The notes under the pieces were generated by a model that worked only from the letters and a program-made list of their open reading frames with translations, ran no database searches and was not told where the DNA came from. Position numbers and translations under genes: made by a program. A stretch of DNA of 64,000 nucleotides from a virus. The DNA lies in IMG/VR virus record IMGVR_UViG_3300043497_000005. One strand, given 5' to 3'. Numbering within the stretch: the stretch's first letter is position 1; each line of letters opens with the position of its first letter. This document shows positions 1 through 64,000 of this stretch, one piece after another.

Positions 1-177
1 TGTGGCGACGCCTGCCGCTGCAGCACCGAACGCCGGGTTTGCAAACGTCAGTGTTGCCACAGTGACCGAGCCTGCGGTCTGCATGATGATCTTGCCCGGT
101 GGCGTGTTGACGTCGAGTTGATCGACAACGAAATCAGCGAGCCCGGTTCGGGTTGCTGTGGGATGCGTTACAGCCAA
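1..177 (-). CDS. Partial CDS (runs off window), probable virion structural protein
   Basis: Read by hand: TTG start at 177 preceded by AGGAGG; MAVTHPTATRTGLADFVVDQLDVNTPPGK...ATLTFANPAFGAAAAG; lies in the head-gene operon. Confidence 0.5.
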   Translation of the reverse strand, partial: MAVTHPTATRTGLADFVVDQLDVNTPPGKIIMQTAGSVTVATLTFANPAFGAAAAGVAT

Positions 178-186
178 TGAAACCTC

Positions 187-537
187 CTATTTGTCGTCGG
201 GCTCTTGATCGCTGCCCGACACCTCCGATTTCGGTCCGCCTTCGCGCACCAAGCCCTGTTCGATCCACTTCGGAATCATCTCCAGCAATTTCGCGTCCTC
301 GTCGCGCGCCTCGTAGCTCATGCCAGCCACGTACTCACTCTGCAGCGCCTCGCTGGTGAAATTGTCGAGAACGGTGAAACGTCGTCCCATCCTTGCATCC
401 TCCGCGATGATGTCGGCCCACGTCAGCCCATCGGATGGCGCGGGACCGTACACCGGTTGGTTGGGCTGCGGCATGATCGACTCATCAACCGGAGCCTGCC
501 GGTCTTTGCCGCCGATCATGACGCCGCGTTCGTACAT
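187..537 (-). CDS. Hypothetical protein
   Basis: 116-aa ORF tightly packed in the minus-strand late operon. Confidence 0.55.
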   Translation of the reverse strand: MYERGVMIGGKDRQAPVDESIMPQPNQPVYGPAPSDGLTWADIIAEDARMGRRFTVLDNFTSEALQSEYVAGMSYEARDEDAKLLEMIPKWIEQGLVREGGPKSEVSGSDQEPDDK

Positions 538-539
538 GC

Positions 540-1112
540 TTACTTGCCGCGCTTCTTCGAAGGCGTCGGCACCGGAGTGCCGCTACCCGGAACGATGATG
601 GCAAAGCTCACCCAGCCGGTGGTTGGCGTCCACATCGCCTTCCATTCGATCTTGGCGGTCTCTTCTTCGGTTGGCGGCGGGATCGGCGGCAGCCCTTGGT
701 CAGGATACGGCTGATCACCGGGCAGACCTGTGCCGGGACGCGGATCGTTCGGTCCCCAGATGTACACCGGCAACCACCCACCGCCAGCGTCAGGCGGCAG
801 CACGATGGGATGCGAGGGATGCGGCGGCAGCCCCTGATCGGGATGCGGCTGTTCGCCCGGCAGGCCTTGGTCCGGATACGGTCCATCTTCCGGAATGCCG
901 TATTCGGGATCGACCGGCGCACCGGGAGGAAGCGGGAAGTAAATCGGATGCGATGGAATCGGCAGGTCGCCGGGCAACGTCTGGTCCGGAGCGCCGCCCT
1001 GCCCACCGGGCAGCGTGTTGTCCGGTCGCGGCTGCGAGCCCGGTAGACCTTGATCAGGATATACACCCGATTCAATCGGGATGATCATCGCCAGAATCGA
1101 TTTTCGTGCCAT
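540..1112 (-). CDS. Proline-rich repeat protein (PDQGLP/HPI repeats)
   Basis: About five PDQGLP copies plus PDNTLP, PDQTLP and HPIVLPP; abuts its neighbours. Confidence 0.7.
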   Translation of the reverse strand: MARKSILAMIIPIESGVYPDQGLPGSQPRPDNTLPGGQGGAPDQTLPGDLPIPSHPIYFPLPPGAPVDPEYGIPEDGPYPDQGLPGEQPHPDQGLPPHPSHPIVLPPDAGGGWLPVYIWGPNDPRPGTGLPGDQPYPDQGLPPIPPPTEEETAKIEWKAMWTPTTGWVSFAIIVPGSGTPVPTPSKKRGK

Positions 1113-1157
1113 TCGCGTTCTCCTTGAGTTAGTGGGGTGCTCGCTTGCTAGCCGCGC

Positions 1158-1427
1158 TTACGCGGCGTCGTCATCGTCGTCGTCTTCGTCTTCGCCGTTG
1201 TCGTCGGCCTCGTGCTTGGCCTTCAACTCCTCGATGGTCTGCTCGACCTCGTCTGACGGGATGGCGTCGGCGTCGCGCACCTTGCCCTCGGCGATCCAGC
1301 GTTGCAACAGCGGTTCGGTGGTTTCATCTACCTCATAGATCGCGCCCTGCGCGTATTCGGTGTTGTCGTCGTCGGTGAAGGTCTCATTGGCGATAAAGCG
1401 CTTGTTGAGCTTTTCCATTATTCCCAT
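1158..1427 (-). CDS. Small acidic hypothetical protein
   Basis: ORF with AGGAAGAGG RBS and a D/E-rich C-terminus. Confidence 0.6.
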   Translation of the reverse strand: MGIMEKLNKRFIANETFTDDDNTEYAQGAIYEVDETTEPLLQRWIAEGKVRDADAIPSDEVEQTIEELKAKHEADDNGEDEDDDDDDAA

Positions 1428-2503
1428 TCCTCTTCCTGTTCCATGATCGGAGCGAACCGCGCATCGCCGAACGGGATGAACGCACATCTGCAATTCGGGT
1501 GCGCCGGAATCAGCCCGCGCGCCTCGTCTAGCTCATAAGGACCATCGGCGGCGATGTCCTCGCAGGTCTGGCACACCTTGTCGTCACCTGCGGTCAGAAC
1601 GTTGACCAGCGTCTGCTTTTCCTGTTCTTCCTCGATCTCGGCGACGATCTCCAGCGCACGCATCGCGAACTCCTGCGCCTGATTGCCGAACACGCCCTGC
1701 GCTACCTCTTCAATGAAAACCTCCTCCACGGTGCGAGGAGACCTGCGTCGCTTGGCCTTGTTGCGCGCAACGCGGGCGCGGCGCTTGGCCTTGCGGGTGC
1801 GCGGTGCATCCAGCAATAACGTGCTATCGCCATGACGATGACCAGCCGCATGATGGTGTTGGCCAGTATCAGGTATCCATTCGGGATCGATGCCAACCTG
1901 CCCGATGCCCTCGGCTTCATAGGCGAACAGCTTTCCGGCGTTGACCGCTCGCACCACGCCCGTGTTGACCATCAGATGCAGCCGCAGCTTGGTGACCTTC
2001 TCCAGCGTCTCGCGCACGTCGCGCATCAGGATTTCCGGTTTGGCCTTGCTCTCCAGTGCCGCGACCACGTGGCGCAGCAACCTGCGCGCGGTCTCCGCCG
2101 CAATGCCGCGCACCTCGGAGACAGCACCCGCCGTGTGCAGCTTCACCACTTCGCCCGCGTCCAGATGCAACAGCGAGACCCTTAGCTCATCCTCGACAAG
2201 CTCGATGCCACGGTCGACCGAGCGCTCGATCAGATCACGCGGCCAATCCTGCGGCACCATCAGGTTTAGATCGATCACGTGCTCGATCAGCCCTTCCGCG
2301 CGCGCCAGCTTGTGCGATACCGATTCCATCCAGTTGATGAACGCCAGCGGCTGCGATGTGGTCTCGTTGCGCAGTCCGATCACATCATGATCCTGCAGCC
2401 CCTGCTTCAGGCCCTTGTGCAGTTCGAACACCCGGCGCGCCACCAGTGCGCGACCATGCTTGCGTAAGCCTGCACTGCGCGTCGGGTCGCGCCTGTCGCT
2501 CAC
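1418..2503 (-). CDS. Phage head morphogenesis protein (MuF/SPP1 gp7 family)
   Basis: C-terminal DDKVCQTC...IPAHPNCRC motif; located downstream of the portal. Confidence 0.85.
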   Translation of the reverse strand: MSDRRDPTRSAGLRKHGRALVARRVFELHKGLKQGLQDHDVIGLRNETTSQPLAFINWMESVSHKLARAEGLIEHVIDLNLMVPQDWPRDLIERSVDRGIELVEDELRVSLLHLDAGEVVKLHTAGAVSEVRGIAAETARRLLRHVVAALESKAKPEILMRDVRETLEKVTKLRLHLMVNTGVVRAVNAGKLFAYEAEGIGQVGIDPEWIPDTGQHHHAAGHRHGDSTLLLDAPRTRKAKRRARVARNKAKRRRSPRTVEEVFIEEVAQGVFGNQAQEFAMRALEIVAEIEEEQEKQTLVNVLTAGDDKVCQTCEDIAADGPYELDEARGLIPAHPNCRCAFIPFGDARFAPIMEQEEEWE

Positions 2504-2697
2504 TGCTTGGCCTTCTTCTTCTCATGCATCTTGCGATACTTCTTGCGGATCGGTGCCATGATGGTCTCATCGATCTGGTTGTGGACGCTGATCAGGATCG
2601 GCTCGTGCAAGGCGGCATCCTTCATGTTGCCATTGCTGCCCTCGTAGAAAAACTCCTGCGCAACCTCGCCAGCTTCGGCACCGTGTATCTTGGGCAT
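2500..2697 (-). CDS. Hypothetical protein
   Basis: 65-aa ORF overlapping both neighbours. Confidence 0.55.
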   Translation of the reverse strand: MPKIHGAEAGEVAQEFFYEGSNGNMKDAALHEPILISVHNQIDETIMAPIRKKYRKMHEKKKAKQ

Positions 2698-4526
2698 CAG
2701 GCAGCCGCCTTCTCTGGTGGTTTCGGTTTGACGCGGCCAACATAGGCCTTGAACCGCGCGTAGCTCTCCGGGTCCTTCAGGTTTAGCACGCCCGACCAGC
2801 CACTGTTCAGCAACAGCTTCTTGCCGAGCTTGCTATCGGCGATCTTCCACAGGCTCTTTGGATCGTTGCTGCGCACCAGATCGTAAAGCTCTGCGATCTC
2901 CGGCGATTGCTTCTCCTCCTCGGTCAACTCCATCTCCGGCTCTTCCTCGGGCTCGATCTCGATCTGGTCCTGACCGTAATTGCCAGCGATCTGCAGCTTT
3001 TCGGTGTTGTCCTTCTGATCCCAGTATTCTTCCTGATACTCCTCGACCTGCTCGGTGATGTAATCCGGCGGGTCCATGTCATCGACGGCCTTCTCGGCCT
3101 TTGAGTTGAACTCGGTCACCAACGCGTCGATGATCTCCTTGCGCATGTCCTCATCGAGCATCTTGTTGTAGATCGGCGGCTCGATCACCGGCAGGTCCAA
3201 CTGGTTCGGGTTCTTGTTCTTGCCGCTCTCGTCAAGCTGCTTGTCGTCCCACGTGAATTCCGGATCGTCCGCACCGTCCTCATAGCGCGATTGATATTCA
3301 TCGATCTGCAGCGCGGCCAGTATCTCCTCATCGTTGAACGGATAATCCGGTTGCTCGGCTTCCTTGCGCTCTTGGCGTAGCCGCTTCACTTCATCGAGCG
3401 CCCACGTGTTGTCGCCATCGTTGAACTTGACCTGCTCGTCGCGCTTGGCCTGTTCGAGCCCCTGCCCGCTCTCGCGCCAGTTCTCGATCTCGCTCTGCAC
3501 GAACTCATCGCGGCTATCGCGCATCCAGCGGCGCTTGGTCTCTTCCTGCTGATCGGTCGACAGGATTTCCCATTCATCTGCGGTGATGGTCTCGCCACTA
3601 CCAGAACGACGGCCACCGCCGCCTTCGATGCTGTCGAGCTTCTCTTCCAGTTCACCCGACAGCGATGACCACGCCGATGCTGTCGGCACGTAGCCATACT
3701 TGGCCCACGCGTAGCCGCCGACATCGATGTTCGCTGACACCTTCACAGTGGTGATGCCCATCGCCTCATAGGCCTCGACGTTGCCGCCGAGGATGCGCTT
3801 GCCGGTGTCGTCGCCGGTCGCGGCACGCTCCAGCTTGAAGTAGGCGCTGTAAGCCTCGTGCTTGTCGGGCTTGATCTCACGGGTGAACTCGCCGATGCGA
3901 TCACCATCCGCATCGCGGATGTCCCCAGTGACGCTGAACTCGCTGCCGCTCAACCTGATGCGCATATCGACGCGGTCCTGCAAGCCACCCGTGAAGGTTT
4001 TCTTGAACTCCTCCGGGTCCATGCCGATCTTCTCGTTCCACGCCTGCAGGAATTTCTCCTCGCTGCCATCCTCGGCGCGGTAGCGAATCTTGGCCTTCTC
4101 GAAATCGTCCTTGGTGGCAGGCTTTTTCGCCTTGCCGGTCTTCGGCTTGGCGGCTTCCTCGGCGGCTACCTTCTTTTCCTCTTCGGCCTGCGCGCTCATC
4201 GCGGCGGCCTCGGCCTGCCTCTGCGCTTCGCGCTTGCGTTCGGCGCGCTCTTTCAGCTTCGGCGATAGTGCAGCACCCGAGCGCTCGGTCTTCTCCTTGC
4301 GCGCCGCCATCGGTCCGACACCAGAACCGAACTGGCCTGCGGTCGAGCCCGCCGATACCCGCTCGTGCTTCTCCTCGTTCCACGCCCGCACCGCGTCGTG
4401 CACGTCCTCGCCGCTCCAGTGCGCACGCAGCCGAACACGCATCTCCTCGAAGTCCTCGTTCTCCCAGTGGGCCGGGGGATCGGGATCATCCTGCCAAGGT
4501 GCGAACTGCGGCGTGCCCCTCATCAC
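2697..4526 (-). CDS. Head-associated multidomain protein with GNAT-like segment
   Basis: WNEEKHER...GQF motif; segment YFKL...TGKRIL...VKVSANIDVGGYAWAKYGY resembles a GNAT fold; acidic C-half. Confidence 0.6.
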   Translation of the reverse strand: MMRGTPQFAPWQDDPDPPAHWENEDFEEMRVRLRAHWSGEDVHDAVRAWNEEKHERVSAGSTAGQFGSGVGPMAARKEKTERSGAALSPKLKERAERKREAQRQAEAAAMSAQAEEEKKVAAEEAAKPKTGKAKKPATKDDFEKAKIRYRAEDGSEEKFLQAWNEKIGMDPEEFKKTFTGGLQDRVDMRIRLSGSEFSVTGDIRDADGDRIGEFTREIKPDKHEAYSAYFKLERAATGDDTGKRILGGNVEAYEAMGITTVKVSANIDVGGYAWAKYGYVPTASAWSSLSGELEEKLDSIEGGGGRRSGSGETITADEWEILSTDQQEETKRRWMRDSRDEFVQSEIENWRESGQGLEQAKRDEQVKFNDGDNTWALDEVKRLRQERKEAEQPDYPFNDEEILAALQIDEYQSRYEDGADDPEFTWDDKQLDESGKNKNPNQLDLPVIEPPIYNKMLDEDMRKEIIDALVTEFNSKAEKAVDDMDPPDYITEQVEEYQEEYWDQKDNTEKLQIAGNYGQDQIEIEPEEEPEMELTEEEKQSPEIAELYDLVRSNDPKSLWKIADSKLGKKLLLNSGWSGVLNLKDPESYARFKAYVGRVKPKPPEKAAA

Positions 4527-7500
4527 GTGCCCTTCTTCTTCAGAGCGCTGAGCGATTTCGCATAATCAGTGTCGCGCTCCTTGCCGCGCACGCCCATGCC
4601 CTCCCACAGGATTTTCTCCGGCCACCACCATGTCGCCTGCGCACCCGCTGGCGTTAGCTCGATGCCGTGACGCTCGCGCATCTTGTCAATCGCCCGGTTG
4701 AACACGCTTGTGATCCACTTGCGCTGGTTGCCGTTCTTCGGTTGCTCCACCATCATGCCCTTGGCGGTCAGTGTAAGCCGCTCCGATGCCAGCACCAGTT
4801 CGCTCTTCTCGTATTTCTCCTTGGTGCCAGCCTTCTTCTGCGCCTTCTGATGCGCGATGAAGTCGCGCTCGTGCTGGGTGTAGATTTCCTCGGCCCGCTC
4901 GATCACGCCCTTCCTCGTGCGCGGCACCGGCAGGCCCGCATGATCCAGTGCACCCTCAACACGCTCGATCTGCTTGGTCATGTCCTCGACGTCGGTCGAG
5001 CCGATCCCGGTGTTGGTGATGCGGCCCCATGCGCGCATGAACCACAGGTCCATCGTGATCGGCGAGAAATTGCCGTTCAGGTTCTGATAGAAGCCCTGCC
5101 CGATCTTCGGACCCAGCATCGCCGAGCCGTACACGATATCGTCCTTCAGGGTCGCACCGGGCTCGACGCCGGTCTTCAATGCGAGATCGCGCGCGGTCAT
5201 CTTGGTGTCGAAGAACTCACGCAGCTTGGCAATGCCGCCTTCCTCGATGGCTTCGTTGACCTTGCGCAGGTTCTCGACAATGGACGCCTTCTTGACCTCG
5301 ATGTCGGTGGGAAAGCGGCCATGCTTCAAGAAATGCCGATAGGCCTGATCCGCCAGCGCCACGTTGCGATCAACCGTCTCGCCCTGCGATGTCACCGCCA
5401 GCGCCACCGTGTAGATGAACTTCTGGTCCTTGTCCTTCGAGATGCCGGGATAGATATCCTCGGCGATCTCCATCGCCTCTTTCACCGTGTCGTCGTACCA
5501 GTGCTCGCCCGATGCGCCGCCGATCAGGCCCTCGCGCAATTCCATTGCGATCACGTTGGCCAGATACTCATCGGTCTCCTCGGTGTGGTTCTCCTCGGTG
5601 ATCGAGCTTAGCCCGAGGTCGCGCTTCAGTATCTTGCCAGCGCGCTCGTTCAACACCTTGGCAGCCTCGGTCACCAGCACTGAGTTGGGCTTGATGTCCG
5701 GGTACTCCGACAGGATCGCCGTCGGCGTTAGCTCGAACCCTTCTTGCTCATAAGGTGGGAGCCAGTGATTGCGTACGTCTTGCCAGATGGCTTCAGCATC
5801 TTGAACCGGGGATCGCTCAATGACTTTCTGGTATATGCCTCGCGCGCGGTCTCGCTGTTCGCGGTCCGATCCTTTGCCGTCGTATCCGATGAACTCGGCT
5901 TTGCCGAACTGGTAATAGACCGGGTTGTCCTTGCCATAGGCCTGCGCTCCCTTGTCGACCTTGTCTAGCTCGTCGCCGTCGGTGTCGACCACATAGACCG
6001 TCGCACCGCCCTGCTTCGGCACAATGGTATGGTTTGAGATGCCAGCCTTCAACAGCTTCTTGTGGATGCTCTCCAGCGTGCCCTTGGCCTCGAACTGGAT
6101 CAAGGCATCGGTCCCCTTGTCCTGTTGCTCGAACACCAGCACCGCCTTCTGGTCTGCGATGTAGCCCTTCATCACGGTGGCCAGCACGATGCGGTCCCAG
6201 TTGGACTCCGCGCGCGACATCAGCGAGTTTTCTGCACCATCGGTCCATGCCCCGATGATGTTGACCTCCTTGGCATCCCGCACGCCGACCTTGTCGTTGA
6301 TGTCGAGCGAGCACGCGCGCAGCCTTGTTTGCTGCCGTGAATTCAACTCCCTGATCGCGCCCTTGAAATCCAGCCCGCTCTTGACGCTCGGCGATACAAA
6401 GCCGGTGGTCTTCTCCATGTTCTCCGGCATCGAAACGAACTGCCCGCCACCCTGTCCGCCGGGATCGCGCGCGTGCTTCGTCGGGTCCCACTGGATCAGG
6501 CGGTCAGCTAACTTGCTCGCCAAACGGTCCAACAAGGCCGCGTCGAAAGGGGCTCGGCTGTCTTTCGCTACCTCCCCTTCCATGCCGCGCGCCTTCGGTG
6601 GCGCTAGCTGCTTCATCGGCGCAGGTCCCGCAAGCTCAGCCTCAAGCGCTTCCTCGTCCAGCGCTTCCTGTGCAGCGATGGCTTCCTCGATGCCAGCCTC
6701 GATGCCGGGATAGGTGCCGTCCTCGATCAACTGGTTGACGCGGCCCTTCACCAGCGCCTCGAACGGCACCAGACCAGTGGAGGCATCAACCGCTGCAGTG
6801 TCGGCCTTCACCTTGGCGATGTCGGCCTTGTCCTTGGCGCTCATCTGCCACAACGGATTCCAGTTGTAGAAAATATCCTCATCGAACGAGCCAAGCGCCG
6901 ACATCTGGATCGCAATGTCGAGCTTCTCCAGCGTCGGCGTCAGCCGCAATTCCTGATCGCTCTTGATGCGGTCGTAGTAATTGGTCAGATCGCTCTCGCC
7001 TGTCGAGTTCAGACCTGCCGGTGCCTGTCCAAGGAAACGCGTCGCCGGGATGTCAGCCGCACCCGCAGCAATGTGCATGTACATCTGCATGATCTCGGGC
7101 ATGCCGGTGAAGTCGACGCCGATGCGCTGCCACTCCTCCTCGCCATCGAGCACCACCGCGTTGATCACGCTCTTGGCCACGTTGGCTTCCGAGAAGCGCT
7201 TGATCAGCCGGTTGGTGCCGTCGGTGGTCGAGAAGATTTCGGTCAGCCCCGGTATCTTGACCACGTCGAACTTGGCTTCACTGATCATCGCAGCGATGCT
7301 CTGTTGCACGGTGCCTGCGGCTGCAACCGCGTCGTGCACCATCTGCAGCACCGGATCGCCCCAACCGAAATTCGCCATCGGGTCCGGTGGATCGAGACCG
7401 ATCAGGCGGATCATGCGGCTCGGATGAATCTTCACGTTGCCGAGCTTTCCGCTCTCGTCGTTCAACGTGTAGAACTCGGGCTGGCCGTAGTACGGCGACG

Positions 7501-7939
7501 TCACGTCCTTGATCAGGTCCTGTATCGCCAGTTGATGCGGCGCGAGGATGTGCAGGAACTTCAACCCGTCCTTCTTGATGGTCGTCGGGTCCAACTCCTT
7601 GGCCATGTCGCCTTCCACACCCATCAGGATGCAGCAACCGCCATAGAGCCGCGCCTTCACCAAGGCTTCCTGCAATTTCAACTGCACGCGCAGGCGATCC
7701 TCGGTCTCCTCCAGTAGCTCGATCTGATCGGCCTCTGCCTGCCATGCGCGCCACTCACGCGTCGCATCCTGCGCAGGAATCGAGATCGCCTTGCGTGCGA
7801 TCCAGTCCGATTGAAACGACGACTCCAATTGATCACGCGACCACAGCGTCTTGGTGTAGTGGTGGCCAGTCATCTTGTCGCGACCTTGGACACCAAGGCC
7901 GCTCAAAAAATTCGTGAAAGTATCAAAAACATAACCCAC
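4523..7939 (-). CDS. Portal protein (DUF1073/HI1409-like) fused to a long C-terminal extension with a glycosylase-like domain
   Basis: N-terminal WIARKAISIPAQDATREW...AADIPATRFLGQAPAGLNSTGESDLTNYYD is DUF1073-type portal; start moved to GTG 7939 because an AAGGA RBS precedes it (ORF track starts at 8002). Confidence 0.8.
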   Translation of the reverse strand: MGYVFDTFTNFLSGLGVQGRDKMTGHHYTKTLWSRDQLESSFQSDWIARKAISIPAQDATREWRAWQAEADQIELLEETEDRLRVQLKLQEALVKARLYGGCCILMGVEGDMAKELDPTTIKKDGLKFLHILAPHQLAIQDLIKDVTSPYYGQPEFYTLNDESGKLGNVKIHPSRMIRLIGLDPPDPMANFGWGDPVLQMVHDAVAAAGTVQQSIAAMISEAKFDVVKIPGLTEIFSTTDGTNRLIKRFSEANVAKSVINAVVLDGEEEWQRIGVDFTGMPEIMQMYMHIAAGAADIPATRFLGQAPAGLNSTGESDLTNYYDRIKSDQELRLTPTLEKLDIAIQMSALGSFDEDIFYNWNPLWQMSAKDKADIAKVKADTAAVDASTGLVPFEALVKGRVNQLIEDGTYPGIEAGIEEAIAAQEALDEEALEAELAGPAPMKQLAPPKARGMEGEVAKDSRAPFDAALLDRLASKLADRLIQWDPTKHARDPGGQGGGQFVSMPENMEKTTGFVSPSVKSGLDFKGAIRELNSRQQTRLRACSLDINDKVGVRDAKEVNIIGAWTDGAENSLMSRAESNWDRIVLATVMKGYIADQKAVLVFEQQDKGTDALIQFEAKGTLESIHKKLLKAGISNHTIVPKQGGATVYVVDTDGDELDKVDKGAQAYGKDNPVYYQFGKAEFIGYDGKGSDREQRDRARGIYQKVIERSPVQDAEAIWQDVRNHWLPPYEQEGFELTPTAILSEYPDIKPNSVLVTEAAKVLNERAGKILKRDLGLSSITEENHTEETDEYLANVIAMELREGLIGGASGEHWYDDTVKEAMEIAEDIYPGISKDKDQKFIYTVALAVTSQGETVDRNVALADQAYRHFLKHGRFPTDIEVKKASIVENLRKVNEAIEEGGIAKLREFFDTKMTARDLALKTGVEPGATLKDDIVYGSAMLGPKIGQGFYQNLNGNFSPITMDLWFMRAWGRITNTGIGSTDVEDMTKQIERVEGALDHAGLPVPRTRKGVIERAEEIYTQHERDFIAHQKAQKKAGTKEKYEKSELVLASERLTLTAKGMMVEQPKNGNQRKWITSVFNRAIDKMRERHGIELTPAGAQATWWWPEKILWEGMGVRGKERDTDYAKSLSALKKKGT

Positions 7940-7987
7940 AGGCGCATCCTTTCTGATATCAACCTGTCGCCATTTCAGGATGGCATT

Positions 7988-8060
7988 GGCAAGGTATGGC
8001 ACGGCGCGTTCAGGCAGCGTTAGGCACGGACGGGCACGGTCTGGCTGGCTTGGCTGGCTA
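7988..8060 (+). ncRNA. Orphan GGY-NN pentamer unit (candidate stand-alone guide RNA)
   Basis: GGCAA GGTAT GGCAC GGCGC GTTCA GGCAG CGTTA GGCAC GGACG GGCAC GGTCT GGCTG...; same grammar as the 28-29.5 kb array; intergenic; followed by a hairpin and T-tract. Confidence 0.7.
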
Positions 8061-8062
8061 CG

Positions 8063-8095
8063 AAAGGGGCTCCCTCACGGGGGCCTCTTTCATTT
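8063..8095 (+). terminator. Intrinsic terminator-like hairpin (possibly bidirectional)
   Basis: AAAGGGGCTCCC-TCAC-GGGGGCCTCTTT followed by CATTT. Confidence 0.6.
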
Positions 8096-8200
8096 GGCTG
8101 TCAGCAAATAGAACAGCGACACCAGCACGAACATGCCAGCGAGCCAGTACGAATGATCGAGCATGCCAGCAACGGCGAACGCTGCGGCTACCAGATACAT
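8090..8200 (-). CDS. Small membrane peptide
   Basis: Read by hand: MYLVAAAFAVAGMLDHSYWLAGMFVLVSLFYLLTAK, hydrophobic. Confidence 0.4.
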   Translation of the reverse strand: MYLVAAAFAVAGMLDHSYWLAGMFVLVSLFYLLTAK

Positions 8201-8404
8201 CTAGCGCCTGCTCATTTCGCGCTCGATGTCGGCCAAGATGTCTTCTCGCGGTCGCCTCGGTGGAAAGCCGTGCGATATTTCTTCAACCTCGATGATCAGG
8301 TTGATCAGCCCGATGTGACGGTCCGCCGACATCGTTAGCGCCGCGACGTTCAAGGCCCGCTGCTTCATGACATTGACAGCGTCGGCGATCTCGTCGTCGG
8401 TCAT
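8201..8404 (-). CDS. Hypothetical protein
   Basis: MTDDEIADAV... with GAAGG RBS; overlaps the upstream stop. Confidence 0.55.
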   Translation of the reverse strand: MTDDEIADAVNVMKQRALNVAALTMSADRHIGLINLIIEVEEISHGFPPRRPREDILADIEREMSRR

Positions 8405-8820
8405 CGACGCGCCTTCTTTTTCTTCGCGGCCTTCTTGGCTGCGCGCTTCGGTGTCGAGCGCGATGCAGGCGGCGCTTCTTCTGTGGTCTCGATGGCTACA
8501 GCGAACAACCGCCCCTGCCGCTGCTCCACCGGGTTGCCACGTGTGCCGGAGCGAAACTTGATCCACGCAATGGCGCGGCCAACGTCGGACGGGATGATCA
8601 CGCCCGAGCCCGGCACCACAACCTCGATGGTGACGGCAAAGCCTTTCAGATCGAACATATCGTTGAACGAGGTGCCGTCGGTCGAGAACTCGAACGTCAA
8701 TGGTGCCTCATCCCATTCCGCTGGCATGGTGATGCGCACCAACTGCCCGCCGCTGCAGTCAATGGCGCTCGACAATGAATCGCCTGCCTCGATAAACGGT
8801 CCGTCCAACACTTTCAGCAT
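8401..8820 (-). CDS. Hypothetical protein with basic tail
   Basis: 139-aa ORF with beta-rich core and PKRAAKKAAKKKKARR tail. Confidence 0.65.
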   Translation of the reverse strand: MLKVLDGPFIEAGDSLSSAIDCSGGQLVRITMPAEWDEAPLTFEFSTDGTSFNDMFDLKGFAVTIEVVVPGSGVIIPSDVGRAIAWIKFRSGTRGNPVEQRQGRLFAVAIETTEEAPPASRSTPKRAAKKAAKKKKARR

Positions 8821-8823
8821 GCA

Positions 8824-8976
8824 TCACCCTCTGATCAGTTCGAGCTTCACTGGCGCTTCCACGTTTCCACACCTCGGGCAGAACGACGGCCCCTTGGCTT
8901 GTTGCTTGCTGGTGATGCTACGCGTTTCCTTGCACGCCGTGCAACGCATCAGCACCCGCTCGATCTTCTTGACCAT
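8824..8976 (-). CDS. Small zinc-ribbon protein
   Basis: CTAC...CPRC motifs. Confidence 0.55.
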   Translation of the reverse strand: MVKKIERVLMRCTACKETRSITSKQQAKGPSFCPRCGNVEAPVKLELIRG

Positions 8977-8977
8977 G

Positions 8978-9133
8978 TCAATCGTCCACATCGTCATTGA
9001 GGAATTGCAGCGCATCACGCAGCGCCTGCTTGATGTCATCGAAGTCGGCGCGCGCAGGCGTCAGTATGTCGTTGATCTCGACGGTGTCGTATTTGAAAAG
9101 CTCGACCGCGCCATCGCGCACAATAACGATCAT
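8978..9133 (-). CDS. Hypothetical protein
   Basis: MIVIVRDGAVELF...; translationally coupled spacing. Confidence 0.45.
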   Translation of the reverse strand: MIVIVRDGAVELFKYDTVEINDILTPARADFDDIKQALRDALQFLNDDVDD

Positions 9134-9501
9134 TGTCCTGTCACCTTGGAGCCGTGCTTCATGTTTTCCCACTGCGTGTGCCGCACGTACATGCGCAAGC
9201 TGTCGTTGCTCATCAGCACGTCGTTCGGCCCCAGCATCGCAAGAATGCCCGGCGGGATGTTGGTTGCCTCGGCGTCGTCGTCGGGCACCACGATCACCTG
9301 CACGCCCATCTCTAGCTCCCTGATCCGCTCGCCCATCTTCGCCGCCTGCTCCTGCAGCTTCTCGATCAACAGCGGCAGGCTGTCCATGCCGTTCACCGGA
9401 GCATCCGCCCAGTGCAGGTTGCAGCGAAACGCCCGGTTCTTGCTCGACCAGTAGCCGAACCTGCCGCAGGCTTCGCAGTGGCCGAAGGTGCCTACGGTCA
9501 T
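9130..9501 (-). CDS. Hypothetical protein with N-terminal Cys motif
   Basis: MTVGTFGHCEACGRF...CNLH, then a coiled-coil segment. Confidence 0.55.
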   Translation of the reverse strand: MTVGTFGHCEACGRFGYWSSKNRAFRCNLHWADAPVNGMDSLPLLIEKLQEQAAKMGERIRELEMGVQVIVVPDDDAEATNIPPGILAMLGPNDVLMSNDSLRMYVRHTQWENMKHGSKVTGQ

Positions 9502-9513
9502 CGGATGTCCCTT

Positions 9514-9540
9514 CAAATGGGAGTCATTGACTCCCATTTG
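9514..9540. promoter_or_regulatory. 27-bp perfect palindrome, copy 1 (operator-like)
   Basis: CAAATGGGAGTCA-T-TGACTCCCATTTG; second copy at 31127-31155; followed by C10. Confidence 0.65.
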
Positions 9541-9647
9541 CCCCCCCCCCTATCAACCCACCCACCAGCCGAACCAGTATCCCGCCGCGAATGTCGCAAA
9601 CGCCAGTGCATAGTGCCACCACTTGACCTCGGCCTTCAGCGCGTCCC

Positions 9648-11114
9648 TTACCCAACCCATGACAGCGTCCGGTCGTAGGTGCCTATCGCCTCGGCCAGCT
9701 TGTTGAACGCACCCGCAGTGGCGTCGACCTGATCCATGTATTTGCCCATCGGATATTGCTCGTGCTCTTCGAGGAACGGCCTGTTCCACGCGCCTGCCAC
9801 CAGCGACACGTTACCCGCCTGCACCTGCGCCGCATAGGGCTCGGCTCGAACCTCCTTGGCCCCGGTCACCTTGTCCATCTGCGCATCAAAACCCTTCAGC
9901 CTGCGCACGGTGCCCTCGGCGCTTTCCTTGCCGCCTGATCCCGGCTCCTGCTCGATCCAGACCGTGTAGCGCTTGCAGAAGCTGCGGTCGCTGTTGGCTG
10001 CCTGCAGGATTCGCGTCTCGCGCTCGATGGCTGACCACTGGCCCCTGATCACGTCCTCAACCACCGTTGTGCCATCGCGCATGTCATGCACCAGAGAGGC
10101 TGCGGTGTAGGCACCACCATCCTTTGTCCCGGCTTTGTCAATGTATCGGATTGATTTGCGCACGTTGCTGCGGTCGACACTGCCGATGATGTTGAACCGC
10201 TCGGTAGGAAACATCTCGCCGCCTGCGGCGATAGGTGATTGCTGATAGATCGATTGCCAACCGGCATTGGTCAGAACCTTCTTGCGCTCCATCAGGAATT
10301 CGAGCGGCTTCATCTCCGGGAAGAGCACATCGCCCTTGCGGCGATATTTCTGGTTGCGCTCGGCAATGGCGGTGTAGCGCAGCACCCGGGTTTTCGGGAA
10401 GTGCTCGATCCAGCGCCCGAGCGGATCGTCCATGTGCCAGCGCGTCATGATCATCAGCAAACCGGCCTTGTCACTGAAGCGCCCGAAGAAGTCGTCGGTC
10501 ATCCATGACCATGTCTTGTCGCGTATCAGCTTGCTCTGTGCTTCGGCCCGGCCCTTCATCGGGTCATCGATCACGCCGAGGTCCAAGCCCATACCGTTGA
10601 TCTGGCCCATCACCGTGGTGTTGCGAAACGAGCCGTTGAAGCCGACGTATTCGAGGATCGTTGAATTGCGCAGCCAGCGCGCCGACGTCGCCGATGCTGC
10701 GGTGTCGTTGATCTTGGTGAACTCGAACACGTCCTTGTAGTTGGGGCTGTCGTAGATGCGCTGCAGCGCGAGATTCACCTTCACCCCTAGCTCGTCGCTG
10801 TACGATCCGAAGATGGTGCGCAGGTTCGGGTCCTGTCCCGCCACCCACGAGATGAAGTCCGTGATCTGCTCGGTCTTGCCATGCTGCGGCGGTGCCATGA
10901 TCACCATCGCCGGGCGGGTGCCTGCCACCATCTGCCGATAAAACCACTGCAGGTTCTGCGCTAGGTTCTTCTGCCACCACGTCTCGACAAGGTTCGGCCT
11001 GATCACCTTGCGGTAGGCGTAGAAGTCCCTGCGTGCAGTAGCGAACCCAAGCTCGGCCAGCGCATCCTTGTCACCCTCGTTTAGCCTCTTCTTCTCCGGT
11101 GGATACTGCACCAT
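9648..11114 (-). CDS. terL: Terminase large subunit
   Basis: Walker A APPQHGKT, Walker B VIDDP, C-terminal nuclease with YIDKAG and DQVDA. Confidence 0.92.
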   Translation of the reverse strand: MVQYPPEKKRLNEGDKDALAELGFATARRDFYAYRKVIRPNLVETWWQKNLAQNLQWFYRQMVAGTRPAMVIMAPPQHGKTEQITDFISWVAGQDPNLRTIFGSYSDELGVKVNLALQRIYDSPNYKDVFEFTKINDTAASATSARWLRNSTILEYVGFNGSFRNTTVMGQINGMGLDLGVIDDPMKGRAEAQSKLIRDKTWSWMTDDFFGRFSDKAGLLMIMTRWHMDDPLGRWIEHFPKTRVLRYTAIAERNQKYRRKGDVLFPEMKPLEFLMERKKVLTNAGWQSIYQQSPIAAGGEMFPTERFNIIGSVDRSNVRKSIRYIDKAGTKDGGAYTAASLVHDMRDGTTVVEDVIRGQWSAIERETRILQAANSDRSFCKRYTVWIEQEPGSGGKESAEGTVRRLKGFDAQMDKVTGAKEVRAEPYAAQVQAGNVSLVAGAWNRPFLEEHEQYPMGKYMDQVDATAGAFNKLAEAIGTYDRTLSWVG

Positions 11115-11246
11115 GTTGCTCTAGGACCTTGGTGATCTCGTCAGCCATCGCAACCACGAGATCAATGTCCATTTCCTTGTTGGCGTTTCTCTCGTGGCAA
11201 TACGCTTGCGCCAGTGCATGCATGATCTCCTCGCGGCTGATCACGG

Positions 11247-11717
11247 CTATACCGGCTCGGGCTCGTCGTTGTCGATCTCGAAGTCCTCCGGCTCGTCGTC
11301 GTTCACTGCCGGTGTGGCCTGCATGATCTTGAACATCACCTCGATGTCGAGGCCACGGCTGATCAACTCCCGCTTCACCTCATCGACGGTTTTGTAGACC
11401 GTGCTCTTCGGTTTGTCGTCCATTGTCTTCTGCTCGACCTGCAGCGGGATGATGCGGCCCAGCAATGAGACGAACGCGCGCAGGTCCTCCTGTGCGATCT
11501 TGCGCATGAAGCCGATCAGCTTGCCCTTGCCTTGGCCGTCCTGCCCCTCAAGCTCGGCTGCGATCATGATGGCTTCCTTGAGCAGCCTTGTGTGCTTGGC
11601 TGTGGCACCTCGTGGCTTGCCCGGGTTGGGGATGCCCGGTTTGCCGAAGCGTCCTCGCTTGTTGCCGCTCTTGTTGAGGGGCACGACGTTGCCGCCCATG
11701 TCCGTGGTGTCGGTCAT
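11247..11717 (-). CDS. terS: Terminase small subunit
   Basis: GRFGKPGIPNPGKPRG N-terminus; lies just upstream of terL. Confidence 0.7.
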   Translation of the reverse strand: MTDTTDMGGNVVPLNKSGNKRGRFGKPGIPNPGKPRGATAKHTRLLKEAIMIAAELEGQDGQGKGKLIGFMRKIAQEDLRAFVSLLGRIIPLQVEQKTMDDKPKSTVYKTVDEVKRELISRGLDIEVMFKIMQATPAVNDDEPEDFEIDNDEPEPV

Positions 11718-11825
11718 GTTCTGTTATCCCTGTAATTTACAGAAGTGGTTGTTCTGGGCACTACCGTTCGGCCACTGGCACGGTGTGACGCGATGCCAGA
11801 TCAGTTCGCCCACATGGTGCTGTTT

Positions 11826-12293
11826 TTATCTCAGCAAGCCCGGAGCCAGTTCAACGCGACCTAGTGCTTCCAGTAAAATGATCTCACGCTGTCTCGGTGT
11901 CATGCCTTGGTAGATACCGCGCTGTCCGACGAACAGGCCACCGGTTACTTGCACCTTCTGGCCTTTCAAGAACCTGTTGCGGTGTAGTTCGATCAGGCCG
12001 TTGTGTTCCTTCGCTTTCATGTTCGCTACCCACTTCTCGGGCAGCTTAGCTGGCTTGTCGCCGTTCATCAGCACGGTGGTGACACCGATGGTCGAGAACA
12101 GCACGTGCCACTGATCCTCGACCTCAACAAACAAATAGCGCGGGAATAACCACCGCGCTGCGATAACTTTCTTGCCTCGTGTGATGCGCACAACCTTCTC
12201 GCGCGGTGCGTACACGTTGAAGCCCTGTCGCTCGATATGAGTGATGGCGCGACGTTCGCATGCTGGCTGTGCCTGCACGACAGCCCAGAACAT
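11826..12293 (-). CDS. nusG: NusG/RfaH-family transcription antiterminator
   Basis: NGN domain (WAVVQAQP...LFPRYLFVE...TIGV) plus KOW (GQKVQVTGGLFVGQRG). Confidence 0.85.
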   Translation of the reverse strand: MFWAVVQAQPACERRAITHIERQGFNVYAPREKVVRITRGKKVIAARWLFPRYLFVEVEDQWHVLFSTIGVTTVLMNGDKPAKLPEKWVANMKAKEHNGLIELHRNRFLKGQKVQVTGGLFVGQRGIYQGMTPRQREIILLEALGRVELAPGLLR

Positions 12294-13038
12294 TGAACGC
12301 GCCTCCGTTTGCTCTGATGGCTTTCACATCGAACGGCTTTCCGCTTGGGCGATTCGCTGCGGTGAACCCTGACGCTCCTCTATCGGGTCGTCAACACTGT
12401 CCCGAAGGTCAATTACCGGGTGTTTCACCGGCTTCGCCTTTTCCGAAACCCGGCCACGGTGGGCGCTGGATTCGCCACGGTGGGAGCGCGTTTGTGCGCG
12501 GAAATGCGCGTTTATGCGCGCGCACCACCTGTAAGTGCTTGATATCACAACGAAACAAATAGCGTTTGTTTGGCTCAATGGGCTCTTGCATGACCGGGTG
12601 ATACGCCCTACCTTCTGGGCTCGTTGTTCGGTTCACTTGATCGGACGGCGAGACGACCCCTCCGGTGCGGCTTCATCAAGCTCACTTACGACCGGGGGCC
12701 GGGAGGACCGGAGCGCGGATCGAGGCAAGCCTCTCCCGCTCCCGCTGATGGGGGGAAGCCCATTGGTTCAGGTCCGATCCCCGGGGGACCAATAAAATGG
12801 CCGAGCCGTCCACTGCCAACTGAAACGAGAGCGCACGCCATAACGACGCTCACGAAAACCGGCAGCCACCCCACACGACACAACGCCACGCCATAACGAG
12901 CGACCGTGACCACGGGGACGACACCACCAACGAATTCATCGAGCGCAGCGACGACGACCGGGACAATGCAGTTTGCGATGTCAGCCCGGCGCTTCGCTGC
13001 GTCACGATGCATTCATCACCAACATCAAGGAGCACACC

Positions 13039-13242
13039 ATGATCGTTCAACACCGAGGCAAGACCTACCGCGTCAGCGAGGCAGGCATCGTTGAGGTTTA
13101 CATCCCGATGGGCCAACCGCGCGTCATGCAACTGACACCACGTGTCGGCCACTACCGCACACTGAAGCACAACAGCGTCACCTCTCATCAGGTGCGCATC
13201 ATCGCCGAGCGCATCAAGCGCAACAAGGAGCAAGCACAATGA
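13039..13242 (+). CDS. Hypothetical protein
   Basis: AAGGAGCA RBS, MIVQHRGKTY... Confidence 0.6.
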   Translation: MIVQHRGKTYRVSEAGIVEVYIPMGQPRVMQLTPRVGHYRTLKHNSVTSHQVRIIAERIKRNKEQAQ

Positions 13243-13373
13243 GGATGACCCACCGCTGCGAGCGCTGCCCGCGCGTCACCGATCTCTACCACTGCCGCTC
13301 GGTCGATGAGTATCTCTGCGAGGAGTGCATCGAACAGGTCGCCGACGAGGAGAACGAGGAGTGCGACGCATGA
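13239..13373 (+). CDS. Small Cys-rich protein
   Basis: Read by hand: MRMTHRCERC...YLCEECIEQ...; ATGA overlaps on both sides. Confidence 0.45.
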   Translation: MRMTHRCERCPRVTDLYHCRSVDEYLCEECIEQVADEENEECDA

Positions 13374-13567
13374 CGCCGCGCTCGATCCACGTCGTTCAGA
13401 CCAACCGCGAGACCGGACGTGAGCGACGCGCTGAGCTTTGCCAGCGCTACCTCATGTTCATCTCTGATTTCACCAAACGAAAGAAGACGCCGGGCGAAGT
13501 GCTCGACGCAATGCTCTGGGGCGACAGCATCGTCACCGAGCGCTTCACCTATCGCATCGAACACTGA
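13370..13567 (+). CDS. Hypothetical protein
   Basis: MTPRSIHVVQ...; ATGA overlap. Confidence 0.5.
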   Translation: MTPRSIHVVQTNRETGRERRAELCQRYLMFISDFTKRKKTPGEVLDAMLWGDSIVTERFTYRIEH

Positions 13568-13594
13568 CACCAACGCTTCAAGGAGCAACAAGCT

Positions 13595-15181
13595 ATGACA
13601 ACCGAAACCAAAACACGCGGCCAGATCGTTGCCGCTGACGTCTCCGCGCTTCTCCGCGCTCGCAACCCGCTGATCTGGATCGTCACCCGCGAGGAAGCTC
13701 GCGTCGAGGCGCTGCTGATCGAGGCGGCTGCAGCCGCTGGCTACATCCCGCGCACGTGGGATGTGGCGCAGGGTTTCTTGGACATCGGCGGCAAGCAGCC
13801 GAACGATCTGCGCGATTCCACTGGCCCCGACGCTGCGCTCACCATCATCGGCGCTCGTGCCGAGGGCAAGGAGCGCGGCGTCTGGATCATGCGCGACCTG
13901 CCGGTGTGGCTCGATGGTGCCATCGGCTTCACCACGGTGCGCCAGATGCGCAACCTCGCTCGCTCACTCCCCGGTGCACCGCGTGAAGGTGCGCAGGCGA
14001 TCATCATCATCTCGCCGAAGAGCGAGGTGCCCGCCGAACTCGCCGGTCATGCCACGGTCATCGATTGGCCGATGCCTGATCGCGCCGAGATCGCAGCGAT
14101 CCTCGATGCCGCCATCGACGGTCTGCCCGACGACCTGCGCGAGAGCGCAGCGCCGAACGGTCAGCGTGATGCGGCCATCGATGCTGCGGTTGGTCTGTCA
14201 GGTGAAGAGGCACAGGCGTGCTACTCGCGCTCGCTGGTGCAGCTTCGCAAGATCGACCCGGCCCTCGTTGCTTCTGAGAAGAAGCGCGTGGTCAGCCGCG
14301 AGCGCGTGCTCGAATGGTACGATCCGATCAAGGGCGGCCTCGATGCCGTCGGTGGTCTGGATAACCTCAAGGGCTGGCTCAACACGAGGAAGAGCGCTTA
14401 CAGCCCGGCGGCTCGTGCCTACGGCCTACCCGCTCCGAAAGGCGCGATGCTGGTTGGCGTCCCGGGCTGCGGCAAGTCGCTCACCGCCAAGGCCATTGCC
14501 ACGGCGTGGGGCGTGCCGCTGCTCAAGGTCGACCTCGGCGCACTGAAGAGCAAGTTCGTCGGTGATTCCGAAGCGAACCTGCGCAAGGTGTTCAAGCTGG
14601 TCGAAGCCATCGGTCGCTGCGTTGTCTGGTTCGATGAGATCGAGAAGGCGCTGGAAGGTGCCACCTCGGGCTCGGCGGACGGCGGCGTGTCGGCTGATGC
14701 GCTCGGCGCGGTGCTGACGTGGATGCAGGAGCGACAGGGAGAGTCGTTCGTGATCGCCACGGCGAACAAGGCTGAAGGCTTGCCGCCCGAGCTTCTGCGC
14801 AAGGGACGGTTTGACGAGGTCTGGTTCATCGACCTGCCCACCACCAACGAGCGCGCTGCGGTTCTCTCTGCAGCGTTGCGCGAGCACGGTCGCGGCGATG
14901 TCGCGATCAATGCCGCTGCGGTTGCGAAAGTGACCGAGGGCTACACCGGCTCCGAGATCGCGGCGCTGGTGCCTGATGCACTGTTCGCTGCGTTCAACGA
15001 CGACGCTCGCGAGATCACCACCAAGGACCTGACCGACGCCGCCGCCACGGTGGTGCCGCTCAGCGTGACCGCTGCAGAGAAGATCACTGCTCTGCGCAAC
15101 TGGGCTGCGAGCCGCGCACGTGCGGCATCACTGCCCGAGACCATCGACACGGTGCGCAAGGTTCGCGCGCTCGATCTCTAA
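13595..15181 (+). CDS. AAA+ ATPase (Ycf46-like)
   Basis: GVPGCGKSL Walker A, VWFDEIEK Walker B, SRH PPELLRKGRFDE; degenerate N-terminal AAA module. Confidence 0.9.
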   Translation: MTTETKTRGQIVAADVSALLRARNPLIWIVTREEARVEALLIEAAAAAGYIPRTWDVAQGFLDIGGKQPNDLRDSTGPDAALTIIGARAEGKERGVWIMRDLPVWLDGAIGFTTVRQMRNLARSLPGAPREGAQAIIIISPKSEVPAELAGHATVIDWPMPDRAEIAAILDAAIDGLPDDLRESAAPNGQRDAAIDAAVGLSGEEAQACYSRSLVQLRKIDPALVASEKKRVVSRERVLEWYDPIKGGLDAVGGLDNLKGWLNTRKSAYSPAARAYGLPAPKGAMLVGVPGCGKSLTAKAIATAWGVPLLKVDLGALKSKFVGDSEANLRKVFKLVEAIGRCVVWFDEIEKALEGATSGSADGGVSADALGAVLTWMQERQGESFVIATANKAEGLPPELLRKGRFDEVWFIDLPTTNERAAVLSAALREHGRGDVAINAAAVAKVTEGYTGSEIAALVPDALFAAFNDDAREITTKDLTDAAATVVPLSVTAAEKITALRNWAASRARAASLPETIDTVRKVRALDL

Positions 15182-15188
15182 GCTACCC

Positions 15189-15221
15189 GGCGGCGTCGCA
15201 ATAATGCGGCGTCGCCTTTTT
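15189..15221 (+). terminator. Intrinsic terminator
   Basis: GGCGGCGTCGCA-ATAA-TGCGGCGTCGCC with G-U pairs, followed by T5. Confidence 0.55.
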
Positions 15222-15244
15222 CATTCTCATCAAGGAGCACTACC

Positions 15245-16030
15245 ATGAACGTTCGCAACATCGAGACCCTGCGCCCCGGCTTCCTGATCTCGCTGAAGAC
15301 CAGCGTGCGCGGCAACGTCAAGTATGACAAGCGCGACATCGCCAACGAGACCACCGCCGACGGCAAGGCCATCGCCGAGTGGGAGACCAAGCGCATCATC
15401 GCCGACCCGGTCGAGTTCAAGGCCGCAGGCGAAGCGCGCGGCAAGGCGCGGTCGCTGATCAACAGCGTCTGCGTCGCGTCGGCGTTCGGCCTGCTCTGCC
15501 CCGAGGCGGCGCAGGAGGAGTTGGACAACGCGGTCAAGTCCGCTCACGCTGTGGTCGACACCTTCAACGCCACCGCCAAGCTCACGAGGGTTTCGGTCTA
15601 CGTCATGGTTGGCAAGATCGCCGCCGATGACGTCGAGGCGGTGAAGGCGATCAACTCCGAGGTGTCTGACCTGTTGGGCCAGATGCAGGAGGGCCTGAAG
15701 AACCTCGACGTCAAGGCGATCCGCGACGCCGCCGCTAAGGCCAAGGGCATCGGCCAGATGCTCGCTCCCGAGGCTGCGGTGCGGATTCAGATGGCCATCG
15801 ATGCGGCCCGCTCATCGGCACGCAAGATCGTGCAGGCCGGTGAGACCGCCGCCGCCGAGGTCGACCTGCGGGCGATCCGGGCGGTGACCGAAGCCCGGAC
15901 CGCGTTCCTCGATCTGGACGAGGCCAAGGAGGTCGCTGCGCCGCGTCAGGAGGGCCGGGCGCTCGATCTGACCCCGGAGCACCCGGTTGCCCCGGCAACC
16001 AAGCCCACGGCTCGCGCTATCGAACTGTGA
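15245..16030 (+). CDS. Hypothetical protein (DUF3150-like, AAA-cluster associated)
   Basis: 261-aa helical ORF with strong RBS after the Ycf46-like ATPase; family name is tentative. Confidence 0.6.
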   Translation: MNVRNIETLRPGFLISLKTSVRGNVKYDKRDIANETTADGKAIAEWETKRIIADPVEFKAAGEARGKARSLINSVCVASAFGLLCPEAAQEELDNAVKSAHAVVDTFNATAKLTRVSVYVMVGKIAADDVEAVKAINSEVSDLLGQMQEGLKNLDVKAIRDAAAKAKGIGQMLAPEAAVRIQMAIDAARSSARKIVQAGETAAAEVDLRAIRAVTEARTAFLDLDEAKEVAAPRQEGRALDLTPEHPVAPATKPTARAIEL

Positions 16031-16105
16031 GCCCATCCCCCGGGCGGCTGATTCACCCAGCCGCCCGGGTTCCCCATTCACCGCCCACGTGGAGAGCTAA
16101 ACCCA

Positions 16106-16453
16106 ATGGCATGCGACACCCAGCCCATGAAGGGCCAGACACTGACCGAGCGGAAAACTCAGGTCAAAGAGATCATCGCCTTCACCGACGAACTGATCCG
16201 CAAAGGCAAGATCAAGATCGTGGTCGACAAGCGATCAGGTGCCATCGCGTTCGATGGCATGACACCGCAGGAGCGCGGCAACGTATCCGACGCCTGCACA
16301 TACAGGATGCTGATGGTCAGTGGCAGCGTGCTGGCCAAGCAGGCCATCGCTCGCGCCGAGCAACTGGCCGGGCGCGGCGTCAACCGACAGGCGCTGACCA
16401 ACGGCGTGCACAGCCACGACGGCGGCCACACGTGGTCGACGCACAAACACTAA
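16106..16453 (+). CDS. Hypothetical protein (AAA-cluster associated)
   Basis: 115-aa ORF with GGAGAG RBS; ends GVHSHDGGHTWSTHKH. Confidence 0.7.
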   Translation: MACDTQPMKGQTLTERKTQVKEIIAFTDELIRKGKIKIVVDKRSGAIAFDGMTPQERGNVSDACTYRMLMVSGSVLAKQAIARAEQLAGRGVNRQALTNGVHSHDGGHTWSTHKH

Positions 16454-16473
16454 AACCATCAAGGAGCAAAACA

Positions 16474-16692
16474 ATGGTCACCATCCACCCTACGCTGGCG
16501 CGAGAGATCGCGTCAGCCATCAACAAGCGCTCGGTCGCCTGCGACATGATCGGCGCTGCACTGGCGAAGAGGCCGTACGAGCACGAGGCCTTCGTGTTCT
16601 GGGTCAAGCAACATCGCGACGCCAGCAACGCGCTGATCGCAATGGGCATCGACGTCATCACCTACGATGAGCCGATCAAGGAGCGAGCATGA
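16474..16692 (+). CDS. Hypothetical protein
   Basis: AAGGAGCAA RBS, MVTIHPTLARE... Confidence 0.65.
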   Translation: MVTIHPTLAREIASAINKRSVACDMIGAALAKRPYEHEAFVFWVKQHRDASNALIAMGIDVITYDEPIKERA

Positions 16693-17174
16693 CCAACCAC
16701 TGTGGAAGCTGCACGGCATGCTGCCGCGTGTTCGCCATCGCGGAGATGCCGGAGAAGAAGGCTGGGGATTGGTGCACCCACTGCACCATCGGCAAGGGCT
16801 GCAAGATTTACGAGGAGCGACCGCCAACCTGTTTCGATTTCGAATGCCTGTGGCTCGCCAGCCAGAAGCGCGAGAACCCGGACGAGCGGCTCGCTGCATC
16901 GCTACGGCCTGATCGTTGCAAGGTGGTGTTCGCGCCATCGACCAACCCGAACATCATGTCAGCCACCACCATGCCCGGCGCTAAGCTGGCATGGCAGAAG
17001 CCCGACGTGCTCGCGTTGATTCAGAAGATGACCGACGCAGGCATGGGCGTGGTCTGCGGCGCACCCGCGTCGACCGAACGGACGATGGTCGACCGCAACG
17101 GTCCGCACACCGTCTACCTCACCGAGCCCGACGAGCATGGCATGCAGTACAACATCGAGAAGGAAGACACGTGA
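16689..17174 (+). CDS. YkgJ-like Cys-cluster protein
   Basis: CGSCTACC...WCTHC...CKIYEERPPTCFDFECLWL. Confidence 0.75.
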   Translation: MTNHCGSCTACCRVFAIAEMPEKKAGDWCTHCTIGKGCKIYEERPPTCFDFECLWLASQKRENPDERLAASLRPDRCKVVFAPSTNPNIMSATTMPGAKLAWQKPDVLALIQKMTDAGMGVVCGAPASTERTMVDRNGPHTVYLTEPDEHGMQYNIEKEDT

Positions 17175-17554
17175 CGGTCATCGCATCTGTCCCTCGCGCC
17201 ATGCTGGAGCGCAAGCCCCGGCATGGTGACGCCTGCAACCGCTGCGGCCTGTGCTGCTACGCCGCGCTGTGCGACGTGGCGCGCCTGATCCACGGCAACC
17301 GCGTCGGGCCATGCCCGGAGCTTCAGTGGGATGCCGATGGCTCCCGCTGCGGCCTGATCGAGCGCAGTACAGGCGAGGCCCGCGAGGACGCCAAGCTGTT
17401 GATCAACTCGGGCAATGGCTGCGATATGATCCTGCGCGGCGAGCCTCGCAACCATCGCTACACCGCGAGCCTTCTGGATCGCGACATCAAGAACCGTGAG
17501 CGGCTCGATGCCGCTCGCATCCGTTTCGGTCTCATCAGGGAGCAAGGACAATGA
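17171..17554 (+). CDS. Second YkgJ-like Cys-cluster protein
   Basis: CNRCGLCC...CPEL...RCGL; GTG start overlapping the upstream stop. Confidence 0.65.
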   Translation: MTVIASVPRAMLERKPRHGDACNRCGLCCYAALCDVARLIHGNRVGPCPELQWDADGSRCGLIERSTGEAREDAKLLINSGNGCDMILRGEPRNHRYTASLLDRDIKNRERLDAARIRFGLIREQGQ

Positions 17555-17757
17555 CCACCGAATTCCAACTGAACAGGCCACGAGTCACCGACAATGATCG
17601 CGGCGCTATCGTCGTCACGTTTGAGGGCCGACAGATTCGTCTGTGGACCTACCAGAGCGAAGAGGCTCGACGGAAAAAGATGATGTACGCGCGCGAGTAC
17701 ATTGAGGGCTGGTGCGACGGTCGCAACTTCGAGCGAAAATTATTTATACCGAACTAG
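17551..17757 (+). CDS. Hypothetical protein
   Basis: 68-aa ORF with RBS. Confidence 0.65.
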   Translation: MTTEFQLNRPRVTDNDRGAIVVTFEGRQIRLWTYQSEEARRKKMMYAREYIEGWCDGRNFERKLFIPN

Positions 17758-17956
17758 CCGCTACACTGTCGGCGTTTACGAACGCGAGGTGCGTGATCGA
17801 CGCACACCTCGCCCTATGTTTTCCCATGTCAACCCCAACGAAATTCGCGGGCCGATGCACGCCCGCTAGCGTTTGCTGATCTGGAGTCACATCGACACCC
17901 GATTTGGCGCAAGTGCGTTTGCTACACTTTTGATGTTGTCAACCAAAGGAGCCATC

Positions 17957-18472
17957 ATGGCACGCAAGACAGAGACCATCGAACACCTCGACGCATCGAT
18001 CAAGCGATGGAAGACCCGGCTGAAGCGAACGATGACCATGCTCGACAAGCTGGAGAAGAAGCGCAACCGGCTCGCAGCCAAGGCGCTGGTTGCCAAGCAT
18101 CTCGATCCGGTGCTTGAGCAACTGGCTGGTCTCACGATCAGGCCGAAGGCCGAGAAGGTCGTAGTGTTCGAGCCCGAGCCGATCTCCCCGGTGATCGATG
18201 AGATCATGTCCAAGCCACCGTCCGAGACCGAGATGGCGGCGCACGACCGGGTGCTGGAGGACAGCGGCATCCCCGCGTTCCTGCGGCGCGGACAAGCGGC
18301 GCAGGCGGCTGCCGACAAGGTGATAGCCGACAGCATCCGCGAAGAGCAGGCCACCGCCAAGAAAGCGAAGGCTCAAGGCCGTATCGCCAAGATGAAGGCG
18401 AAGAAGGCTGGCGACCTGAAGAAAATGCCACTCAGTGGCAAGGCTGCACTAGACGCGATCCGCAACGGCTAA
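17957..18472 (+). CDS. Basic hypothetical protein
   Basis: AAGGAG RBS; K/A-rich; terminator downstream. Confidence 0.65.
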   Translation: MARKTETIEHLDASIKRWKTRLKRTMTMLDKLEKKRNRLAAKALVAKHLDPVLEQLAGLTIRPKAEKVVVFEPEPISPVIDEIMSKPPSETEMAAHDRVLEDSGIPAFLRRGQAAQAAADKVIADSIREEQATAKKAKAQGRIAKMKAKKAGDLKKMPLSGKAALDAIRNG

Positions 18473-18483
18473 CACCATCACCG

Positions 18484-18517
18484 CCCGGCCAGTGAACGAT
18501 TCGCTGGCCGGGTTTTT
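18484..18517 (+). terminator. Intrinsic terminator
   Basis: CCCGGCCAG...CTGGCCGGG followed by T5. Confidence 0.65.
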
Positions 18518-18540
18518 CTTATCCATCAAGGAGCAATGCA

Positions 18541-18891
18541 ATGACACCAACCGAAATGGCTCGGGTGTTCCTCGCCAACATCGAGGCCACCCGGGCGCTG
18601 ATGGAGGATGGCCAGAACGGCTACATCCTGCACGACGACAGCGCGATGCGATTCATCTGCCAGCGCCGAAACGAACCACTGCGCCTTGGCACGCCGCAGG
18701 ATGACGACGTCTCGGTGTTCACCACCCACGCCAGCGCCGTCGTGGCGCAGCGCTGGTGGAACCATCACCACCCGGACAACAAGGTCAAGGTCTCGCTGCG
18801 GCGCGAGGCCCTCGTTGCCTACATCGACCAGCAACAGGAAGCGGTCGATACCCTGATGCAGTTTGTCGAGATCGAGAAGGTGATGCGATGA
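18541..18891 (+). CDS. Hypothetical protein
   Basis: AAGGAGCAA RBS. Confidence 0.65.
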   Translation: MTPTEMARVFLANIEATRALMEDGQNGYILHDDSAMRFICQRRNEPLRLGTPQDDDVSVFTTHASAVVAQRWWNHHHPDNKVKVSLRREALVAYIDQQQEAVDTLMQFVEIEKVMR

Positions 18892-19130
18892 CGTACGACC
18901 CAACCGAACCGCTGCGGCGCGCGATGATCGAGACCGATCAGCCCGCCCGCGATCTGGCGAAAGCCGAACAGCGCTGGACGACCGAGGAGCTAACGCGCGA
19001 CTTCACTGTGCACCAATTTCTCGCACCGTTCGTTCTCGTCACTCGCAAGAGCGACGGTGCGCGCGGTAGCTTGGAGTTCACGCACAGCCCGCGCGTCTAC
19101 TTCAACTTCGAACAGGAAGGACACCACTGA
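18888..19130 (+). CDS. Hypothetical protein
   Basis: MTYDPTEPLRR...FTHSPRVYF; ATGA overlap. Confidence 0.65.
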   Translation: MTYDPTEPLRRAMIETDQPARDLAKAEQRWTTEELTRDFTVHQFLAPFVLVTRKSDGARGSLEFTHSPRVYFNFEQEGHH

Positions 19131-19543
19131 TGACCCGGTTCGTCGTTATCAACCCGCGCAAGCGGACGGTCGAAGCGGTCACCTTCGATGACGTCGTACA
19201 GGCTATGGCCTCGGTGGGGCTCGCCAGCGTCGACCACGGTGTGCTCGGTCGCGGCCTCGGATACTGCATCTACGAGCACAGCCTGTTCGTACCGCCGAGC
19301 GAACAGCACTACTGCGGGCTCGGTGGTCACCTGATCGCCGGACCAGCGGTCCTCTACGGCTTCGACCATGAGGGAGAGACCGTCGACCTACTGTTGTCGC
19401 AGATTCCTGATGTCACCTTCTATCTCGGCGTCAACGACGTTGAGGCAGCGATCTATCGTGGCGAGATCGAACGACCGTTCATAGCGGTCAACGGTGTCCG
19501 CCACTGGGAGTGGCCGCAACCTGCACCAAACAATTGGATGTGA
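19130..19543 (+). CDS. Hypothetical protein
   Basis: 137-aa ORF coupled to the upstream gene. Confidence 0.65.
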   Translation: MTRFVVINPRKRTVEAVTFDDVVQAMASVGLASVDHGVLGRGLGYCIYEHSLFVPPSEQHYCGLGGHLIAGPAVLYGFDHEGETVDLLLSQIPDVTFYLGVNDVEAAIYRGEIERPFIAVNGVRHWEWPQPAPNNWM

Positions 19544-19805
19544 GGATGTGGAGCGACGAGGCGTTCGCGGTCGCGGCGGTGGCGCTGTTCGCCGCCATCA
19601 TGCTCGTGATCGCCTTCTTCATCATGGGTAACGGATACTAAAGGAGCAACCGAAGTGACCGAAGACCAGCTAGCCGCGATGGCATCGTGGCTGCGCAGCA
19701 CACCGCTGCCTCAAGTGATAGCCGATGCACTCCGCAACGGCGACCTCGACCCCAACGACGGGATCGAACTTTTCCATTACATCAACGATCAAAGGAGCAA
19801 AGACG

Positions 19806-20303
19806 ATGAGCTTGAAACGACATCTTGAGATGAGGCGCGAGGCGTTCGGCGCTAACCCGCACGTCGATTTCATGCTGCAGTATGGACGCAGCTATGAGAT
19901 GTCGGCGCGAACCTTCCTCGGTCCGCGCGACCAGCCGCAGGCGTGCTACGGCAACGCCACGCATCATGCCGTGTTCGATGACCGCCTGACCTACGTCGAG
20001 GGCAGCGTCGCTGTCTATGGCGTTCCCATCGAGCACGCATGGTTGATCGATGCCGACGGCTTTGTCATCGATCCCACCCTCACCGGCAACCGTGACGGCA
20101 GGGTCAAGGAATACTTCGGTGTGCCGTTCAAGACCGAGTACGTGCGCCGGGCCGTGATTCTCAACAAGCACTACGGCCTGCTCGATTACTTCTACGCGGG
20201 CAAGACCGCGCCGAAGCTGTACGAGCTTGGCCTTGAGGCTGGCCAGCAATGGCTGCTCGATCAACCGGACAAACGCAGGCGATCCAGAAAGGCGGTGGCG
20301 TGA
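19806..20303 (+). CDS. Hypothetical protein (possible transglutaminase/papain-like fold)
   Basis: CYGNA...YVEG...HAW...VIDPT gives a Cys-His-Asp arrangement. Confidence 0.6.
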   Translation: MSLKRHLEMRREAFGANPHVDFMLQYGRSYEMSARTFLGPRDQPQACYGNATHHAVFDDRLTYVEGSVAVYGVPIEHAWLIDADGFVIDPTLTGNRDGRVKEYFGVPFKTEYVRRAVILNKHYGLLDYFYAGKTAPKLYELGLEAGQQWLLDQPDKRRRSRKAVA

Positions 20304-20650
20304 TGTGGGGCTCTCTGCTCAGCGGCATCGCTCTGGTCTCCATGTGGGACCGGGCGCGCAAGACCAACCACCCGCCCAAGAAGCAACGCTCGATCAACAT
20401 CGGCTTCCTGAAGTTCTGCTTCGGGATACTGGCGTTCCTCTGGCTGGTGTCCACCATCGGTCACGCGTTCGGCCAGACCACGTTCAAGAACGCGAACGGC
20501 CAGATCGTTGGTCGCTCGGTCACCAACAACGCAGGCACCACCTACTACGATGCGTCCGGTAGAAACACCGGACGCTCGACCACCAACAGCACCGGCACCA
20601 CGTTCTACAATGAGCGTGGTCAGGTAACCGGAAGGAGCAGCCGGAAATGA
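20303..20650 (+). CDS. Membrane protein with beta-repeat C-terminus
   Basis: Two hydrophobic segments, then repeated TTxYxxxGxxxGRS units. Confidence 0.6.
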   Translation: MWGSLLSGIALVSMWDRARKTNHPPKKQRSINIGFLKFCFGILAFLWLVSTIGHAFGQTTFKNANGQIVGRSVTNNAGTTYYDASGRNTGRSTTNSTGTTFYNERGQVTGRSSRK

Positions 20651-20988
20651 AAGTTACATTTGATATGGATTGGGAGCAGGTCGTTGAGATGTTCAACGAG
20701 TTCATCCAAGAAAGAGAGAAGGAGGACCCGCTAAGCTCATTGTCACTCATCTTCGATAGGAGCGATGATGACAGCGAGATTGAAGAGCCAGCGCTGTTCT
20801 TCTGTCCGGTGAAGTGGGACGTCGACTTCCAAGACCGCGTTTCCCTTATCGAGGCCCTGCAGGAATTTCTCGATGAACACAACGACGACGAGGAATTCGC
20901 CGATCAATGCGATCTCGCTAGGCGCTTGCAGGCAACAACCCGCGAATGGATCGAACAACAAAGGAGCAAGCGCGATGAACAAGCGTGA
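20647..20988 (+). CDS. Acidic hypothetical protein
   Basis: 113-aa coupled ORF. Confidence 0.6.
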   Translation: MKVTFDMDWEQVVEMFNEFIQEREKEDPLSSLSLIFDRSDDDSEIEEPALFFCPVKWDVDFQDRVSLIEALQEFLDEHNDDEEFADQCDLARRLQATTREWIEQQRSKRDEQA

Positions 20989-21271
20989 ATTCATAGACCT
21001 GTCGAAGCTGGCGCAGAAGCGCGCACGCGACGGCGCGATGCTGGTGCTCCAGCTACTCGATGATGATGAAGAGCGCGTCGCCATGCTGATCTATCTGGCT
21101 ATCGATCACATCAACGGCGCGACCCAGTTCATGCGGGACAGCAAGGAAGACACCACCGAGGACAAGGCGTTCGCCTCGGTGCTAGATATGCTGATCCACT
21201 CCATCGGTCCTCAGAAGGTGATGCGCGCCATCAGGGGGCTGATGGCTGAAGGAAGGAGCGTCGGCAAATGA
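20975..21271 (+). CDS. Hypothetical protein
   Basis: AAGGAGCAA RBS, MNKREFIDL... Confidence 0.6.
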   Translation: MNKREFIDLSKLAQKRARDGAMLVLQLLDDDEERVAMLIYLAIDHINGATQFMRDSKEDTTEDKAFASVLDMLIHSIGPQKVMRAIRGLMAEGRSVGK

Positions 21272-21573
21272 TCTGGCGTCTAATGGCGTCGGTCATCGCG
21301 GTGTCTGGCACGGGCGATGTTTCGCTCGTGCTCAGCCACACCGATTGGCCGGACGAGGCACAGTGCCGCAGCGTGATCGCGTCGCACTACACGCCACCAC
21401 CACCGAAGGAGATCAACGGCCACATCATCACCGTCAAGATCAGCGCGTCCTGCGTGCCGGTCGAACAGGAGATATCGCCGTTGCCACCGCCGCTCGCCAA
21501 CATGCTGCCCGGCGTGAGCCGCCGCATGCTGGCACCACCGTGCGGCGGCAGGCTGCCGTGCGATTACAACTAG
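21268..21573 (+). CDS. Hypothetical exported protein
   Basis: Hydrophobic N-terminus and paired Cys. Confidence 0.55.
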   Translation: MIWRLMASVIAVSGTGDVSLVLSHTDWPDEAQCRSVIASHYTPPPPKEINGHIITVKISASCVPVEQEISPLPPPLANMLPGVSRRMLAPPCGGRLPCDYN

Positions 21574-21582
21574 GAGCAAGCC

Positions 21583-21759
21583 ATGTATGAAATACAGATA
21601 CTGCGCGTGAACGCGACAGGCGGAGTCACGCGCGGCAAGCGACGCGCCGACACTGCACAGGACCTCCTGCACTGGGTCAAGGTGATCACCGGACCAGCGC
21701 AGAGCGACACGCTGATCGAGTTCACGGTGCGCACGACGGCGAGCAACGAGGATGGATGA
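21583..21759 (+). CDS. Hypothetical protein
   Basis: Read by hand: AGGAGCAA RBS, MYEIQILRVN... Confidence 0.5.
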   Translation: MYEIQILRVNATGGVTRGKRRADTAQDLLHWVKVITGPAQSDTLIEFTVRTTASNEDG

Positions 21760-21760
21760 T

Positions 21761-21985
21761 ATGACCGGCGAACAATATAAAAAAGCCATCGATCATCTCG
21801 GCATGTCGCAGGCGGGATCGGGGCGATTCTTTGGCGTGCACGATGACACGCCACGCAAGTGGATATCCGGAAGATACCCGGTGCCGTCAACAGTGGAGAT
21901 GTTGTTGCTGGTGATGATCCACTACAGCCTGACACCCGAAAATGTCATGGCCATTGTCCATCAAGACAGGGTTGCCTCGCACTGA
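21761..21985 (+). CDS. HTH DNA-binding protein
   Basis: MTGEQYKKAIDHLGMSQAGSGRFFGVHDDTPRKWISG. Confidence 0.7.
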   Translation: MTGEQYKKAIDHLGMSQAGSGRFFGVHDDTPRKWISGRYPVPSTVEMLLLVMIHYSLTPENVMAIVHQDRVASH

Positions 21986-22181
21986 GCGCGTCGCTATGTT
22001 CCCCATCTTCTCTGCGGTGCCAGAGGTGATGGTCGAGTTTGCTCCTTGCTCATGTGCCCCTCAACCTGCAGAAAACCGAGAGGGCGGCAGCAATGCCGCC
22101 CTCTCGCGCGTCCGGTCAAGCCCCAAGCGTGGTCTCGCTGTCAACAGTTGGGTAGTGCGGCAATGGAGAGCCGCCCCGGAT

Positions 22182-22364
22182 TCATTCGATGATCTCCCAT
22201 GTGATGAGCATGACCGGCGATCCTGACCGCTCGCCGTGCTCCACGCTGTAGGCCCGCAGCTTCACCTTGTGCATCGCTTCCAGTTGCTGTTGCTCGAAGT
22301 CGATGTCGATAGGGCTGACCGGGATCAGAAACTTCGAGACGTGCGGCAGAAAATTAACCGTCAT
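22182..22364 (-). CDS. Hypothetical protein
   Basis: 60-aa ORF at the end of the leftward operon. Confidence 0.45.
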   Translation of the reverse strand: MTVNFLPHVSKFLIPVSPIDIDFEQQQLEAMHKVKLRAYSVEHGERSGSPVMLITWEIIE

Positions 22365-22587
22365 TCAACCTCCGCAATTTTCTCGTTTGCTCCTCAAGGC
22401 ACTCCGCTGCGAAGCGCTCCATCTTCATCAGCGCGTTGGCGTCGGCCTCGATCTCAGCCAGCTTGCGCTGCGCATCGAGCGAGCGCGCCCTGATCAGGTT
22501 GTACATGTCGCGCAGCCCCGCCACTAGCTCGCGCTGCGCCTTCAGTGGATCGAATTCGGTCATCATCGTCTCCATTGCTCGGTCCAT
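22354..22587 (-). CDS. Coiled-coil hypothetical protein
   Basis: C-terminal part of the track ORF; start uncertain. Confidence 0.5.
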   Translation of the reverse strand: MDRAMETMMTEFDPLKAQRELVAGLRDMYNLIRARSLDAQRKLAEIEADANALMKMERFAAECLEEQTRKLRRLNDG

Positions 22588-24086
22588 TGCGGGCTCTCCC
22601 TCACCTTGGATTTCGCCCACGCAATGGCGCGGCTCTTGATCCATGATGCGGTGCTCGGTCGCGGTGATAACATCTGCACGTGCTTCATGTCGTGCGACGG
22701 CCACGTTCCGATCCGCTCGCGATACTTGTTCGCCGCCCAGCCCTCCTTGTAGGCATGCTGGAACGCATAGCCCTTTAGCTCGGCAAAGAACATCGCCTTC
22801 TCGTTGTGCGTCATCTCGTCGGTGGGGCGCAGCGGCTTCTTCTTCGGTGGCTTCAACTCGCGAAGCTCGCCGGGCTCTGGCTCGATCTTGCTCACCACCT
22901 TGGCGACGGTCCCGCAGCCCGGGCAGCACGCCATCTTCGGCAGCTTCAGGTATCCGCAATTCGGGCATTCCTTCGGCAGCCGGATGTTGTCGGTGCGGTT
23001 GTCATTGCGCGGTGCCTTGCCGTCATGCAGCCCGACAAAGCTATCGTCAACGTCGGTCACCATGCCGAGCCGCAGGTGGTTGTCGCTGTGATCGAGGATC
23101 AGGCAGTCGTCTTTGCCGGGCGCGTTGCGCAGGCCACGCCCGACGATCTGGGTGAACAGCATATCGCTCTTGGTGGGCCTGCACATCGAGATGCAGCGAA
23201 CATCCCAGTCGATTCCGGTGGTCAGAGTCTCGACGTTCACCACCACCTTGAGCTTGCCATTGTGGAAGTCCCGCCGCAACGCCGCCCGCTCGGTGTCTTT
23301 GGTCTTGTGATCCTGATATCCGCAGGGGATTCCGGCGGCTTCGAACTGCAGCTTCAGCTTCATGGCGTGCGCGCGATCCACCGCGTAGCACAGCGTCGGT
23401 CGCCACTCCGACAGCTTCAGCCACGTCTCGACCGCATCGGCTACCAGCCTGCGCTCCTGCATCGCCAGCGATAGCTCATCGATCTGATAGTCGCCGCCCA
23501 CCGTGCGCACGTTGGACAGGTCCGGGTGCGATGGCGCGTAGACCCTGAACGGCGACAGGTTGCCCGCGTCGATCATCTGTTGGATCGATGCTGCCTTGTG
23601 ATAGTGATCGAACCACGCTCCCATGCCCTTGCGCCACGGCGTCGCACTCATTCCGATCAGCGGCACGTCGATCCATTCGGGCACCGGCACGTCTGGTGTG
23701 CCGAGCCACTTCTCGTAGAACGTAAACCATTGGTGACACTCATCGAGCAGCACCACGGCAACGTCTGGCACCGTGCGCCGCATCAGCGTTTGTACACTAG
23801 CGATCTGGATCGGCATGTCCCAATTCGACATGTGATGATCGGCTTGGATCACGCCGACATCGAGGATGCCACGACGCGCGAACATGCTCACGGTCTGGTC
23901 GATCAGCGAGATCGCGGGCACCGTGAACAGCACCTTCTTGTTTTTTTTCTGCGCGTTGGTCGTCAGCGCTGCAGCTAACTCGGTCTTGCCGTACCCTGTC
24001 GGAGCTTGCAGGCAGATGCGCCGCTTGCCGTCCCTCACCGCCTCACGCAGCGCCTGCAGTGCGGCTTCCTGATCATCACGTAGCAT
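22563..24086 (-). CDS. Superfamily II DEAD/DEAH-like helicase with Zn ribbon
   Basis: APTGYGKT, LDECH, SATP, QIVGRGLR, CPNC..CPGC. Confidence 0.92.
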   Translation of the reverse strand: MLRDDQEAALQALREAVRDGKRRICLQAPTGYGKTELAAALTTNAQKKNKKVLFTVPAISLIDQTVSMFARRGILDVGVIQADHHMSNWDMPIQIASVQTLMRRTVPDVAVVLLDECHQWFTFYEKWLGTPDVPVPEWIDVPLIGMSATPWRKGMGAWFDHYHKAASIQQMIDAGNLSPFRVYAPSHPDLSNVRTVGGDYQIDELSLAMQERRLVADAVETWLKLSEWRPTLCYAVDRAHAMKLKLQFEAAGIPCGYQDHKTKDTERAALRRDFHNGKLKVVVNVETLTTGIDWDVRCISMCRPTKSDMLFTQIVGRGLRNAPGKDDCLILDHSDNHLRLGMVTDVDDSFVGLHDGKAPRNDNRTDNIRLPKECPNCGYLKLPKMACCPGCGTVAKVVSKIEPEPGELRELKPPKKKPLRPTDEMTHNEKAMFFAELKGYAFQHAYKEGWAANKYRERIGTWPSHDMKHVQMLSPRPSTASWIKSRAIAWAKSKVRESPQWTEQWRR

Positions 24087-24342
24087 CGGCCATCACCTCC
24101 GCTGCGCTGATCGTGATCGTGGAGACATCCTGCACGCCGCGCCCGATCTCCTCCGGAAGCGCGCCCACCATCCCCAATAGGTTGGCCTGCCGTATCCAAT
24201 CCACCGCCGTCTCACAGACGATCAGATCGCCCTTCAATGCGACGCCGATGGAATCGATATCGAGCATCATCGCGCGAGCCCGAGCCGATGCAGCGCGGAG
24301 CGCAGCGAGGAGGAATTCCTTGTGGGTGGCTTCCTCCATCAC
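24076..24342 (-). CDS. Hypothetical protein
   Basis: 88-aa coupled ORF. Confidence 0.55.
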   Translation of the reverse strand: MMEEATHKEFLLAALRAASARARAMMLDIDSIGVALKGDLIVCETAVDWIRQANLLGMVGALPEEIGRGVQDVSTITISAAEVMADAT

Positions 24343-24536
24343 CTGCGCCCTTTCAGGTTAGGGCCGAGCTTGTTCTGCTTCAGCCATTCCTGTTCAACCT
24401 TTCGCGCTCGCTCATCGAGCCCGTCGCGTGGCTTGTCGCTGATGGTGCGCCCGTTATCGAGCACCGCCCCCGGTTTGTATTTCTCCTCGATCTCCCTGAA
24501 TTTTCTCGCCTTCGTCCAGTTCATCTTGCCCGTCAT
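24339..24536 (-). CDS. Hypothetical protein
   Basis: AAGGAGCAA RBS before MTGKMNW... Confidence 0.55.
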   Translation of the reverse strand: MTGKMNWTKARKFREIEEKYKPGAVLDNGRTISDKPRDGLDERARKVEQEWLKQNKLGPNLKGRR

Positions 24537-25216
24537 CGGTTGCTCCTTTTTGGTCATGTCTCTCCCACTTTCTTCCAGAGATACCCAGTGAGGGTGATGC
24601 TCCCCGCCTTGGCGGACCGGTTCGAAAAACCCGGCGGAATACTCGTTCGTCTTCGTCTGGGTCTCGGGGCGTAAAGTGGACAAACCGCACGGCCACGCAG
24701 CCGCTTTCCCACCCGAGGGGCAGTGCGACCTTCATCGGCTTCTGTGGGGAGGGACCACCGTGCAGCACCCACCGGCTCGATAAAGATCGGCCTCGGAACG
24801 CTTGCTGTGGATGGGGGTTGATGATAAGCGGGAAATTGCTTAGGTTTCCGCACTGGTCATCGACGCCTTGCTCGCAACAAGTATCGTCGGACTTTCGAGA
24901 GAGGCCACCGTTTGCTGCGGTGGCCTTTTCGATTCGTAGGCTGATCTCCTCGCTCGAAAGAGTCAAAACGTTTCGGTGCGCCAGCCGACGTTAGCTGCAT
25001 CACGAAAAATTACCGGGCACATTTGATCGATGCGGTTGACCACGATATCGCGGCATCGCTTCGTGCTTCACACCAAATATTGAATCTCTCCTGAAAATAT
25101 CTCCCACGGTGGGAGATGAAATGTTCCGAGCAGGTTGCTCTTGATCGCTCGCGCGTGAACCGGCTATGGGTGATTCGCGTTAGATGCAGCGCAACAACCA
25201 ATGGAGCAAAGACAGT

Positions 25217-25468
25217 ATGACTGACCAAAACAAGGACGCCAACCACAGCCTCGACCGCCGCCGGGAAGAGCGGGCACTCAACGATCTGGCACAGGACAGC
25301 GTCTCTCGCTTCACCGACCTGACCTCTGTCGGCATGGAAGTGATGCAGAAAAATATCGAATGGCAATCCGAGGTCGCGCGCTATTGGGCCGACAGCCTCA
25401 ACGTCGCCCATAGCTCGATGAACCAGATCATCCAGACGGTGCAGCAACAGCGCAAGCGTGTTGCCTAA
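25217..25468 (+). CDS. Hypothetical helical protein
   Basis: GGAGCAA RBS; lone rightward gene ending at a hairpin. Confidence 0.5.
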   Translation: MTDQNKDANHSLDRRREERALNDLAQDSVSRFTDLTSVGMEVMQKNIEWQSEVARYWADSLNVAHSSMNQIIQTVQQQRKRVA

Positions 25469-25482
25469 CCGGTTGTGATGAG

Positions 25483-25529
25483 AGGCCGGTCACCTGAAGC
25501 CGCCCCCGGCCCTTGGTGACCGGCCTTTT
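25483..25529. terminator. Hairpin between convergent genes
   Basis: AGGCCGGTCACC...GGTGACCGGCCT followed by TTT. Confidence 0.55.
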
Positions 25530-26065
25530 CATTTCTGCGCAGTGAACAGCGGCGTATGCCGCCACGCCAGTTGCGGGTTGAGCCACGCGCATTGAAAACT
25601 CCACAACGCGGCTGCATCACTCTCGTCGGTGGTGGTCGCGGGCCATCCCATTTGCTGGCAGCGCTCCAGCGTCAGCGGCTTGGCGATCTTCGCTTTCATA
25701 TTCTGGCCGATGAAGTGTGCTCGCACTTGGCTTACTGATGCTTGGCGAAGATCGTAGCGGTCGTAGCACCACTCCTCCAGATGCTCGGCGAGGCCGAACA
25801 GCAACCGCGTGGTGCTAATATTGGTCTTGCCGCCCATGAACGATGGCACCGCCGGGCTCTCGTACACGATCAGGTCAGGGCTCATGCGATGGTGCTTCAC
25901 CATCGCCTCAAGCCACTTCCTGAATTCACGATAGGTCTCGGCGTGCGATGCGCCGCCCTTGCTGAACCGCACGTGCCCACATAGCGGGATCGAGCCGGGC
26001 ACGCCAGCGGCCCAGCCTGTTGTCGTAGCTAAATCGAGCGCGAGCACGCGACCAGTAAAGGTCAC
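25529..26065 (-). CDS. RuvC-like Holliday junction resolvase
   Basis: LALDLATTTGWA, IVYESP, DESDAAA catalytic pattern. Confidence 0.8.
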   Translation of the reverse strand: MTFTGRVLALDLATTTGWAAGVPGSIPLCGHVRFSKGGASHAETYREFRKWLEAMVKHHRMSPDLIVYESPAVPSFMGGKTNISTTRLLFGLAEHLEEWCYDRYDLRQASVSQVRAHFIGQNMKAKIAKPLTLERCQQMGWPATTTDESDAAALWSFQCAWLNPQLAWRHTPLFTAQK

Positions 26066-26247
26066 CGCCCGCGCCTGCTGCGTTTTTTGACCGTAACAAC
26101 CACCCGCTTCGCCTTGCCGGTCTTCGGCTTGACGTTGACGGTACGCGTTGCCTTGTCGATCTTTGTCTTGTTTTTCTCCACGCGCTTTTCTCGCAGTGCG
26201 CGAAGCTCCATCTCTTTGGGTCCTACTTTATCGTGTGACATCATCAT
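26062..26247 (-). CDS. Small basic protein
   Basis: AAGGAGCAA RBS; K/R-rich. Confidence 0.55.
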   Translation of the reverse strand: MMMSHDKVGPKEMELRALREKRVEKNKTKIDKATRTVNVKPKTGKAKRVVVTVKKRSRRGR

Positions 26248-26461
26248 TGCTCCTTGGTGGATGCAGGTCAGGCCGCAGCCTCTCGCGGTCGATAGAGAAC
26301 AGCCTCTCGATCTTTATAACATGATGCGATGGAATACGATGCCAGCGCGTCAGTGTCGGCAGCGCGAGCTTGAGCGCCTTGGCCAAGCGATAGCGTGAGC
26401 CAGCCGCCGCCACCGCCAGCCGCAGACCCTCATCCCGAATTCGTTTTTTGCTCGTTGCCAT
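26228..26461 (-). CDS. Cro/YdaS-like HTH regulator
   Basis: AGSRYRLAKAL...RWHRIPSHHVIKIE...LRPDL; divergent from the RAMP-like gene. Confidence 0.75.
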   Translation of the reverse strand: MATSKKRIRDEGLRLAVAAAGSRYRLAKALKLALPTLTRWHRIPSHHVIKIERLFSIDRERLRPDLHPPRSNDDVTR

Positions 26462-26606
26462 GCGCGGGTAGCCTACAGGGAGACGACATCGGGATCACAC
26501 ACCCCCCGCAATTTATTTTTCACTGTCCTCTTGCATATAGTTGTTATTTATCTTACTGGGGGTTTGACCGTCAGCGTGGTGCTGGCCGGGCAAGGAGCAA
26601 ACTAAA

Positions 26607-27431
26607 ATGGCTGTGAAGAAAAAAGACGACACCGATCAGGCGATCATGATCAAGAAGATCGAGCCTGACATTGTACGTTGCGCGATCCTCGGTGCTTCGC
26701 CGATGATCATGCATCGGTTCGCGTTCAAGGCGTGGCAAGAATTGCTGTTGCCTGCCGCCAAGAAGAACGCGGCAGCGAAGGCGGAGAATCTAAAGCACGA
26801 TCCGCTCAACGAATTTCGTGAGTGCTGCTACCGCAACCGCTCGGAAGAAGAACCGACGGCGATCCACTATCCGGCTGGCGCGTTCTCGAAGGCACTGGCA
26901 GCGGCAGCGCTCGACCTGCCCGGAGCAACCAAGGCGCAAATCCTGCGGCTTGTCGGCGTCGTCAGCACACAGATCAATATCTATGGCACGCCCACGCTGG
27001 GCATGGATATGGTGCGATCCAGTGACATGGCCAGAACACCGGACGTGCGCACGCGCGCATATCTGCCGGAATGGTGCTGCACGGTGGACATCAGCTACAT
27101 CAAGTCGCTGATCGGGAAAGAGCAGATCATCAACCTGCTTGATGCTGCCGGTCTCATCGTCGGCATCGGCGACTACCGCCCGCAGAAGGGCGGACAGTAC
27201 GGTCGCTTCGAGGTAGTGAGCCCGGACAACAAGGACTTCGTGCGTATCATGAAGCAACAGGCGCGCATAGCGCAGGAAGCTGCGCTGGAGACCCCTACGT
27301 TCTTCAACGAGGATTCCGCTGAGCTATATCAGTGGTTCAATGAGGAGACCGAGCGTCGTGAGAAAACCGTGCCCTCGTCCAAGGGTAACGGCAAACCGAA
27401 GCCGCAGCCGACACAGGTGCCGGTGCAGTAA
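26607..27431 (+). CDS. RAMP/Cas7-like protein (putative guide-RNA-binding effector)
   Basis: N-terminal strand ILGASPMIMH and C-terminal Gly-rich loop GLIVGIGDYRPQKGGQYGRFEV resemble RAMP (Csm3/Cas7) hallmarks; lies upstream of the repeat array. Confidence 0.7.
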   Translation: MAVKKKDDTDQAIMIKKIEPDIVRCAILGASPMIMHRFAFKAWQELLLPAAKKNAAAKAENLKHDPLNEFRECCYRNRSEEEPTAIHYPAGAFSKALAAAALDLPGATKAQILRLVGVVSTQINIYGTPTLGMDMVRSSDMARTPDVRTRAYLPEWCCTVDISYIKSLIGKEQIINLLDAAGLIVGIGDYRPQKGGQYGRFEVVSPDNKDFVRIMKQQARIAQEAALETPTFFNEDSAELYQWFNEETERREKTVPSSKGNGKPKPQPTQVPVQ

Positions 27432-27439
27432 ACGAAAGC

Positions 27440-27474
27440 GGCGGCGATCAATTATGGTCGCCGCCATTTTTTTT
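27440..27474 (+). terminator. Intrinsic terminator between the RAMP-like gene and its partner
   Basis: GGCGGCGATCA-ATTA-TGGTCGCCGCC, then A and T8. Confidence 0.65.
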
Positions 27475-27489
27475 GAAAGGAGCGAGACA

Positions 27490-28044
27490 GTGAGCAGTAG
27501 ATCAGACAAACGCCAAAGAGAACTCGATGCCGCGATCCGCGCATGCGAGGATGAAACAGGCCATGCGATACCGAAGGTGGTGGTGGCGGCAGCGCAGGAC
27601 CCAACGCACCCAAGCTATGAGGTGCTCACCCTCGAATTTAATTGGAACGTTCAAGAGGCTGCACAAGCACACTGGGAAGATCGAGCGCGCGAGCTTATCC
27701 GCGAGGTGCGTGTGATGGTGGTTTACGGTGACGCCAAGATCGCGACGCCGGTTTACGTCAGCGATCCGCGCGTTCCCGAGTCGTCGTTTATCCGCACAGT
27801 AAGAATCGCGCGAAGCGGACCAACCAAAAGGGCGGTGCTGCAGGCGGAGTGCGACCGGATCGCTTCGGCGATCAACCGCGCGATAGGTCTGGCTGTTGTG
27901 TTCGATCTAGAACAGCGTTTCGAAAACGCGCTTGCCGAGATCATGATGGCGGCCAACGAGCTAGGCAGCCGCGACGACGATGGCGACGACGATGACGGTG
28001 GCAGCGCATCACCGCGCGGGCCGGAGCCATCACCGGCACCGTGA
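27490..28044 (+). CDS. Partner protein of the RAMP-like gene
   Basis: GTG start with AAGGAG RBS; PKVVVAAAQDPTHP...FNWN...AAQAHW..RARELI; ends 8 nt before the array. Confidence 0.7.
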   Translation: MSSRSDKRQRELDAAIRACEDETGHAIPKVVVAAAQDPTHPSYEVLTLEFNWNVQEAAQAHWEDRARELIREVRVMVVYGDAKIATPVYVSDPRVPESSFIRTVRIARSGPTKRAVLQAECDRIASAINRAIGLAVVFDLEQRFENALAEIMMAANELGSRDDDGDDDDGGSASPRGPEPSPAP

Positions 28045-28052
28045 GCTTGCTT

Positions 28053-29570
28053 GGCATGGCAGGCACGGTGAGGTGAGGTACGTTGAGGCGCGGCTGTGCG
28101 CGGTCTGGTTGGGCTCGGTTAGGTCAGGCAGGCAAGGCCCGGCGAGTTGTTGTGAGTTATGATATGGCAAGTCGCGGCGTGGCAGGCGCGGTTAGGCCGG
28201 GCGAGGTTAGGTGCGTCGCGGCAGGGTATGGCGGGCCGAGGCCGGGCTGGGCAGGACTGGTGAGGTCGGGCCGGGATTGGTCAGGCAGGGCGCGGCGAGG
28301 CGCGGCGTGTTGTGTCCGATTAGGTTTGGGCAAGGCAGGCATGGTGTGGCGCGTTTGGCGATGGCGAGTTGAGGCTAGTCCGGTTGAGACGAGGCATGTC
28401 GCGGCGAGGCAGGCGAGGTAGTCTGGCCACGTCTAGCTCGGTCACGGCGAGGCTTGGCAGGCGCGGTGTGTCAGGTCAGGTCATGTCATGGCCGGGTAGG
28501 TCAAGGCGCGGCCCGGTAAGTCATGGCGTGGCAGGCAAGGCATGGTGTGATCGTGTGGGGTGAGATCAGGTGCGACGAGGCAAGGCAGGCGCGGTTAGGC
28601 GGCGAGGGGCACGGCTGGGCACGGCGAGGCAAGGTATGGCAGGCATGGCTCGGTTTCGGCGGCGCTCGGTGTTGCACGGTCAGGCCGGGCGTGGCGTGGC
28701 ATGGCAGGCACGTTATGGCTGGGCAAGGTAGGTCATTGGTGTGGCAGGCGACGTCTGGCGCGGGCGGCTAGTTGTGGTCGGGTCAGGCAAGGCATGGCAG
28801 GCGAGGTACGGCAAGGTGTGTTCGTGCGAGGCAAGGTCGGGCAGGCTGGGCAAGGCGCGTCGGCGCTTGGTGAGGCAGTGTGCGGCGTGGCTGGGCAAGG
28901 TTAGGCAGGCGAGGTGCGGCGAGGCCGGATATGGCACGGTCCGGCTTGGTGGGGTTTGGCGCGGCAGGCGCGGCAAGGCGAGCCCGGTCAGGCCGGGGTC
29001 GGCTCTGGCGAGGCACGGCATGGCGAGGCAGGCTGGGCGGGCTTCGGTTTGGCAAGGCATGGCTGGTTGCGGTTAGCTCTGTTGCGGCGTGACGTGGCAG
29101 GCTGGGCTTGGCTTGACGCGGTCGGGTTCGTTGCGGTGGGGCAGGTTGTGGTCAGGCGTGGCAGGCGAGGCGTGTTTTGGTCCGGCAGGATAAGGCTAGG
29201 TCTGGCAAGGCAGGCTGGGCTTGGTATGGCGCAGCGAGGCGGGGCACGATGGGGCAAGGCACGGCAGGCGCGGACTGGCTCAGTATGGCTAGGCGCGGCT
29301 GGGTAAGGCGCAGCGAGGCAGGCAAGTTAGGGTCTGTCGCGGCGAGGCAAGGACGGCCCGGGCGTGGCGAGGATTGGCACGGCAGGCAAGGTTGGGCGTG
29401 GCGAGGTCTGGCATGTAGCGGCTAGGTGAGCCACGGCAGGCTAGGCACGCACAGGTGACGTGAGGCATGGCGAGACGAGGATGGGTTGGGTGACGCGAGG
29501 CTAGGTCAGGCAGGCTGGGCTCGGTAGGGTCGTGCATGTTCGGGTTGGTCACGTCGCGGAGTGGCAGGCA
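28053..29570 (+). ncRNA. GGY-NN pentamer array, 25 units delimited by GGCA(GG); candidate guide-RNA array
   Basis: Strict 5-nt periodicity; 26 GGCAGG delimiters; 21 of 25 units have length 5n+4; terminator follows. Confidence 0.85.
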
Positions 29571-29575
29571 AAAGG

Positions 29576-29604
29576 AAACCGGGAGAATTACTCTCCCGGT
29601 TTTT
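29576..29604 (+). terminator. Terminator closing the array
   Basis: AAACCGGGAGA-ATTAC-TCTCCCGGTTTTT; overlaps the end of the convergent ORF. Confidence 0.75.
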
Positions 29605-29773
29605 CCTTGCTGGTTAGTTCGTGGTATCGAATGCACCACGTGTCGATATCGCTCTGCGTGTAGCCGCGCGAGTTCATCTCTTTCCAGAATTCCTCTCGCG
29701 TCATCCGTTTGTCGCCGTACTGACCGAGCAGGTACGCCAGCGATTCGTATTTGGTGAGCGGCTTGGTCTTCAT
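29588..29773 (-). CDS. Hypothetical protein (gapped near-match to array unit 24)
   Basis: MKTKPLTKYESLAY...YTQSDIDTWCIRYH...; ATGA overlap. Confidence 0.65.
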   Translation of the reverse strand: MKTKPLTKYESLAYLLGQYGDKRMTREEFWKEMNSRGYTQSDIDTWCIRYHELTSKEKPGE

Positions 29774-30420
29774 GGCTGCGGCCTGTGCTCCCGGCAGAAC
29801 CACCGACCCGGCTTGCCCTTCAACAGACTGACACCGTAACCCCAGCTAGCGTCGCGACAGCACACCTCGCAGAAATTGGAATCGGGCCAACCGGGGCCGA
29901 TCAGGTAGCGCTTGGTTTTCACGCCGCCACCGATGACGTCATTGACCGGCACCACGCGGCACTCAGTGCGGTTGCGCTCGTTGGTGCGCGTGATCGGCCA
30001 CATCTCCTCGCCGGTTTCCCAGAACCACTTCTTCAGCGCCTGCATGTCCATCACGTAGACGTTGAGGCCAACCTCGCTCTTCGGTGTCGAGAACGCATAG
30101 ATCAGGATGTCGGCGACCGAGGTGTACATCCAGCCTTGTCGCTCGTAGCCCGGGACCGTACAGGTCCACGTCTCCAGCGCGAAGGCGGTGTATCCCGTCG
30201 TCCCGTCGGTGGGCCAGTGCACGATCTTCTCCTCGACAGTCTTCTGCCCGCCCGGCGTTTCTACCAGCGTGTCGACGTAGCGCTGGGTTGGGTCGTTGTT
30301 GTCGAGAAAGCGATACCTGTCTGGAAAATATCGGTCATAGAAAAATGGCTTCAGGATCATGTCGCGCTGCCTGACCTGCCAAGCATTCTTGATGTCGAAA
30401 GTGTTGTCGATGTCGCTCAT
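29770..30420 (-). CDS. Putative PD-(D/E)xK nuclease-like protein with C-terminal Cys motif
   Basis: YVDTLV...VEEK, ADILIY; CEVC...WFCREH. Confidence 0.55.
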   Translation of the reverse strand: MSDIDNTFDIKNAWQVRQRDMILKPFFYDRYFPDRYRFLDNNDPTQRYVDTLVETPGGQKTVEEKIVHWPTDGTTGYTAFALETWTCTVPGYERQGWMYTSVADILIYAFSTPKSEVGLNVYVMDMQALKKWFWETGEEMWPITRTNERNRTECRVVPVNDVIGGGVKTKRYLIGPGWPDSNFCEVCCRDASWGYGVSLLKGKPGRWFCREHRPQP

Positions 30421-31421
30421 CCTGCAGCCGCCTCTGTCCCGGCTTCAACGAACAGGTTGGTGAAGTCAGAACGCTCCTCACGCTGGTTGGCCTCGCCATA
30501 TGGCGGATAAGAACCGGCGCGGATGATCTCGTAGGATTTTTCCGGCTTCTCCGAGTGCTTACCACGCGGTGCCTCGAAGTGCGTCGGGATGCTGGCTGCC
30601 GCCGGACGTGTGGTGGTTTCACCGCGCGTGGCGAATATCATGTGCTCGGTGCTGTTGCGATAGTAGCTGCCGAGCCCGAACGGCGGCGGCTTGATCCACG
30701 TGATGACGGTGCGGTGCTGAAAGCCCCAATGCTCGACCAGCTTGCACGCCTCGCTCATGAAGTTGTTGGTCGTCCAGCAATACATCTGACAGCCTTCTTC
30801 TTCATCGGCCCACGCCGCAACGTCAAGCTCACGCAGTTGTTCGATGGTCTGCATCGCATAGCCCGGCTTTGCGCGTGCAGCGATGGACAACCAATCGTAA
30901 TCCCAAGCCGGATCGATGACGATAGTGCGGAATTTTCCGACGCGGGGCACGAGGTTCAGGATACGATATTCATCGGCCTGTACCCTCGTGGTGCGCAGAA
31001 TACTCGACACCTCGTTGCGCTGAAGCGTCGGGCAGATCGTGCCATCCTTCACCAACCGCTTGAAAGTAACTTCATCGAGCCGGGCGATCTTGTCGATGGT
31101 GTTGTAGTCGGGTGGAAGCATCTTGGCCAAATGGGAGTCAATGACTCCCATTTGGGAATCGCACCACGTCGCAATCCGCATGAACATGCTGGCAACACGA
31201 CGGTGGAATTTCAGATCACTATCGAGCACATTGATCCACTGCCCGTGCTCCAGACCAGCCTTAGCCCTATGCAGATCGCGGCCAAGCTCGATGAACCCAG
31301 TGACGGCGGTTTGCCTAATAACATCCCATTGATCGTTGAGCCGCTTCGCCCACTGTCGTCTCGTCAGTTGTAATTCGCCCGGCTTGATGACAGTCAATTC
31401 CCGGCTTGGCTTCTTAGGCAT
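30417..31421 (-). CDS. MT-A70-family adenine methyltransferase with N-terminal DNA-binding-like domain
   Basis: IVIDPAW, YCWTTN, WGF..TVITWIK, G.Y.RNSTEH, HSEKPE. Confidence 0.85.
   Translation of the reverse strand: MPKKPSRELTVIKPGELQLTRRQWAKRLNDQWDVIRQTAVTGFIELGRDLHRAKAGLEHGQWINVLDSDLKFHRRVASMFMRIATWCDSQMGVIDSHLAKMLPPDYNTIDKIARLDEVTFKRLVKDGTICPTLQRNEVSSILRTTRVQADEYRILNLVPRVGKFRTIVIDPAWDYDWLSIAARAKPGYAMQTIEQLRELDVAAWADEEEGCQMYCWTTNNFMSEACKLVEHWGFQHRTVITWIKPPPFGLGSYYRNSTEHMIFATRGETTTRPAAASIPTHFEAPRGKHSEKPEKSYEIIRAGSYPPYGEANQREERSDFTNLFVEAGTEAAAG
31127..31155. promoter_or_regulatory. 29-bp perfect palindrome, copy 2 (inside the methylase gene)
   Basis: CCAAATGGGAGTCA-A-TGACTCCCATTTGG. Confidence 0.65.
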
Positions 31422-31899
31422 GCTGTTTCCTTACTGCGAGCGGGTTGGTGTACATGCGGAAGTGCGTCGGGCAGTACGACGACATGCTGCCGTTATAGTC
31501 GTAGCCGCGCGGCTTGCCGCAGACCTTCTGCAGCTTCCACTTGCCGCTGCGCTCCGGCAGGATGGCCTTGCAGCCGTTCGACCCGTTGTCGAGATACTCA
31601 ACGCCGGGGGTCTTGCTGATGGCGTCGACCTCGGTGACGGTCAGGGGAGTTCGGGGTGGCATCTTGGTCACGTTGTTGCTCCTTGGTGGTGGTGGCTTGG
31701 GTGGTGGCTTGAAGGTCATCAGCGAGGTTGTGGTCCTCCTCTTGAATGCCTCTCTAGGCAGGCGATGCTTGCGCCCGGCAATGGCATTGCGGGAGACGGC
31801 GTAGCCAGCCTGTTGCAGGCCATTGGCCACGTACGACAACGAACCGCCCTCATCCCATAGACGGACGAGGAGGGCGTCGGCCTCGTCGGTCCATATCAT
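31414..31899 (-). CDS. gcrA: GcrA-family regulator
   Basis: MIWTDE...LVRLWDEG.S...VSRNAIAGRKHRL plus C-terminal CKAIL...CG...YCPTH. Confidence 0.85.
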   Translation of the reverse strand: MIWTDEADALLVRLWDEGGSLSYVANGLQQAGYAVSRNAIAGRKHRLPREAFKRRTTTSLMTFKPPPKPPPPRSNNVTKMPPRTPLTVTEVDAISKTPGVEYLDNGSNGCKAILPERSGKWKLQKVCGKPRGYDYNGSMSSYCPTHFRMYTNPLAVRKQHA

Positions 31900-32132
31900 G
31901 GCTTGCGCTTTCGCTTGCTTGAGAAGATGTCCGGGCGAACCTGCTCCGGTGTCATCTCGATTAGCGGGGCGATCTCCATCACGTGGTGCGCTGGCACACG
32001 ATTCCACGCCGCCACGTTCTGGTGCGTTACGCCGAGGTGTCGTGCGATCACCGCAGCGAACCCCGGCTTGGAGAAGATCAGCCGCATCACGTGGTCGCGC
32101 TCCTTGTCACGCCTCGGGCTGGACCGCTTCAT
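31896..32132 (-). CDS. Second Cro/YdaS-like HTH regulator
   Basis: IARHLGVTHQNVAAWNRVPAHHV...VRPDIF. Confidence 0.75.
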   Translation of the reverse strand: MKRSSPRRDKERDHVMRLIFSKPGFAAVIARHLGVTHQNVAAWNRVPAHHVMEIAPLIEMTPEQVRPDIFSSKRKRKP

Positions 32133-32432
32133 CACCTCTCCTCGCATAAAGCGTCGGGCCTCGACACTGGTCGATTCCATTTGTTTACTCCACATTGTAC
32201 GAGAACAACATCATTTGAATCTATCCCATTGATTTCTGGATTTCTACCCTCTAAAGACAGAGTCGGTCTCCCGGGGGAAAGCCAATACCCCTTGTGCCCC
32301 ACCTCCGGAAGGACCGAAGGCTCCGCGTTGCTCCACCGTAAAAGGTGAACGACGCGGGGCCAACCGGGGCGGACAGAACCTAGTGTGTTTGCACTGTCCG
32401 CCCCGTTTAACGTTCTTCAAGGAGCAAGACGT

Positions 32433-33362
32433 ATGCAGGTTATCCCTTGGGATGGCCAGCCCATCACGCAGCCGGGCTGGTATTCGAACATCCCCATTGA
32501 GCGCTATCATTCGGCTGGCATCTGCGACGGTCCTGCGGTGTCGTCGTCCAACTTGCGCAGATGCTGGACGCACAGCCCGGCGCACATGAACGCTGAGTGG
32601 GCCGAGAACCCCGAAGCCGAGCCGCGCACCGCGACGCGCGCGATGATTCTGGGTCAGGCCGCGCACCATCTCTTCCTCGGCGAAGATGGCTTCTCGGCGA
32701 AGTTCATCGCACAACCAGCGGAATATCCCGACAAGAAGACCGGGCTGAAAAAGCCGTGGCACAACGGCAGCGATTACTGCAAGGCGTGGAACGACAAGTT
32801 CTCTGATCGCGTCATCGTCACGCTGAAGGAATTGCAGGCGATCATCGAGATGGCGAAATCGATGGCGCTCGAACCGCTGGTCAAGGAAGGGCTGTTGACC
32901 GGCCACGTTGAATGCTCTGGCTTCATCAAGGATCAGGAGACCGGGCTGTGGATCAAGGTGCGGCCCGACGTGATCCCGACCGACGGCGGAGACTTCGCTG
33001 ACCTCAAGACCGCAGCCGAGGTGACGACGCCAGCGCTGATGTCATCGATCCGCAGCTACGCGTATCACATGCAGGGCGCGCTGATCTGGGAGGTGTGCGA
33101 GGTGCTCGGCCAGCCGTTCGAATCGTTCGTGCTGATGTTCATCGAGACCACCAGACCGTTCTGCGCCCGCACAGCACCGATGGACGACAAGGACCTTGCG
33201 TTCGGCAGACAACAGAACCGCCTGATGCTGCGCAAGATCAGGGAGTGCATGGAGCTAAAGCATTTCCCGGGACCGGGTGAAGGCGATCTGTCGCCGATGC
33301 CGCTGTCGAACGACGAGCGCCAGCGCATCGAGACCCGGCTGAAGGTGGAAGGGCTGATATGA
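32433..33362 (+). CDS. recE: RecE/ExoVIII-like exonuclease (DUF3799)
   Basis: VSSSNL, LGQAAH, KVRPD, DLKT, YHMQGA. Confidence 0.85.
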   Translation: MQVIPWDGQPITQPGWYSNIPIERYHSAGICDGPAVSSSNLRRCWTHSPAHMNAEWAENPEAEPRTATRAMILGQAAHHLFLGEDGFSAKFIAQPAEYPDKKTGLKKPWHNGSDYCKAWNDKFSDRVIVTLKELQAIIEMAKSMALEPLVKEGLLTGHVECSGFIKDQETGLWIKVRPDVIPTDGGDFADLKTAAEVTTPALMSSIRSYAYHMQGALIWEVCEVLGQPFESFVLMFIETTRPFCARTAPMDDKDLAFGRQQNRLMLRKIRECMELKHFPGPGEGDLSPMPLSNDERQRIETRLKVEGLI

Positions 33363-34804
33363 AGAAGGACAAGCCGGTCGCTCATTACCCGACGGCGCTC
33401 AACAGCGGCAGCCACCCGAGGCTCAACTTCAAGGGGCTCGACATCAAGCAGAACGGCGACGACTTCATCATCGAGAAGTCAGATGATCCAAACGCGATGC
33501 CGAAGCTGGCAAAGGAGATAGTCGAGCGGATCGATGCTGGAGCGTTCGCTTCGCTCGGCGAGATGATCAACCCGTTTGAAAGCACCGCAAAGGTGGATCA
33601 CCCGACCGACAAGCGAAACAAAGTGCCGGGGCTCACGATGCCGAGCGGGATGACGCCGCCGAAACCGCATCGCTTCGGTCCCGGCTACGACAACAGTACG
33701 CCGGTCCAGACCATGCGCGCCACGAGGAACGACACCGACCTCAAGCGCACGCTGTTAAACATCGTGAACAAGAAAGCTGGATCGCCACCACCGCAATACG
33801 ACGACGACCGCCCGCTGATCGACCTGTTGCACGAGGCGACCTTCACCGAGCCCGACGGCCTGCAGTGGATCGAGAAGAAGTACGATCTGCGCATGCTGTT
33901 GCGGAAGGCGCACTGCTTCACCCTCGACAAGGAGACCTCGGCGATGGTTGGCGATTTCTCGCTCGCCATAGCCAGCGATCTGGAGAGCGCGCGCCGGATG
34001 GCGATCCCACCGTTTCCGGTGACGTGGATCGAGATCAACAACATCGCGCGGCTGGATCGCCTCAAGGAACGCGGCGTCAAGCTGACCGCGCAGGCGGCAG
34101 GCGAGACCGAGGCAGGCCCGCCGGTCGAGCGCGTTGGCTGGCTGATTCATCCCGAGGCGGAGGGTGGCCATTATGCGACCTACGTCGCCTTGGTGGGTGC
34201 TGGGGTGATGGTTGCGCCACTGTCCTATTTCTGGTGCACCGGACCCACCAATGGAGAAGAGCTTCAGACGATGCTGTTGCGGGAGTCGGACATCGATGTC
34301 GCCTTTGTCGAGCGGCTCACGTTCGGCGTCAACAATTCTGGCGTCTACGCATCTGACGCCCGCCCGTCACCGACGCCGCTGCACACAGAGCGGATGCAAA
34401 ACATGGATGAGGCGAGCTATTCTGCCAACGTCAGGGAATTGATGACGGAGATCGGCGGCGAGCTTCGTCACGTCTGGGGGTTCCTGATCGCGCTCGGTGC
34501 CGGTCAGCTTGGCATTGAAGCGAAGTACAGCGATCAGCCGAAGCCACAGAGCACGCCGCCGACGATGAAGAACGGCAAGCCGTTGCTGCCGCTGGAGCAC
34601 AAGGTGCTGCACCTGCATCTGGCGAGAAAGATGACGCCAGACAAGGTGGTGGCGCGGATGACGACGCACCACAAGCACCGCTGGCATGAGGTGCGCGGAC
34701 ATTTCCGCTTGCTGAAGAGCGGCAGGCGCGTGCCGATTAAACCACACGCGCGCGGCGACAAGCGTCTCGGCGTGATCGAGAAGACCTACCGCGTCGAGCG
34801 GTAG
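33359..34804 (+). CDS. Large hypothetical protein
   Basis: 481-aa ORF; C-terminal HEVRGHFR...PHARGD. Confidence 0.7.
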   Translation: MKKDKPVAHYPTALNSGSHPRLNFKGLDIKQNGDDFIIEKSDDPNAMPKLAKEIVERIDAGAFASLGEMINPFESTAKVDHPTDKRNKVPGLTMPSGMTPPKPHRFGPGYDNSTPVQTMRATRNDTDLKRTLLNIVNKKAGSPPPQYDDDRPLIDLLHEATFTEPDGLQWIEKKYDLRMLLRKAHCFTLDKETSAMVGDFSLAIASDLESARRMAIPPFPVTWIEINNIARLDRLKERGVKLTAQAAGETEAGPPVERVGWLIHPEAEGGHYATYVALVGAGVMVAPLSYFWCTGPTNGEELQTMLLRESDIDVAFVERLTFGVNNSGVYASDARPSPTPLHTERMQNMDEASYSANVRELMTEIGGELRHVWGFLIALGAGQLGIEAKYSDQPKPQSTPPTMKNGKPLLPLEHKVLHLHLARKMTPDKVVARMTTHHKHRWHEVRGHFRLLKSGRRVPIKPHARGDKRLGVIEKTYRVER

Positions 34805-34824
34805 GCAATACAGAGGAGCAAACA

Positions 34825-35424
34825 ATGGCTAAGACATTTTCAGTGAGGCTGGAGATCGAGGAGGTCGCGTTAGGTACGGTGCTGCGCAAGCTGCATGACA
34901 TGCCCGGCATCGCAAAGCTCGATCTGGATTTCGGAGAGGGCGGCAAAGGCGCTGGCCGCGAGAAGCTACAGCAACAGGCGGCGGTGCTGAACACGCCACC
35001 GGTCGAAGCGGTTCTCAAGGCGCTGGCCAATGGTCCTTTGAGATCGCGCGACCTGATCAAGGCGACCGGCATGAAGGACCATCGCGTCTATTACGCAATC
35101 GGCAAGCTCGGTGATGCCGTCCGCAGGAACGCCGACGGTGCCCTCGAACTCGCGGCGCTGGCGTTACCTGCGCCAACGGTCAAGCGTCGCTCCGACGGTC
35201 GCGCCACGCCGGGAAGGGGACCGGAGATTCTGCGGGCTTCACTGGCATCATCCGACACGCCGCTGAGCTTCGCAGATTTACGCAATAGCCTGAAGGCCAA
35301 CGGCATGTCGGGCAAGTCGGTAAATGGGGTGCTGGATCGCGCTAAGCGTGATGGCATCATCAAGAAAACCAAGGACGGCTACACGTTGACCGCGAAGGCG
35401 ATGAACGGTGCCGCGCATGGCTAG
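34825..35424 (+). CDS. Winged-helix-like DNA-binding protein
   Basis: Two HTH-like segments; AGGAGCAA RBS. Confidence 0.55.
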   Translation: MAKTFSVRLEIEEVALGTVLRKLHDMPGIAKLDLDFGEGGKGAGREKLQQQAAVLNTPPVEAVLKALANGPLRSRDLIKATGMKDHRVYYAIGKLGDAVRRNADGALELAALALPAPTVKRRSDGRATPGRGPEILRASLASSDTPLSFADLRNSLKANGMSGKSVNGVLDRAKRDGIIKKTKDGYTLTAKAMNGAAHG

Positions 35425-35767
35425 AGGCTACATCAAGATTTTCCGGACCTACTCCTACGTGGACAAGAATCCGGTGATCGACAAGGTGCGCACCATCATG
35501 CAAGACGAAGGGCTGTTCGATCAGCTAACCATCGCATCCGAGATTTCGAATGTGGGGCGTGCCACGATGGCAAACTGGTTCCACGGACCAACAAGAAATC
35601 CACAGCACCACACGGTCGCTGCGGTGATCACCGCGATGGGCTATGAAGAACAGTTCGTGAAAAAGAGAGCCATCGACATCGAGCGCGAGCGCAAGGTCGC
35701 CGCCGAGTGGACAGCGAAACAACCGAAACCGAAGAAAAGGAGCAAACCAAATGGTAGACGTAGCTGA
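35417..35767 (+). CDS. HTH protein
   Basis: IASEISNVGRATMANWFHGPTRNPQ. Confidence 0.65.
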   Translation: MARGYIKIFRTYSYVDKNPVIDKVRTIMQDEGLFDQLTIASEISNVGRATMANWFHGPTRNPQHHTVAAVITAMGYEEQFVKKRAIDIERERKVAAEWTAKQPKPKKRSKPNGRRS

Positions 35768-36773
35768 AATCGAGCGGCGTGTTGATCGCGCCATCACCTC
35801 CGCGATCCCGATCAGCGTCAAGTTGGGCGGCATCGATCCCGAGAACTACGGTCAGGTGATGGAGTTTTCGAAGGCGATGGCAACCTGCCGCGCTGGCATT
35901 CCGCAATGGCTGCGCGGATCGGTTGGTGACTGCCTGATGATCTGCACGCGCGCGCTGCGCTGGGGCATGGACCCGTTCTTCGTCGCGGAGAAATCCTACG
36001 CGATGCAGAACAAGAGCGGTGAGGTCAGGGTTGGTTATGAAAGCCAGTTGGTTCATGCCGTGATCGAGGCGCTGGCTCCGCTCAAGGGCAGGCTGCGCCA
36101 TCGCTTTGAGGGCGAAGGCGATGACACCGTCTGCATCGTATCCGGCACCTTCAAGGGCGAGGACGCGCCGCATGAATACACCAGCGAGCCGCTCGGCAAG
36201 CGGGTCAAGGACATCGGCAGGAACGAGAAGGGCAACTTCCGTGGCTCACCGCTGTGGCTGCAGAAGCCGCGCGTGCAGTTGTTCTATGATGCGTCGCGCG
36301 ACTGGGCGCGCATCAATTGTCCTGACGTGCTGGCTGGCGTCTACACCCGCGACGAACTACCAGACCACGAGCCGGTAGACGTAACGCCAGACAGTGGAAA
36401 GAAAACCGATGCATTGATGCAGCGGTTAAAGGAAGGGCGAGAGAAGCACGCTGACCATAGGGGATTCGATGCAGAGCATGTCGCACGAGAGGCGACGCTA
36501 AGCTCAGTGATCGAGGGCAGCACCAATTCCGGTGAAGCCGAACAGGGAGAGAACGATGAGCGCGTCAATGAGCCTGACGTTGAAGGACGGCAGGCAGATG
36601 CTGGTGATCGACCAGATGGAGATCGAAACGAAGACCGAGGCGAAGTCGCTGTCGGCGATGATCGAGAAGTGGGCGGAGAGCCTGCCGGACAGCAAGCCGA
36701 GGACGAGGACCAAGGCAAGGAAGACACCTTCCCGCCGGACCGCACCCCAGCGAAGCCCAAAGGCAAACGGTGA
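35751..36773 (+). CDS. recT: RecT-like single-strand annealing protein
   Basis: GDCLMIC..A.RWGMDPFFVA, W...PRVQL...WARINCPDVLAGVYTRDE; acidic tail; same operon as RecE. Confidence 0.75.
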   Translation: MVDVAEIERRVDRAITSAIPISVKLGGIDPENYGQVMEFSKAMATCRAGIPQWLRGSVGDCLMICTRALRWGMDPFFVAEKSYAMQNKSGEVRVGYESQLVHAVIEALAPLKGRLRHRFEGEGDDTVCIVSGTFKGEDAPHEYTSEPLGKRVKDIGRNEKGNFRGSPLWLQKPRVQLFYDASRDWARINCPDVLAGVYTRDELPDHEPVDVTPDSGKKTDALMQRLKEGREKHADHRGFDAEHVAREATLSSVIEGSTNSGEAEQGENDERVNEPDVEGRQADAGDRPDGDRNEDRGEVAVGDDREVGGEPAGQQAEDEDQGKEDTFPPDRTPAKPKGKR

Positions 36774-37096
36774 CACTGAGGCAACGCAAACCTCGCTTGT
36801 CTGATCCGGGCTATCTTGCATGGCTCCGCAAGCAACGCTGCGCCTGCGGATGCCTGCAGCCACCACCGTGCGACGCCGCCCACCTTCGTGCGACATCGTT
36901 CGAGCACGGCAAGCCCGGCGGTTGGGGTCGACCCGATGACCGCTGGGCCTTGCCGCTGAAGCATAATCACCACATGGCACAGCACCACCACGGCAACGAA
37001 CTTGCATGGTGGGCCGCGCACGGTGTCAGCGATCCCTTCGCGCTGGCGCAGCAATACTATCAACGCTATCAAAACATCAAAGGAGCTACCGAATGA
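36770..37096 (+). CDS. DUF968-like Zn/HNH-type nuclease
   Basis: YLAWLRKQRCACGC...DAAH...DDRWALPL..NHH. Confidence 0.7.
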   Translation: MTLRQRKPRLSDPGYLAWLRKQRCACGCLQPPPCDAAHLRATSFEHGKPGGWGRPDDRWALPLKHNHHMAQHHHGNELAWWAAHGVSDPFALAQQYYQRYQNIKGATE

Positions 37097-37485
37097 ACGA
37101 CCAGACCCCAGTTCGCCGCAGCCCGCTCGTCAACGTCGAGAACATCGACCATGATGTGCAGCAAGTGCTGTCGCGCAAGTTCACCGATCCGATGAAGGCG
37201 ATGCACGACCTCGATGATCTTGGCCGCATGTCAGCCGAGGCGGTTCTGACCCAGTACGAGGCCGCCGCCATCGCGGTCGAGGACATGGGAATCTCCGTCA
37301 AGGAGATGGTGAAGAAGCTCGGCGAGGCCTTGCTCGAATGTGCTGACGACATGAAGCACATCAACGAGACCGCCGTCGAGATTCGCGAGAAGGGTAAGCA
37401 CTCGCAGGCTCTGATCGAGCGCGTCAACGATCTGTCGAAGTCGATCCGCGCGGCCTGCGCTGAATTCAAGAAGCAGGTGGGCTGA
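37093..37485 (+). CDS. Helical hypothetical protein
   Basis: AAGGAG RBS. Confidence 0.65.
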   Translation: MNDQTPVRRSPLVNVENIDHDVQQVLSRKFTDPMKAMHDLDDLGRMSAEAVLTQYEAAAIAVEDMGISVKEMVKKLGEALLECADDMKHINETAVEIREKGKHSQALIERVNDLSKSIRAACAEFKKQVG

Positions 37486-37561
37486 TGGACACGTGGGCAG
37501 ACCAGAAGGTGATCACCGCCGAGCACCTCAAGCGTCGAGGGTCCAAGCTCAGGAAGCTGGC

Positions 37562-37849
37562 GTGATCACCTACAAGCGCAACACGAGGAGCACGCTGCAG
37601 GCCGCATATTCCGGCAGCGTGCGGATTGGCTACGTCGAGAGCAGCGCGAGCGAGCGATGGCTATGGTCGCTCAACACCATCCAGCCGGGCGGCGGTCGTG
37701 CCGCTGGCATTGCGGAATCAGAAGTGTTGGCCAAGGACCAGCTTGCATATCAATGGGTGAAGTGGGTCAACGCTGCCGGTCTACAATTGAACTTGAAGGA
37801 GCAACACCATGCCGAAGTCGAGCGACCCGCTGATCGTCAAGGAGCTTGA
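37562..37849 (+). CDS. Hypothetical protein
   Basis: GTG start inside the track ORF. Confidence 0.45.
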   Translation: MITYKRNTRSTLQAAYSGSVRIGYVESSASERWLWSLNTIQPGGGRAAGIAESEVLAKDQLAYQWVKWVNAAGLQLNLKEQHHAEVERPADRQGA

Positions 37850-38054
37850 GCGCCGCGCCAAGAACGACGCGCTGATCAACAGCGAGTACAAGGCGACCAA
37901 GGACCACTGGAAGACCGGCTACGCGATGCACGGCAACATCGGCGTGCGCTACTATCCGTTCTGCGACCGGTATGCTTGGTTCAACGAGACCGGGCCGATC
38001 AGCAAGGGCGTCGCCTTGAGGGAGATAAAGCTCGGCATGCGGATGTCGGCATGA
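37809..38054 (+). CDS. Hypothetical protein
   Basis: AAGGAGCAA RBS. Confidence 0.6.
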   Translation: MPKSSDPLIVKELERRAKNDALINSEYKATKDHWKTGYAMHGNIGVRYYPFCDRYAWFNETGPISKGVALREIKLGMRMSA

Positions 38055-38512
38055 CGATCACGGCGATGGAATCGAGAAGCCTGCGCGTACCTACGCACTG
38101 GCGCGTGCTGACCGAATGGCTACCGCAAGGGAGCATCGCGATGAGCCCCATCAAGATACTATTCGCGTTCGCTGCAATGATGTCGTTGCTGATGGTGCTG
38201 GCGATCCAGCGGCTCCCGGGTGAGGAGCGCATCGAGGTGCCGAAGGTCGAGCCGTTGCCGCTGGCGCAGAAGACCGATCCGATCTTCAGCGTTGCGCCGC
38301 CGAAGGTCGCTCCGGTTAGGATCATCGACACATCGAAATTGGTCACCGAGCGCGTCGTGCCCGATGCGCCGGTAGCTGAGCCGCCGGTTGCGAAGGAGGG
38401 ACCGCAACCGGCGGCGAAGCGGGTGGCCGAAACCGAGAGCAACGTTTGCACGAGGCACAAGCTCAGAAAAGTTATAACGAATGGAGGTCGCTCATGGCGC
38501 TGCCGACGCTGA
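38051..38512 (+). CDS. Membrane-anchored hypothetical protein
   Basis: TM segment, Pro-rich linker, C-terminal CTRH...WRC. Confidence 0.6.
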   Translation: MTITAMESRSLRVPTHWRVLTEWLPQGSIAMSPIKILFAFAAMMSLLMVLAIQRLPGEERIEVPKVEPLPLAQKTDPIFSVAPPKVAPVRIIDTSKLVTERVVPDAPVAEPPVAKEGPQPAAKRVAETESNVCTRHKLRKVITNGGRSWRCRR

Positions 38513-39039
38513 AGTTGCCGCCAATAAAATACCTGCGCTCATGCTTCGACTATAATCGAACCGAGGGAAGTTTGCGCTGGAGACACCGACCGCGCAACCA
38601 CTTCGGTTCTGAGCGCGAATGGAAAAGATGGAATATACGATTTGCCGGAACGGCTGTCGGGTATAGCAGACGCCACTGCCGCATCAGTCTTGCGGGCGCG
38701 TGTTACGCGGCGCATCGCGTGATATGGAAACTAGAGACAGGTAATGAGCCGCCGCCGAACATTGACCACAAGAATCGCGACGGGTGCGACAATCGCTTTG
38801 ACAATTTACGACCAGCCACCCAGACCAACCAGAATTGCAACAGGGAGAGAATGAGAAACAATTGTTCTGGATACACTGGCGTTAGCTTTTCTCGCAACAA
38901 GTGGCGGGCTGTCATTTACCTAAACAAAGTCCAACATCATCTCGGCTACTTTCCAACCGCTACAGAAGCTGCCGCCGCTTATAGCGAGATGGCACGAAAA
39001 CTTCACGGCGAATTTCACGTACCGGAGCGGAACAAATGA
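38494..39039 (+). CDS. HNH homing endonuclease with AP2 domain
   Basis: AHRVIW...IDHKNRDGCDNRFDNLR..T..NQ.N; GVS...KWRA.I...HLGYF. Confidence 0.9.
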   Translation: MALPTLKLPPIKYLRSCFDYNRTEGSLRWRHRPRNHFGSEREWKRWNIRFAGTAVGYSRRHCRISLAGACYAAHRVIWKLETGNEPPPNIDHKNRDGCDNRFDNLRPATQTNQNCNRERMRNNCSGYTGVSFSRNKWRAVIYLNKVQHHLGYFPTATEAAAAYSEMARKLHGEFHVPERNK

Positions 39040-39581
39040 GCGTCACCTATAGCGTCGAGTTACTGGAAGCCACCATCAACAAACAGGTCGAGCGCATCGA
39101 GGAACTGGAAGCGGCGCTGCGAGACGCCGCCGTCCGCATCGAGGGGCTGAACCCGGCGATACAAAAAAGCGTCGATGATTGGCGTGAACGTGGCGAGCGC
39201 ATCGAGGCGCTGGAGGCGGCGCTGCACAAGATTGATGACATAACAATCGACCATACTGCGATGGGGATCGCCCGCAAAGCCCTCGCCAGCGCCGCACTCG
39301 CACCGGAGGAGAGACAAGTGACCCGAACTCTTTGGGAGCTTCTGCGCGAGCATAAGATCGACCTCACAACGGCACAGCACATCTGTAACGATGCGATGAT
39401 AAATGGTGTTTCAGTCCCATGTGAAACCGCCCGCATCGAGGCGCTGGAAGCGGCGCTACGGCTTATCCGTGATGATGGAAGGAACTGCACTGACCACTGC
39501 CGCCGCCAAGCCGACCGCGCGTTTGGGCGACACCGAAAACTCCCTGACCAAACCGAAGCAGAGAAGGAGCAAGACCGATGA
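39036..39581 (+). CDS. Coiled-coil protein with three RIE(A/E)LEAAL modules
   Basis: Repeats visible at both protein and DNA level. Confidence 0.6.
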   Translation: MSVTYSVELLEATINKQVERIEELEAALRDAAVRIEGLNPAIQKSVDDWRERGERIEALEAALHKIDDITIDHTAMGIARKALASAALAPEERQVTRTLWELLREHKIDLTTAQHICNDAMINGVSVPCETARIEALEAALRLIRDDGRNCTDHCRRQADRAFGRHRKLPDQTEAEKEQDR

Positions 39582-40072
39582 CGGCAATAAGAACCAAAAC
39601 AGTAGAGACGTTCAAGCTGACCGTGGAAGTAATCCAGCGCGACATCGATGAGGGCAAGTGCGGCCTCGTCTCCAAATGCATGGAGAAGATTTCCATCGAG
39701 CGCGCGCTGCGCAAGATCGATCCGAAGGGTGGTGACCACAAGGTTCGCATCGACGCTGGCATCGTGAAGTTCGCACTGAAGGGCTACCGCTGGCGCGGCA
39801 TCACGCCGAAGATAGCCAAGCGGTCCCTGATCCAGTTCGACAAGGAAGCAAGGGCTCGCGCCAAGGCCGAGAAGGAAGGCCGCCAGCATGTCTCGCGGGT
39901 CAAGCCGCACAAGTATCGCATGGAGGTCGAGCGGATGAGCAAGATCACGCCGTTCACCAAGGAGCGGCTGGCGCAGGTCTACGAGGCGCGCGAGAGACGG
40001 GCGGCAGAAGGTCGACCGGACAAGCGGACCTATGACCTGCATCACCGCGTTGTAGGGCTTGGGTCCGTTTAA
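39578..40072 (+). CDS. Hypothetical protein
   Basis: AAGGAGCAA RBS. Confidence 0.65.
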   Translation: MTAIRTKTVETFKLTVEVIQRDIDEGKCGLVSKCMEKISIERALRKIDPKGGDHKVRIDAGIVKFALKGYRWRGITPKIAKRSLIQFDKEARARAKAEKEGRQHVSRVKPHKYRMEVERMSKITPFTKERLAQVYEARERRAAEGRPDKRTYDLHHRVVGLGSV

Positions 40073-40198
40073 CTCACGTTAGCTTGGCCGACACCAAACC
40101 CTTCCCGATAACGGTCTGACACCGGACACAACATAATACAAATGGGGCTTGCGTAGTACGCAGCCTTGGTTGTAATTATCGGGGAGGGAGCAAACCTC

Positions 40199-40411
40199 GT
40201 GACCGACAGAAAACCACCATCCTACAATCCCAACGCCAGATACTGGCTGAACCAATCTGTGGCGCGGGCCGAGCGCAGGCTGGAGATGCTACACATCCGC
40301 CAGCAGATCGCAGCAATTGACGAGAAACTGAGGATTCTGGAACGATGCCATCCACCTCAGAAGGCTACCAGCGAGGAGCCTTCTGAGGTGCATTCCGCAC
40401 CAACTTCCTGA
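40199..40411 (+). CDS. Hypothetical protein
   Basis: GTG start after GGAGCAA. Confidence 0.45.
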   Translation: MTDRKPPSYNPNARYWLNQSVARAERRLEMLHIRQQIAAIDEKLRILERCHPPQKATSEEPSEVHSAPTS

Positions 40412-40432
40412 TCAGAAGAAGGACTACAAATT

Positions 40433-41152
40433 ATGAGAAAACTATTAATGGCTACGGCCTTACTTGCGTTAGCGGCGGTGACACCCGCCAGCGCAAATGT
40501 TGTGCTTGATACTACTGGACAAGGTGGCACCGGCACCAACGTGGTGTTTACTGGCATTGATGCCAACGATCCTCGCTTGATTCTTGGTCACCTCAACGGC
40601 CAGAACAACGAGATCGTAAGGTTCTTCGACCGGTCCAACACCACTGGGTTCACTGGACAAGCAAGCGGTCAGAGCATCAAAATCGAGAACACCCGCGATC
40701 TGGATATCACCATCTGGGACAGCACCAACACGACCCAGCTTGGTACTACAGAGAATGCCTTCTCCATCAAGGGAACGGGCAACATCTTCTTCCTCCTGCA
40801 GGTCGCAGAACCGGATGGCACCATCAACAACCTCGCCTTCACCAACCTTCCGGGAGGTGTGGCAGGGCTTGGGGGTGGCGGCTACGATCTTGGCAACGGC
40901 AATCAGCAGAAGGGCTTTGACTTCATCGCCAGTGGTGGCGAGGTCATTGTCGATCTGGACCTCTACCTTGGTGTCGGCGGCAAGATCAACGACTTCGAAC
41001 ACTTCCGCATCGACGTGAGCCCGATCCCGCAGGTTGCGGCTGTACCTGAATTGAGCACATGGGCGTTAATGTGCATCGGGTTCGCTGGTCTCGGTTTCAT
41101 GGCCTATCGTCGGCGTGAAAACAACGGCGGTCAAGCGTTTCGTTTAGCGTAG
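40433..41152 (+). CDS. PEPxxWA-CTERM sorting-domain protein
   Basis: Signal peptide; C-terminal VPELSTWALMCIGFAGLGFMAYRRR. Confidence 0.88.
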   Translation: MRKLLMATALLALAAVTPASANVVLDTTGQGGTGTNVVFTGIDANDPRLILGHLNGQNNEIVRFFDRSNTTGFTGQASGQSIKIENTRDLDITIWDSTNTTQLGTTENAFSIKGTGNIFFLLQVAEPDGTINNLAFTNLPGGVAGLGGGGYDLGNGNQQKGFDFIASGGEVIVDLDLYLGVGGKINDFEHFRIDVSPIPQVAAVPELSTWALMCIGFAGLGFMAYRRRENNGGQAFRLA

Positions 41153-41162
41153 CGTAAGCGTA

Positions 41163-41194
41163 GTGGGGTGCGGTTAACACGCACCCCATTTTTC
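41163..41194 (+). terminator. Intrinsic terminator
   Basis: TGGGGTGCG-GTTAACA-CGCACCCCA followed by T5. Confidence 0.65.
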
Positions 41195-41209
41195 TGGGAG
41201 CATCACCCC

Positions 41210-41722
41210 ATGAAGATTTACGATTTCGAAGACTGGGAGCTAACCCAATACACGTTGAAGGACGTGCTCGACTACGACCCGGAAACCGGGAATTTTATCT
41301 GGCTGGTGAAACCTTCCGCGCGTGTTGCGCTTGGTCAGCGGGCCGGTTCATTGGATGCAAAGGGCTACCGGGTGATCAAGATTGCCGGACAAAGCTACAA
41401 GGCCCACCGTCTGGCATGGCTCTGGGAGCATGGCGAGTGGCCGAAACTCGATCTCGATTTCATCAACCGCGACCCTGACGACTGTAGGATTAAGAACCTG
41501 CGTGAAGCCACCAAGAGCCAGAACGGCGGAAACAGCGTGGTCCGGAGGAAGGGATTGAAAGGTGCGTACTGGCATGAGCCAGATCAAAAATGGACAAGTG
41601 CGATTCGCGCCAACGGGAAAAACTATTGGCTGGGTAATTTCAAAACCGAGAAGGAGGCCCACGCAGCGTATTGTCAGGCGGCTAAAAAATACTTCGGAAG
41701 GTTTGCACACTCGGGAAAATAG
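41210..41722 (+). CDS. HNH homing endonuclease with AP2-like domain
   Basis: LDYDPETG...KAHRLAW...DFINRDPDDCRIKNLREAT; the usual His reads F. Confidence 0.85.
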   Translation: MKIYDFEDWELTQYTLKDVLDYDPETGNFIWLVKPSARVALGQRAGSLDAKGYRVIKIAGQSYKAHRLAWLWEHGEWPKLDLDFINRDPDDCRIKNLREATKSQNGGNSVVRRKGLKGAYWHEPDQKWTSAIRANGKNYWLGNFKTEKEAHAAYCQAAKKYFGRFAHSGK

Positions 41723-41794
41723 ATGCAGCGCGCAGCGCCCATTAAGACGTTGCGCGGTGCATCCCGCACCGCTCTCTAGCTAGGAGTTTTACTC

Positions 41795-42367
41795 ATGTTA
41801 AAGAAGCTGCTGTTAACAGCCACACTTGCTTTAGGCCTCGCCGCCCCGGCGAGCGCCGCCGTCGTTAGTGACTTCGGCATTGACCCGCCGTCGTCGTCGG
41901 CCCCTTTCGGCAACGCTCCGGGTGCAGGACTGTTTACCGATTACTACACCTTCACCCTTTTGGATGGAGCATACATCGCGGTCGCCAACGCCACCAACAC
42001 GTTTGCTGATGGCGTCATCGGTGGTGCCAACTACATCGGGAATTTCGCTGCGGCGATTTACGAGACAGTTGGTGACCCCGGCGGCGGCGACGACACTCTG
42101 GTGTTTGGCCCGCAATTCGCGAGCCTGAACACTGGTGCAAGGAGCCAGTCGCTCAACGGCATCGGGTTCTTGGACGAGGGCAGCTACTACCTGCAAATCT
42201 CCGGTAACGCCGGAGCGACCGCAGGCTATGGCGGCAACTTCTCCGTCACGCAAGTGGCACCCGTACCTGAGCCTGCGACTTGGGTGCTTTTAATCGCTGG
42301 CTTCGCTGGCGTGGGCTTCATGGCCTATCGCAAGCGAAACGGTGAGGCATCTTTCCGCGTCGCATAA
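41795..42367 (+). CDS. PEPxxWA-CTERM protein with FxDxY/F N-terminal motif
   Basis: Signal peptide, FTDYYTFTL, VPEPATWVLLIAGFAGVGFMAYRKR. Confidence 0.9.
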   Translation: MLKKLLLTATLALGLAAPASAAVVSDFGIDPPSSSAPFGNAPGAGLFTDYYTFTLLDGAYIAVANATNTFADGVIGGANYIGNFAAAIYETVGDPGGGDDTLVFGPQFASLNTGARSQSLNGIGFLDEGSYYLQISGNAGATAGYGGNFSVTQVAPVPEPATWVLLIAGFAGVGFMAYRKRNGEASFRVA

Positions 42368-42440
42368 AGCGATCCAAGAAGGAGCAGCGCAGGGAGATCG
42401 GAATCAACCGGTCCCCTGCGTTTCTTATAAGGAGCAACAA

Positions 42441-42701
42441 ATGGACGAGCATCTCGACGGCTTGCACGGTCACGTGCACGGGGTGGTGAAACGCCTGAAG
42501 ATGGGCGATACCGGATCGATCCCGGTCACCAAGGAATATCCGGCGGACGAGATCAGGCTCTACGCGACAGCCTACGGCATGCACAAGAAGAAGTGGTTCG
42601 TCACCAGCTACGACAAGGCGACCAACACGGTGATCGCCAAGCGCACCATGCCGCCGAACTTCGACGCGCCGGACATGATCGATCCCGAGGAGGAATTGTA
42701 A
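42441..42701 (+). CDS. Hypothetical protein
   Basis: AAGGAGCAA RBS. Confidence 0.6.
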   Translation: MDEHLDGLHGHVHGVVKRLKMGDTGSIPVTKEYPADEIRLYATAYGMHKKKWFVTSYDKATNTVIAKRTMPPNFDAPDMIDPEEEL

Positions 42702-42935
42702 ATGCCGATATCCAGCAACATGACCCCCGATCAATTTCAGGATCACATGGACAAGCTGTCGATCCGTGTCAGCCAAGCACTGGGCGGCGAGCGTTTGGAG
42801 GATGCCATGAGCGCCTGCGCCGCCTGCATCGGCTTCGGCATGATCCAGCTTCCGCCGGAGCAGCACGACAAGATGCGCGCGCACCTCGACCGCATCATCG
42901 ATGTGATCATCGAGAAAGCACCGAGGACGCAATGA
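42702..42935 (+). CDS. Hypothetical protein
   Basis: 77-aa coupled ORF. Confidence 0.55.
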   Translation: MPISSNMTPDQFQDHMDKLSIRVSQALGGERLEDAMSACAACIGFGMIQLPPEQHDKMRAHLDRIIDVIIEKAPRTQ

Positions 42936-43318
42936 AAAAGTTCGTGCCGCTGACGCTGCAGGCGAACCGGCTTCGTGAGGGCAGCTACGCGAGCGATGAG
43001 AGCTTTGGTTTAGCTGGAGCGTTTCGCCTGATCGCGCCGAGCGGCGCAATGTTGATGGCTCTGTCGAGCGGGCCGTCAGGCAACGGCAATGACACGGGCT
43101 GGGAGCACGTGTCGGTTTCGGCGGAGAAGCGATGTCCGACGTGGGAGGAGATGTGCTGGATAAAGGACCTGTTCTGGGGCGAGCACGAGATGGCGGTGCA
43201 GTACCATCCGCCGAAGAGCGAATACGTGAACTTCCATCCGCACGTGCTGCACATCTGGAAGCCGAGCACGATGGTGATTCCGATGCCACCGTCGTTGCTG
43301 GTGGGGCCGAAGCGATGA
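42932..43318 (+). CDS. Conserved phage hypothetical protein
   Basis: GWEHVSVS...RCPTWEEMCWIKDLFW...YVNFHPHVLHIW. Confidence 0.7.
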   Translation: MKKFVPLTLQANRLREGSYASDESFGLAGAFRLIAPSGAMLMALSSGPSGNGNDTGWEHVSVSAEKRCPTWEEMCWIKDLFWGEHEMAVQYHPPKSEYVNFHPHVLHIWKPSTMVIPMPPSLLVGPKR

Positions 43319-43587
43319 CGCTGGTGATGCGCACCACTTGCCCGTTCTGCGGCTTCCATCACAACCGGCTCAGCGTGGCCTTCAGCGACGACGATGAGGC
43401 GACGCCGACCGACGGCGACGCCACCATGTGCTTTGGCTGCGGCGCGTTCGTCATCTTGGACAGCACCCGGGACGCCGGGCTGCGCAGGCCAACCAAGGCA
43501 GAGCGCCGCGAGATAGAGCGGGACGAACGTTTCACGCAGCTACGCACTGGCTGGAACGAATTTCAGCGAAAGCGGTCAACGAGTTAG
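43315..43587 (+). CDS. Zn-finger protein
   Basis: CPFC...CFGC. Confidence 0.6.
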   Translation: MTLVMRTTCPFCGFHHNRLSVAFSDDDEATPTDGDATMCFGCGAFVILDSTRDAGLRRPTKAERREIERDERFTQLRTGWNEFQRKRSTS

Positions 43588-43603
43588 GAAAAGGTGTGGT
43601 CTG

Positions 43604-43900
43604 GTGCGCCTGATCTGTGAAACATGCCACAGGCGATGGAAGCTGGCCCCCGGGGAGAAGAGGTGGGGCGGTTCCTGCCCGGCCTGCCGCCGGGCTCGCT
43701 CGCTGCGCCGCGAAGCCGCCGGGCTCAGCCGCCGCAGGATCGCATTAGAAGCCCGTGGAGAGCCTTTGCCATCCGGCCCTCCACCGACACCGGACCAGTT
43801 GCTCGCGCTAATGAGCGAGGCGGATTCCAAGGCGGCGCGGGCGCTCGAACTGGCCACCTCGCTCGCCACCCGGTTCAGGTCCCCGGACAGGCTGAAATAG
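43604..43900 (+). CDS. Zn-finger hypothetical protein
   Basis: CETC...CPAC; last rightward ORF. Confidence 0.45.
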   Translation: MRLICETCHRRWKLAPGEKRWGGSCPACRRARSLRREAAGLSRRRIALEARGEPLPSGPPPTPDQLLALMSEADSKAARALELATSLATRFRSPDRLK

Positions 43901-43934
43901 GGAACCCGTTAGCTCCCACGGTGGGCGATATTTC

Positions 43935-44150
43935 CTACCGGGCGATCCGGGGCACCCCGCCGTCGATGGCTCCGACGAACTGGAGCAGGAGCACGATGAC
44001 GATCAAGACCGAGAGCACCATCAGCACGATCTTGGCAATGCGCCGGAAGGGCTCGTCCATCGGCAGGTTGTCGATCAGGTAGCTCAACAGCCAGAACACC
44101 ACGCCGATGACGATGATGTAGACGACGAGCGATACGAGCGATGTGATCAT
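43935..44150 (-). CDS. Two-TM membrane protein, possible holin
   Basis: Two hydrophobic helices; downstream of the endolysin. Confidence 0.6.
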   Translation of the reverse strand: MITSLVSLVVYIIVIGVVFWLLSYLIDNLPMDEPFRRIAKIVLMVLSVLIVIVLLLQFVGAIDGGVPRIAR

Positions 44151-44290
44151 GGCATTTTCCTTTCGGGCCACGTCGCGTTGCACTTGCTGCAACGGATGAA
44201 GCGCCAGCCCGCGACGGCGTCGCCGGGTGCCAGCGTGTGATAGCGCCGATGAAACAATCGGCAGATGATGCGATCCAGTAGTTGCGTCAT
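44147..44290 (-). CDS. Small hypothetical protein
   Basis: MTQLLDRIICRLFHRRY...RCSKC. Confidence 0.45.
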   Translation of the reverse strand: MTQLLDRIICRLFHRRYHTLAPGDAVAGWRFIRCSKCNATWPERKMP

Positions 44291-44321
44291 GCGTTGGGCT
44301 CCAACCTTTGCGAGCGCGGCC

Positions 44322-45884
44322 CTAAGCCATTGCATCAGGATTCTCGGCAGCGTCTTCGCTAAGCAGGCGCTGCACGTCGAGCAGCATTTCGTTGGCCTCG
44401 CGCTTCAGTTCGACCTCTTGGCGGTTGATCGGCCCCCAGTGCTGGCGCAGATAGCGCAGACCGACGCCGGTCACGAAGGCATGAAACGCCGGGGAGAACT
44501 TCGACAGGAATTGAAACTTGGCACCGTCGCCGCTGCCGTAGTTGCCGAGATCGTCCTTGTCGAGCTTCACGCCCTCTTGGAACGTCGGCAGGAATCCATT
44601 CGGGTTGGCCCAGTATTCCTGCAGCAACGGCGGGATCGATGAGGAGCACGAGCGGATATTCCACGAGGTCTGGTACAGCGACGCCTCGGCGGTGTCTGCG
44701 CTGACGTTCTCCGCGCTCATGTCGCGGCCCTCGCAGTAGCGCCCGGAGCTTTCGCGCGCGCCGAGCCCGAGCATCAGCACGAACAGATGGCGCAGCGTGT
44801 CGATGCCGTCGACGCTGTTGTCCATTCCGAGCGCGGCAAACTCGTCGCGATACCACGTCAGCGCATCCTTCTCCGACAGGTTGCGATCCGCCTGCGCCGC
44901 CGTCGTTGCTATCGGATGACCCTGCATCAGCCGCGTCGCCGCCAGCCCGAAGCATTGCGCGATGCCAGCGGTGTAGCCGAGCGGCAGCTTGCCGCGATCA
45001 CGCCATTTGTAATTGGCGATGGCGGAATGCTTTGCGATATCTGCGATCCTGCGCGCCTGATCCGCTGGCATACGGTCATTGCCCGACGCCTTGGCGTTCT
45101 CCAGATAATCCAGCGCAGCCCACGTCTTTGGGCCGATGATGCCGTCTGACGTCACACCCTCGCCATAAGCCGATTGATAACCGCGCACTGCTGCATCGGT
45201 CACGGGGCCGAAATCGCCGTCCGCTGGAAAGACGCCGAGCAATGTCTGCACGTACACAACATGGTCGCCACTGTCGCCGAGGCCTATCGTTGGCCGTCCC
45301 GGTTCTTCCTCCGGTATGAGAGGAGGTTCGATCTCTTCGACCTCGTCGGGCGGTGGCTCTGCCGATATCTTCTTGCCGGTGAGCGCAGACGCCAGTGCGA
45401 CGCACACGTCATCGAAGTATTCCTGATAGGCGTCGGCATCGGCGGAGCTATCGACAAACACCACCTCGACCAGCACAGATGCTTCCGCCGTCGAGTTCAG
45501 GAAGAACAGGTTGTCGCGATACTTCGGCCCGCGATTTGGCAGGCCTGTCGCCTTGGCGATTCCATCCGCGACCTTTTTCGCGAGGTCCTTCTGTGTCAGG
45601 TACAGACACTCGGTCCCCATCTCGGCGCTGGTGGTTTGATAGGCGTTGAAGTGCACACTGACATCGAGCGTTCGCTTTTGCGCGTTGTGCCAGTTGACGA
45701 TGCGGTTCAGGTTCTCGTTCTGCGAATGGCTCCAATCGTCGTGATATGTCATCGCGTCGACGCCAGCGGCGCGCAACAGCCGCGCGGTTTCGTCAACGAC
45801 ATCGCGCGCGCAATTCACTTCGTCCAGATAGCCTGATGCGCCGCGCACATACTTGCCGTGTCCGGACGAAATGCAGATCGTCAT
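44322..45884 (-). CDS. Endolysin: amidase_3 + PG-binding + putative lysozyme-like domain
   Basis: ISSGHG, SVHFNA, LVEVVFVD; DGDFGPVT...DGIIGPKTW; RESSG...SLYQ; start MTICISS at 45884. Confidence 0.85.
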   Translation of the reverse strand: MTICISSGHGKYVRGASGYLDEVNCARDVVDETARLLRAAGVDAMTYHDDWSHSQNENLNRIVNWHNAQKRTLDVSVHFNAYQTTSAEMGTECLYLTQKDLAKKVADGIAKATGLPNRGPKYRDNLFFLNSTAEASVLVEVVFVDSSADADAYQEYFDDVCVALASALTGKKISAEPPPDEVEEIEPPLIPEEEPGRPTIGLGDSGDHVVYVQTLLGVFPADGDFGPVTDAAVRGYQSAYGEGVTSDGIIGPKTWAALDYLENAKASGNDRMPADQARRIADIAKHSAIANYKWRDRGKLPLGYTAGIAQCFGLAATRLMQGHPIATTAAQADRNLSEKDALTWYRDEFAALGMDNSVDGIDTLRHLFVLMLGLGARESSGRYCEGRDMSAENVSADTAEASLYQTSWNIRSCSSSIPPLLQEYWANPNGFLPTFQEGVKLDKDDLGNYGSGDGAKFQFLSKFSPAFHAFVTGVGLRYLRQHWGPINRQEVELKREANEMLLDVQRLLSEDAAENPDAMA

Positions 45885-45895
45885 TGGGGTTTTCC

Positions 45896-47506
45896 TTATC
45901 TGGAGATCGGCGGCCTGACCGCCTCTTGTGCTCGCTGGATGCGCTGCAATTCCTCCGCCGTCCACGTCTGCGTTCCGGAGATCGGCGGGGTTACCCTGCC
46001 GCCGGGATCGCCCGGTGTCGGCGACCACGATTCACCCGGAGAACCTTCGCCCGGCGTGAACGACGGCGTCAGTTCGTTCGGATCGTCTTCCGGAGACCAC
46101 GATTCTTCCGGAGGTGTCCCGGGTGGGAACGCTGGCGTTAGCTCGTTCGGGTCATCTTCAGGCGACCACGACTCGCCTTCCTCGGGCGGCGCTGGCGGGC
46201 CTTCCATTTCCGGCGGAGCGACACGACCCGGTCCCGGGTCCTGTTTCCACTTCATGCCAGCGTCGGTGCCGCTCGGGTTCTCAACCTGACAGCGCGTGGT
46301 GTAGCCGACACCGCGCGTGTAATTGTGCTCGGCTTCCTTGATCCGATAGGTGCCGTCGACGCCCGGGCGTGCGCCGTCGATCACGACATAGCCACCGGCC
46401 TTTGCTGTCGGTTCGCCATTGAGCAACACCCAACCGGTGCCGCGCCTGCCTTGGACGTCGGCACCGGCACCTTGGTTGGTTTGCTCGCCCGTGGCTTTGT
46501 CGGCCACCGAGTTGACGGCATGCGCAACCGCATTGGTGCCGCCGAACGGCGTGACCGCGCTGATCTGGCTCTTGATGTCTTCCCATCCGCCTTTGAACAC
46601 GTCGAAGAATTTCGATTGCGCCTCGCCATATTGCGGACGCCCGATGTACGGCTTGATGCGCCAGCCGATCAGGTTGATGCCCCAGATCGCCTCGATGGTT
46701 GGCATCGGCGATCCATCGGCGGCGGTGGATTCCCCGGCGCTGACCAGCACCGCCTTGTTCTTCATGATCTTGAAAAACCCGCCGGTCTCGCGCGCGATGC
46801 GTTCTCCGAAGTTCATCGGGCTGTCATTGATGCGCCAATAGTCGCGCGAAATCTTTTCCATCGCAGGCGACATCACGACCTGCAGCCCGGCAGCGCCGAA
46901 CACCTTGGTCATCATGTCCTTGAGCGGAATCTTGCCACCACCACCGCCGCCTGCGGTCGCAGCGTCACCCGTGCCGCCGTCCCCACCGGCACCGCCAGCG
47001 ACACCGCCCTCGCCGCCAGCGCTGTCGTCCTCCTTGCCAGCGCCCAAGAAATCGCTTTGCACTTCCTTGTTGAGACCCTTGTCGTTGTGGCCCTTGCCCT
47101 CGATCCACAACCGACGACCGCCGCCGCGACGACCGAACCCGGACTCGCAGTTCTCGACCCAGCCATCGAACACGATCTCAAGACCGGGGCCGCCGAACTT
47201 GGCTTCGCCCATCGGTGCCGTTTGAATTATGCCCTGCCCGCCTGCGGCGCTCTCCCTGCCGTAATCGGTCAGGCGCGGACCCTCACCTTTCCAGCCGAGG
47301 CAGACCTGTAGCTCCGCGCCGTCGGGCGGAATCTGAAGCTCGGCGTTGCGATCATCAAGCTCGATGTTGCACTCGTCAGAACCGCCACCGAGCTTGTCGA
47401 TCACCTGCACCGAGATCAGATACGGAAACAGCCGGGACGAGATGTCCTTTCCGTGCACCAGTATTTGACACCATGCGTGCCGACGCGGCCCCTGATGCTC
47501 GACCAT
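45896..47506 (-). CDS. Late control/tail protein D (P2 gpD-like)
   Basis: DECNIELDDRN, QVCLGW, G.Y.I....H.Y.RG.GYTT; position in the tail operon. Confidence 0.8.
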   Translation of the reverse strand: MVEHQGPRRHAWCQILVHGKDISSRLFPYLISVQVIDKLGGGSDECNIELDDRNAELQIPPDGAELQVCLGWKGEGPRLTDYGRESAAGGQGIIQTAPMGEAKFGGPGLEIVFDGWVENCESGFGRRGGGRRLWIEGKGHNDKGLNKEVQSDFLGAGKEDDSAGGEGGVAGGAGGDGGTGDAATAGGGGGGKIPLKDMMTKVFGAAGLQVVMSPAMEKISRDYWRINDSPMNFGERIARETGGFFKIMKNKAVLVSAGESTAADGSPMPTIEAIWGINLIGWRIKPYIGRPQYGEAQSKFFDVFKGGWEDIKSQISAVTPFGGTNAVAHAVNSVADKATGEQTNQGAGADVQGRRGTGWVLLNGEPTAKAGGYVVIDGARPGVDGTYRIKEAEHNYTRGVGYTTRCQVENPSGTDAGMKWKQDPGPGRVAPPEMEGPPAPPEEGESWSPEDDPNELTPAFPPGTPPEESWSPEDDPNELTPSFTPGEGSPGESWSPTPGDPGGRVTPPISGTQTWTAEELQRIQRAQEAVRPPISR

Positions 47507-47507
47507 G

Positions 47508-47819
47508 TCACATCCCTGCCGGTGCGGTGCCCTGCGATCCGAATTGCGTCATGTTGTCCTCCGGCGTCTTGCCCCACAGCACCACGGTGTTCTTGCGTTG
47601 CGGGATGCCGCTTAGAACATCGTAATCAATCGGGATGCGCACCTGCGTGCCCACGGGAAGGAACGGCGAGTAGCGATGGCACTTCGCCAGATGCGGGTTG
47701 TCGTCCAGCATACGCTCCAGCATCATCGGCGCGCGGTTGCGATAGCGCCGCCACAGGATCAGGTCGACGGTGATGTAATCCGAGCCGACGGTGACAAGGT
47801 CGTAAGATGAGACGCTCAT
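47508..47819 (-). CDS. Tail protein X
   Basis: TVDLILWRRY...LDDNPHLA...LPVGTQVRIP. Confidence 0.85.
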   Translation of the reverse strand: MSVSSYDLVTVGSDYITVDLILWRRYRNRAPMMLERMLDDNPHLAKCHRYSPFLPVGTQVRIPIDYDVLSGIPQRKNTVVLWGKTPEDNMTQFGSQGTAPAGM

Positions 47820-48397
47820 GCTCCAATGGCTCCCGAACTGTAAAGCTGGGCGATGTTGCTGGCTCCGTCGTTCGGGATCGGCACACGCTGGAAGCTCGCC
47901 TCGAACTCGATCATCTGTCCGATGCCGTCATAGCCGAGGAACGTGTGGCCACGGCTCAGCGTCTCGATGATGTACCAACCGAAGTGCCAGCCATCGCCCC
48001 TGATCAGGATGTGCGCCTGACCCAGCCGTCGCATGTTGTCGAGCACGTCGAGATGGGTCAGGCCGCCGGATGATGCGCCGCCGCCGAGATGCTCGCGCAG
48101 CACGTCGTCAGCGGCGCGCGATGCTTCCGGCCCCTGTATCGGATGCGTGATGTTGCGAGGCAGCCCGCTGTTGGGATCGCTGGAGTTGCGCGATTTGCCA
48201 GCAAAGAAATGCGGGAAGACCTTGCCCTTCAGCGAGATGTGCTCGTCGGCCTCACCAACCCACTCACGATACATCGCAGCGCCAGCGATTTCCTTCTTGG
48301 CCCAATCCGCGCCGGTCTGGTGCGCGAAGTTCTCGACGTTCATCGGAAAGACCTGAAATTGAATCGGTCCCCACTGAAACATAACCCAGTTGGCCAT
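47816..48397 (-). CDS. Tail protein U-like (P2 gpU)
   Basis: WGPIQF, ISLKG, GDGWHFGWYIIETL. Confidence 0.8.
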   Translation of the reverse strand: MANWVMFQWGPIQFQVFPMNVENFAHQTGADWAKKEIAGAAMYREWVGEADEHISLKGKVFPHFFAGKSRNSSDPNSGLPRNITHPIQGPEASRAADDVLREHLGGGASSGGLTHLDVLDNMRRLGQAHILIRGDGWHFGWYIIETLSRGHTFLGYDGIGQMIEFEASFQRVPIPNDGASNIAQLYSSGAIGA

Positions 48398-51300
48398 TAT
48401 GCCGCTCCGATGTCGGAATAAGAACTCCAGCGTGCCTCGCGCACTTCGCGGTCCGCCTGTCTGCGCATCGACGCGCGCGCGAACTGCACCTCGTTGTCGT
48501 TGACCCTCATGTTGAGGTTGACCCGTTGATCGCGCGTGACCGGCGTGTCGTCGGTTGGCTGCACGGGCGGCATCTCCGCCGTCGGCGCTGTCGGTGCTGC
48601 CTTGTTGTTTCTGGCTTCGCGCTCCGCTCTCATTTGATCTGGCGTCAACCGGTTATCGAGACCGCGCTGCACCGCCGCTCTCTCTTCAGCCGTTCCTGCA
48701 TAGGCACCGAGACCTTCACCAACGATGGCGCGGTTGCCCGTGATGCCCATGTGGATTTTAGCCGGATCGCTCATGTAGCGCGCGCCAGTACCACCAGCGC
48801 CGCGTCGCGCCGCTTCCTCGATCACCTTGAGACGACGCGGATCATTCAGCCCCAGCACCTTGCCGGTCTTCGGATCGACAATGTCAACATCGGCGGCGCG
48901 GCCTTTATCGTGACGATGCGACCCGGTGTGACCGTGCGCTCCCTCCATGCGTTGACCGCCAGAGGTGACGCGAATCTTGACGCCAGAGGCTTCAGCTGCG
49001 CCCTCCAGCGCATCTCTCAGTTGCGGATCGAGCTTACCCTTGCGAATACCGGCAACACGCCCCTGTGCTTCTTCGACTAAGTTGCCGCCACCGCCTTCCA
49101 ACTGCGTGGTCGTCTCAGCCGGTGCCGCCGTTGCTCCTCCGTCAGCTACCCTGCCGCGCTCCGCACCGACGCCACGGTTGCCGCCGATGCCAGCGAAGTT
49201 GCCGATGCCGGTGTTGCGCGCGCCGTACCACGATCCCCAGCCATGCTTGCTGGCGTGCTTGAGCGCAAAGTCGATGGTGTCCTTTTCGTTGGCCGGATCG
49301 CGCGGGTCTTTGCCGGTCGCCTTCTGATAGGCGTTGCCGAGGCCGCCGCCCATGTAGAGTTGGAAGGCACCCCAGCTATCCTCGCGCCCGTTGTAGCTGC
49401 CCTTGCCTGTTCGCTTCACAGACGACTGAAACGTGCCGAGCCCTTCCGACTTCGCGACCGCCACCGCCGTGTCTGGATCGATGTTGTATTTTTTCGCCGT
49501 CTCACGGATGTGCTGCTCCATGCCGCGCGGATCGCCGCCCTTGCCAACGCGGCCACGCGCAGCACCGACGCCGGGTGTGCCGCCGCCGCCACCTCCGCCA
49601 CCTTCGATCTTGCTGCCGCCACCGCCGCCATACGATGAGCCGCCACCGTAGCCAGCCGCAGGACCAGCGCGCTCGAATGGACCGCCGCCCCCTCCGCCAC
49701 CGCCACCACCTCCGCCACCATAGCCGCCGCCGGAGCCACGGAAATTCGCTGGCAAGAACTTGGAATCAGAACTGCCGCCATACATGGCGTTCTGGTAGCC
49801 ACCGCCCGGCAGAGCACCGCGACCAATGCCGATGCCGGGTCCGCCCTCACCGCGTATGCCGCCACTGCCGGGAGTGCCGCGCTGCTTCAGGTCTTCGCGG
49901 CTGTAGCCGTAGGCCTTTGAAGCAACCCACGCCGCTGCATCCTTCGCGCTACTGGAGAACGACGAGCGCTGGTACAGGTTCTGGTTCGGTCCGGGCGGCG
50001 ACGGCGGCGTGGTCAGCTTCTTCTCAAGCTCCTCCTGTCGCCGCTTATGCTCTTCAAGCTCGAACTGTCCGCTCACGCCGGGTGCGGCTTCGTTGGAGAA
50101 GTGCGGTATCCGCAGCCCGTGCGGACCGACGAGGCTGAAGTTCGGTGCCTCGCCCTTGAAGCCGCCAGTGATATATTTCACCCAACTGCCAACGTATTTG
50201 AGCGTCTCGCCGAGCCCCTTCAGCTTTGCGGTAAAGATGATGATGGCTTCAGGCGCGCCGATGTTGACCAGAAATTCGCCGAACGTCTTCGACAATTCCT
50301 TGAGATTCACCATCAGGCCCTCGATGCCACCGGACGCGGTCTTGTCGATGGCGATGCCATCCTTGACAGCACGGCTTTGCTCGGCAGCTTCCTTCAGCAA
50401 TCTGATGCGCTCGCCGATCAAGCCGTTGTTGTCGGCTTCCATGATCTTGCGCAGGAACAGCGCCTCTCTGGCGTCGATCTTTTCAAGCCTGCGATAGGCA
50501 GCTTCCTTGTCGCGCACCTTTCTGAAATTATCGATCACGAACGCGGTGACGTCGCCGCCGCGCTTCTTGATGTTTTCGATCTGCTCCTGCCACTGGCTTT
50601 CCGGCATGCCGAACACGTCGCCGACCCTACCGGAGGTGAGGCTCTGCATCGTGTTCTTCAACAGCACTGCGCCCTTTGAGGTGTCGCCCATCTGATCGGT
50701 GGCGATCTCAAGCAGCGCTCCCATCCGCGCCAGACCGTTCTCTCCGCCGTAGCCGATCTGCTTGGCCACCTCGGCTAGCTCCGAGCCGTTGGCGATCAGG
50801 TCCTTGATGTCGAGGTTGCCGCTGCGCGTTAGCTCGCCGATCATCTCCATCGTGCGCGCGAACTCGCTCGCGGGGATGTTGAGGTTGCGCATCAGATCGG
50901 AGGTGAGCTTGGCAAGGTTGCCGGGATCGACGTCCATGCCCTTGGCGACCATGTTGAGCCTTGGTGCCAGATCGGCGGCTTCTTTCGCCGTGATCTTCAG
51001 GCCGTTGCGCAGCCGCTCCATTCCCTCATAGGTCTTGTCCCAATCGGTCGACGTCGCTCTCGCCGTCTCGGTGAGCCTGTCCTTGACCTCGCCGATGGCA
51101 GCCGCCGTCATCCGGGTCCTGTTCTGCAACAGCGCCATCTTCTTTTCGGTGTCGGCGAAATTGAGGTAGGCGCGGCGCGCGAGATCGGCAGCGGTAGCGA
51201 CGCTGGCGTAGCGCGTCACCATCGATTGAAGCTCGTCGCCTAGCTCTCGAACAAGCGAGGTCTGCCGCTTCTTCGCGATAGCGTCCTTTGCCGCTGCATC

Positions 51301-51606
51301 CTGAGAGACCTTGGCTGCGGCGGCCTCGGCATCGGCCCGTTTCTTGGCGGCGGCTGCGCTCTCGGCGTTGAACTGGATGTGGTTTTGCAGGAGCCTGAGA
51401 TAGCCTTCCTGTCCGCTCTTCGTTTCTCTGGTGCGCACCTGCAGCGCGCGCATCGCTGTGTCACTGACCTTGCCGCTCTTCTCGATGGCGGCGATCAGCT
51501 TTTGCGTTTCGGTGGTCAGGTCGCGCGTGTTCTTCTGCGCCGACTTGAACGCAGCCGCAGTTTTGTCTTCGCCGGTTAATGTGATCTTGGAGGTGTTGTC
51601 GACCAT
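48397..51606 (-). CDS. Tape measure protein with C-terminal lysozyme-like and peptidase M15-like domains
   Basis: Long helical N-region, Gly-rich linker, AKSEG...SWGAFQL, SHRHDKGRAAD. Confidence 0.85.
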   Translation of the reverse strand: MVDNTSKITLTGEDKTAAAFKSAQKNTRDLTTETQKLIAAIEKSGKVSDTAMRALQVRTRETKSGQEGYLRLLQNHIQFNAESAAAAKKRADAEAAAAKVSQDAAAKDAIAKKRQTSLVRELGDELQSMVTRYASVATAADLARRAYLNFADTEKKMALLQNRTRMTAAAIGEVKDRLTETARATSTDWDKTYEGMERLRNGLKITAKEAADLAPRLNMVAKGMDVDPGNLAKLTSDLMRNLNIPASEFARTMEMIGELTRSGNLDIKDLIANGSELAEVAKQIGYGGENGLARMGALLEIATDQMGDTSKGAVLLKNTMQSLTSGRVGDVFGMPESQWQEQIENIKKRGGDVTAFVIDNFRKVRDKEAAYRRLEKIDAREALFLRKIMEADNNGLIGERIRLLKEAAEQSRAVKDGIAIDKTASGGIEGLMVNLKELSKTFGEFLVNIGAPEAIIIFTAKLKGLGETLKYVGSWVKYITGGFKGEAPNFSLVGPHGLRIPHFSNEAAPGVSGQFELEEHKRRQEELEKKLTTPPSPPGPNQNLYQRSSFSSSAKDAAAWVASKAYGYSREDLKQRGTPGSGGIRGEGGPGIGIGRGALPGGGYQNAMYGGSSDSKFLPANFRGSGGGYGGGGGGGGGGGGGPFERAGPAAGYGGGSSYGGGGGSKIEGGGGGGGGTPGVGAARGRVGKGGDPRGMEQHIRETAKKYNIDPDTAVAVAKSEGLGTFQSSVKRTGKGSYNGREDSWGAFQLYMGGGLGNAYQKATGKDPRDPANEKDTIDFALKHASKHGWGSWYGARNTGIGNFAGIGGNRGVGAERGRVADGGATAAPAETTTQLEGGGGNLVEEAQGRVAGIRKGKLDPQLRDALEGAAEASGVKIRVTSGGQRMEGAHGHTGSHRHDKGRAADVDIVDPKTGKVLGLNDPRRLKVIEEAARRGAGGTGARYMSDPAKIHMGITGNRAIVGEGLGAYAGTAEERAAVQRGLDNRLTPDQMRAEREARNNKAAPTAPTAEMPPVQPTDDTPVTRDQRVNLNMRVNDNEVQFARASMRRQADREVREARWSSYSDIGAA

Positions 51607-51615
51607 GTCGGCCCT

Positions 51616-52044
51616 TTACGGTTCTTCGCTCATATCGAAGCCCGGCTGCGTGTCGAACTGCGGCGGCAACGGAATGCCCGGCGCGGTCTGTGCAATGCCG
51701 CTGCCATTGGTGGCGCGCGGCGCTTCCTCCTCCTCATAGGTCTCCTGCTTCATCGGGATGCGACCGTTGGTGAGGTCGTCGCGTATCTCCGGCGTCAGCA
51801 TGCCCATGAACGCTTCCATCACCCGGTCAGCGTCCGGATAACGTAGCTCGCGAATGATCGCTTCCTCGACGCCAGCAAGCTCGACCAGAAGCTCGACCAT
51901 GCTTTTCCACGCGCCTTCGCTCCAGCGCAGCGCGTGGCCGAACCGAAGCGGAGCGAGCGTGATGCTCTCGATCCGCTTCTTGTTGTGCTCGAACGGAACG
52001 AAAAGCTCGATGGTGCGTCCGCCGGTTGCGTGGTGGGTGATCAT
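51616..52044 (-). CDS. Tail assembly chaperone
   Basis: Lies between tube and tape measure genes; ITLAP...LAGV...LRYPDADRV. Confidence 0.7.
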   Translation of the reverse strand: MITHHATGGRTIELFVPFEHNKKRIESITLAPLRFGHALRWSEGAWKSMVELLVELAGVEEAIIRELRYPDADRVMEAFMGMLTPEIRDDLTNGRIPMKQETYEEEEAPRATNGSGIAQTAPGIPLPPQFDTQPGFDMSEEP

Positions 52045-52202
52045 CTGTGGACCCAAATGGTGATGACAGGTTCACCCTTATCGACCCTTTGATCCACGAA
52101 CTCAACGTTAGCCACGGGACCGGCACCATCGGTGTCGGCCACCACTACACGCTTTTTTTCATCATGGCGCTGTAGCCACGAGATCAGTTCACCGACGGTC
52201 AC
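52041..52202 (-). CDS. Small hypothetical protein (not in ORF track)
   Basis: Read by hand: MTVGELISWLQRHDEKKRVVV...; GTGA/ATGA overlaps at both ends. Confidence 0.55.
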   Translation of the reverse strand: MTVGELISWLQRHDEKKRVVVADTDGAGPVANVEFVDQRVDKGEPVITIWVHR

Positions 52203-52813
52203 GCGTTAAACCCGCCGCCTACCGCCGGGCCTTCGGTGTCGACGGCGTTGCCCGGAATAGCCAGCATCGTGATCATGTCACGGTTGGTTTCCTTGCCACC
52301 GATACGTCGGCTCGAAGTGAAGAAATCCCAGTTGTAGATTTCATCCAACTGGCCGTTCTCGGACAGTTGCATGTAAAGCTGGTACGACACGATGCTCTTG
52401 ATGGAGTATTCGTGCGCCATCAGGTTGCCCATCGAGAACGCCGTCGGGTTCACGCGACCGAGACGGCCCTCCATGATCGCCATTGCCTGCAGCGCCTTGC
52501 TGGTGCGCCGGTCACGGATCAGGCCGTAGGCGGTGAAGCGCTGATAGTAGGGATCGTTCTGGCCGATGTAGGCCATCAACGCCGGGTCCCAGCCTGCGAG
52601 GTTGAAGGTGGATTCCAGCTTGTTCATGTGCGTTGGAATCTCGATGGCGATGGATGCGCCGCCGGGAGCGTGGTCGACGTAGTTCTCTTCCAGCCCGGGC
52701 AGCTTCAATTCCTGCAGCACCAGATGGGTCGAGATGCCGGGAGCGCTTGAGCCGCGAGTGTCACCGCAGATCAGGTTGGCGCTTTCCATGACGTAGATCG
52801 TTGCGTTGGCCAT
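52199..52813 (-). CDS. Major tail tube protein (P2 FII-like)
   Basis: LKLPGL, MNKLESTFNLAGWD, GRLGRV; follows the sheath gene. Confidence 0.85.
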   Translation of the reverse strand: MANATIYVMESANLICGDTRGSSAPGISTHLVLQELKLPGLEENYVDHAPGGASIAIEIPTHMNKLESTFNLAGWDPALMAYIGQNDPYYQRFTAYGLIRDRRTSKALQAMAIMEGRLGRVNPTAFSMGNLMAHEYSIKSIVSYQLYMQLSENGQLDEIYNWDFFTSSRRIGGKETNRDMITMLAIPGNAVDTEGPAVGGGFNA

Positions 52814-52929
52814 AGGTTCTTCCTTTTCGGTTTCCGGAAAAAAGTTGGCGGACGGGCGCTTGCAGTCGCCCCTACAGTTTGAAGCACGTCAGTTCGTGCT
52901 GTCCGCCGCCACCCGCCTTCGCGAGCGGG

Positions 52930-54693
52930 TTACGAGGATGCGAGGTTCAGTTGCGTGGCGAGATCGGCCACCATTGCATCGATAGCCTCGCGATAGCGCG
53001 AGGATTCGATGGTGATGTGCTTGAGGACCGGCGGCTCTTCTGCCTTGAAGCCGACGGTGAGATGGCCGAGCCTGATCTGTTCAGGCGAGTTGCCCTCGGT
53101 CCGGAAGTTGACCTGATAGCCGAGGATGTGCTGATCGGCCTGCAGGTCGCGCAGGAAGAACCTCATGGTGTTGAGGATCGCCTGCACGGTGTGGCCGATG
53201 ATGTTGTACCGGCCAAGGAAGTATCGCAGCGAGCGCAGCATGCCGAGGTGGATGTAGTCGCGTCCACGCATGACGTTGTACATCTGCCAGAGCGGGTCTT
53301 CGCCTGCATTGTCGGTCGAGATCAGCACGAAGCCGCCCGACGCGATGGCGAAGTCGTCGCCGACCTCGCCACGGATCAGCGCGCCGATGTTCGCAGCAAA
53401 CAATTCCTGCGCCTCGTTCGCACTGTCGGTGAGGTTGAAACCGATCTCTCGGTTCGGAGAGATGATGCCTTGCACCGCTTGGTTAGCCGCCGAATGGAAC
53501 GGCGCGCCGGTCTCGTGGTCGCGCCGCACCATGATGCCCGCCATGCGCGATGCCAGCGGACGGATTACGATGTAGGACGTCACCGGGTCCATCACACGGC
53601 AACCGCCGGAGAGCGGGATCAGGCGATGGCTCTGCATGGTCTCGCGCCAATCGAGATCGTTCTGCAGCGAAGAGCCCGACGATTCCACGATCATGTGCGC
53701 GAGAAGCTGGTTGCAGATCGAGGTCGCGCCAGCAACCACCGGGTTGGCACCGGAGACGATGGTCGCTGTGTAGGTCGCAAGCTCGCCGGTCTCTTCCCAT
53801 GTGATGATGAAGGCGGCACCCGTGCCGCTGCCGCTGGTAGCGGTGACATCCAACGGTGCCGTTGGCGGCGTCGTGGTGCCGACGACAAAGCCCGGGTTGG
53901 CCACCGTGGTGGTCAGCACCTCGCCGCCAGCGCCGACGGTGGCGACGACGAGGATGATCTGGTTCGGCAGGATCAATTGCTCGCCGACGCCGTAGCCGAT
54001 GCCGCCAGAATCCACCGCTGCCGACGCCGCCTGATTGCCCGGAGGAGGTGCCACGATGGTGGGCGGCGTGTCGTACCATGCGCCCGGCATCTCAAGCTGG
54101 ACCGCACCAAGCTGGCCATTGGACAGGCCGAAGGCATGCCCCTGCGCCTGCACCGCGTTCGGTCCGCCGCCGGAGAACGTCAGCGGATACATGTGATCAG
54201 TGAGGTAACCCTCGCCCGGCGCGGTGCGCTCGATGGCACCGACGCCGTTCGCCATCTGCGATGTATAGCCCGGCGCGATCAGGATGCGCGGCGTGAAGCC
54301 GAGCTTCTGTGACGACTTCAGGAACGCCCACATCCCGGTCCCGGTCAGGCTGTCGCCAGCGATCTTCGAGATCGTTTGCTGCATCTTGATCGAGGGATCG
54401 GGATCGATGCCTTCCGGCGTGCGGACGATAACGATGCGCGCGGCGAATTGCGTCTCGCCAAGCTGATCGTTGACGCCGCGAACCGCGTCGGACAGATAAC
54501 CCAACTCGCCGAGCTTGCGCGTCTTGTTGGTGTCGTTCGAGTTCAGGAAGATCGGCGTATCGTACGGAAACAGCGCCGCGTCCGCGAGCGGTGCCGGGCC
54601 GATGATTCCAATGGTCGAAAGGTCAGCGCCCAATACCGGACGCGCGCCTTCATCGACTTTGCGGATGCTAATGCCGAATACTGGGTCAGCCAT
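52930..54693 (-). CDS. Contractile tail sheath protein
   Basis: P2 FI-like: PRILIAPGY, SAANQAVQGI, EQIRLGHL...EEPPVLKHI. Confidence 0.9.
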   Translation of the reverse strand: MADPVFGISIRKVDEGARPVLGADLSTIGIIGPAPLADAALFPYDTPIFLNSNDTNKTRKLGELGYLSDAVRGVNDQLGETQFAARIVIVRTPEGIDPDPSIKMQQTISKIAGDSLTGTGMWAFLKSSQKLGFTPRILIAPGYTSQMANGVGAIERTAPGEGYLTDHMYPLTFSGGGPNAVQAQGHAFGLSNGQLGAVQLEMPGAWYDTPPTIVAPPPGNQAASAAVDSGGIGYGVGEQLILPNQIILVVATVGAGGEVLTTTVANPGFVVGTTTPPTAPLDVTATSGSGTGAAFIITWEETGELATYTATIVSGANPVVAGATSICNQLLAHMIVESSGSSLQNDLDWRETMQSHRLIPLSGGCRVMDPVTSYIVIRPLASRMAGIMVRRDHETGAPFHSAANQAVQGIISPNREIGFNLTDSANEAQELFAANIGALIRGEVGDDFAIASGGFVLISTDNAGEDPLWQMYNVMRGRDYIHLGMLRSLRYFLGRYNIIGHTVQAILNTMRFFLRDLQADQHILGYQVNFRTEGNSPEQIRLGHLTVGFKAEEPPVLKHITIESSRYREAIDAMVADLATQLNLASS

Positions 54694-54717
54694 TCTGGTT
54701 TCTCCTGTTGGGATCGT

Positions 54718-55011
54718 TCAGATCACGTGAGCGGGGGTTGATATTTCGAGAGCCTTGATGGTCAGCGCGTGCAGCCTCACCGACAGCACCATGATCGGCT
54801 CAGCGTGCGCTGCAGGCGCTGAGAAGACTCGTATCTCGCGGACGTAGTCGCCCACCAACTGGTCCTGCACTATGGGTGTGATCATCACCGAGCCGACCGG
54901 GTTGCACTCCATCGCGGTCGCCAGCATCTGCAGCGGCGATGGTTGCGGGACCGCATGCGCAGGCGGCACTGGTGTGGTCTGTCGTCCTTCGAAGAATGCA
55001 GTGTCAGCCAT
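54718..55011 (-). CDS. Hypothetical protein
   Basis: 97-aa coupled ORF. Confidence 0.55.
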   Translation of the reverse strand: MADTAFFEGRQTTPVPPAHAVPQPSPLQMLATAMECNPVGSVMITPIVQDQLVGDYVREIRVFSAPAAHAEPIMVLSVRLHALTIKALEISTPAHVI

Positions 55012-55029
55012 GTGATCTCCACTGATGTG

Positions 55030-55866
55030 TTACGGGACAGACCAAGTGTCATTCCCGGTGAACTGATGATAGGTGTAGCCGCCGCTCTCCCACACAGCGC
55101 CGCCACTCGCCCACGGCTTTCCGAGGTAGCGGATCACAACGATGCCGGAGCCGCCCGCTGCGCCGTGGAAGTATTGCGGCGATCCGAATATGCCGGTGTA
55201 GCAACCACCACCACCGCCGCCGCCAGAGTTGGCCGCGCCGGGATTGCCGTTGCCGTTCAGGCCACCAGAACCGCCGCCGCCGGAGCCGCCGGGAGCTTGC
55301 GGCTGGATGTGCGAGGGACCGCCACCTCCACCGCCGCCGCCATAGGTGCCGCCGTTGAAGCAACCTCTGCCGGGACCGCCGCCGCCGGATGGACCGGTTG
55401 GTGAACCACCGGGGCCGCCAGCGCCGCCGCCGCCGCCCGCAGCGTATCCTCCGGCGCTACTGCCGCCATCGTATCCCTGACCGGGTGTGCCACCGCCCTG
55501 CCCGGTCGTGTAGGCAGCACCACCGCCGCAGCCACCGCCATTGCCATTGCTGGCCGAGGCCACGTATGGCGACCAGCTTCCGCCACCACCACCGCCGCCG
55601 ACGACGCCGACGACGCCGTGGATGTACGTGTTGCCGCCGTTGACTCCGGTGTAGCCAGCGCCGCTATATCCAGAGCCGCCGCCGCCGATCTCGATAGGAT
55701 AGCCGCCAGCGTTCATCGCGGATGTGCCTTCGAGAACACCACCGCCGCCGCCACCACCTCCCGTGCCCCAACCGCCAGAACCACCACCGGCCACAACGAG
55801 CCAGTCGAACGTCGCCGGTCGCTGCCTTCCACCGGTCAACAAACTCGCTTGCTGCGCACCGGCCAT
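55030..55866 (-). CDS. Glycine-rich tail-fibre-associated protein
   Basis: VVAGGGSGG...GGSGIVVIRY pattern. Confidence 0.75.
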   Translation of the reverse strand: MAGAQQASLLTGGRQRPATFDWLVVAGGGSGGWGTGGGGGGGGVLEGTSAMNAGGYPIEIGGGGSGYSGAGYTGVNGGNTYIHGVVGVVGGGGGGGSWSPYVASASNGNGGGCGGGAAYTTGQGGGTPGQGYDGGSSAGGYAAGGGGGAGGPGGSPTGPSGGGGPGRGCFNGGTYGGGGGGGGPSHIQPQAPGGSGGGGSGGLNGNGNPGAANSGGGGGGGCYTGIFGSPQYFHGAAGGSGIVVIRYLGKPWASGGAVWESGGYTYHQFTGNDTWSVP

Positions 55867-57813
55867 TTAGGTCAGCGCTCCGGAGATGATCCAGACGCCG
55901 CCCTCGGTCTTGATCGCGGTGGCGATGCTGTTGACCGCGAGCGTGTGGTTGCCAGCGTAGCTGTTGCCACCGGATCGAAACATCGTCTCGGTGTTGTTGA
56001 TGTAGCAGGTGCCTGCGCGGTTGGCGTAGGTGATGGTGGTGCCGACCGGATAGAGCCCGCCGTTGATGGTGCACTGTCCGCCATTGACGTACATGACGAG
56101 GCACTTGCCCTGATCGGTACCGACCGTCCAGTAGCCGTGCGGGATGGCGTAGGCAGGGACCGTGGAGAACAGTTGCACGTCCCTCGGCTGTGCATAGAGC
56201 GAGAAATTGCTGGAGTTTAGAAAGCGCACCCAAGCACCCGGAACGCCACCGCTCCAGTTGCGGGTCCACAACTCATTGGGGTTATCTTCCCAGCCCCAAG
56301 CCTGTTGCATGCCCCAGAAATTGCTGGCGTTGCCGTGGCGCAGGTTGGCCTGAAACCACCAGCCTGCATTTGGTGCGTTGGCGGCAGCGTTGGTTTCGCC
56401 GCCGAACAACCATCCTGATACTGGCGTGCTCTGAAACGAAGAATTCCAGTTCACCCCGGAAAAACCTTGCGGTGCCTTGATGGCTGTCAACGCCGATCCG
56501 CCAACGAAGGCGAAGTCGGTGCCGTTATAGCTGATGTACTTGGTGCCGGTCTGGCCAAGCTCCAGCGTGCCGGACCCGGCTTTGACGTTGCCGCCAGCGT
56601 TAAGTGCGCCGGACAGCGTAACGATTCCGGTGATGTCGACGTTTCCGATACCGGAGAACGTGCCGTTATAGTTGAGGCCCTTGACGCTGAGCGCACCGTT
56701 GGCGCGGTTGACGCTCAATGCCGTATCGATGAAGACGCCGTTGTCGGCGTAGCGCAGCAACGAAACGTTGGAGCCGGTGTTGCCGCCGCCTTCTGGTGAG
56801 GTATCAGCGAGAGACAGCACCCATCGCCTGACGCCGTCGACCGACAGCGCCTCTATCATGCGATGCTCTCCGGTTGCGGTGGATCGCAGCCGCAGCGCCG
56901 GGTTTGATGTGGTGATCGTCAGGATATTGCCGACCGTGCCGCCAGCGCCGATGATCGCATCGACGTAGGCCTTGGTCGCCGCCATCGTCGGTTGTGACGG
57001 CGGACCGAACAGATACAGCGGGCCGGTCATCACCGCGCCCGATGACGACATCGATCCCATCAGATACTCGTTCATCCGGGCACGGGTCCATGCCGTGGTC
57101 GCCAGCATGTTGTCGTTCGAGTTGATGTTCGGATGCACGCCGGGCTGCACCGCAGTGAACGCCGTGGTGCCGTCCTTGCGGACGTAGTTGAAGAGATCGA
57201 TACCGGCCCCCTCCAAATCCTCCGCAACACTGAGGATCGAATTATACATGGTGACGACTTCGGCGTGGTCCGCCACCACCGTGTCGTGCATCGGGCCGAC
57301 CGCGTCGTGATAGAGCTTGGTGGAATCCGCCATGCCCGGTGTCGATGACACTACCCAGTCGCTGTGCGGCCCCGGGTCTCCATGCAGCGCCGTGATCATG
57401 ATCTCAAGGATGCCAAGCTCCTGATCGTACGACATCGTGCGCGCGATGGCGTAGTCGTCAGGCGTGTGCTCGATGATCAGATAAGGCGATGGCGTGAAGG
57501 TCTCACGCTGCACACCTTCTTCGATCTGCAGCGTCATGTACCCCATGACCAGTTCGTACTCGCCATCGACCGGCGCGAGCAGGAATCCAAGCTGGGTGAC
57601 CTCCAAGATGTCCTTGGTGGCCGGGATCAGGATTTCGTTCATCCGCAACAGCGCGGCGGCGCGAATTTCCTCGTTGACGCCAGCGAGAAGGTCTTGCGTC
57701 GATTCCAGATTCTGGAAGCGACCTTCCAGCGACGGCAGCAACCGCTTCATGTAGGGAAGCAGTTGCGTGCCGGGCTTTAGCTCGAACTCTTCGTCAAGCC
57801 GCTTCAGTGCCAT
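55867..57813 (-). CDS. Tail fibre protein
   Basis: MTGPL, ATKAYVD and beta-repeat segments; variable C-terminus. Confidence 0.75.
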   Translation of the reverse strand: MALKRLDEEFELKPGTQLLPYMKRLLPSLEGRFQNLESTQDLLAGVNEEIRAAALLRMNEILIPATKDILEVTQLGFLLAPVDGEYELVMGYMTLQIEEGVQRETFTPSPYLIIEHTPDDYAIARTMSYDQELGILEIMITALHGDPGPHSDWVVSSTPGMADSTKLYHDAVGPMHDTVVADHAEVVTMYNSILSVAEDLEGAGIDLFNYVRKDGTTAFTAVQPGVHPNINSNDNMLATTAWTRARMNEYLMGSMSSSGAVMTGPLYLFGPPSQPTMAATKAYVDAIIGAGGTVGNILTITTSNPALRLRSTATGEHRMIEALSVDGVRRWVLSLADTSPEGGGNTGSNVSLLRYADNGVFIDTALSVNRANGALSVKGLNYNGTFSGIGNVDITGIVTLSGALNAGGNVKAGSGTLELGQTGTKYISYNGTDFAFVGGSALTAIKAPQGFSGVNWNSSFQSTPVSGWLFGGETNAAANAPNAGWWFQANLRHGNASNFWGMQQAWGWEDNPNELWTRNWSGGVPGAWVRFLNSSNFSLYAQPRDVQLFSTVPAYAIPHGYWTVGTDQGKCLVMYVNGGQCTINGGLYPVGTTITYANRAGTCYINNTETMFRSGGNSYAGNHTLAVNSIATAIKTEGGVWIISGALT

Positions 57814-57817
57814 GTGG

Positions 57818-58324
57818 TCACGCCTTCTTCTTGGCCTTGGTGGATTCCGGCTCCGGTTCTGGCGTCACGTCCGGGCTCGATGGCACGTCCGGGTCGACCG
57901 GCGTGTCGCCAAGCTCGACCGCGTCAACGATGCACGGTTGCACTTCTGGATCGAGGCATGTCTCGCCGGTCATCTGGTAGCTCTTCGCCGGAGCCAGTGC
58001 GCGACCGGCGAAGATGCAGGCCTTGCCGAGCGTGACCTGATAGACCTTCCCTGCGGTGAAGGTGGGCAACGCTCGACCGCTCTTCTTCCATTCCGGCGGC
58101 GAGTCCTTCGACGGGGACGACGTCGGAGAGCCGATCACCATCACCCGGTCATCGACCCATTCCCCCTTGCGTATTTCACGTCGCGAGCCCTTGCCGTCCT
58201 GTGGCACATAGGGCATGAGCCCTGTCGGCGCTCCACCCGGATCGAGCCGGGCTCGCGCCGCCGCCAGCGCTCCCTCTTCCATCGGCATGTTGACGTTGCG
58301 TTGCGGATATTTATCCGTAGCCAT
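57818..58324 (-). CDS. Hypothetical virion protein
   Basis: 168-aa ORF with AAGGGAG RBS. Confidence 0.6.
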   Translation of the reverse strand: MATDKYPQRNVNMPMEEGALAAARARLDPGGAPTGLMPYVPQDGKGSRREIRKGEWVDDRVMVIGSPTSSPSKDSPPEWKKSGRALPTFTAGKVYQVTLGKACIFAGRALAPAKSYQMTGETCLDPEVQPCIVDAVELGDTPVDPDVPSSPDVTPEPEPESTKAKKKA

Positions 58325-58339
58325 ATTGAGTTCTCCCTT

Positions 58340-60703
58340 TTAAGCGATGGCGATGTCGACGCGCTCGCCCACCAAGAAAAGGGCGTTCACGTTATCGGTG
58401 GTGCCCTCGGACCTGATCTTGTAGGCCGTGATGGCGACGCCACCGAGCGCAGCGAGATTCCACGTGCAGCTTCTCACCAGAACCGTCGGGTCATCCGGAG
58501 AAACCTCGTCTTGGATCAGCGATGGCGTCCTCGCGTTGACGTAGCCCGCGCCCACCAACAGCCGTGGCGTGAAGCTGTGGTATGGAGCGCCACGCCACGA
58601 CTCCAGACGGAAGTCGCAGTACACCGTGGTCACCGGACCGGGCGTGGTGCGGGCGGTAGAGATGTGGCGGAAGTCCGAGCGCGGACGCGTTGTCAGCGAA
58701 CGCGAGTTGGACGCAACACCAAAGCCCGGCATTTCGTCCGTGGTGCCAAGCAGGGTGACCCTGAACGGCAACAGCGGTGGCAGAGCTACCAACGGGTTGC
58801 CTTCGTGATAGTAGCCGAGAGGCCGCCAGATTCCGTTGACCTGCACCTCGAAATTGATCGCTGTTCCGGGCGGCTTGGTGCTGTCGAAATTGAGATCGAT
58901 GGCAGAAATTCCGCCGTTCAATTCGAGCGACAGCAATTGCGTGGTGCACTGCGTGGTGCGGAATCTCGCGAAGTAAAGCCGGAACGACAGGTCCTTGGTG
59001 AGATCGCCGACCGACCATGCCCCATCGCTCGATTGAAACATCGAGCCCTGCGCGAACTTGTTGTTGTGCACCAGCGCGACGAAGTGGTTGCCCGGCGTCT
59101 GCAGGACAATGGCGTAGCGCTGGCCTTTGGCAAGATAGGTTGGGATGAAGTCGAACTTGGTACCGTTCGGCGGCGCACGCAGCCGGTCCGCAGTGAGCGT
59201 CGAGCGCGCGATGGTCCGCTCGAAGTTGGGAGCGCCCGCCGCGTTGCATTCGCAGATTAGGCAGTGAACGTCGCCGGTTGTGGCGATACGCGTGAAGAAG
59301 ATATCAACACCGGTCATCCAGCCGCCCTGAGAGTTCAGGTAGGTCTGTGAGATCACCGACCCGGACAGGCCTTCGATGGTGACCACCTGCCGCCAGTAAT
59401 AGCTGTCGATGATCTCATCGACCCAGAACTGCACCAGCCGGAGAACCGTGTGGCTCGGGTTGTCCATCACATCGAGGATTTGGAAGGTCTCGGTGCCGCG
59501 CGTCAGGATGTTCCTGACCGGGTCGTAGATCAGATCAGTGTTCGGCGTATAGCCGCCGACGCCTGATTGTTCATGGGATTGCAGGAAGCCGGTGCCGTAG
59601 TCATGACCGGCTGGTGCAAACCACCACCAGCCATTGGAGCAGACCACGAATGGCGTGCCCCACCGAATTCGCGTGCGGGTCTTGGCGCAAAGCTCCCATG
59701 AGATCGTCTGGTACTGATATTGCGAGATCGACATCTCGGAGTCTTTACCGAGCACCTCGATGCGAACTACCTGATCGTAGACCGGCAGCACAAAGTTGGC
59801 TTGGTTGATTACTCCGGGGTCCATCGGGTTCAGCAATGCGAACTGCGCATCACGTTCGGCTGCGTTCGGGAAGCGAATGCCTTCCTCCACCTTGGCCAGA
59901 TAATCCACGTGATACAGATCGGTCTCGTCAGGCGTCAGGAAATGATCGGCTCCCCAAGACGAATAGGTGTCAGGCAGCCCGCTCTTTTCCTTCACGCGTG
60001 CAACGTCGGCTGCGATCTGCAGCACGAACTTCATTCCAGCGGTGCCGTTCAACCGGGCGGCCAGCGCAGCCATGTCGGTCGCCAGCGTGTCGAGGCGTGA
60101 CGCGGTTTGCGTGCGCCACGCATCCATCTCGTTCATGCGGGCATCGAGATCGGTAACGTTCGGCGCGCGGTTTTCGTCCACCATCTGGATCGAGACGATG
60201 CCGGTAGAGTCCAGCAATATCCATGCAACCGCCAGCGTGTTCGACGCCACGCTCGGGTGCTGCGGGTCCGGGCCTTCAGCGCCGATCACGGTCGAGACGT
60301 TGGCCCACCTGCGGTTCTCGGTCGAGACCACACGCGCCACCGTGGCGCGGGTCACCGGGTCCGTGAGGAAGGTTCTCGGTTCGGTATCGGTCTCGATCTC
60401 TTGGCCCCACGCCACCACGCCGACATAGCGCCGCGTCACCACCGGCAGCACGCCGAGCATGTCGAGTGACGATCCGCCCTCGCTGTCGTTATAGAACACC
60501 AGACCGTTGTGGTAGAGCCTGCCGTTGCCGACGGTGACCACCGCAGGCGCGGTCTGCACCGTGGTGAAGCCGGTGTAGGCCATGCCGGGGATGAGAGTAT
60601 CCGCCACGATGTGATCAAACGAGGCGCGTGGAAACAAACCGAAGTTGTTGAAGTCCTCGACCGTGACCTTCTGCCAATCTTGGATATTAACTTTCCGTTC
60701 CAT
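58340..60703 (-). CDS. Large tail/baseplate-associated structural protein
   Basis: 787 aa; lies between gpI-like and fibre genes. Confidence 0.65.
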   Translation of the reverse strand: MERKVNIQDWQKVTVEDFNNFGLFPRASFDHIVADTLIPGMAYTGFTTVQTAPAVVTVGNGRLYHNGLVFYNDSEGGSSLDMLGVLPVVTRRYVGVVAWGQEIETDTEPRTFLTDPVTRATVARVVSTENRRWANVSTVIGAEGPDPQHPSVASNTLAVAWILLDSTGIVSIQMVDENRAPNVTDLDARMNEMDAWRTQTASRLDTLATDMAALAARLNGTAGMKFVLQIAADVARVKEKSGLPDTYSSWGADHFLTPDETDLYHVDYLAKVEEGIRFPNAAERDAQFALLNPMDPGVINQANFVLPVYDQVVRIEVLGKDSEMSISQYQYQTISWELCAKTRTRIRWGTPFVVCSNGWWWFAPAGHDYGTGFLQSHEQSGVGGYTPNTDLIYDPVRNILTRGTETFQILDVMDNPSHTVLRLVQFWVDEIIDSYYWRQVVTIEGLSGSVISQTYLNSQGGWMTGVDIFFTRIATTGDVHCLICECNAAGAPNFERTIARSTLTADRLRAPPNGTKFDFIPTYLAKGQRYAIVLQTPGNHFVALVHNNKFAQGSMFQSSDGAWSVGDLTKDLSFRLYFARFRTTQCTTQLLSLELNGGISAIDLNFDSTKPPGTAINFEVQVNGIWRPLGYYHEGNPLVALPPLLPFRVTLLGTTDEMPGFGVASNSRSLTTRPRSDFRHISTARTTPGPVTTVYCDFRLESWRGAPYHSFTPRLLVGAGYVNARTPSLIQDEVSPDDPTVLVRSCTWNLAALGGVAITAYKIRSEGTTDNVNALFLVGERVDIAIA

Positions 60704-60713
60704 GCTGCCTCTC

Positions 60714-62168
60714 CTAGAGCAAGTTCACGACTTGCTGGTCAATGGTGGTTTCGTTGTAAGCGCGTTCGCGTAGCTCGATCAGGCGCGTCGGGTCGTAGGC
60801 AACGCGCACACGATCTCTCAGCGCCTGTGAAGTGACGACGGCTCGGCTAGCGCGGTCGAAGTCGGCCATGTCGACTGCGCTCGCGAAGTAATTGTCGTCG
60901 GTGGTGAAGCCTTCATCACCGAACCAACTCCACCAATCGTCATCGGCATGAAGGTGGATCATCAGGTCCGCCGTGTAGGCGGGCCATGAGACGTAATCGA
61001 CGCCGACATAGGAGATGCCGCCAGTGATGGTCGCGACGATGTCAGGGTCGTACAGGAAGATGCGATCAGCCAGCATGCGCGCGGCGTCGTATCCGGCGTC
61101 GGCGTAGTAGACGACGGGGACCGGCGGTACCGGATAAGGAACGGTGTTCGGCGGCGTTGGCGGCAGCACTATCGGGTGCTCCGGACGCGGGATGGTGTCT
61201 GGAAGCTCGTGATCAGGATGCGGCAGGTCACTCGGGTGCGTGATGTTGCGGCTGTCGCTCCAATCGCCGACGAAGAAGAACGAATTGCCCCAGCCGATGT
61301 CGCTATTGCGCTCATAGCGCACATCGATAGGCTCAAGCCCGGGCAGCACCATGTCGAGATGCAGTTGGCTCTGCTCGTGGCTATAGCTGCCGTCGACGCG
61401 CACCGTGATCAGCTTCGGCACGATGGCTTCAGCACAGACGAACCTCTCATCGTTAACGAAGTCCTCGGTCATGATGGCGTGACCGGCCTGCCCCGGCAAC
61501 GCGATCTGCTCGAAGTCCACCGAGGCGACGCCGTTGATCTCTTTGGTGAAGGTGTAGATTTGCAGCGGGATGTCCTGCCCGGTCCGCAGCCGCAGATACG
61601 CCTTGCGACCGTGCAGCGCCTCGCCATCATCGAGCCCGACGAAATCGTTGACGCCGCCCTTGTCGGAATACAGCACATCAACGCCGTCCCAACCGATCCC
61701 CTCCTCGAAGGTGATGCGGATCGACGGCATCATGTGAATCCAGAAATCGTAGGCCGCCTTGTCCATCGAGGGCGAGGCGAAGAACGCCTGCGGCGGACGG
61801 ATCGCCTGCACCACCTCGTAACCGACCGGCCCGACGAAATCCCGCCCGCTGTAGTGGAGCGCCATTTCGATTCCGGCCTGCGTGCCGCGCAGCGATTTGT
61901 ATTCGAACTGCCGCGCCACCCATTCGCGTTGCGTGCTCTCGCTCCAGCCCTCCTCCCACAACAGCACGCCCTGCGCGTAGCCGAGATAGGGCAGGTTGTT
62001 GTAGCTGATCTTGTAGGGGTCCCACTGGTCGATGATGATCTCGGCATAGGTGCCGATCAGCCGCTCACCGTCGACGTCGGCCATCGCCTTTTCGAGACCT
62101 GACGCCGAACGATAGAGCAGTTTCGCACCGGGTGCTTTGATCAGCCCCTCTGTGACGATGTCGTTCAT
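60714..62168 (-). CDS. Baseplate wedge/tail protein I-like
   Basis: WDPY...LPYL...W...W...RGT..GIEMAL; start MNDIVT at 62168. Confidence 0.8.
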   Translation of the reverse strand: MNDIVTEGLIKAPGAKLLYRSASGLEKAMADVDGERLIGTYAEIIIDQWDPYKISYNNLPYLGYAQGVLLWEEGWSESTQREWVARQFEYKSLRGTQAGIEMALHYSGRDFVGPVGYEVVQAIRPPQAFFASPSMDKAAYDFWIHMMPSIRITFEEGIGWDGVDVLYSDKGGVNDFVGLDDGEALHGRKAYLRLRTGQDIPLQIYTFTKEINGVASVDFEQIALPGQAGHAIMTEDFVNDERFVCAEAIVPKLITVRVDGSYSHEQSQLHLDMVLPGLEPIDVRYERNSDIGWGNSFFFVGDWSDSRNITHPSDLPHPDHELPDTIPRPEHPIVLPPTPPNTVPYPVPPVPVVYYADAGYDAARMLADRIFLYDPDIVATITGGISYVGVDYVSWPAYTADLMIHLHADDDWWSWFGDEGFTTDDNYFASAVDMADFDRASRAVVTSQALRDRVRVAYDPTRLIELRERAYNETTIDQQVVNLL

Positions 62169-63115
62169 AGGGCGCGCCCGCCGTAGGTGATCGACAGGCT
62201 TGTGACCCTGACCAGCCAATCCAGCGGCACGAACACGTTGTCTTCCGGCGAAACGATGTCGACGTGATGCACGCCGCTCATCCGGCACGCCGCATGGATC
62301 GCGGTGTGGCTGTGATCGTGGCCAAGCCAGTATTGGTCGTTGATCAGCGCTGCGATGTTGTCCCTGATCTTGGTGATGGTCTGGTCCTGCGCCGTGCCGG
62401 GATACAGCCACACCACGATCTTGTATTCGATCTCCCTGATCTTCGGCGGGTTGACCGAGATCACGTCGGTCAGCGCCATGCGCGACAGGCTCTGGATGTA
62501 GGCGCGGATCGTCACAAGCTCTTCATCCGTCGGCTTCGGACCGGCAGGCGGCTCCTTCAGGCAGGTGATCAGGATTGTCGGATAGTAATCGTGCTGCACT
62601 GAGCGAATGGCCGTTACGTCGCGTAGTGACGGCAGCGCGGTGAGCGCCCAAAATTCGTAGGCTTCCGCCGTGCCATGCGGTGACAACGTGTTTGGCGACA
62701 GCCAGATGCGCCGACGATAGCGGTCGTCGCTCTCGCCCGGCAGGCGAGGAACGCCGCCGGGATAGCGCGAGGCGATAGCATCGAGATCGGTACCGATGGC
62801 GTAGGCCAGCGTGATCGAGCGAGCCGCCTGATTGACGCGATCCCGCAGCATCAATTCGAAATAGCTGCACGCCTCTTGGTTGATCTTGATCGGATCGAAC
62901 TCAAGCTCCTCGACGTCGTACTGCGCAGCAACCGGCGGATCGTACTGCATCCACAATTGCTTCAGCCGCGCCATCCGGTCAGCGAGGATTTGCTCGACGT
63001 CGAGCTTCTCCAGCACGATCATCGGCTGCAGGTTGGCTGGCAGGATGACCGAGATTCTATCGGTCAGCCTGTCGGCCAGTGCCTGTCCGCCGCCTTGGAT
63101 GTAGACGTCGCTCAT
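62165..63115 (-). CDS. Baseplate J-like protein
   Basis: AIGTDLDAIA...ESDDRYRRRI...HGTAEAYEFWAL. Confidence 0.9.
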   Translation of the reverse strand: MSDVYIQGGGQALADRLTDRISVILPANLQPMIVLEKLDVEQILADRMARLKQLWMQYDPPVAAQYDVEELEFDPIKINQEACSYFELMLRDRVNQAARSITLAYAIGTDLDAIASRYPGGVPRLPGESDDRYRRRIWLSPNTLSPHGTAEAYEFWALTALPSLRDVTAIRSVQHDYYPTILITCLKEPPAGPKPTDEELVTIRAYIQSLSRMALTDVISVNPPKIREIEYKIVVWLYPGTAQDQTITKIRDNIAALINDQYWLGHDHSHTAIHAACRMSGVHHVDIVSPEDNVFVPLDWLVRVTSLSITYGGRAL

Positions 63116-63681
63116 AATTGGCTCCCCGGCGGAATGTTGGGTGTGGTGCCGATGCCGAGCGGCGGAGCGCCGGAGATGTAACCTCCCTGCCGCTCCCAGA
63201 GATTGTAGCCGCGCGACACCAGCCCGGTGGCGCGTCGCACCTGCGGCGTGTCGTTGCCGAGGTGGCCGCGTGGCCGGTAGATGCCATCCATCGATGTGGT
63301 TAGCTCGCCCCTGCGAAGCTCCTCCGGCGAGGTCAGGCCGGAGCCATCGGCACGCTTGCCGACGCGCACGCGCTGGATGCGATAGTTCGGCTCCCACAGA
63401 TCGAGCCCGGTGGAGATCGCCCAGTAGAACCGGCAGATCGTGGTCTCGGTCGCGTTCTCGCCGATCAGGTGAGGCACGAACGAACCGACCCACCGACGCA
63501 ACACCCGCTCGTGGTATCGCGTCGAGAAGATCAGCAACATCGATTGCTCGACGTGATCCCACCCGGTGAGCATCTTGCCGGTGATCCGGTCCATGCCGAT
63601 GCGCACAGGGTTCAGAACGATGCGGCCATAGCGAAGGTCTGGCCACATGTCCGAGGTGGGATCGTAGAGTTCGTTCGCCAT
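63112..63681 (-). CDS. Baseplate wedge W/gp25-like protein
   Basis: IGMDRITGK..TGWDHVEQS...STR...RRWVGS...WEP. Confidence 0.85.
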   Translation of the reverse strand: MANELYDPTSDMWPDLRYGRIVLNPVRIGMDRITGKMLTGWDHVEQSMLLIFSTRYHERVLRRWVGSFVPHLIGENATETTICRFYWAISTGLDLWEPNYRIQRVRVGKRADGSGLTSPEELRRGELTTSMDGIYRPRGHLGNDTPQVRRATGLVSRGYNLWERQGGYISGAPPLGIGTTPNIPPGSQL

Positions 63682-63687
63682 CGCCGC

Positions 63688-64000
63688 TTACCTCGGCGGC
63701 GTTGTCGGCGGCACCCGCTTGTCGCGCGGACCTCCTTCTGGTTTGGCCTGCGCCTGCGGGTTGTCCGGGTTGGTCGACGTGAACGGCTCCTGCTTCTTGC
63801 CCTTGTGGCTGCGGGTCTGCCGTCCAGAGTAGCCGCCGACGCCAGCGAACATCGGCGCGCCGGATTGGATGCGCCTGTCGTACCTCGGAATCCGCTTCGG
63901 ATCGGCGTCGTTGTCCTCGCTGCGCCCGCGCGTGACCTGCGCCAGCATCTTCTTGGCGGCCTCGCCGATCTCGCCGACCGGCTTGTCGCCCATCAGCCCC
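63688..64000 (-). CDS. Partial hypothetical protein (start beyond window)
   Basis: Open frame reaches the window edge. Confidence 0.5.
   Translation of the reverse strand, partial: GLMGDKPVGEIGEAAKKMLAQVTRGRSEDNDADPKRIPRYDRRIQSGAPMFAGVGGYSGRQTRSHKGKKQEPFTSTNPDNPQAQAKPEGGPRDKRVPPTTPPR

What the first reader, a model, noticed from the sequence alone, without database searches (positions are those of the whole stretch)
7841..8095. Orphan single guide 20 kb from the array, matching the 5' end of the neighbouring portal gene
At 7988-8047 (+), intergenic and antisense to the late operon, there are 12 in-phase beads with NN = AA AT AC GC CA AG TA AC CG AC CT TG, then GGCT-type steps and a terminator hairpin (8063-8095). 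The portal at 7841-7876 (minus strand) reads AAG ATG ACT GGC CAC CAC TAC ACC AAG ACG CTG TGG (KMTGHHYTKTLW). Nine of 12 match with the same wobble skip (rough uniform estimate about 4e-4 over the window). This is an independent replicate of the code outside the array. It suggests stand-alone guides are planted beside an essential gene, either against a relative's portal (K-M-T-A-H-S/R-Y-T-R-T-L-W) or as a weak self-regulator of late genes.
Basis: partly seen in the sequence, partly recalled or inferred. Interest (0 to 1): 0.92.

Follow-up and report, generated by a model that had tools for sequence, protein, structure and literature searches.

The report
Solo VIPR guide RNA targeting portal
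This short run of five-base repeats is a stand-alone guide-RNA gene of the phage's own VIPR system, a CRISPR-like, RNA-guided DNA-silencing system first described in 2026 preprints. Its code spells a stretch of the portal gene of sister phages better than the phage's own portal, so it is probably a weapon against close relatives; the kind of element is already known.

Summary
At 7988-8047 (+) there are 12 in-phase pentamers, 9 of them canonical GGY-NN. This is the only such run outside the 1.5-kb array in 64 kb on either strand. GGCT steps and a 13-bp hairpin follow it.

Read by the one-base-skip rule, the NN dinucleotides match portal codons 22-33, with the skipped base on the wobble position:
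- Own portal: 9/12 dinucleotides, 19/24 bases. The next best site in the window has 6/12. The window-wide null gives about 0.003-0.005.
- Sister phages L001 and L039: 10/12 dinucleotides, 21/24 bases (0.875).

The "code" is not new. It is the published VIPR system (bioRxiv 10.64898/2026.04.26.720920), and solo vrRNAs are described in 10.64898/2026.10.15.759431. This scan has also reported orphan VIPR guides in other genomes.

The window holds the other VIPR parts:
- A Vipr protein with a RAMP fold and a profile hit to the solved SUSP1 Vipr.
- A vap gene.
- A staggered vrRNA array.

Sister phages cross-target each other at 0.83-0.88 while their self matches stay at 0.71-0.79.

The orphan is a roughly 145-nt insertion that sister phages lack. 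Best reading: a solo vrRNA aimed at sister portal alleles, with the phage's own allele just under the published 0.8 cut-off. Expression and binding are untested. It is a new member of a known kind.

The parts
7988..8047 (+). Guide tract of the solo vrRNA: 12 pentamer units, 9 of them canonical GGY. NN = AA AT AC GC CA AG TA AC CG AC CT TG.
8043..8060 (+). GGCT-stepped units (GGCT GGCTT GGCT GGCT). They resemble the 4-nt GGCA steps that separate guides in the staggered array. The first step overlaps unit 12.
   Evidence: the boundary comparison is inference
8062..8091 (+). 13-bp hairpin (GAAAGGGGCTCCC / TCAC / GGGGGCCTCTTTC) followed by ATTT. Probable terminator or 3' end of the vrRNA. Its 3' arm overlaps the stop codon of the 36-aa gene on the other strand.
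7940..7987 (+). 48-nt leader of the inserted cassette. Its end, ATGGCA-TT-GGCAAGGT, resembles the array start ATGGCAGGCACGGT. On the minus strand it carries the portal RBS AAAGGA (7952-7947). No sigma-70 consensus promoter was found.
7940..8084 (.). A roughly 145-nt insertion relative to sister phages L001 and L039, where 13 nt separate the 36-aa gene's stop from the portal ATG.
7841..7876 (-). Near-cognate self site: portal codons 22-33 (KMTGHHYTKTLW). 19/24 informative bases (0.79), with the skipped base on the wobble position. The vrRNA would pair with the + strand, which is the template strand.
4523..7939 (-). Portal gene: 1138 aa, Phage_portal_3 domain plus a long C-terminal extension, GTG start at 7939.
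8090..8200 (-). Gene for a 36-aa hydrophobic protein upstream of the portal, conserved in sister phages.
26607..27431 (+). vipr: 274-aa RAMP-fold protein, the probable partner of the solo guide.
27490..28044 (+). vap candidate, 184 aa. The model is confident (pLDDT 92), but no known fold and no nuclease or helicase signature was found.
28045..29570 (+). Staggered vrRNA array: about 25 guides of 7-16 GGY-NN units separated by 4-nt GGCA steps. A bidirectional terminator at 29575-29605 closes it.

Best explanation
The stretch 7940-8095 (+) is a stand-alone (solo) vrRNA gene of the phage's own VIPR system.

Inferred mechanism:
1. The gene is transcribed on the + strand, antisense to the late operon, and ends at the hairpin.
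2. Copies of Vipr (gene at 26607-27431) hold the GGY triplets and expose the 12 NN dinucleotides.
3. The complex pairs non-contiguously, skipping one base per codon, with double-stranded DNA at codons 22-33 of the portal gene of closely related competitor phages (allele KMTAHRYTRQLW, 21/24).
4. Binding blocks transcription of the competitor's portal and downstream head genes during co-infection or superinfection.

The phage's own portal allele (KMTGHHYTKTLW) differs at 3 guide dinucleotides (5 bases). It scores 0.79, just under the published 0.8 cut-off, and so probably escapes.

The cassette sits 112 nt from that resistant allele, so guide and immune allele are inherited together.

Shown here: the anatomy, the insertion, the code match, and the presence of Vipr, vap and the array. 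Inferred: transcription, loading onto Vipr, DNA binding, silencing and self-immunity.
For: - Repeat anatomy and uniqueness in the window.
- Match under the one-base skip only, in frame with the wobble base skipped. Self scores 19/24 and is an outlier.
- Sister alleles score 21/24 in L001/L024 and L039, from two samples. The closest portal relatives, P0152 and P0153 (88% and 87% identity), carry the same peptide.
- A degenerate target pattern finds only that portal in all of IMG/VR and nothing in 185,579 species genomes.
- The Vipr candidate has a RAMP fold. The Foldseek top 50 hits are nearly all Cas7/Csm3/Cmr4-type proteins (best E 7.6e-5; VIA Z 8.2). Its family profile hits PDB 36pp 'SUSP1 Vipr protein' at E 1.6e-7.
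- The published rules fit: 9-16 GGY/NN units, one-nucleotide skip on the wobble base, 0.8 threshold, staggered arrays, internal degeneracy of units, solo vrRNAs, and self scores below non-self scores.
- The same self-below-sister pattern recurs in this clade. Array unit 1 scores 24/28 on the RuvC-like gene of L037 against 20/28 on self. The last guide of L042 scores 21/24 on this window and 20/24 on L037 against 19/24 on self.
- The cassette is an insertion absent from sister phages.
- It is base-for-base identical in contigs from four independent soil studies.
Against: - There is no RNA evidence. No RNA run was listed.
- No sigma-70-type promoter was found.
- No 23-24/24 target was found in any collection. 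The best is 21/24, and how many mismatches this VIPR type tolerates is unknown.
- Three of the 12 units lack GGY, and the canonical GGCAGGC boundary carries a TT insert. Decay cannot be excluded.
- The extra divergence of the self target site from sister phages is only suggestive (4 of 12 residues, top ~10% of windows).
- Very large databases yield chance 22/24 hits once 9 dinucleotides are fixed (L035).
Confidence: 0.68

Rival explanations
1. Self-regulator. The guide binds the phage's own portal 5' region weakly (19/24) and times or damps late-gene expression.
For: The match to self is a window-wide outlier and lies only 112 nt away. In the published assays VIPR silences from either strand.
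Against: Sister alleles match better than self. The self score is under the published 0.8 cut-off, and no published self hits passed that cut-off. The self mismatches are spread out, so no more than 3 consecutive units pair perfectly. Other guides in this clade show the same pattern of self scoring below sister.
Confidence: 0.12
2. Decayed, non-functional fragment of a vrRNA array that moved here by recombination.
For: Three of 12 GGY triplets are degenerate. The 5' boundary is not canonical. No promoter was predicted. No relative carries the cassette.
Against: Unit conformity (9/12) is at the upper end of the array's own units, and the authors report frequent internal degeneracy of vrRNAs. 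A hairpin terminator is retained. The guide still gives an in-frame 21/24 match to a real sister allele.
Confidence: 0.13
3. Guide that works with a competitor's Vipr, either as a decoy or as a hijacker, as described for satellite and VIPR-null phage solo vrRNAs.
For: Solo vrRNAs that redirect a foreign Vipr are published.
Against: This phage encodes its own Vipr and a 25-guide array. The target is a structural gene, not vipr, a vrRNA or a host repeat.
Confidence: 0.05
4. Chance G-rich periodic sequence with a chance match.
For: The base-level window-wide p is only about 0.003-0.005.
Against: It is the only GGY run outside the array. The match is adjacent, in frame, specific to the one-base skip, and better in sister alleles. 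The cognate system is present in the same genome.
Confidence: 0.02

Closest known systems
Solo (orphan) vrRNAs of VIPR systems on SUSP1-family phages and F5 satellites (bioRxiv 10.64898/2026.10.15.759431)
   Same: A stand-alone GGY/NN guide gene away from vipr. Targets are read by the one-base skip, wobble-aligned, and scored on informative positions with a 0.8 cut-off. Self scores are lower than scores on rival phages. Solo guides also occur on VIPR+ phages.
   Different: Here the phage is an uncultured ~87-kb soil phage with a different Vipr clade and a staggered array. The tail is a plain hairpin, not the SUSP1 pseudoknot. The predicted target is the portal gene of sister phages, not vipr, a vrRNA, a satellite or a host repeat. 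The guide is inserted directly beside the phage's own copy of the target gene.
VIPR systems with staggered vrRNA arrays (bioRxiv 10.64898/2026.04.26.720920, fig. S18)
   Same: The locus order is vipr, vap, then a long array. Guides of 9-16 pentamers abut with a one-base overlap (GGCA|GGC steps). Targets are competing phages.
   Different: The orphan is a single guide 20 kb from the array, with GGCT rather than GGCA steps. I could not assign the VIPR type number because the classification tables are not held.
Virus-borne mini-CRISPR arrays and solitary repeat units used in conflicts between related viruses (from my own knowledge, not checked here)
   Same: A minimal guide-only locus on a virus, aimed at conserved genes of close relatives, with self protected by mismatches.
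   Different: There are no CRISPR repeats or contiguous spacers. The guide is non-contiguous (2 of every 5 bases) and the effector is a single small RAMP.
Free-standing homing endonuclease genes of T-even phages that sit next to the gene they cut in relatives (analogy only, from my own knowledge)
   Same: A small insertion between two conserved late genes. It acts on the neighbouring gene of relatives that lack the insertion, while the linked own allele is resistant.
   Different: No nuclease is evident (the Vap fold is unknown). The published VIPR action for systems without nuclease vap genes is silencing, not cleavage. Spread by gene conversion is not shown.

Membership tests
VIPR vrRNA (solo) | Tandem 5-nt units GG[C/T]NN, at least 4 units and typically 9-16, in one register | tested here: met
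   12 units in register, 9 canonical. The authors note frequent internal degeneracy.
VIPR vrRNA (solo) | A cognate Vipr (minimal RAMP) protein is available | tested here: met
   The ORF at 26607-27431 gives an AF2 model with pLDDT 81. Its top structural hits are Cas7/Csm3/Cmr4 RAMPs. The family profile hits PDB 36pp SUSP1 Vipr at E 1.6e-7.
VIPR vrRNA (solo) | NN dinucleotides specify a natural target by the one-nucleotide-skip rule at identity 0.8 or more, usually wobble-aligned in a coding sequence | tested here: met
   21/24 = 0.875 on the portal of L001/L024 and L039, in frame. Self scores 0.79. Skips of 0 and 2 give no outlier, and the only outlier at skip 3 is the guide tract matching itself.
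VIPR vrRNA (solo) | Conserved structured 3' tail after the repeats (a pseudoknot in the SUSP1 clade) | tested here: inconclusive
   GGCT steps and a 13-bp hairpin follow the repeats. No homologous copies exist to test conservation. The tail rules of the staggered-array clade are not described in the text held.
VIPR vrRNA (solo) | Expressed as a small RNA that co-purifies with Vipr | not testable with these tools
   No RNA run was listed. The phage is known only from soil metagenomes.
VIPR vrRNA (solo) | Guide-dependent binding or silencing of double-stranded DNA | not testable with these tools
   Needs a reporter assay or EMSA.
VIPR system (locus) | vipr followed by a vap gene and flanking vrRNA-bearing non-coding DNA | tested here: met
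   vipr 26607-27431, vap 27490-28044, array 28045-29570. Sister loci L037 and L042 show the same order.
CRISPR array or mini-array | Direct repeats of about 25-40 nt separating contiguous spacers, with cas genes | tested here: not met
   Tandem-repeat and direct inspection show only 5-nt units. No cas1/cas2 and no Rfam hit.
TRAP-type protein-binding RNA (triplets with 2-nt spacers) | 11 (G/U)AG triplets in a 5' leader that control an attenuator, with a TRAP protein | tested here: not met
   The triplets are GGY. No Rfam family matched. The partner protein has a RAMP fold.

The most novel reading that the evidence does not exclude
The solo guide and the neighbouring resistant portal allele form a linked 'poison-antidote' cassette.

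The guide silences, or with an unknown Vap activity damages, the portal of sister phages that lack the insertion. Because it lies 112 nt from the immune allele, recombinants in mixed infections survive only if they inherit both. The cassette would then spread like an RNA-guided analogue of free-standing homing or marker-exclusion elements.

The clade gives some support. The three guides whose self homologue I could identify (the orphan, array unit 24, and the last guide of L042) have that homologue within about 0.1-0.5 kb, and array unit 1 has it within 2.4 kb.
Probability: 0.2. Interest if true: 0.7.

Novelty: new member of a known kind. Interest (0 to 1): 0.45.

Why it matters
It shows that the VIPR code, worked out in Enterobacteria and Pseudomonas phages, also holds in an uncultured ~87-kb soil phage lineage with staggered arrays. 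There, sister phages demonstrably aim guides at each other's genes.

It adds a target class not reported in the two preprints I read: a structural gene (portal) of close relatives.

It also adds a layout not reported there: the guide is inserted directly beside the phage's own, slightly mismatched copy of the target. That layout makes two questions testable with a simple reporter carrying the two natural alleles. How many mismatches does VIPR tolerate? How do phages avoid autoimmunity?

Tried and rejected
- **Other readings of the 5-nt period.** Before finding the papers I considered Rho (rut) sites on the minus strand, two-tetrad G-quadruplexes, TRAP/Hfq-like ring-binding sites, Chi-like clusters, a pentapeptide-coding ORF and quintuplet decoding. 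I dropped all of these once the VIPR papers and the Vipr protein fitted.
- **Rfam and tRNA scans.** Nothing found.
- **Megablast of the portal region against phage records.** No match.
- **Whole-genome search.** No genome is held for this window.
- **Search for a perfect or 22-24/24 portal target.** IMG/VR gave only L001. Species genomes gave none. JGI metagenomes gave only the same contig plus 12 chance hits outside portals, one of them 22/24.
- **Protein searches for alleles closer to KMTAH[RS]YTRTLW.** The best remains KMTAHRYTRQLW.
- **Search for the same cassette or scaffold elsewhere in IMG/VR.** None.
- **Search for solo guides near the portal of 26 related loci.** None.
- **Covariation between guide and portal within populations.** Not possible, because contigs from four studies are identical over the region.
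- **RNA evidence.** No run was listed.
- **Shared promoter motif between the orphan and the vipr or vap upstream regions.** Nothing convincing.
- **Vap function.** The model is confident, but no PDB match was found and the only AFDB matches are uncharacterised proteins.
- **Contig of P0153.** It has a 143-nt gap in the same place, but its DNA could not be fetched.

Full report
**1. The observation**

From 7988 the + strand reads GGCAA GGTAT GGCAC GGCGC GTTCA GGCAG CGTTA GGCAC GGACG GGCAC GGTCT GGCTG. It then continues as GGCT-stepped units to 8060, followed by a 13-bp hairpin (8062-8091, loop TCAC) and ATTT. Nine of the 12 units are canonical GG[C/T].

Four consecutive GGYNN units occur 39 times in the window. 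Of these, 38 lie in the array at 28062-29530 and one lies here; shuffles give 0.28. A caller I wrote, run on both strands and all five registers, finds only 7988-8047 outside the array.

The NN string, read with one skipped base between dinucleotides, matches the minus strand 7876->7841.
- At the dinucleotide level it matches 9/12. The next best of about 128,000 positions is 6/12, and 100 bead-order shuffles reach at most 7.
- At the base level it matches 19/24. Shuffled guides reach 19 in 3 of 1000 trials, and Markov surrogates of the window in 1 of 200.
- Skips of 0 and 2 give no outlier, and the only outlier at skip 3 is the guide tract matching itself.

The match is in frame, with the skipped base on the wobble position, and lies 112 nt from the guide.

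**2. Gene context**

The ORF at 4523-8002 (-) carries Phage_portal_3. Alignment with 14 related loci shows that the true start is GTG at 7939 (M/V-G-Y-V-F-D-T-F-T-N-F-L-S-G-L-G...). The matched peptide KMTGHHYTKTLW is therefore codons 22-33.

In sister phages L001 and L039, 13 nt separate the stop of a conserved 36-aa hydrophobic protein gene from the portal ATG. Here about 145 nt (7940-8084) are inserted there instead. The insertion holds a 48-nt leader, the guide tract and the hairpin, and it supplies a new RBS for the portal. Other relatives carry unrelated insertions at this junction.

No related locus has a GGY run within 6-10 kb of its portal.

The sequence is natural. Many soil metagenome runs from different studies hold it, and contigs from four studies are identical across 7781-8276. 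One co-occurring variant replaces 7848-8216 with 953 other letters. No RNA run was listed.

**3. What the repeats are**

[quoted passage not shown] It describes the following:
- VIPR systems consist of a small ancestral RAMP protein (Vipr), an accessory gene (vap) and vrRNAs made of 9-16 GGY/NN pentamers.
- The NN bases pair with double-stranded DNA while skipping one base per unit, and that base usually falls on the codon wobble position.
- Binding silences transcription.
- Natural targets are competing phages, prophages and satellites.
- Some arrays are 'staggered', with guides overlapping by one base.
- Targets were accepted at an NN match of 80% or more, and no self hit passed that threshold.

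A second preprint (10.64898/2026.10.15.759431) describes solo vrRNAs on satellites and on phages, VIPR+ phages included. Their self-match scores are lower than their scores on rival phages.

**4. The window holds the rest of the system**

- The ORF at 26607-27431 belongs to a large unannotated family (642 hits).
- Its AlphaFold model (pLDDT 81, pTM 0.77) matches almost only Cas7/Csm3/Cmr4/gRAMP chains (Foldseek best E 7.6e-5; VIA-align Z up to 8.2).
- Its family profile hits PDB 36pp 'SUSP1 Vipr protein' at E 1.6e-7.
- A 184-aa vap candidate follows at 27490-28044, after a terminator hairpin. Its model is confident (pLDDT 92), but it has no known fold and no nuclease or helicase signature.
- Then comes the 1.5-kb array, with 4-nt GGCA steps between guides, closed by a bidirectional terminator.
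- Sister loci L037 (Vipr 79% identical) and L042 (83%) have the same layout.

**5. Targets**

The orphan scores 19/24 (0.79) on its own portal. It scores 21/24 (0.875; 10/12 dinucleotides) on the portal of L001/L024 and L039. Those are two independent samples with allele KMTAHRYTRQLW and no insertion. The two closest portal relatives in a 5.8-billion-protein search (88% and 87% identity) carry that same peptide.

A degenerate target pattern hits only this portal in all of IMG/VR and nothing in 185,579 species genomes. No 23-24/24 allele was found.

Relative to the sister allele, the phage's own site has 4 changed residues in 12 (A>G, R>H, R>K, Q>T). That is the densest cluster of differences in the first 100 residues, but only in the top ~10% of windows across the portal domain, so it is suggestive at most.

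**6. The clade behaves as the model predicts**

- Array unit 1 (28062-28131) matches the RuvC-like gene of L037 in frame at 24/28 (0.86), against 20/28 on the window's own copy.
- The last guide of L042 matches this window at 31924 at 21/24 (0.88) and L037 at 20/24 (0.83), against 19/24 on its own copy 0.5 kb away.
- Unit 24 matches the adjacent small gene at 10/14 dinucleotides.

Guides in this lineage are thus aimed at sister alleles of genes the phage itself carries. The self copy sits just under the threshold and is often close by.

**7. Interpretation**

Most likely (0.68): this is a solo vrRNA loaded on the phage's own Vipr that silences the portal and late operon of sister phages. The phage's own allele is protected by five mismatched bases.

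Rivals:
- Weak self-regulation: 0.12.
- A decayed array fragment: 0.13.
- A guide for a foreign Vipr: 0.05.
- Chance: 0.02.

Transcription, loading, binding and mismatch tolerance are all inferred. No sigma-70-type promoter was found, and the host is unknown.

**8. Novelty**

The kind of element is already described, and this scan has already reported orphan VIPR guides in other genomes. This instance adds three things:
- a different Vipr clade in a soil phage;
- a portal target;
- a guide placed next to its immune allele.

I file it as a new member of a known kind.

Noticed in passing
L023 1489-1875 (Mycobacterium phage Donkeykong NC_051648.1, 36870-37256): The annotated CDS gp48 ('hypothetical protein') is a GGCNN pentamer array with GGCA steps, of the same kind as the window's array. 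23 Mycobacterium phage records gave blastn hits to the window's array. These CDS annotations are probably vrRNA arrays.
   Followed up: partly
window 28062-28131 (+) and 25593-25630 (-); L037 5198-5239 (-): Array unit 1 matches the RuvC-like gene of sister phage L037 at 24/28 in frame (TDESDACALWNYQC). It matches the window's own RuvC-like gene at only 20/28.
   Followed up: yes
window 31924-31958 (+); L042 7229-7288: The last guide of sister locus L042 matches this window at 21/24 (null maximum 17) and L037 at 20/24. Its own copy, 0.5 kb from its array, scores 19/24. Sister phages therefore appear to target this phage in return.
   Followed up: partly
window 29439-29508 (+) and 29622-29662 (-): Array unit 24 matches the adjacent small gene (YTQSDIDTWCIRYH) at 10/14 dinucleotides (20/28 bases). 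It is another near-self match lying about 114 nt from its guide.
   Followed up: partly
window 4523-7939 (-): The portal ORF is 1138 aa, with about 700 residues beyond the portal domain. Relatives range from 647 to 1793 aa and carry different C-terminal additions.
   Followed up: no
window 7848-8216: One soil run holds a related contig in which this stretch (portal codons 1-31, the orphan and the 36-aa gene) is replaced by 953 other letters. The junction lies inside the guide's target site.
   Followed up: no
contig of P0153 (JGI sample 3300041967; no DNA served): This closest full-length portal relative (87% identity, allele KMTAHRYTRQLW) has a 143-nt gap between the 36-aa gene and the portal. 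That is the same size as the orphan cassette here. Its content is unknown.
   Followed up: partly
window 27490-28044 (+): The vap candidate belongs to a family with 1044 cluster representatives. It gives a confident model (pLDDT 92) that matches no solved structure and only uncharacterised AlphaFold DB clusters.
   Followed up: yes
window 27439-27476 (+): A GC-rich hairpin with a T8 run lies between vipr and vap. Vap and the array therefore need read-through or their own promoter.
   Followed up: no

Follow-up and report, generated by a model that had tools for sequence, protein, structure and literature searches.

A staggered VIPR guide array in a soil phage and its match to the RuvC-like resolvase genes of related phages

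The 64-kb window, that is, the whole stretch of DNA analysed, very probably represents a soil phage or prophage with a VIPR system made up of Vipr, an accessory protein, a staggered array of ~25 guides and a solo guide, in which the first array unit (unit 1) is aimed at the resolvase of related phages and the phage's own copy is spared by ordinary divergence. VIPR, first reported in 2026, is an RNA-guided system by which phages silence genes. The portions of the preprints consulted describe guides of 9-16 YNNGG repeats that skip 1 nt at the wobble base, arrays with a staggered layout, and self matches below 80% (bioRxiv 10.64898/2026.04.26.720920; 10.64898/2026.10.15.759431). Features are located in Table 1.

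Table 1. Positions of the VIPR components, guides and guide-matching sites in the window
Feature	Position	Strand	Remarks
Solo vrRNA	7988..8047	+	12 in-phase beads, then hairpin 8063-8095; sole bead run outside the array
Rival-guide site in own helicase gene (22563-24086, -)	23155..23178	+	8/8 beads
Probable RuvC-like Holliday-junction resolvase gene, the phage's own	25529..26065	-	phrog_159, E 1.2e-13
Self near-target of unit 1, codons 146-158, TDESDAAALWSFQ	25592..25630	-	8/13 dinucleotides, 73% of NN bases
vipr	26607..27431	+	274-aa lone Cas7-like RAMP protein (Vipr)
Terminator-like GC hairpin, then T-run, just 3' of the vipr stop codon	27437..27476	+	From the letters only; putative function
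vap-like accessory gene, between vipr and array	27490..28044	+	184 aa; phrog_15946 match
Staggered vrRNA array	28053..29570	+	~25 guides; GGY-NN parse
Unit 1, 13-bead guide against RuvC-like resolvase genes	28062..28126	+	8/13 self, 11/13 foreign
Unit 24, 14-bead guide	29439..29508	+	Self 10/14, foreign 12/14
Terminator-like hairpin and T-run at array end, between convergent units	29573..29607	+	From the letters only

Vipr, its accessory gene and the guide array

Membership in the VIPR family is demonstrated, and the locus is assigned to it because it combines a Vipr profile match, a Cas7-type fold, linkage to an array, a GGY-NN grammar with GGCA steps and a fit to the published description. 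A profile built from Vipr and 27 array-linked homologues (A1) matched PDB entry 36pp_D, 'SUSP1 Vipr protein', with an E value of 1.2e-12, and the single sequence matched the same entry with an E value of 0.0035. Foldseek searches with the AlphaFold model (pLDDT 85.5) returned Cas7-type subunits of Cmr4, Csm3 and gRAMP as best matches (probability 1.00), and profile and fold search together place the protein among minimal single-RRM RAMP proteins, with a conserved G-rich C-terminal loop. Vipr also matches phrog_4652. Its homologues adjoin GGYNN arrays in 78 of 115 independent IMG/VR array loci, and no relative was detected in a set of one genome per prokaryote species. Two 151-nt metatranscriptome contigs are identical to vipr and none falls on the array; DNA carry-over could account for both.

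The 184-aa ORF is predicted to be the accessory, vap-like gene that the VIPR criterion requires beside vipr. Homologues occupy the same slot between vipr and array in L120, L013, L111, L104, L036 and mycobacteriophage loci. Donkeykong gp46 and gp47, considered as counterparts of the two window genes, are not homologous to them; the counterparts are gp49 (Vipr) and the gene next to it. A TRAP-like ring protein binding RNA, a G-quadruplex or R-loop element, Chi-like decoys, a ribosome or CsrA sponge and iterons were dropped as candidates once the array-linked protein matched Vipr. A generic literature search for pentanucleotide repeats in phages returned nothing relevant, no Rfam family was detected across 25000-31000, and a family scan of the flanking genes found no CRISPR repeats, adaptation genes or large effector in or beside the vipr-vap-array locus.

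The array extends over ~1.5 kb and comprises about 310 pentamer beads, grouped 8-16 at a time into ~25 units that are set apart by 4-nt GGCA steps; a dynamic-programming parse resolved it into 282 five-nt beads and 27 four-nt steps. Most five-nt beads (193/282) begin with GGC (134) or GGT (59), and all 16 dinucleotides are used at the NN positions. The array has a period-5 signal, a GC skew of ~+0.38 and no ORF longer than 112 aa. The same GGY-NN grammar was found in at least 120 IMG/VR contigs, and the GGCA step occurs 675 times in other arrays. Adjoining guides without tails, with a one-nt register shift at the GGCA steps, fit the staggered vrRNA array as worded in the legend of fig. S18 (10.64898/2026.04.26.720920). 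Target searches used in-phase queries, because GG-GG-GG queries matching Gly-rich DNA overwhelmed a global test of all five phases. Inside the window, 21 of 23 units had no significant match, and most also had none in the relatives' DNA searched.

Guide matches in the window and in other phages

The resolvase ORF gave no Pfam match. RuvC-like resolvases have an RNase H-like fold and four acidic catalytic residues, the last two of which lie in a C-terminal D-x-x-D-A helix. In an alignment of the resolvase family (A2, 22 homologues), D10 is invariant, E68 is at least 90% conserved, and acidic columns are conserved at the D-E-S-D-A motif, which spans D147-A151 of the 178-aa ORF (E147, D149 and A150 in alignment numbering). 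Against 6lw3, a solved RuvC, the family profile gave a weak alignment (E 0.28) between its D-x-x-D-A stretch and the C-terminal one.

Unit 1 consists of 13 pentamers, 11 of them beginning with GGY, and its NN series is AC GA GA AC GA GC TG GC CT TG TC TA CA. Its self site lies on the minus strand at 25592-25630, 2.4 kb from the guide, and follows the reading frame of the resolvase ORF (25529-26065, minus strand). Guide and site agree at 8/13 dinucleotides, 19/26 bases and, after decoding, 10/13 amino acids, reproducing exactly the decoding and the match counts of the original prediction. A score of 8/13 is reached at this one place in the window (both strands, any offset). When bead order is shuffled, 2.0-2.6% of trials yield a guide that scores 8 at some place in the window, which over 23 tested units gives ~0.5 such self matches expected by chance. 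Taken alone, the self match is weak, and the original prediction had likewise called it not significant by itself.

The match to RuvC-like genes is convincing because foreign homologues give 11/13, a score beyond that of 1,000 shuffled guides. RuvC-like genes of seven IMG/VR contigs, representing at least four sequence types that differ at wobble bases, match unit 1 at 11/13 dinucleotides and 23/26 NN bases (88%); the best shuffled guide reached 9/13 on the foreign homologues, and 0 of 1,000 reached 10 or 11. In close homologues (to ~36% protein identity), the best unit 1 match falls on the homologous motif, and the best-target peptide is TDE[S/A]DACALW[D/S]YQ. The foreign matches and their significance are thereby demonstrated, and the comparison identifies unit 1 as a real guide, as judged by sequence, against this RuvC-like gene family. 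This bears out the earlier reading of a wobble-skipping guide that spells a conserved RuvC-like motif, to which the phage's own gene is the poorer match; the 'wobble-skipping code' is the published one-nucleotide-skip rule of VIPR and was already known. IMG/VR yielded no target at 12/13 or 13/13, which points either to an intended allele absent from that sample or to a drifting guide. Guide positions 4 (AC) and 11 (TC) fit no close homologue, and a relaxed 11-dinucleotide pattern had no match in one genome per prokaryote species.

Other guides also match foreign genes. Unit 24 matches the window at 10/14 (29621-29662, minus strand), a score reached by 1 in 3,000 shuffles, and matches the L185/L186/L194 phage at 12/14 (89% of bases), a score reached by none of 1,000. 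The solo guide matches the start of a large minus-strand gene (7841-7876) at 9/12 (79% of bases) and the same site in a relative, L248, at 10/12 (87.5% of bases). The unit at 28967-29026 has an 88% NN match in a foreign phage gene. Unit 1, unit 24 and the solo guide are all in frame with their target codons and skip on the wobble base. Their best self matches all remain below 80% of NN bases (73% for unit 1, 71% for unit 24 and 79% for the solo guide), and the criterion for natural VIPR targets, as given in the portions of the preprints consulted, is an NN match of at least 80% (10.64898/2026.04.26.720920; 10.64898/2026.10.15.759431).

The L185/L186/L194 phage is matched by both unit 1 and unit 24 and occurs alongside the window phage in soil metagenomes of several studies (runs X1-X9 and X11). 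It encodes its own Vipr (HMM E 7.6e-51) and an array at the syntenic site; this divergent Vipr was missed by single-sequence tblastn and found by profile HMM. Positions 23155-23178 are matched by the eight leading beads of the L186 array, with the skipped bases at wobble positions of minus-strand codons; within L186, that guide scores below 6/9 throughout. One could read these observations as two co-occurring VIPR phages targeting each other's replication genes (the rival's resolvase and a small neighbouring gene; this phage's helicase) across a self/non-self gap of two or three dinucleotides, with VIPR pressure driving position 1-2 divergence of catalytic motifs, including a silent switch between CTG and TTG at the targeted Leu; as a whole, we regard this reading as speculative and rather unlikely. 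The apparent reciprocal targeting, with VIPR at the same site in both phages, offers a concrete case of the sword-and-shield picture.

Divergence of the phage's own resolvase

The original prediction proposed that the phage's resolvase had been selected to evade its own guide by silent changes at codon positions 1-2, from CTN to TTG at Leu and from TCN to AGT at Ser. The underlying rule is correct in principle, as the genetic code allows such silent changes for Leu, Ser and Arg only; a term search did not find this point in the main text of either VIPR preprint. Of the five dinucleotide mismatches, two are silent with respect to the residue decoded from the guide, and the targeted Leu column is TTR in 9/19 sequences, compared with a median of 2/19 for 12 conserved Leu columns. 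One Leu column outside the footprint ties with the targeted one, and the column comparison ignores phylogeny, so it is not evidence either way.

Selection for escape is nevertheless very unlikely. Guide-less relatives with the same codons, named at the outset as grounds for refuting the proposal, do occur: among 12 relatives that have enough flank and show neither vipr nor array at the syntenic position, 5 carry TTG at the targeted Leu codon, as do 10 of the 26 close loci taken together. At position 11, AGY is the usual Ser codon, found in 7/9 close relatives with Ser there (TCG in 2/9); it stands beside Asp, Asn and His alleles and is thus probably ancestral rather than a swap from TCN, and this position mismatches the guide in real targets too. 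Divergence at positions 1-2 between self and relatives is 19-42% in the 13-codon footprint and 22-33% in the rest of the gene, and between self and the target phage 23% and 28%, respectively; the footprint has therefore not diverged more than its surroundings. What sets self apart from the best targets is Ala instead of Cys, Phe instead of Tyr and TTG instead of CTG; of the four base changes, only one is silent. Nor are the codon families unusual in this phage, as had been suggested, since TTR makes up 17% of Leu codons and AGY 35% of Ser codons (7 of 11 in the resolvase); the suggestion holds only for the wobble T of AGT (5%), which is irrelevant to the guide. The absence of an escape signature is demonstrated by these comparisons, and the sequences give no evidence at this locus that silent escape happened. 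The own allele lies under the match level of natural targets because it has diverged at an ordinary rate.

Alternatively, the near-cognate self matches could be functional, with unit 1 weakly binding and tuning its own resolvase gene and unit 24 and the solo guide acting likewise at neighbouring genes. For all three guides, the top match inside the window is to a gene of the phage itself and, for two, lies no more than ~112 nt away from the guide; the solo self match (79%) covers the start codon of a late gene and comes near the 80% line. Such autoregulation is highly improbable, as all three guides fit a foreign allele better than self, and homology between self and target accounts for partial matches without any function; in the VIPR preprint text consulted, moreover, perturbed NN pairing abolishes silencing and no self match reaches 80%. 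That the likeness between unit 1 and RuvC arose by chance through multiple testing (self match p ~0.02-0.03 per unit, with 23 units tested) is scarcely credible and already refuted by the wobble-independent 11/13 match at homologous codons of foreign genes, a level at which even 10 was reached by 0/1000 shuffled guides.

Proposed mechanism and comparison with known systems

Under the preferred reading, that of a VIPR guide aimed at related phages, each guide would be a run of GGY-NN pentamers, with the GGY held by Vipr subunits as in the published mechanism. On double-stranded DNA, the NN bases would pair in steps of two and pass over one target base, usually the codon wobble, and binding would repress transcription of competing mobile elements; the ribonucleoprotein, DNA binding and repression are taken from the portions of the VIPR preprints consulted (10.64898/2026.04.26.720920; 10.64898/2026.10.15.759431). 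Unit 1 would be directed at the catalytic D-x-x-D-A helix of the related phages' RuvC-like resolvase, in the allele TDE[S/A]DACALW[D/S]YQ, and the phage's own resolvase, as a homologue of the target, would inherit the partial match of 8/13. We infer that 11/13 would be enough for silencing and 8/13 too little. This self versus non-self margin (8 versus 11 of 13) is an assumption, because the VIPR preprint text consulted gives no figure for the number of NN mismatches that Vipr tolerates. As the 11/13 target allele and the 8/13 self allele that is spared are both known, the locus supplies a ready site pair for gauging that tolerance.

The Cas7 backbone of Class 1 CRISPR systems (Csm3, Cmr4 and Cas7) resembles Vipr in its RRM/RAMP fold, its glycine-rich loop and a periodic protein grip that interrupts pairing. 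It differs in that CRISPR guides have a period of 6 nt with 5 pairing bases, whereas the window guides have a period of 5 nt with 2, and the window target is read with gaps.

The code itself is not new here, as the 2026 VIPR preprints, in the portions consulted, already cover wobble skipping and the targeting of catalytic-site codons. Seven VIPR types are described there (10.64898/2026.04.26.720920). Type II VIPR of Escherichia phage SUSP1 and a Pseudomonas fulva prophage shares with the window the protein family and the 1-nt skip code (10.64898/2026.04.26.720920; 10.64898/2026.10.15.759431). In both, a coding segment for a catalytic site is targeted, so that escape costs function, and solo vrRNAs and self scores below non-self scores are also described for Type II in that text. 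The SUSP1 vrRNAs, as described there, are separate transcripts of ~100 nt with a conserved pseudoknot tail, mainly against a satellite's recombinase, whereas the window guides have no tails and would be aimed at related phages' counterparts of replication and structural genes that the window phage itself carries.

The likeness extends to staggered-array VIPR, as far as the legend of fig. S18 describes it (10.64898/2026.04.26.720920), with a lone Vipr RAMP protein, a small accessory gene, abutting GGY-NN guides with a one-base register shift and a phage-borne locus. As in that system, in the text consulted, the guides find their matches in coding sequences of other phages, place the skip at the wobble base and have no self match of 80% or more. 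Compared with it, the window array is unusually long, at ~25 guides and 1.5 kb, and lies in a soil phage.

The VIPR locus and its array

Dynamic programming parsed the array into 282 five-nucleotide beads (134 with GGC, 59 with GGT), and 27 four-nucleotide GGCA steps divide it into ~25 units of 8-16 beads each. The same bead grammar was found in Cheoctovirus mycobacteriophages and at least 120 IMG/VR contigs; in the latter, the GGCA step occurs 675 times and unit size peaks at 8-10 beads. Array-adjacent, co-oriented homologues of the 274-aa protein were present at 78/115 array loci. The profile of this family matched PDB 36pp_D, 'SUSP1 Vipr protein' (E 1.2e-12), and the AlphaFold model (pLDDT 85.5) is nearest to Cas7-type subunits (Cmr4, Csm3 and gRAMP). 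The 184-aa accessory ORF that separates vipr from the array holds the same position in other loci.

Features of the VIPR locus, the resolvase gene and the rival locus
Feature	Coordinates	Strand	Remarks
RuvC-like resolvase gene	25529-26065	-	phrog_159, E 1.2e-13
Self near-target of unit 1	25592-25630	-	codons 146-158 of ORF 25529-26065 (-), peptide TDESDAAALWSFQ
vipr (274-aa protein)	26607-27431		just upstream of the array; homologues array-linked elsewhere
vrRNA array	28053-29570	+	1.5 kb, non-coding, strong G skew, 5-nt period
Array-closing hairpin with T-run	~29573-29607		
Rival VIPR locus	L186:3130-5355		Vipr, accessory-gene-sized gap and staggered array; syntenic to the window's locus

A hairpin with a T-run (27437-27476) immediately follows the vipr stop codon, so transcription beyond it, into the accessory gene and array, may depend on read-through or a separate promoter. 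Two 151-nt contigs from X24, a soil metatranscriptome run, match vipr (26765-27067) without a difference, a weak hint of its expression given possible DNA carry-over. In Cheoctovirus (Che8-like) mycobacteriophages such as Donkeykong (NC_051648; L001:2989-4558, gp48-gp50) and Saal (L002), what is annotated as 'hypothetical protein' gp48 is a GGYNN vrRNA array. Its neighbour gp49 is homologous to Vipr (31% identity, E 8e-17), and the gene after gp49 resembles the window's accessory protein.

Guide matches in resolvase genes of relatives

Unit 1 (28062-28126, plus strand) consists of 13 pentamers, 11 of which start with GGY, and its dinucleotides read AC GA GA AC GA GC TG GC CT TG TC TA CA. The original prediction matched this series to the phage's own RuvC-like gene, and a recount confirmed both of its figures: 8/13 dinucleotides (19/26 bases), rising to 10/13 once decoded to amino acids. 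This is the sole 8/13 match to unit 1 within the 64-kb window, and in 2.0-2.6% of trials an order-shuffled guide scored 8/13 at some site there; with 23 units tested, the self match taken alone is weak.

The decoding and the RuvC-like target gene were borne out by foreign homologues. Fifty-nine IMG/VR loci encoding resolvase relatives were compared, and the best unit 1 match in the close ones falls on the homologous 13 codons. Seven contigs with at least four distinct nucleotide sequences match at 11/13 dinucleotides (23/26 bases, 88%), the maximum for 1,000 shuffled guides in 1.5 Mb of relatives' DNA being 9/13. These sites encode TDE[S/A]DACALW[D/S]YQ and vary among themselves at wobble bases. 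No 12/13 or 13/13 site was detected in IMG/VR, and a relaxed unit 1 pattern had no match across one genome per prokaryote species. The 22 resolvase homologues conserve D10, E68 and the columns of the D-E-S-D-A motif; the D-x-x-D-A stretch of the family profile aligns weakly with the same stretch of a solved RuvC (E 0.28).

Other guides behave similarly. Unit 24 (29439-29508) matches the phage's own DNA at 10/14, equalled by 1/3000 shuffles, and the phage represented by L185, L186 and L194 at 12/14; the solo guide (7988-8047) scores 9/12 on self versus 10/12 on the relative L248. Homology between own and target genes would produce the partial self matches of all three guides. Two more units also match foreign DNA well: unit 28967-29026 matches L237 at 10/12 (88% of bases; equalled by 0/60 shuffles), and unit 29213-29262 matches L225 at 8/10 (p ~0.05). 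The frame of a large late gene (4523-8002, minus strand) remains open upstream of its likely ATG (7873) and into the complement of the solo guide, because this C-rich complement lacks stop codons; gene callers may over-extend this gene.

The proposed silent codon swaps at the phage's own site

The proposal that the phage's own resolvase escaped its own guide through silent Leu/Ser codon swaps is not supported. Relatives were searched for VIPR by profile HMM and bead scan over up to 8 kb per side, as far as contigs reach, and vipr with an array was found in L186/L194 only. The targeted Leu codon is TTG in 5/12 relatives that have sufficient upstream flank and no VIPR there, and in 10/26 close loci; position 11 Ser is encoded by AGY in seven loci and by TCG in two, the remaining alleles being Asp, Asn or His. 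This is the very outcome that the original prediction had named as refuting escape. One hint favours escape: at the targeted Leu column, 9/19 sequences have TTR, versus a median of 2. A second Leu column, which lies beyond the footprint, shows the same TTR richness, and the sequences are non-independent. In the alignment of 19 resolvase genes, Leu columns 105 and 153, one of which lies under unit 1, are TTR in 9/19, and the other ten conserved Leu columns in 0-4.

The codons had also been called unusual. This holds for AGT (5%), but its rarity arises through the wobble base alone, which the guide does not read; the guide-read families are not unusual: across 49 window ORFs, 14.5% of Leu is encoded by TTG and 35% of Ser by AGY, and AGY accounts for 7/11 Ser codons in the resolvase gene. 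Compared with the 11/13 targets, self alone carries Ala in place of Cys, Phe in place of Tyr and TTG in place of CTG; guide positions 4 and 11 are mismatched in foreign targets too. At codon positions 1-2, self and 13 relatives diverge by 19-42% in the footprint and by 22-33% outside; self and the target phage diverge by 23% and 28%, respectively.

A rival phage and published VIPR systems

The best target phage, L186/L194, also encodes a Vipr (HMM E 7.6e-51). Beads 1-8 of the L186 array match the window helicase gene at 8/8 (23155-23178), wobble-aligned with minus-strand codons; within L186, these beads have no match of at least 6/9. That the best target of units 1 and 24 carries such beads suggests that the two phages aim guides at each other. 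Both window 25500-29700 and L186:3300-8600 were detected in soil metagenome runs X1-X9 and X11 from several studies, mostly with 0.8-1.0 of sampled words present, and the phages therefore co-occur. One X5 contig corresponds to 26778-29352, from inside vipr to near the array end, with zero differences.

The main use of this locus is as a natural site pair (11/13 versus 8/13) for measuring VIPR mismatch tolerance. Two preprints from 2026 give this system the name VIPR, with Vipr as a minimal RAMP protein (bioRxiv 10.64898/2026.04.26.720920; 10.64898/2026.10.15.759431). The first reports 9-16 YNNGG repeats per vrRNA, 'staggered arrays' in which neighbouring guides share one base, repressed transcription of rival phages and satellites on VIPR binding, and a natural-target threshold of at least 80% NN match, with all self hits below (bioRxiv 10.64898/2026.04.26.720920). 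The second adds solo vrRNAs, lower scores for self than for non-self, and guides on a recombinase active site, where escape would harm the enzyme (bioRxiv 10.64898/2026.10.15.759431). NN pairs with double-stranded DNA and one target base is skipped per repeat, usually the codon wobble (bioRxiv 10.64898/2026.04.26.720920); since the preprints describe this one-nucleotide skip, the wobble-skipping 'code' of the original prediction is the already known rule.

Follow-up and report, generated by a model that had tools for sequence, protein, structure and literature searches.

The locus described here raises the question of whether a RAMP-like gene, a small partner gene and a 1.5-kb periodic array, lying side by side in the genome of an uncultured soil phage, form an RNA-guided system and, if so, of which kind. 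The window, i.e. the whole stretch of 64,000 nucleotides that was analysed, is a tailed phage genome, in which portal, large terminase, tape measure, tail, endolysin, RecT and helicase genes were identified. A megablast comparison of 25 kb of the window with GenBank phages gave no match. The phage occurs in soil metagenomes (runs X1-X16), and variant contigs were observed in the soils of X7 and X12. The presence of a phage-encoded GcrA gene suggests an alphaproteobacterial host.

Systems of the VIPR (Viral Interference Programmable Repeat) family are described in three bioRxiv preprints (10.64898/2026.04.26.720920, 10.64898/2026.04.26.720927, 10.64898/2026.10.15.759431). Phages silence their rivals with these systems, in which guide RNAs built from five-letter repeats are combined with a helper gene and a small protein of CRISPR-like type (10.64898/2026.04.26.720920). 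The family was first described in 2026, and most of its characterisation concerns enterobacterial and Pseudomonas phages. A resemblance to phage VIPR systems had been pointed out in the initial annotation of the locus and was borne out, as the family is published and its founding Vipr accessions are the best AlphaFold-DB matches of the protein encoded here. The segment 26607-29571 together with a solo guide RNA (vrRNA) very probably represents a complete VIPR locus of a tailed soil phage. It extends the known family and is a good new example, with the category unchanged. The following features were assigned.

7978..8095, plus strand: solo vrRNA (GGYNN run 7978-8047, hairpin 8063-8095), from direct sequence reading
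25529-26065, minus strand: RuvC-like resolvase gene, 0.5 kb upstream of vipr
26607..27431, plus strand: vipr, coding for the 274-aa Vipr protein with a RAMP fold
27440..27474, plus strand: terminator-like hairpin with a run of 8 T, from terminator scan and folding energy
27490..28044, plus strand: vap, coding for the 184-aa Vipr-accessory protein, conserved partner of vipr
28053..29571, plus strand: staggered vrRNA array, ~270 GGYNN units in ~27 guides
28062..28126, plus strand: guide 1, 13 units, NN match to the RuvC-like resolvase gene of related phages
29439..29508, plus strand: guide 24, 14 units, NN match to the YTQxDIDxWC motif of a small early-gene family
29576..29602, no strand assigned: closing hairpin and T run, from terminator scan and folding energy

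Vipr and its partner protein

The 274-aa reading frame at 26607-27431 on the plus strand was found as annotated, with the SPMIMH motif at residues 31-36. Its AlphaFold2 model (pLDDT 82.9) is a minimal RAMP fold that combines an RRM core with a thumb beta-hairpin (residues ~130-153) and a G-loop (residues 186-201). The latter contains the glycine-rich stretch GIGDYRPQKGGQYGRF that had been noticed initially. The stretch is present but not C-terminal as had been stated, since ~70 residues come after it; in the model, residues 205-274 form a C-terminal helical extension followed by a disordered basic tail. Foldseek searches of the model against the PDB gave Cmr4, Csm3 and Cas7 as best matches (E 1.5e-5), so that the RAMP/Cas7-like fold proposed earlier was confirmed by structure prediction and fold search. 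With VIA-align a Z score of 8.8 was obtained, and CRISPR RAMP-complex entries accounted for 27 of the 28 top rows. The first five places among the AlphaFold-DB cluster matches were all taken by the five founding Vipr accessions of the VIPR preprint, with A0A0F9A1L0 ranking highest (E 2.4e-29, TM 0.84/0.90). The sole significant sequence match in the PDB was 36pp_D, the Vipr of Escherichia phage SUSP1 (E 0.0035 in a single-sequence search and 1.8e-7 in a profile search). By fold and homology, the product of 26607-27431 is Vipr.

In the SUSP1 structure, GGY is held by H17, R138, D177, W178 and R179 (10.64898/2026.04.26.720927). Profile alignment placed R150, D189, Y190 and R191 of the present protein opposite R138, D177, W178 and R179, respectively. 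Three of the four contact residues checked are kept, and the fourth, W178, is a tyrosine here and a tryptophan or tyrosine across the clade. R150, D189 and R191 are invariant among 38 homologues, which carry tryptophan (26) or tyrosine (11) at residue 190 and, in 31 cases, histidine at residue 36. H36 would be the counterpart of H17, judging from its position in strand 1 alone, a region outside the HMMER alignment. In metatranscriptome data, two 151-nt contigs covering vipr were present in a single run, where they may stem from DNA carry-over. Among the runs listed for the array there was no RNA run.

The 184-aa partner gene of the initial annotation corresponds to the open reading frame 27490-28044 on the plus strand, which has a GTG start 7 nt downstream of an AAAGGAG ribosome-binding site. 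A homologue of this gene, vap, directly follows vipr in 67 of 111 related loci, and vap is therefore an accessory gene. In the Vap model (pLDDT 90.2), the N-terminal part is an alpha/beta domain and the C-terminal part a helical hairpin, and the protein ends in a disordered tail of acidic character. Vap was assigned to phrog_15946, a family without annotated function, and gave no match in Pfam or PADLOC. Searches of the PDB with the Vap fold (Foldseek, VIA-align) yielded nothing informative, only generic helical-hairpin matches, and those of the AlphaFold-DB clusters and the ESM Atlas returned uncharacterised (viral) proteins only, with A0A0F9ADW7 as the best AlphaFold-DB match. In Pfam, PHROG, PADLOC and fold searches, Vap showed neither a motif nor a family membership of nucleases or helicases. 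Weak winged-helix rows (Foxp2, PadR-type) were insufficient to classify Vap as a DNA-binding protein.

Between vipr and vap, the hairpin at 27440-27474 has a folding energy of -23.6 kcal/mol (z -4.9), and its stem is kept in the closest relatives, L130 and L131. It is possibly an attenuator that sets the ratio of Vipr to Vap and the array. A sigma-70 scan gave no convincing promoter upstream of vipr or within vap.

The staggered array and the solo guide

The array starts with a first GGYNN unit at 28053, 8 nt past the vap stop codon, and ends at ~29570. It contains ~270 units with constant GGY and variable NN. Its lag-5 identity of 0.494 compares with 0.315 ± 0.012 in dinucleotide shuffles (z = 15.3), and 130 GGYNN units were observed in runs of at least 3, against 3.65 (maximum 16) in shuffles. 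The 1.5-kb periodic array described initially, located 8 nt past the partner gene and ended by a terminator, was thus recovered with respect to position, periodicity and closing hairpin. However, its units are not all of one length. The 5-nt register is interrupted 25-30 times by a 4-nt GGCA unit, which occurs in the context GGCAGGC and amounts to a -1 register step. These 4-nt units are spaced by 5n+4 and divide the array into ~27 guides of 8-14 units each. This step is kept in the arrays of relatives at Vipr identities of 40-83%. Well-formed GGYNN units make up 193 of 271, and ~29% do not show the GGY consensus. As many units within blocks have lost the GG, some guides may be decaying. The NN composition follows codon positions 1-2 in sense orientation (r = 0.53).

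The closing hairpin at 29576-29602 is followed by a T run and has a folding energy of -25.7 kcal/mol (z -5.7). It is a bidirectional terminator shared by the array and a convergent 71-aa gene. An Rfam scan of 26000-30000 (E ≤ 1) detected no ribozyme family, and the array does not correspond to the hammerhead-interspersed VIPR variant.

Staggered arrays of vrRNAs that overlap by 1 nt are named in the legend of figure S18 of 10.64898/2026.04.26.720920, and the present array with its GGCA step fits the architecture given in that legend. Small-RNA sequencing in the same preprint confirmed only the ribozyme-type and single-vrRNA architectures, the staggered one being a prediction. With ~27 guides in 1.5 kb, the present locus bears a large array of this type, which has been proposed in the literature without confirmation by RNA sequencing.

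The linkage of Vipr homologues to such arrays, which had been anticipated, was examined in IMG/VR, where homologues were retrieved from 307 stretches. GGYNN arrays were located downstream of the gene and on the same strand in ~58 of 80 loci with a Vipr homologue, and an opposite-strand run was seen in one only.

When both strands of the window were scanned, the run at 7978-8047 was the only other GGYNN run found. This solo vrRNA lies 20 kb from the array and consists of ~13 units, after which come GGCT steps and its own terminator hairpin at 8063-8095 (-28.5 kcal/mol).

Predicted targets and likely mode of action

In the published targeting rule, each NN pair is followed by a 1-nt skip (NNx), the skipped base is usually the codon wobble base, and an NN match of at least 80% is the level for calling a target (10.64898/2026.04.26.720920). 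Applied to the present guides, this level gave a statistically clear target for guide 1 only, with near-matches of 71-79% for guide 24 and the solo guide. Guide 1 matched the RuvC-like resolvase gene at 23/26 NN in L130 (reached by 0 of 200 shuffles), 22/26 in L002 and 20/26 in L131. The skip falls on the wobble base, and the L130 and L002 sites lie in frame. The predicted target of guide 1 is the catalytic C-terminal motif of this gene in related phages. In the phage's own RuvC-like gene, the corresponding site (25593-25630, minus strand) matched at 19/26 NN (73%). Guide 1 offers a natural matched target in the relatives' gene (23/26) together with a mismatched control in the own gene (19/26).

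Guide 24 matched positions 3607-3647 (minus strand) of L131 at 21/28 NN, a value reached by 0 of 200 shuffles, and the phage's own 71-aa ORF at 29622-29662 (minus strand) at 20/28 (71%). The two sites, each in frame, belong to homologous genes (66% identity over 56 aa, E 1e-27). The solo guide matched the phage's own portal gene at 7842-7876 (minus strand) at 19/24 NN (79%; p = 0.004 in shuffles). This near-match site is situated ~110 nt from the solo guide, which stands next to the start of the portal gene. No guide reached 80% NN anywhere in the 64 kb of its own genome, the best value in the guide scan being 73%; self-targets at this level are likewise missing from published VIPR systems (10.64898/2026.04.26.720920).

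As a check of the method within the clade, a guide of L004 was found to score 20-21/22 on the thumb codons of vipr in six relatives, but only 16/22 on its own vipr. The same guide matched the present vipr at 17/22. For 289 unique guides from relatives, the scores on the window were no better than those of shuffles, so the phage is no visible target of the relatives sampled. Guides of the window likewise gave nothing above shuffles when scored on the whole contigs G001-G005, which come from more distant relatives. Guide 29100 matched vipr of L130 at 18/24 (p = 0.015), which is marginal and is not claimed as a target. In exact-pattern scans of IMG/VR, the full guide 1 had 0 matches and its last 9 units matched L002 only, while guide 12 (28908) and the first 10 units of guide 24 had 0 matches. 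The JGI metagenomes also gave 0 exact matches for the full guide 1 and the first 10 units of guide 24. These scans tolerate no mismatch and thus say little on the absence of targets.

The own RuvC-like copy differs from the guide 1 target partly in that Leu and Ser are each encoded by the other of their two codon families, and the own vipr of a relative shows such switches for Arg and Ser. At the level of sequence, this shows how codon-family switching can let a phage escape a code that skips the wobble base. A word search for related terms in the VIPR preprints searched gave no mention of this loophole.

For SUSP1, one subunit is placed on each GGY and the NN is presented to DNA, which is blocked rather than cut (10.64898/2026.04.26.720920, 10.64898/2026.04.26.720927). 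Because three of the four contact residues are kept, guide 1 obeys the 1-nt skip and the operon contains no recognisable nuclease, we infer by homology that this mechanism would apply here. Filament assembly, DNA binding, silencing instead of cutting and the boundary role of GGCA are likewise expected by analogy. The operon would be transcribed rightward from the early-region intergenic space beside a divergent Cro/YdaS-like gene. Vipr protomers would then coat each vrRNA, one per GGYNN unit, with the GGY bases held by D189, Y190 and R191 of the G-loop, thumb residue R150 and probably H36, and with the NN bases exposed. These dinucleotides would read double-stranded DNA, skipping every third base, usually the codon wobble base, and transcription of the bound gene would be repressed. 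The 4-nt GGCA step, by breaking the 5-nt register, would mark the boundary between successive guides. Guide 1 at least would be directed against closely related rivals, in whose apparently essential RuvC-like resolvase gene it would bind the active-site end, while the phage's own copy would be spared by mismatches at codon positions 1-2.

Other explanations were considered for what the array is and what the system does. It is extremely improbable that the array does not function as guides and is instead simple-sequence DNA rich in G or prone to G-quadruplexes, a relic in decay, or a stretch coding for Gly/Arg-rich protein that lies beside a RAMP gene by chance. It is true that ORFs of 82-130 aa cross the array, that gene callers place ORFs in the arrays of relatives (e.g. 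a 249-aa call in L130) and that the GGY consensus is missing from ~29% of the units. However, a 5-nt period with 4-nt steps cannot hold a reading frame, GGY is constant where NN varies, a terminator stands at the array end, the linkage to vipr-vap is strand-specific in dozens of diverged phages, and a guide matches a rival's gene under the published rule. If the array is taken as guides, the outcome could still be destruction of the target or another vap-dependent activity instead of simple transcriptional blocking. The fold of Vap has no functional match, and VIPR types III-V carry enzymatic (nuclease/helicase) vap genes (10.64898/2026.04.26.720920). Such an activity is nevertheless unlikely, as Vap is a small protein (184 aa) of an alpha/beta domain and a helical hairpin in which the Pfam, PHROG, PADLOC and fold searches revealed no nuclease or helicase motif or family, and for the types with a nuclease, enrichment has been described in the defence islands of hosts, not in phages (10.64898/2026.04.26.720920).

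VIPR might also regulate genes of the phage itself, with near-cognate guides dampening or timing the portal/late operon, the 71-aa gene and the RuvC-like gene. The solo guide, guide 24 and guide 1 would then act in cis-proximity as weak self-directed repressors that time early and late expression besides attacking rivals. The best in-window matches of these three guides are indeed in-frame sites in own genes: the solo guide on the portal gene (19/24, p = 0.004, ~110 nt away), guide 24 on the adjacent 71-aa ORF (20/28) and guide 1 on the RuvC-like gene 2.5 kb away (19/26, p = 0.02-0.04). All three matches are, however, below the published level of 80% NN, and disturbed NN pairing abolished silencing in SUSP1 (10.64898/2026.04.26.720920). 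Guide 1 also fits the genes of relatives better than the own gene, as expected if the rivals are relatives. In whole contigs of five relatives there was no general excess of self near-matches, as p ≤ 0.05 was reached by 3 of 45 guides where 2.25 would be expected. We give self-regulation little credence, and the silencing of related rivals is the preferred reading.

Relation to known systems

The locus resembles the Type II VIPR of Escherichia phage SUSP1 (10.64898/2026.04.26.720920) in its phage-borne vipr-vap operon followed by same-strand GGYNN guide RNAs, in the RAMP fold of Vipr, which includes the thumb arginine and G-x-G-D-[WY]-R-P as its G-loop motif, and in targeting with a 1-nt skip at the codon wobble base. 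Both are free of cas genes, and in both phages a solo or upstream vrRNA is encoded at another place of the genome. However, sequence similarity between the two Vipr proteins is limited to the thumb and G-loop region, and the present protein is longer (274 aa compared with 202 aa), as its G-loop has 4 inserted residues and its C-terminus is extended by 70 aa. In SUSP1 there are 4 vrRNAs of ~100 nt, each with a conserved pseudoknot tail, whereas ~27 tail-less guides separated by a 4-nt GGCA step are found here. The vap family also appears to be a different one. A closer likeness was observed to the A0A0F9A1L0-type Vipr, with 41% identity over 251 residues and a structural match (TM 0.84/0.90) that includes the C-terminal extension. 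In the staggered arrays of figure S18 (10.64898/2026.04.26.720920), guides abut through a -1 register step according to the legend, as they do here. As far as that legend allows, the locus probably belongs to the same one of the seven VIPR types as the A0A0F9A1L0-type Vipr and the figure S18 arrays.

With Cas7, Csm3 and Cmr4, Vipr shares an RRM core, a thumb hairpin and a glycine-rich loop (Z up to 8.8, Foldseek E 1.5e-5). By homology, the present Vipr would also polymerise along its guide RNA at fixed periodicity, like the backbone subunits of Class 1 CRISPR systems. In contrast to Class 1 CRISPR-Cas, no cas1, cas2, cas5, cas6, large-subunit or effector nuclease genes and no repeat-spacer array were found. 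The period is 5 nt with 2 read bases, compared with 6 nt and 5 read bases in Class 1 systems, and a tandem repeat serves as the guide in place of a spacer. The locus is not a member of Class 1 CRISPR-Cas, and the RAMP fold is the sole resemblance.

Searches with Pfam, PHROG, PADLOC and TRF detected no cas genes or CRISPR repeats within ~±8 kb. The earlier remark that cas1/cas2, nucleases and CRISPR repeats are all missing nearby therefore stood for cas genes and CRISPR repeats but failed for nucleases, as the RuvC-like resolvase gene (25529-26065, minus strand) lies 0.5 kb upstream. The resolvase belongs to a nuclease family, yet it is an ordinary phage gene on the strand opposite to vipr.

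The single guide at 7978-8047, with its own terminator and far from vipr, is similar to the solo or orphan vrRNAs of satellites and VIPR-null phages (10.64898/2026.10.15.759431). In agreement with the solo-vrRNA pattern published there, guides fit relatives better than self, and the guide of L004 is aimed at the vipr of relatives. In contrast to the published solo vrRNAs, the present phage keeps its own vipr-vap, and its solo guide lies close to an own near-match, in the portal gene.

Vipr and its accessory gene

The initial annotation had described a gene for a 274-aa protein, a 184-aa partner gene and, 8 nt later, a periodic array of about 1.5 kb with a terminator at its end. All were confirmed at their positions, as follows.

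26607-27431, plus strand: vipr, 274 aa, AAGGAG ahead of the start
27440-27474, between vipr and vap: terminator-like hairpin (-23.6 kcal/mol), then an 8-T run
27490-28044, plus strand: vap, 184 aa, GTG start, AAAGGAG ahead of the start
28053-29571, plus strand: array of GGYNN units (constant GGY, variable NN); the G-rich tract begins 8 bases past the vap stop codon and ends at ~29570
29576-29602: closing hairpin (-25.7 kcal/mol, z -5.7), then a T run, from terminator scan and folding

The 274-aa protein had no Pfam match and matched PHROG 4652, of unknown function, at 1.9e-17. A structure model was built from 38 homologues (pLDDT 82.9). It predicts a beta-alpha-beta RRM core with a long beta-hairpin (residues 130-153) as thumb, and a helix (171-185) leading to a Gly-rich loop (186-201). 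After the loop, the chain continues as a helical extension and ends in a tail that is basic and disordered. The RAMP/Cas7-like fold proposed initially was borne out by Foldseek against the PDB, where the top rows were exclusively CRISPR backbone subunits (Cmr4, Csm3, type VII and type I-A Cas7; E from 1.5e-5). An exhaustive VIA-align pass gave Z 8.8 for Cmr-beta, and 27 of its first 28 rows were CRISPR RAMP-complex entries, the other being human RNase P. Among AlphaFold-DB clusters the best match was A0A0F9A1L0 (E 2.4e-29, TM 0.84/0.90, 41% identity over 251 residues), followed by X1U2U4, A0A661D0E2, A0A2D6XG06 and A0A1F4YLN4. The VIPR discovery preprint (bioRxiv 10.64898/2026.04.26.720920) names the same five accessions as the founding non-CRISPR RAMP set. 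The sole significant PDB sequence match was 36pp_D, "SUSP1 Vipr protein" (E 0.0035; family profile 1.8e-7), from the published SUSP1 system. In this alignment R150 corresponds to thumb R138, and D189, Y190 and R191 correspond to G-loop residues D177, W178 and R179, which in the published cryo-EM structure (bioRxiv 10.64898/2026.04.26.720927) grip the pyrimidine as well as both guanines. R150, D189 and R191 are invariant in the 38 homologues and position 190 is W or Y; H36, which likely corresponds to SUSP1 H17, is H in 31 of the 38. By fold and by homology to published Vipr proteins, the 274-aa protein is Vipr. The observation of the initial annotation is confirmed, and its interpretation, including the resemblance to VIPR, is supported.

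Relatives of Vipr number >640 in metagenomes, with 307 confirmed stretches in IMG/VR. The expected synteny was found: in ~58 of the 80 viral loci fetched, the homologue had GGYNN runs immediately 3' of it in the same orientation, and only one run lay on the opposite strand. A vap homologue was the next gene after vipr in 67 of 111 loci; therefore the 184-aa partner is a conserved accessory gene, vap in the nomenclature of the preprints. The Vap model was confident (pLDDT 90.2). None of its structural matches was informative. The C-terminal helical hairpin dominated them, and its best neighbours in AlphaFold-DB and Atlas were uncharacterised viral proteins.

Staggered organization of the array

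The array has a period of 5 nt. Lag-5 identity was 0.494, compared with 0.315 +/- 0.012 in dinucleotide-preserving shuffles (z 15.3), and 130 GGYNN units occurred in runs of at least 3, compared with a shuffle mean of 3.65. Segmentation by dynamic programming yielded ~271 five-base units, 193 of them well-formed GGY+NN, broken by ~30 four-base units. The latter were GGCA in 25 cases, in the fixed context GGCAGGC, a motif with 25 plus-strand copies within the 1.5-kb array and 15 in the remaining 62.5 kb. Because the spacing of the four-base steps is nearly always 5n+4 (44-74 nt), the array consists of ~27 consecutive blocks, or guides, with 8-14 pentamers apiece and a -1 shift from one block to the next. 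The same step in the same context was found in arrays of relatives with Vipr 40-83% identical, and a few clades have GGCT or GGCC in its place. GG is scarce among the array NN dinucleotides (2% versus 9% at codon positions 1-2), which presumably safeguards the register.

The register step of the window and its relatives agrees with the legend of fig. S18 in the discovery preprint, which describes "staggered vrRNA arrays" whose neighbours overlap by 1 nt, the end of one guide RNA (vrRNA) marking the start of the next. According to that preprint, small-RNA sequencing confirmed only the ribozyme-interspersed and single-vrRNA architectures; no ribozyme was found in the window array. The locus joins a family already covered by three 2026 preprints rather than founding a new kind. 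It is of value as a large, clean and testable staggered example, in which guide 1 offers a natural target/non-target pair.

In several relatives, additional short GGYNN arrays precede vipr or lie between it and vap, much like the upstream vrRNA of SUSP1; neither position holds such an array in the window.

Extra short arrays in relatives (locus, position)
L004, 6867-7186
L005, 5646-5806
L039, 5745-5897
L058, 5830-5938
L046, 2695-2857

Automatic gene callers put spurious ORFs inside GGYNN arrays, such as a 249-aa call in the close relative L130 (9110-9859, minus strand).

Guides and predicted targets

Scoring of targets followed the published 1-nt-skip rule: consecutive units match the target with their NN as NNxNNx.

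NN matches of guide 1 (28062-28126, 13 units) to RuvC-like genes
Relative L130 (79% Vipr identity): 23/26, reached by 0/200 shuffles
Relative L002: 22/26
Relative L131: 20/26
The phage's own gene (25593-25630): 19/26

At all of these sites the skip falls on the codon wobble position, and the site encodes the conserved resolvase end T-D-E-S-D-A-C-A-L-W-x-Y-Q. The own copy escapes guide 1 because of two amino-acid changes and codon-family switches at Leu (TTG versus CTN) and Ser (AGT versus TCN). As a method control, a guide of relative L004 (7068-7122, in a mini-array between vipr and vap) was compared with vipr thumb codons. It matched six relatives at 20-21/22 (L009 at 6379-6410, and L007, L008, L010, L020 and L022; peptide VRNSDI..TPD), whereas its own vipr reached 16/22, since Arg and Ser there use alternative codon families (AGA, TCT). 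Codon-family switching at six-fold-degenerate amino acids looks like a bypass of the wobble-skipping code. The guides of the window and its relatives repeat four themes of the VIPR preprints (including bioRxiv 10.64898/2026.10.15.759431): targeting of active sites, alignment to the wobble base, guides against vipr, and self-matches below non-self matches.

Two genes contain homologous sites that guide 24 (29439-29508) nearly matches in frame: the adjacent 71-aa gene with 20/28 NN and a 309-aa gene of L131 with 21/28 (0/200 shuffles). The two share a domain with 66% identity, and the guide is presumably aimed at yet another variant, a third one, of this gene family. Across guides, the NN spectrum correlated with sense codon positions 1-2 at r 0.53, compared with r <= 0.15 in any other register. 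No guide matched at >=80% within the 64-kb window. Exact (zero-mismatch) pattern searches with guides 1, 12 and 24 in IMG/VR and JGI metagenomes gave no perfect target, and for ~20 guides no target turned up.

A solo vrRNA (7978-8095, plus strand; ~13 GGYNN units, GGCT steps, own terminator hairpin of -28.5 kcal/mol) sits at a distance of 20 kb from the array, flanked by the portal gene and the next rightward gene. In frame with the phage's own portal gene, its NN matched 19/24 at a minus-strand site ~110 nt off (7842-7876; p = 0.004), a score below the 80% target-call level.

Genome context and strain variation

The window is a tailed phage with portal, large terminase, tape measure, tail proteins, endolysin, RecT, an Exo VIII-like PDDEXK nuclease and a helicase. 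It was found in many soil metagenomes, and no close relative was found among GenBank phages. The VIPR operon lies in the early region, divergent from a Cro/YdaS-like gene (26228-26461, minus strand) and near a RuvC-like resolvase (25529-26065), an MT-A70 methylase and a GcrA homologue. As noted initially, the vicinity appears free of CRISPR components: Pfam, PADLOC and repeat searches near the operon found no cas family, PADLOC defence family or CRISPR-type repeat. The stem between vipr and vap is kept in both closest relatives. Partial termination there would yield more Vipr than Vap, which would fit a protein needed in one copy per repeat. One soil metatranscriptome gave two contigs, over vipr only, and none of the runs listed for the array was an RNA run.

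The MT-A70 adenine methylase (N-terminal DUF3102) overlaps the GcrA cell-cycle-regulator homologue (Pfam 4.5e-11) by 8 nt (30417-32007, minus strand). GcrA hints at an alphaproteobacterial host, and the two genes are a possible phage methylation writer/reader pair. Two Cro/YdaS-type helix-turn-helix genes, the one at 26228-26461 and another at 31896-32195 (minus strand), each stand first in a leftward gene block; no integrase or CI-like repressor was found among the selected ORFs scanned.

In two soil DNA runs containing the phage (X7 and X12), low-depth variant contigs skip array blocks or replace them with other GGYNN-like sequence within 28546-29154 (e.g. 28546-28628, 28900-29012 and 28969-29154), and loose contig ends continue into different GGYNN units. 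This suggests that co-occurring strains differ in guide content, with turnover of guides.
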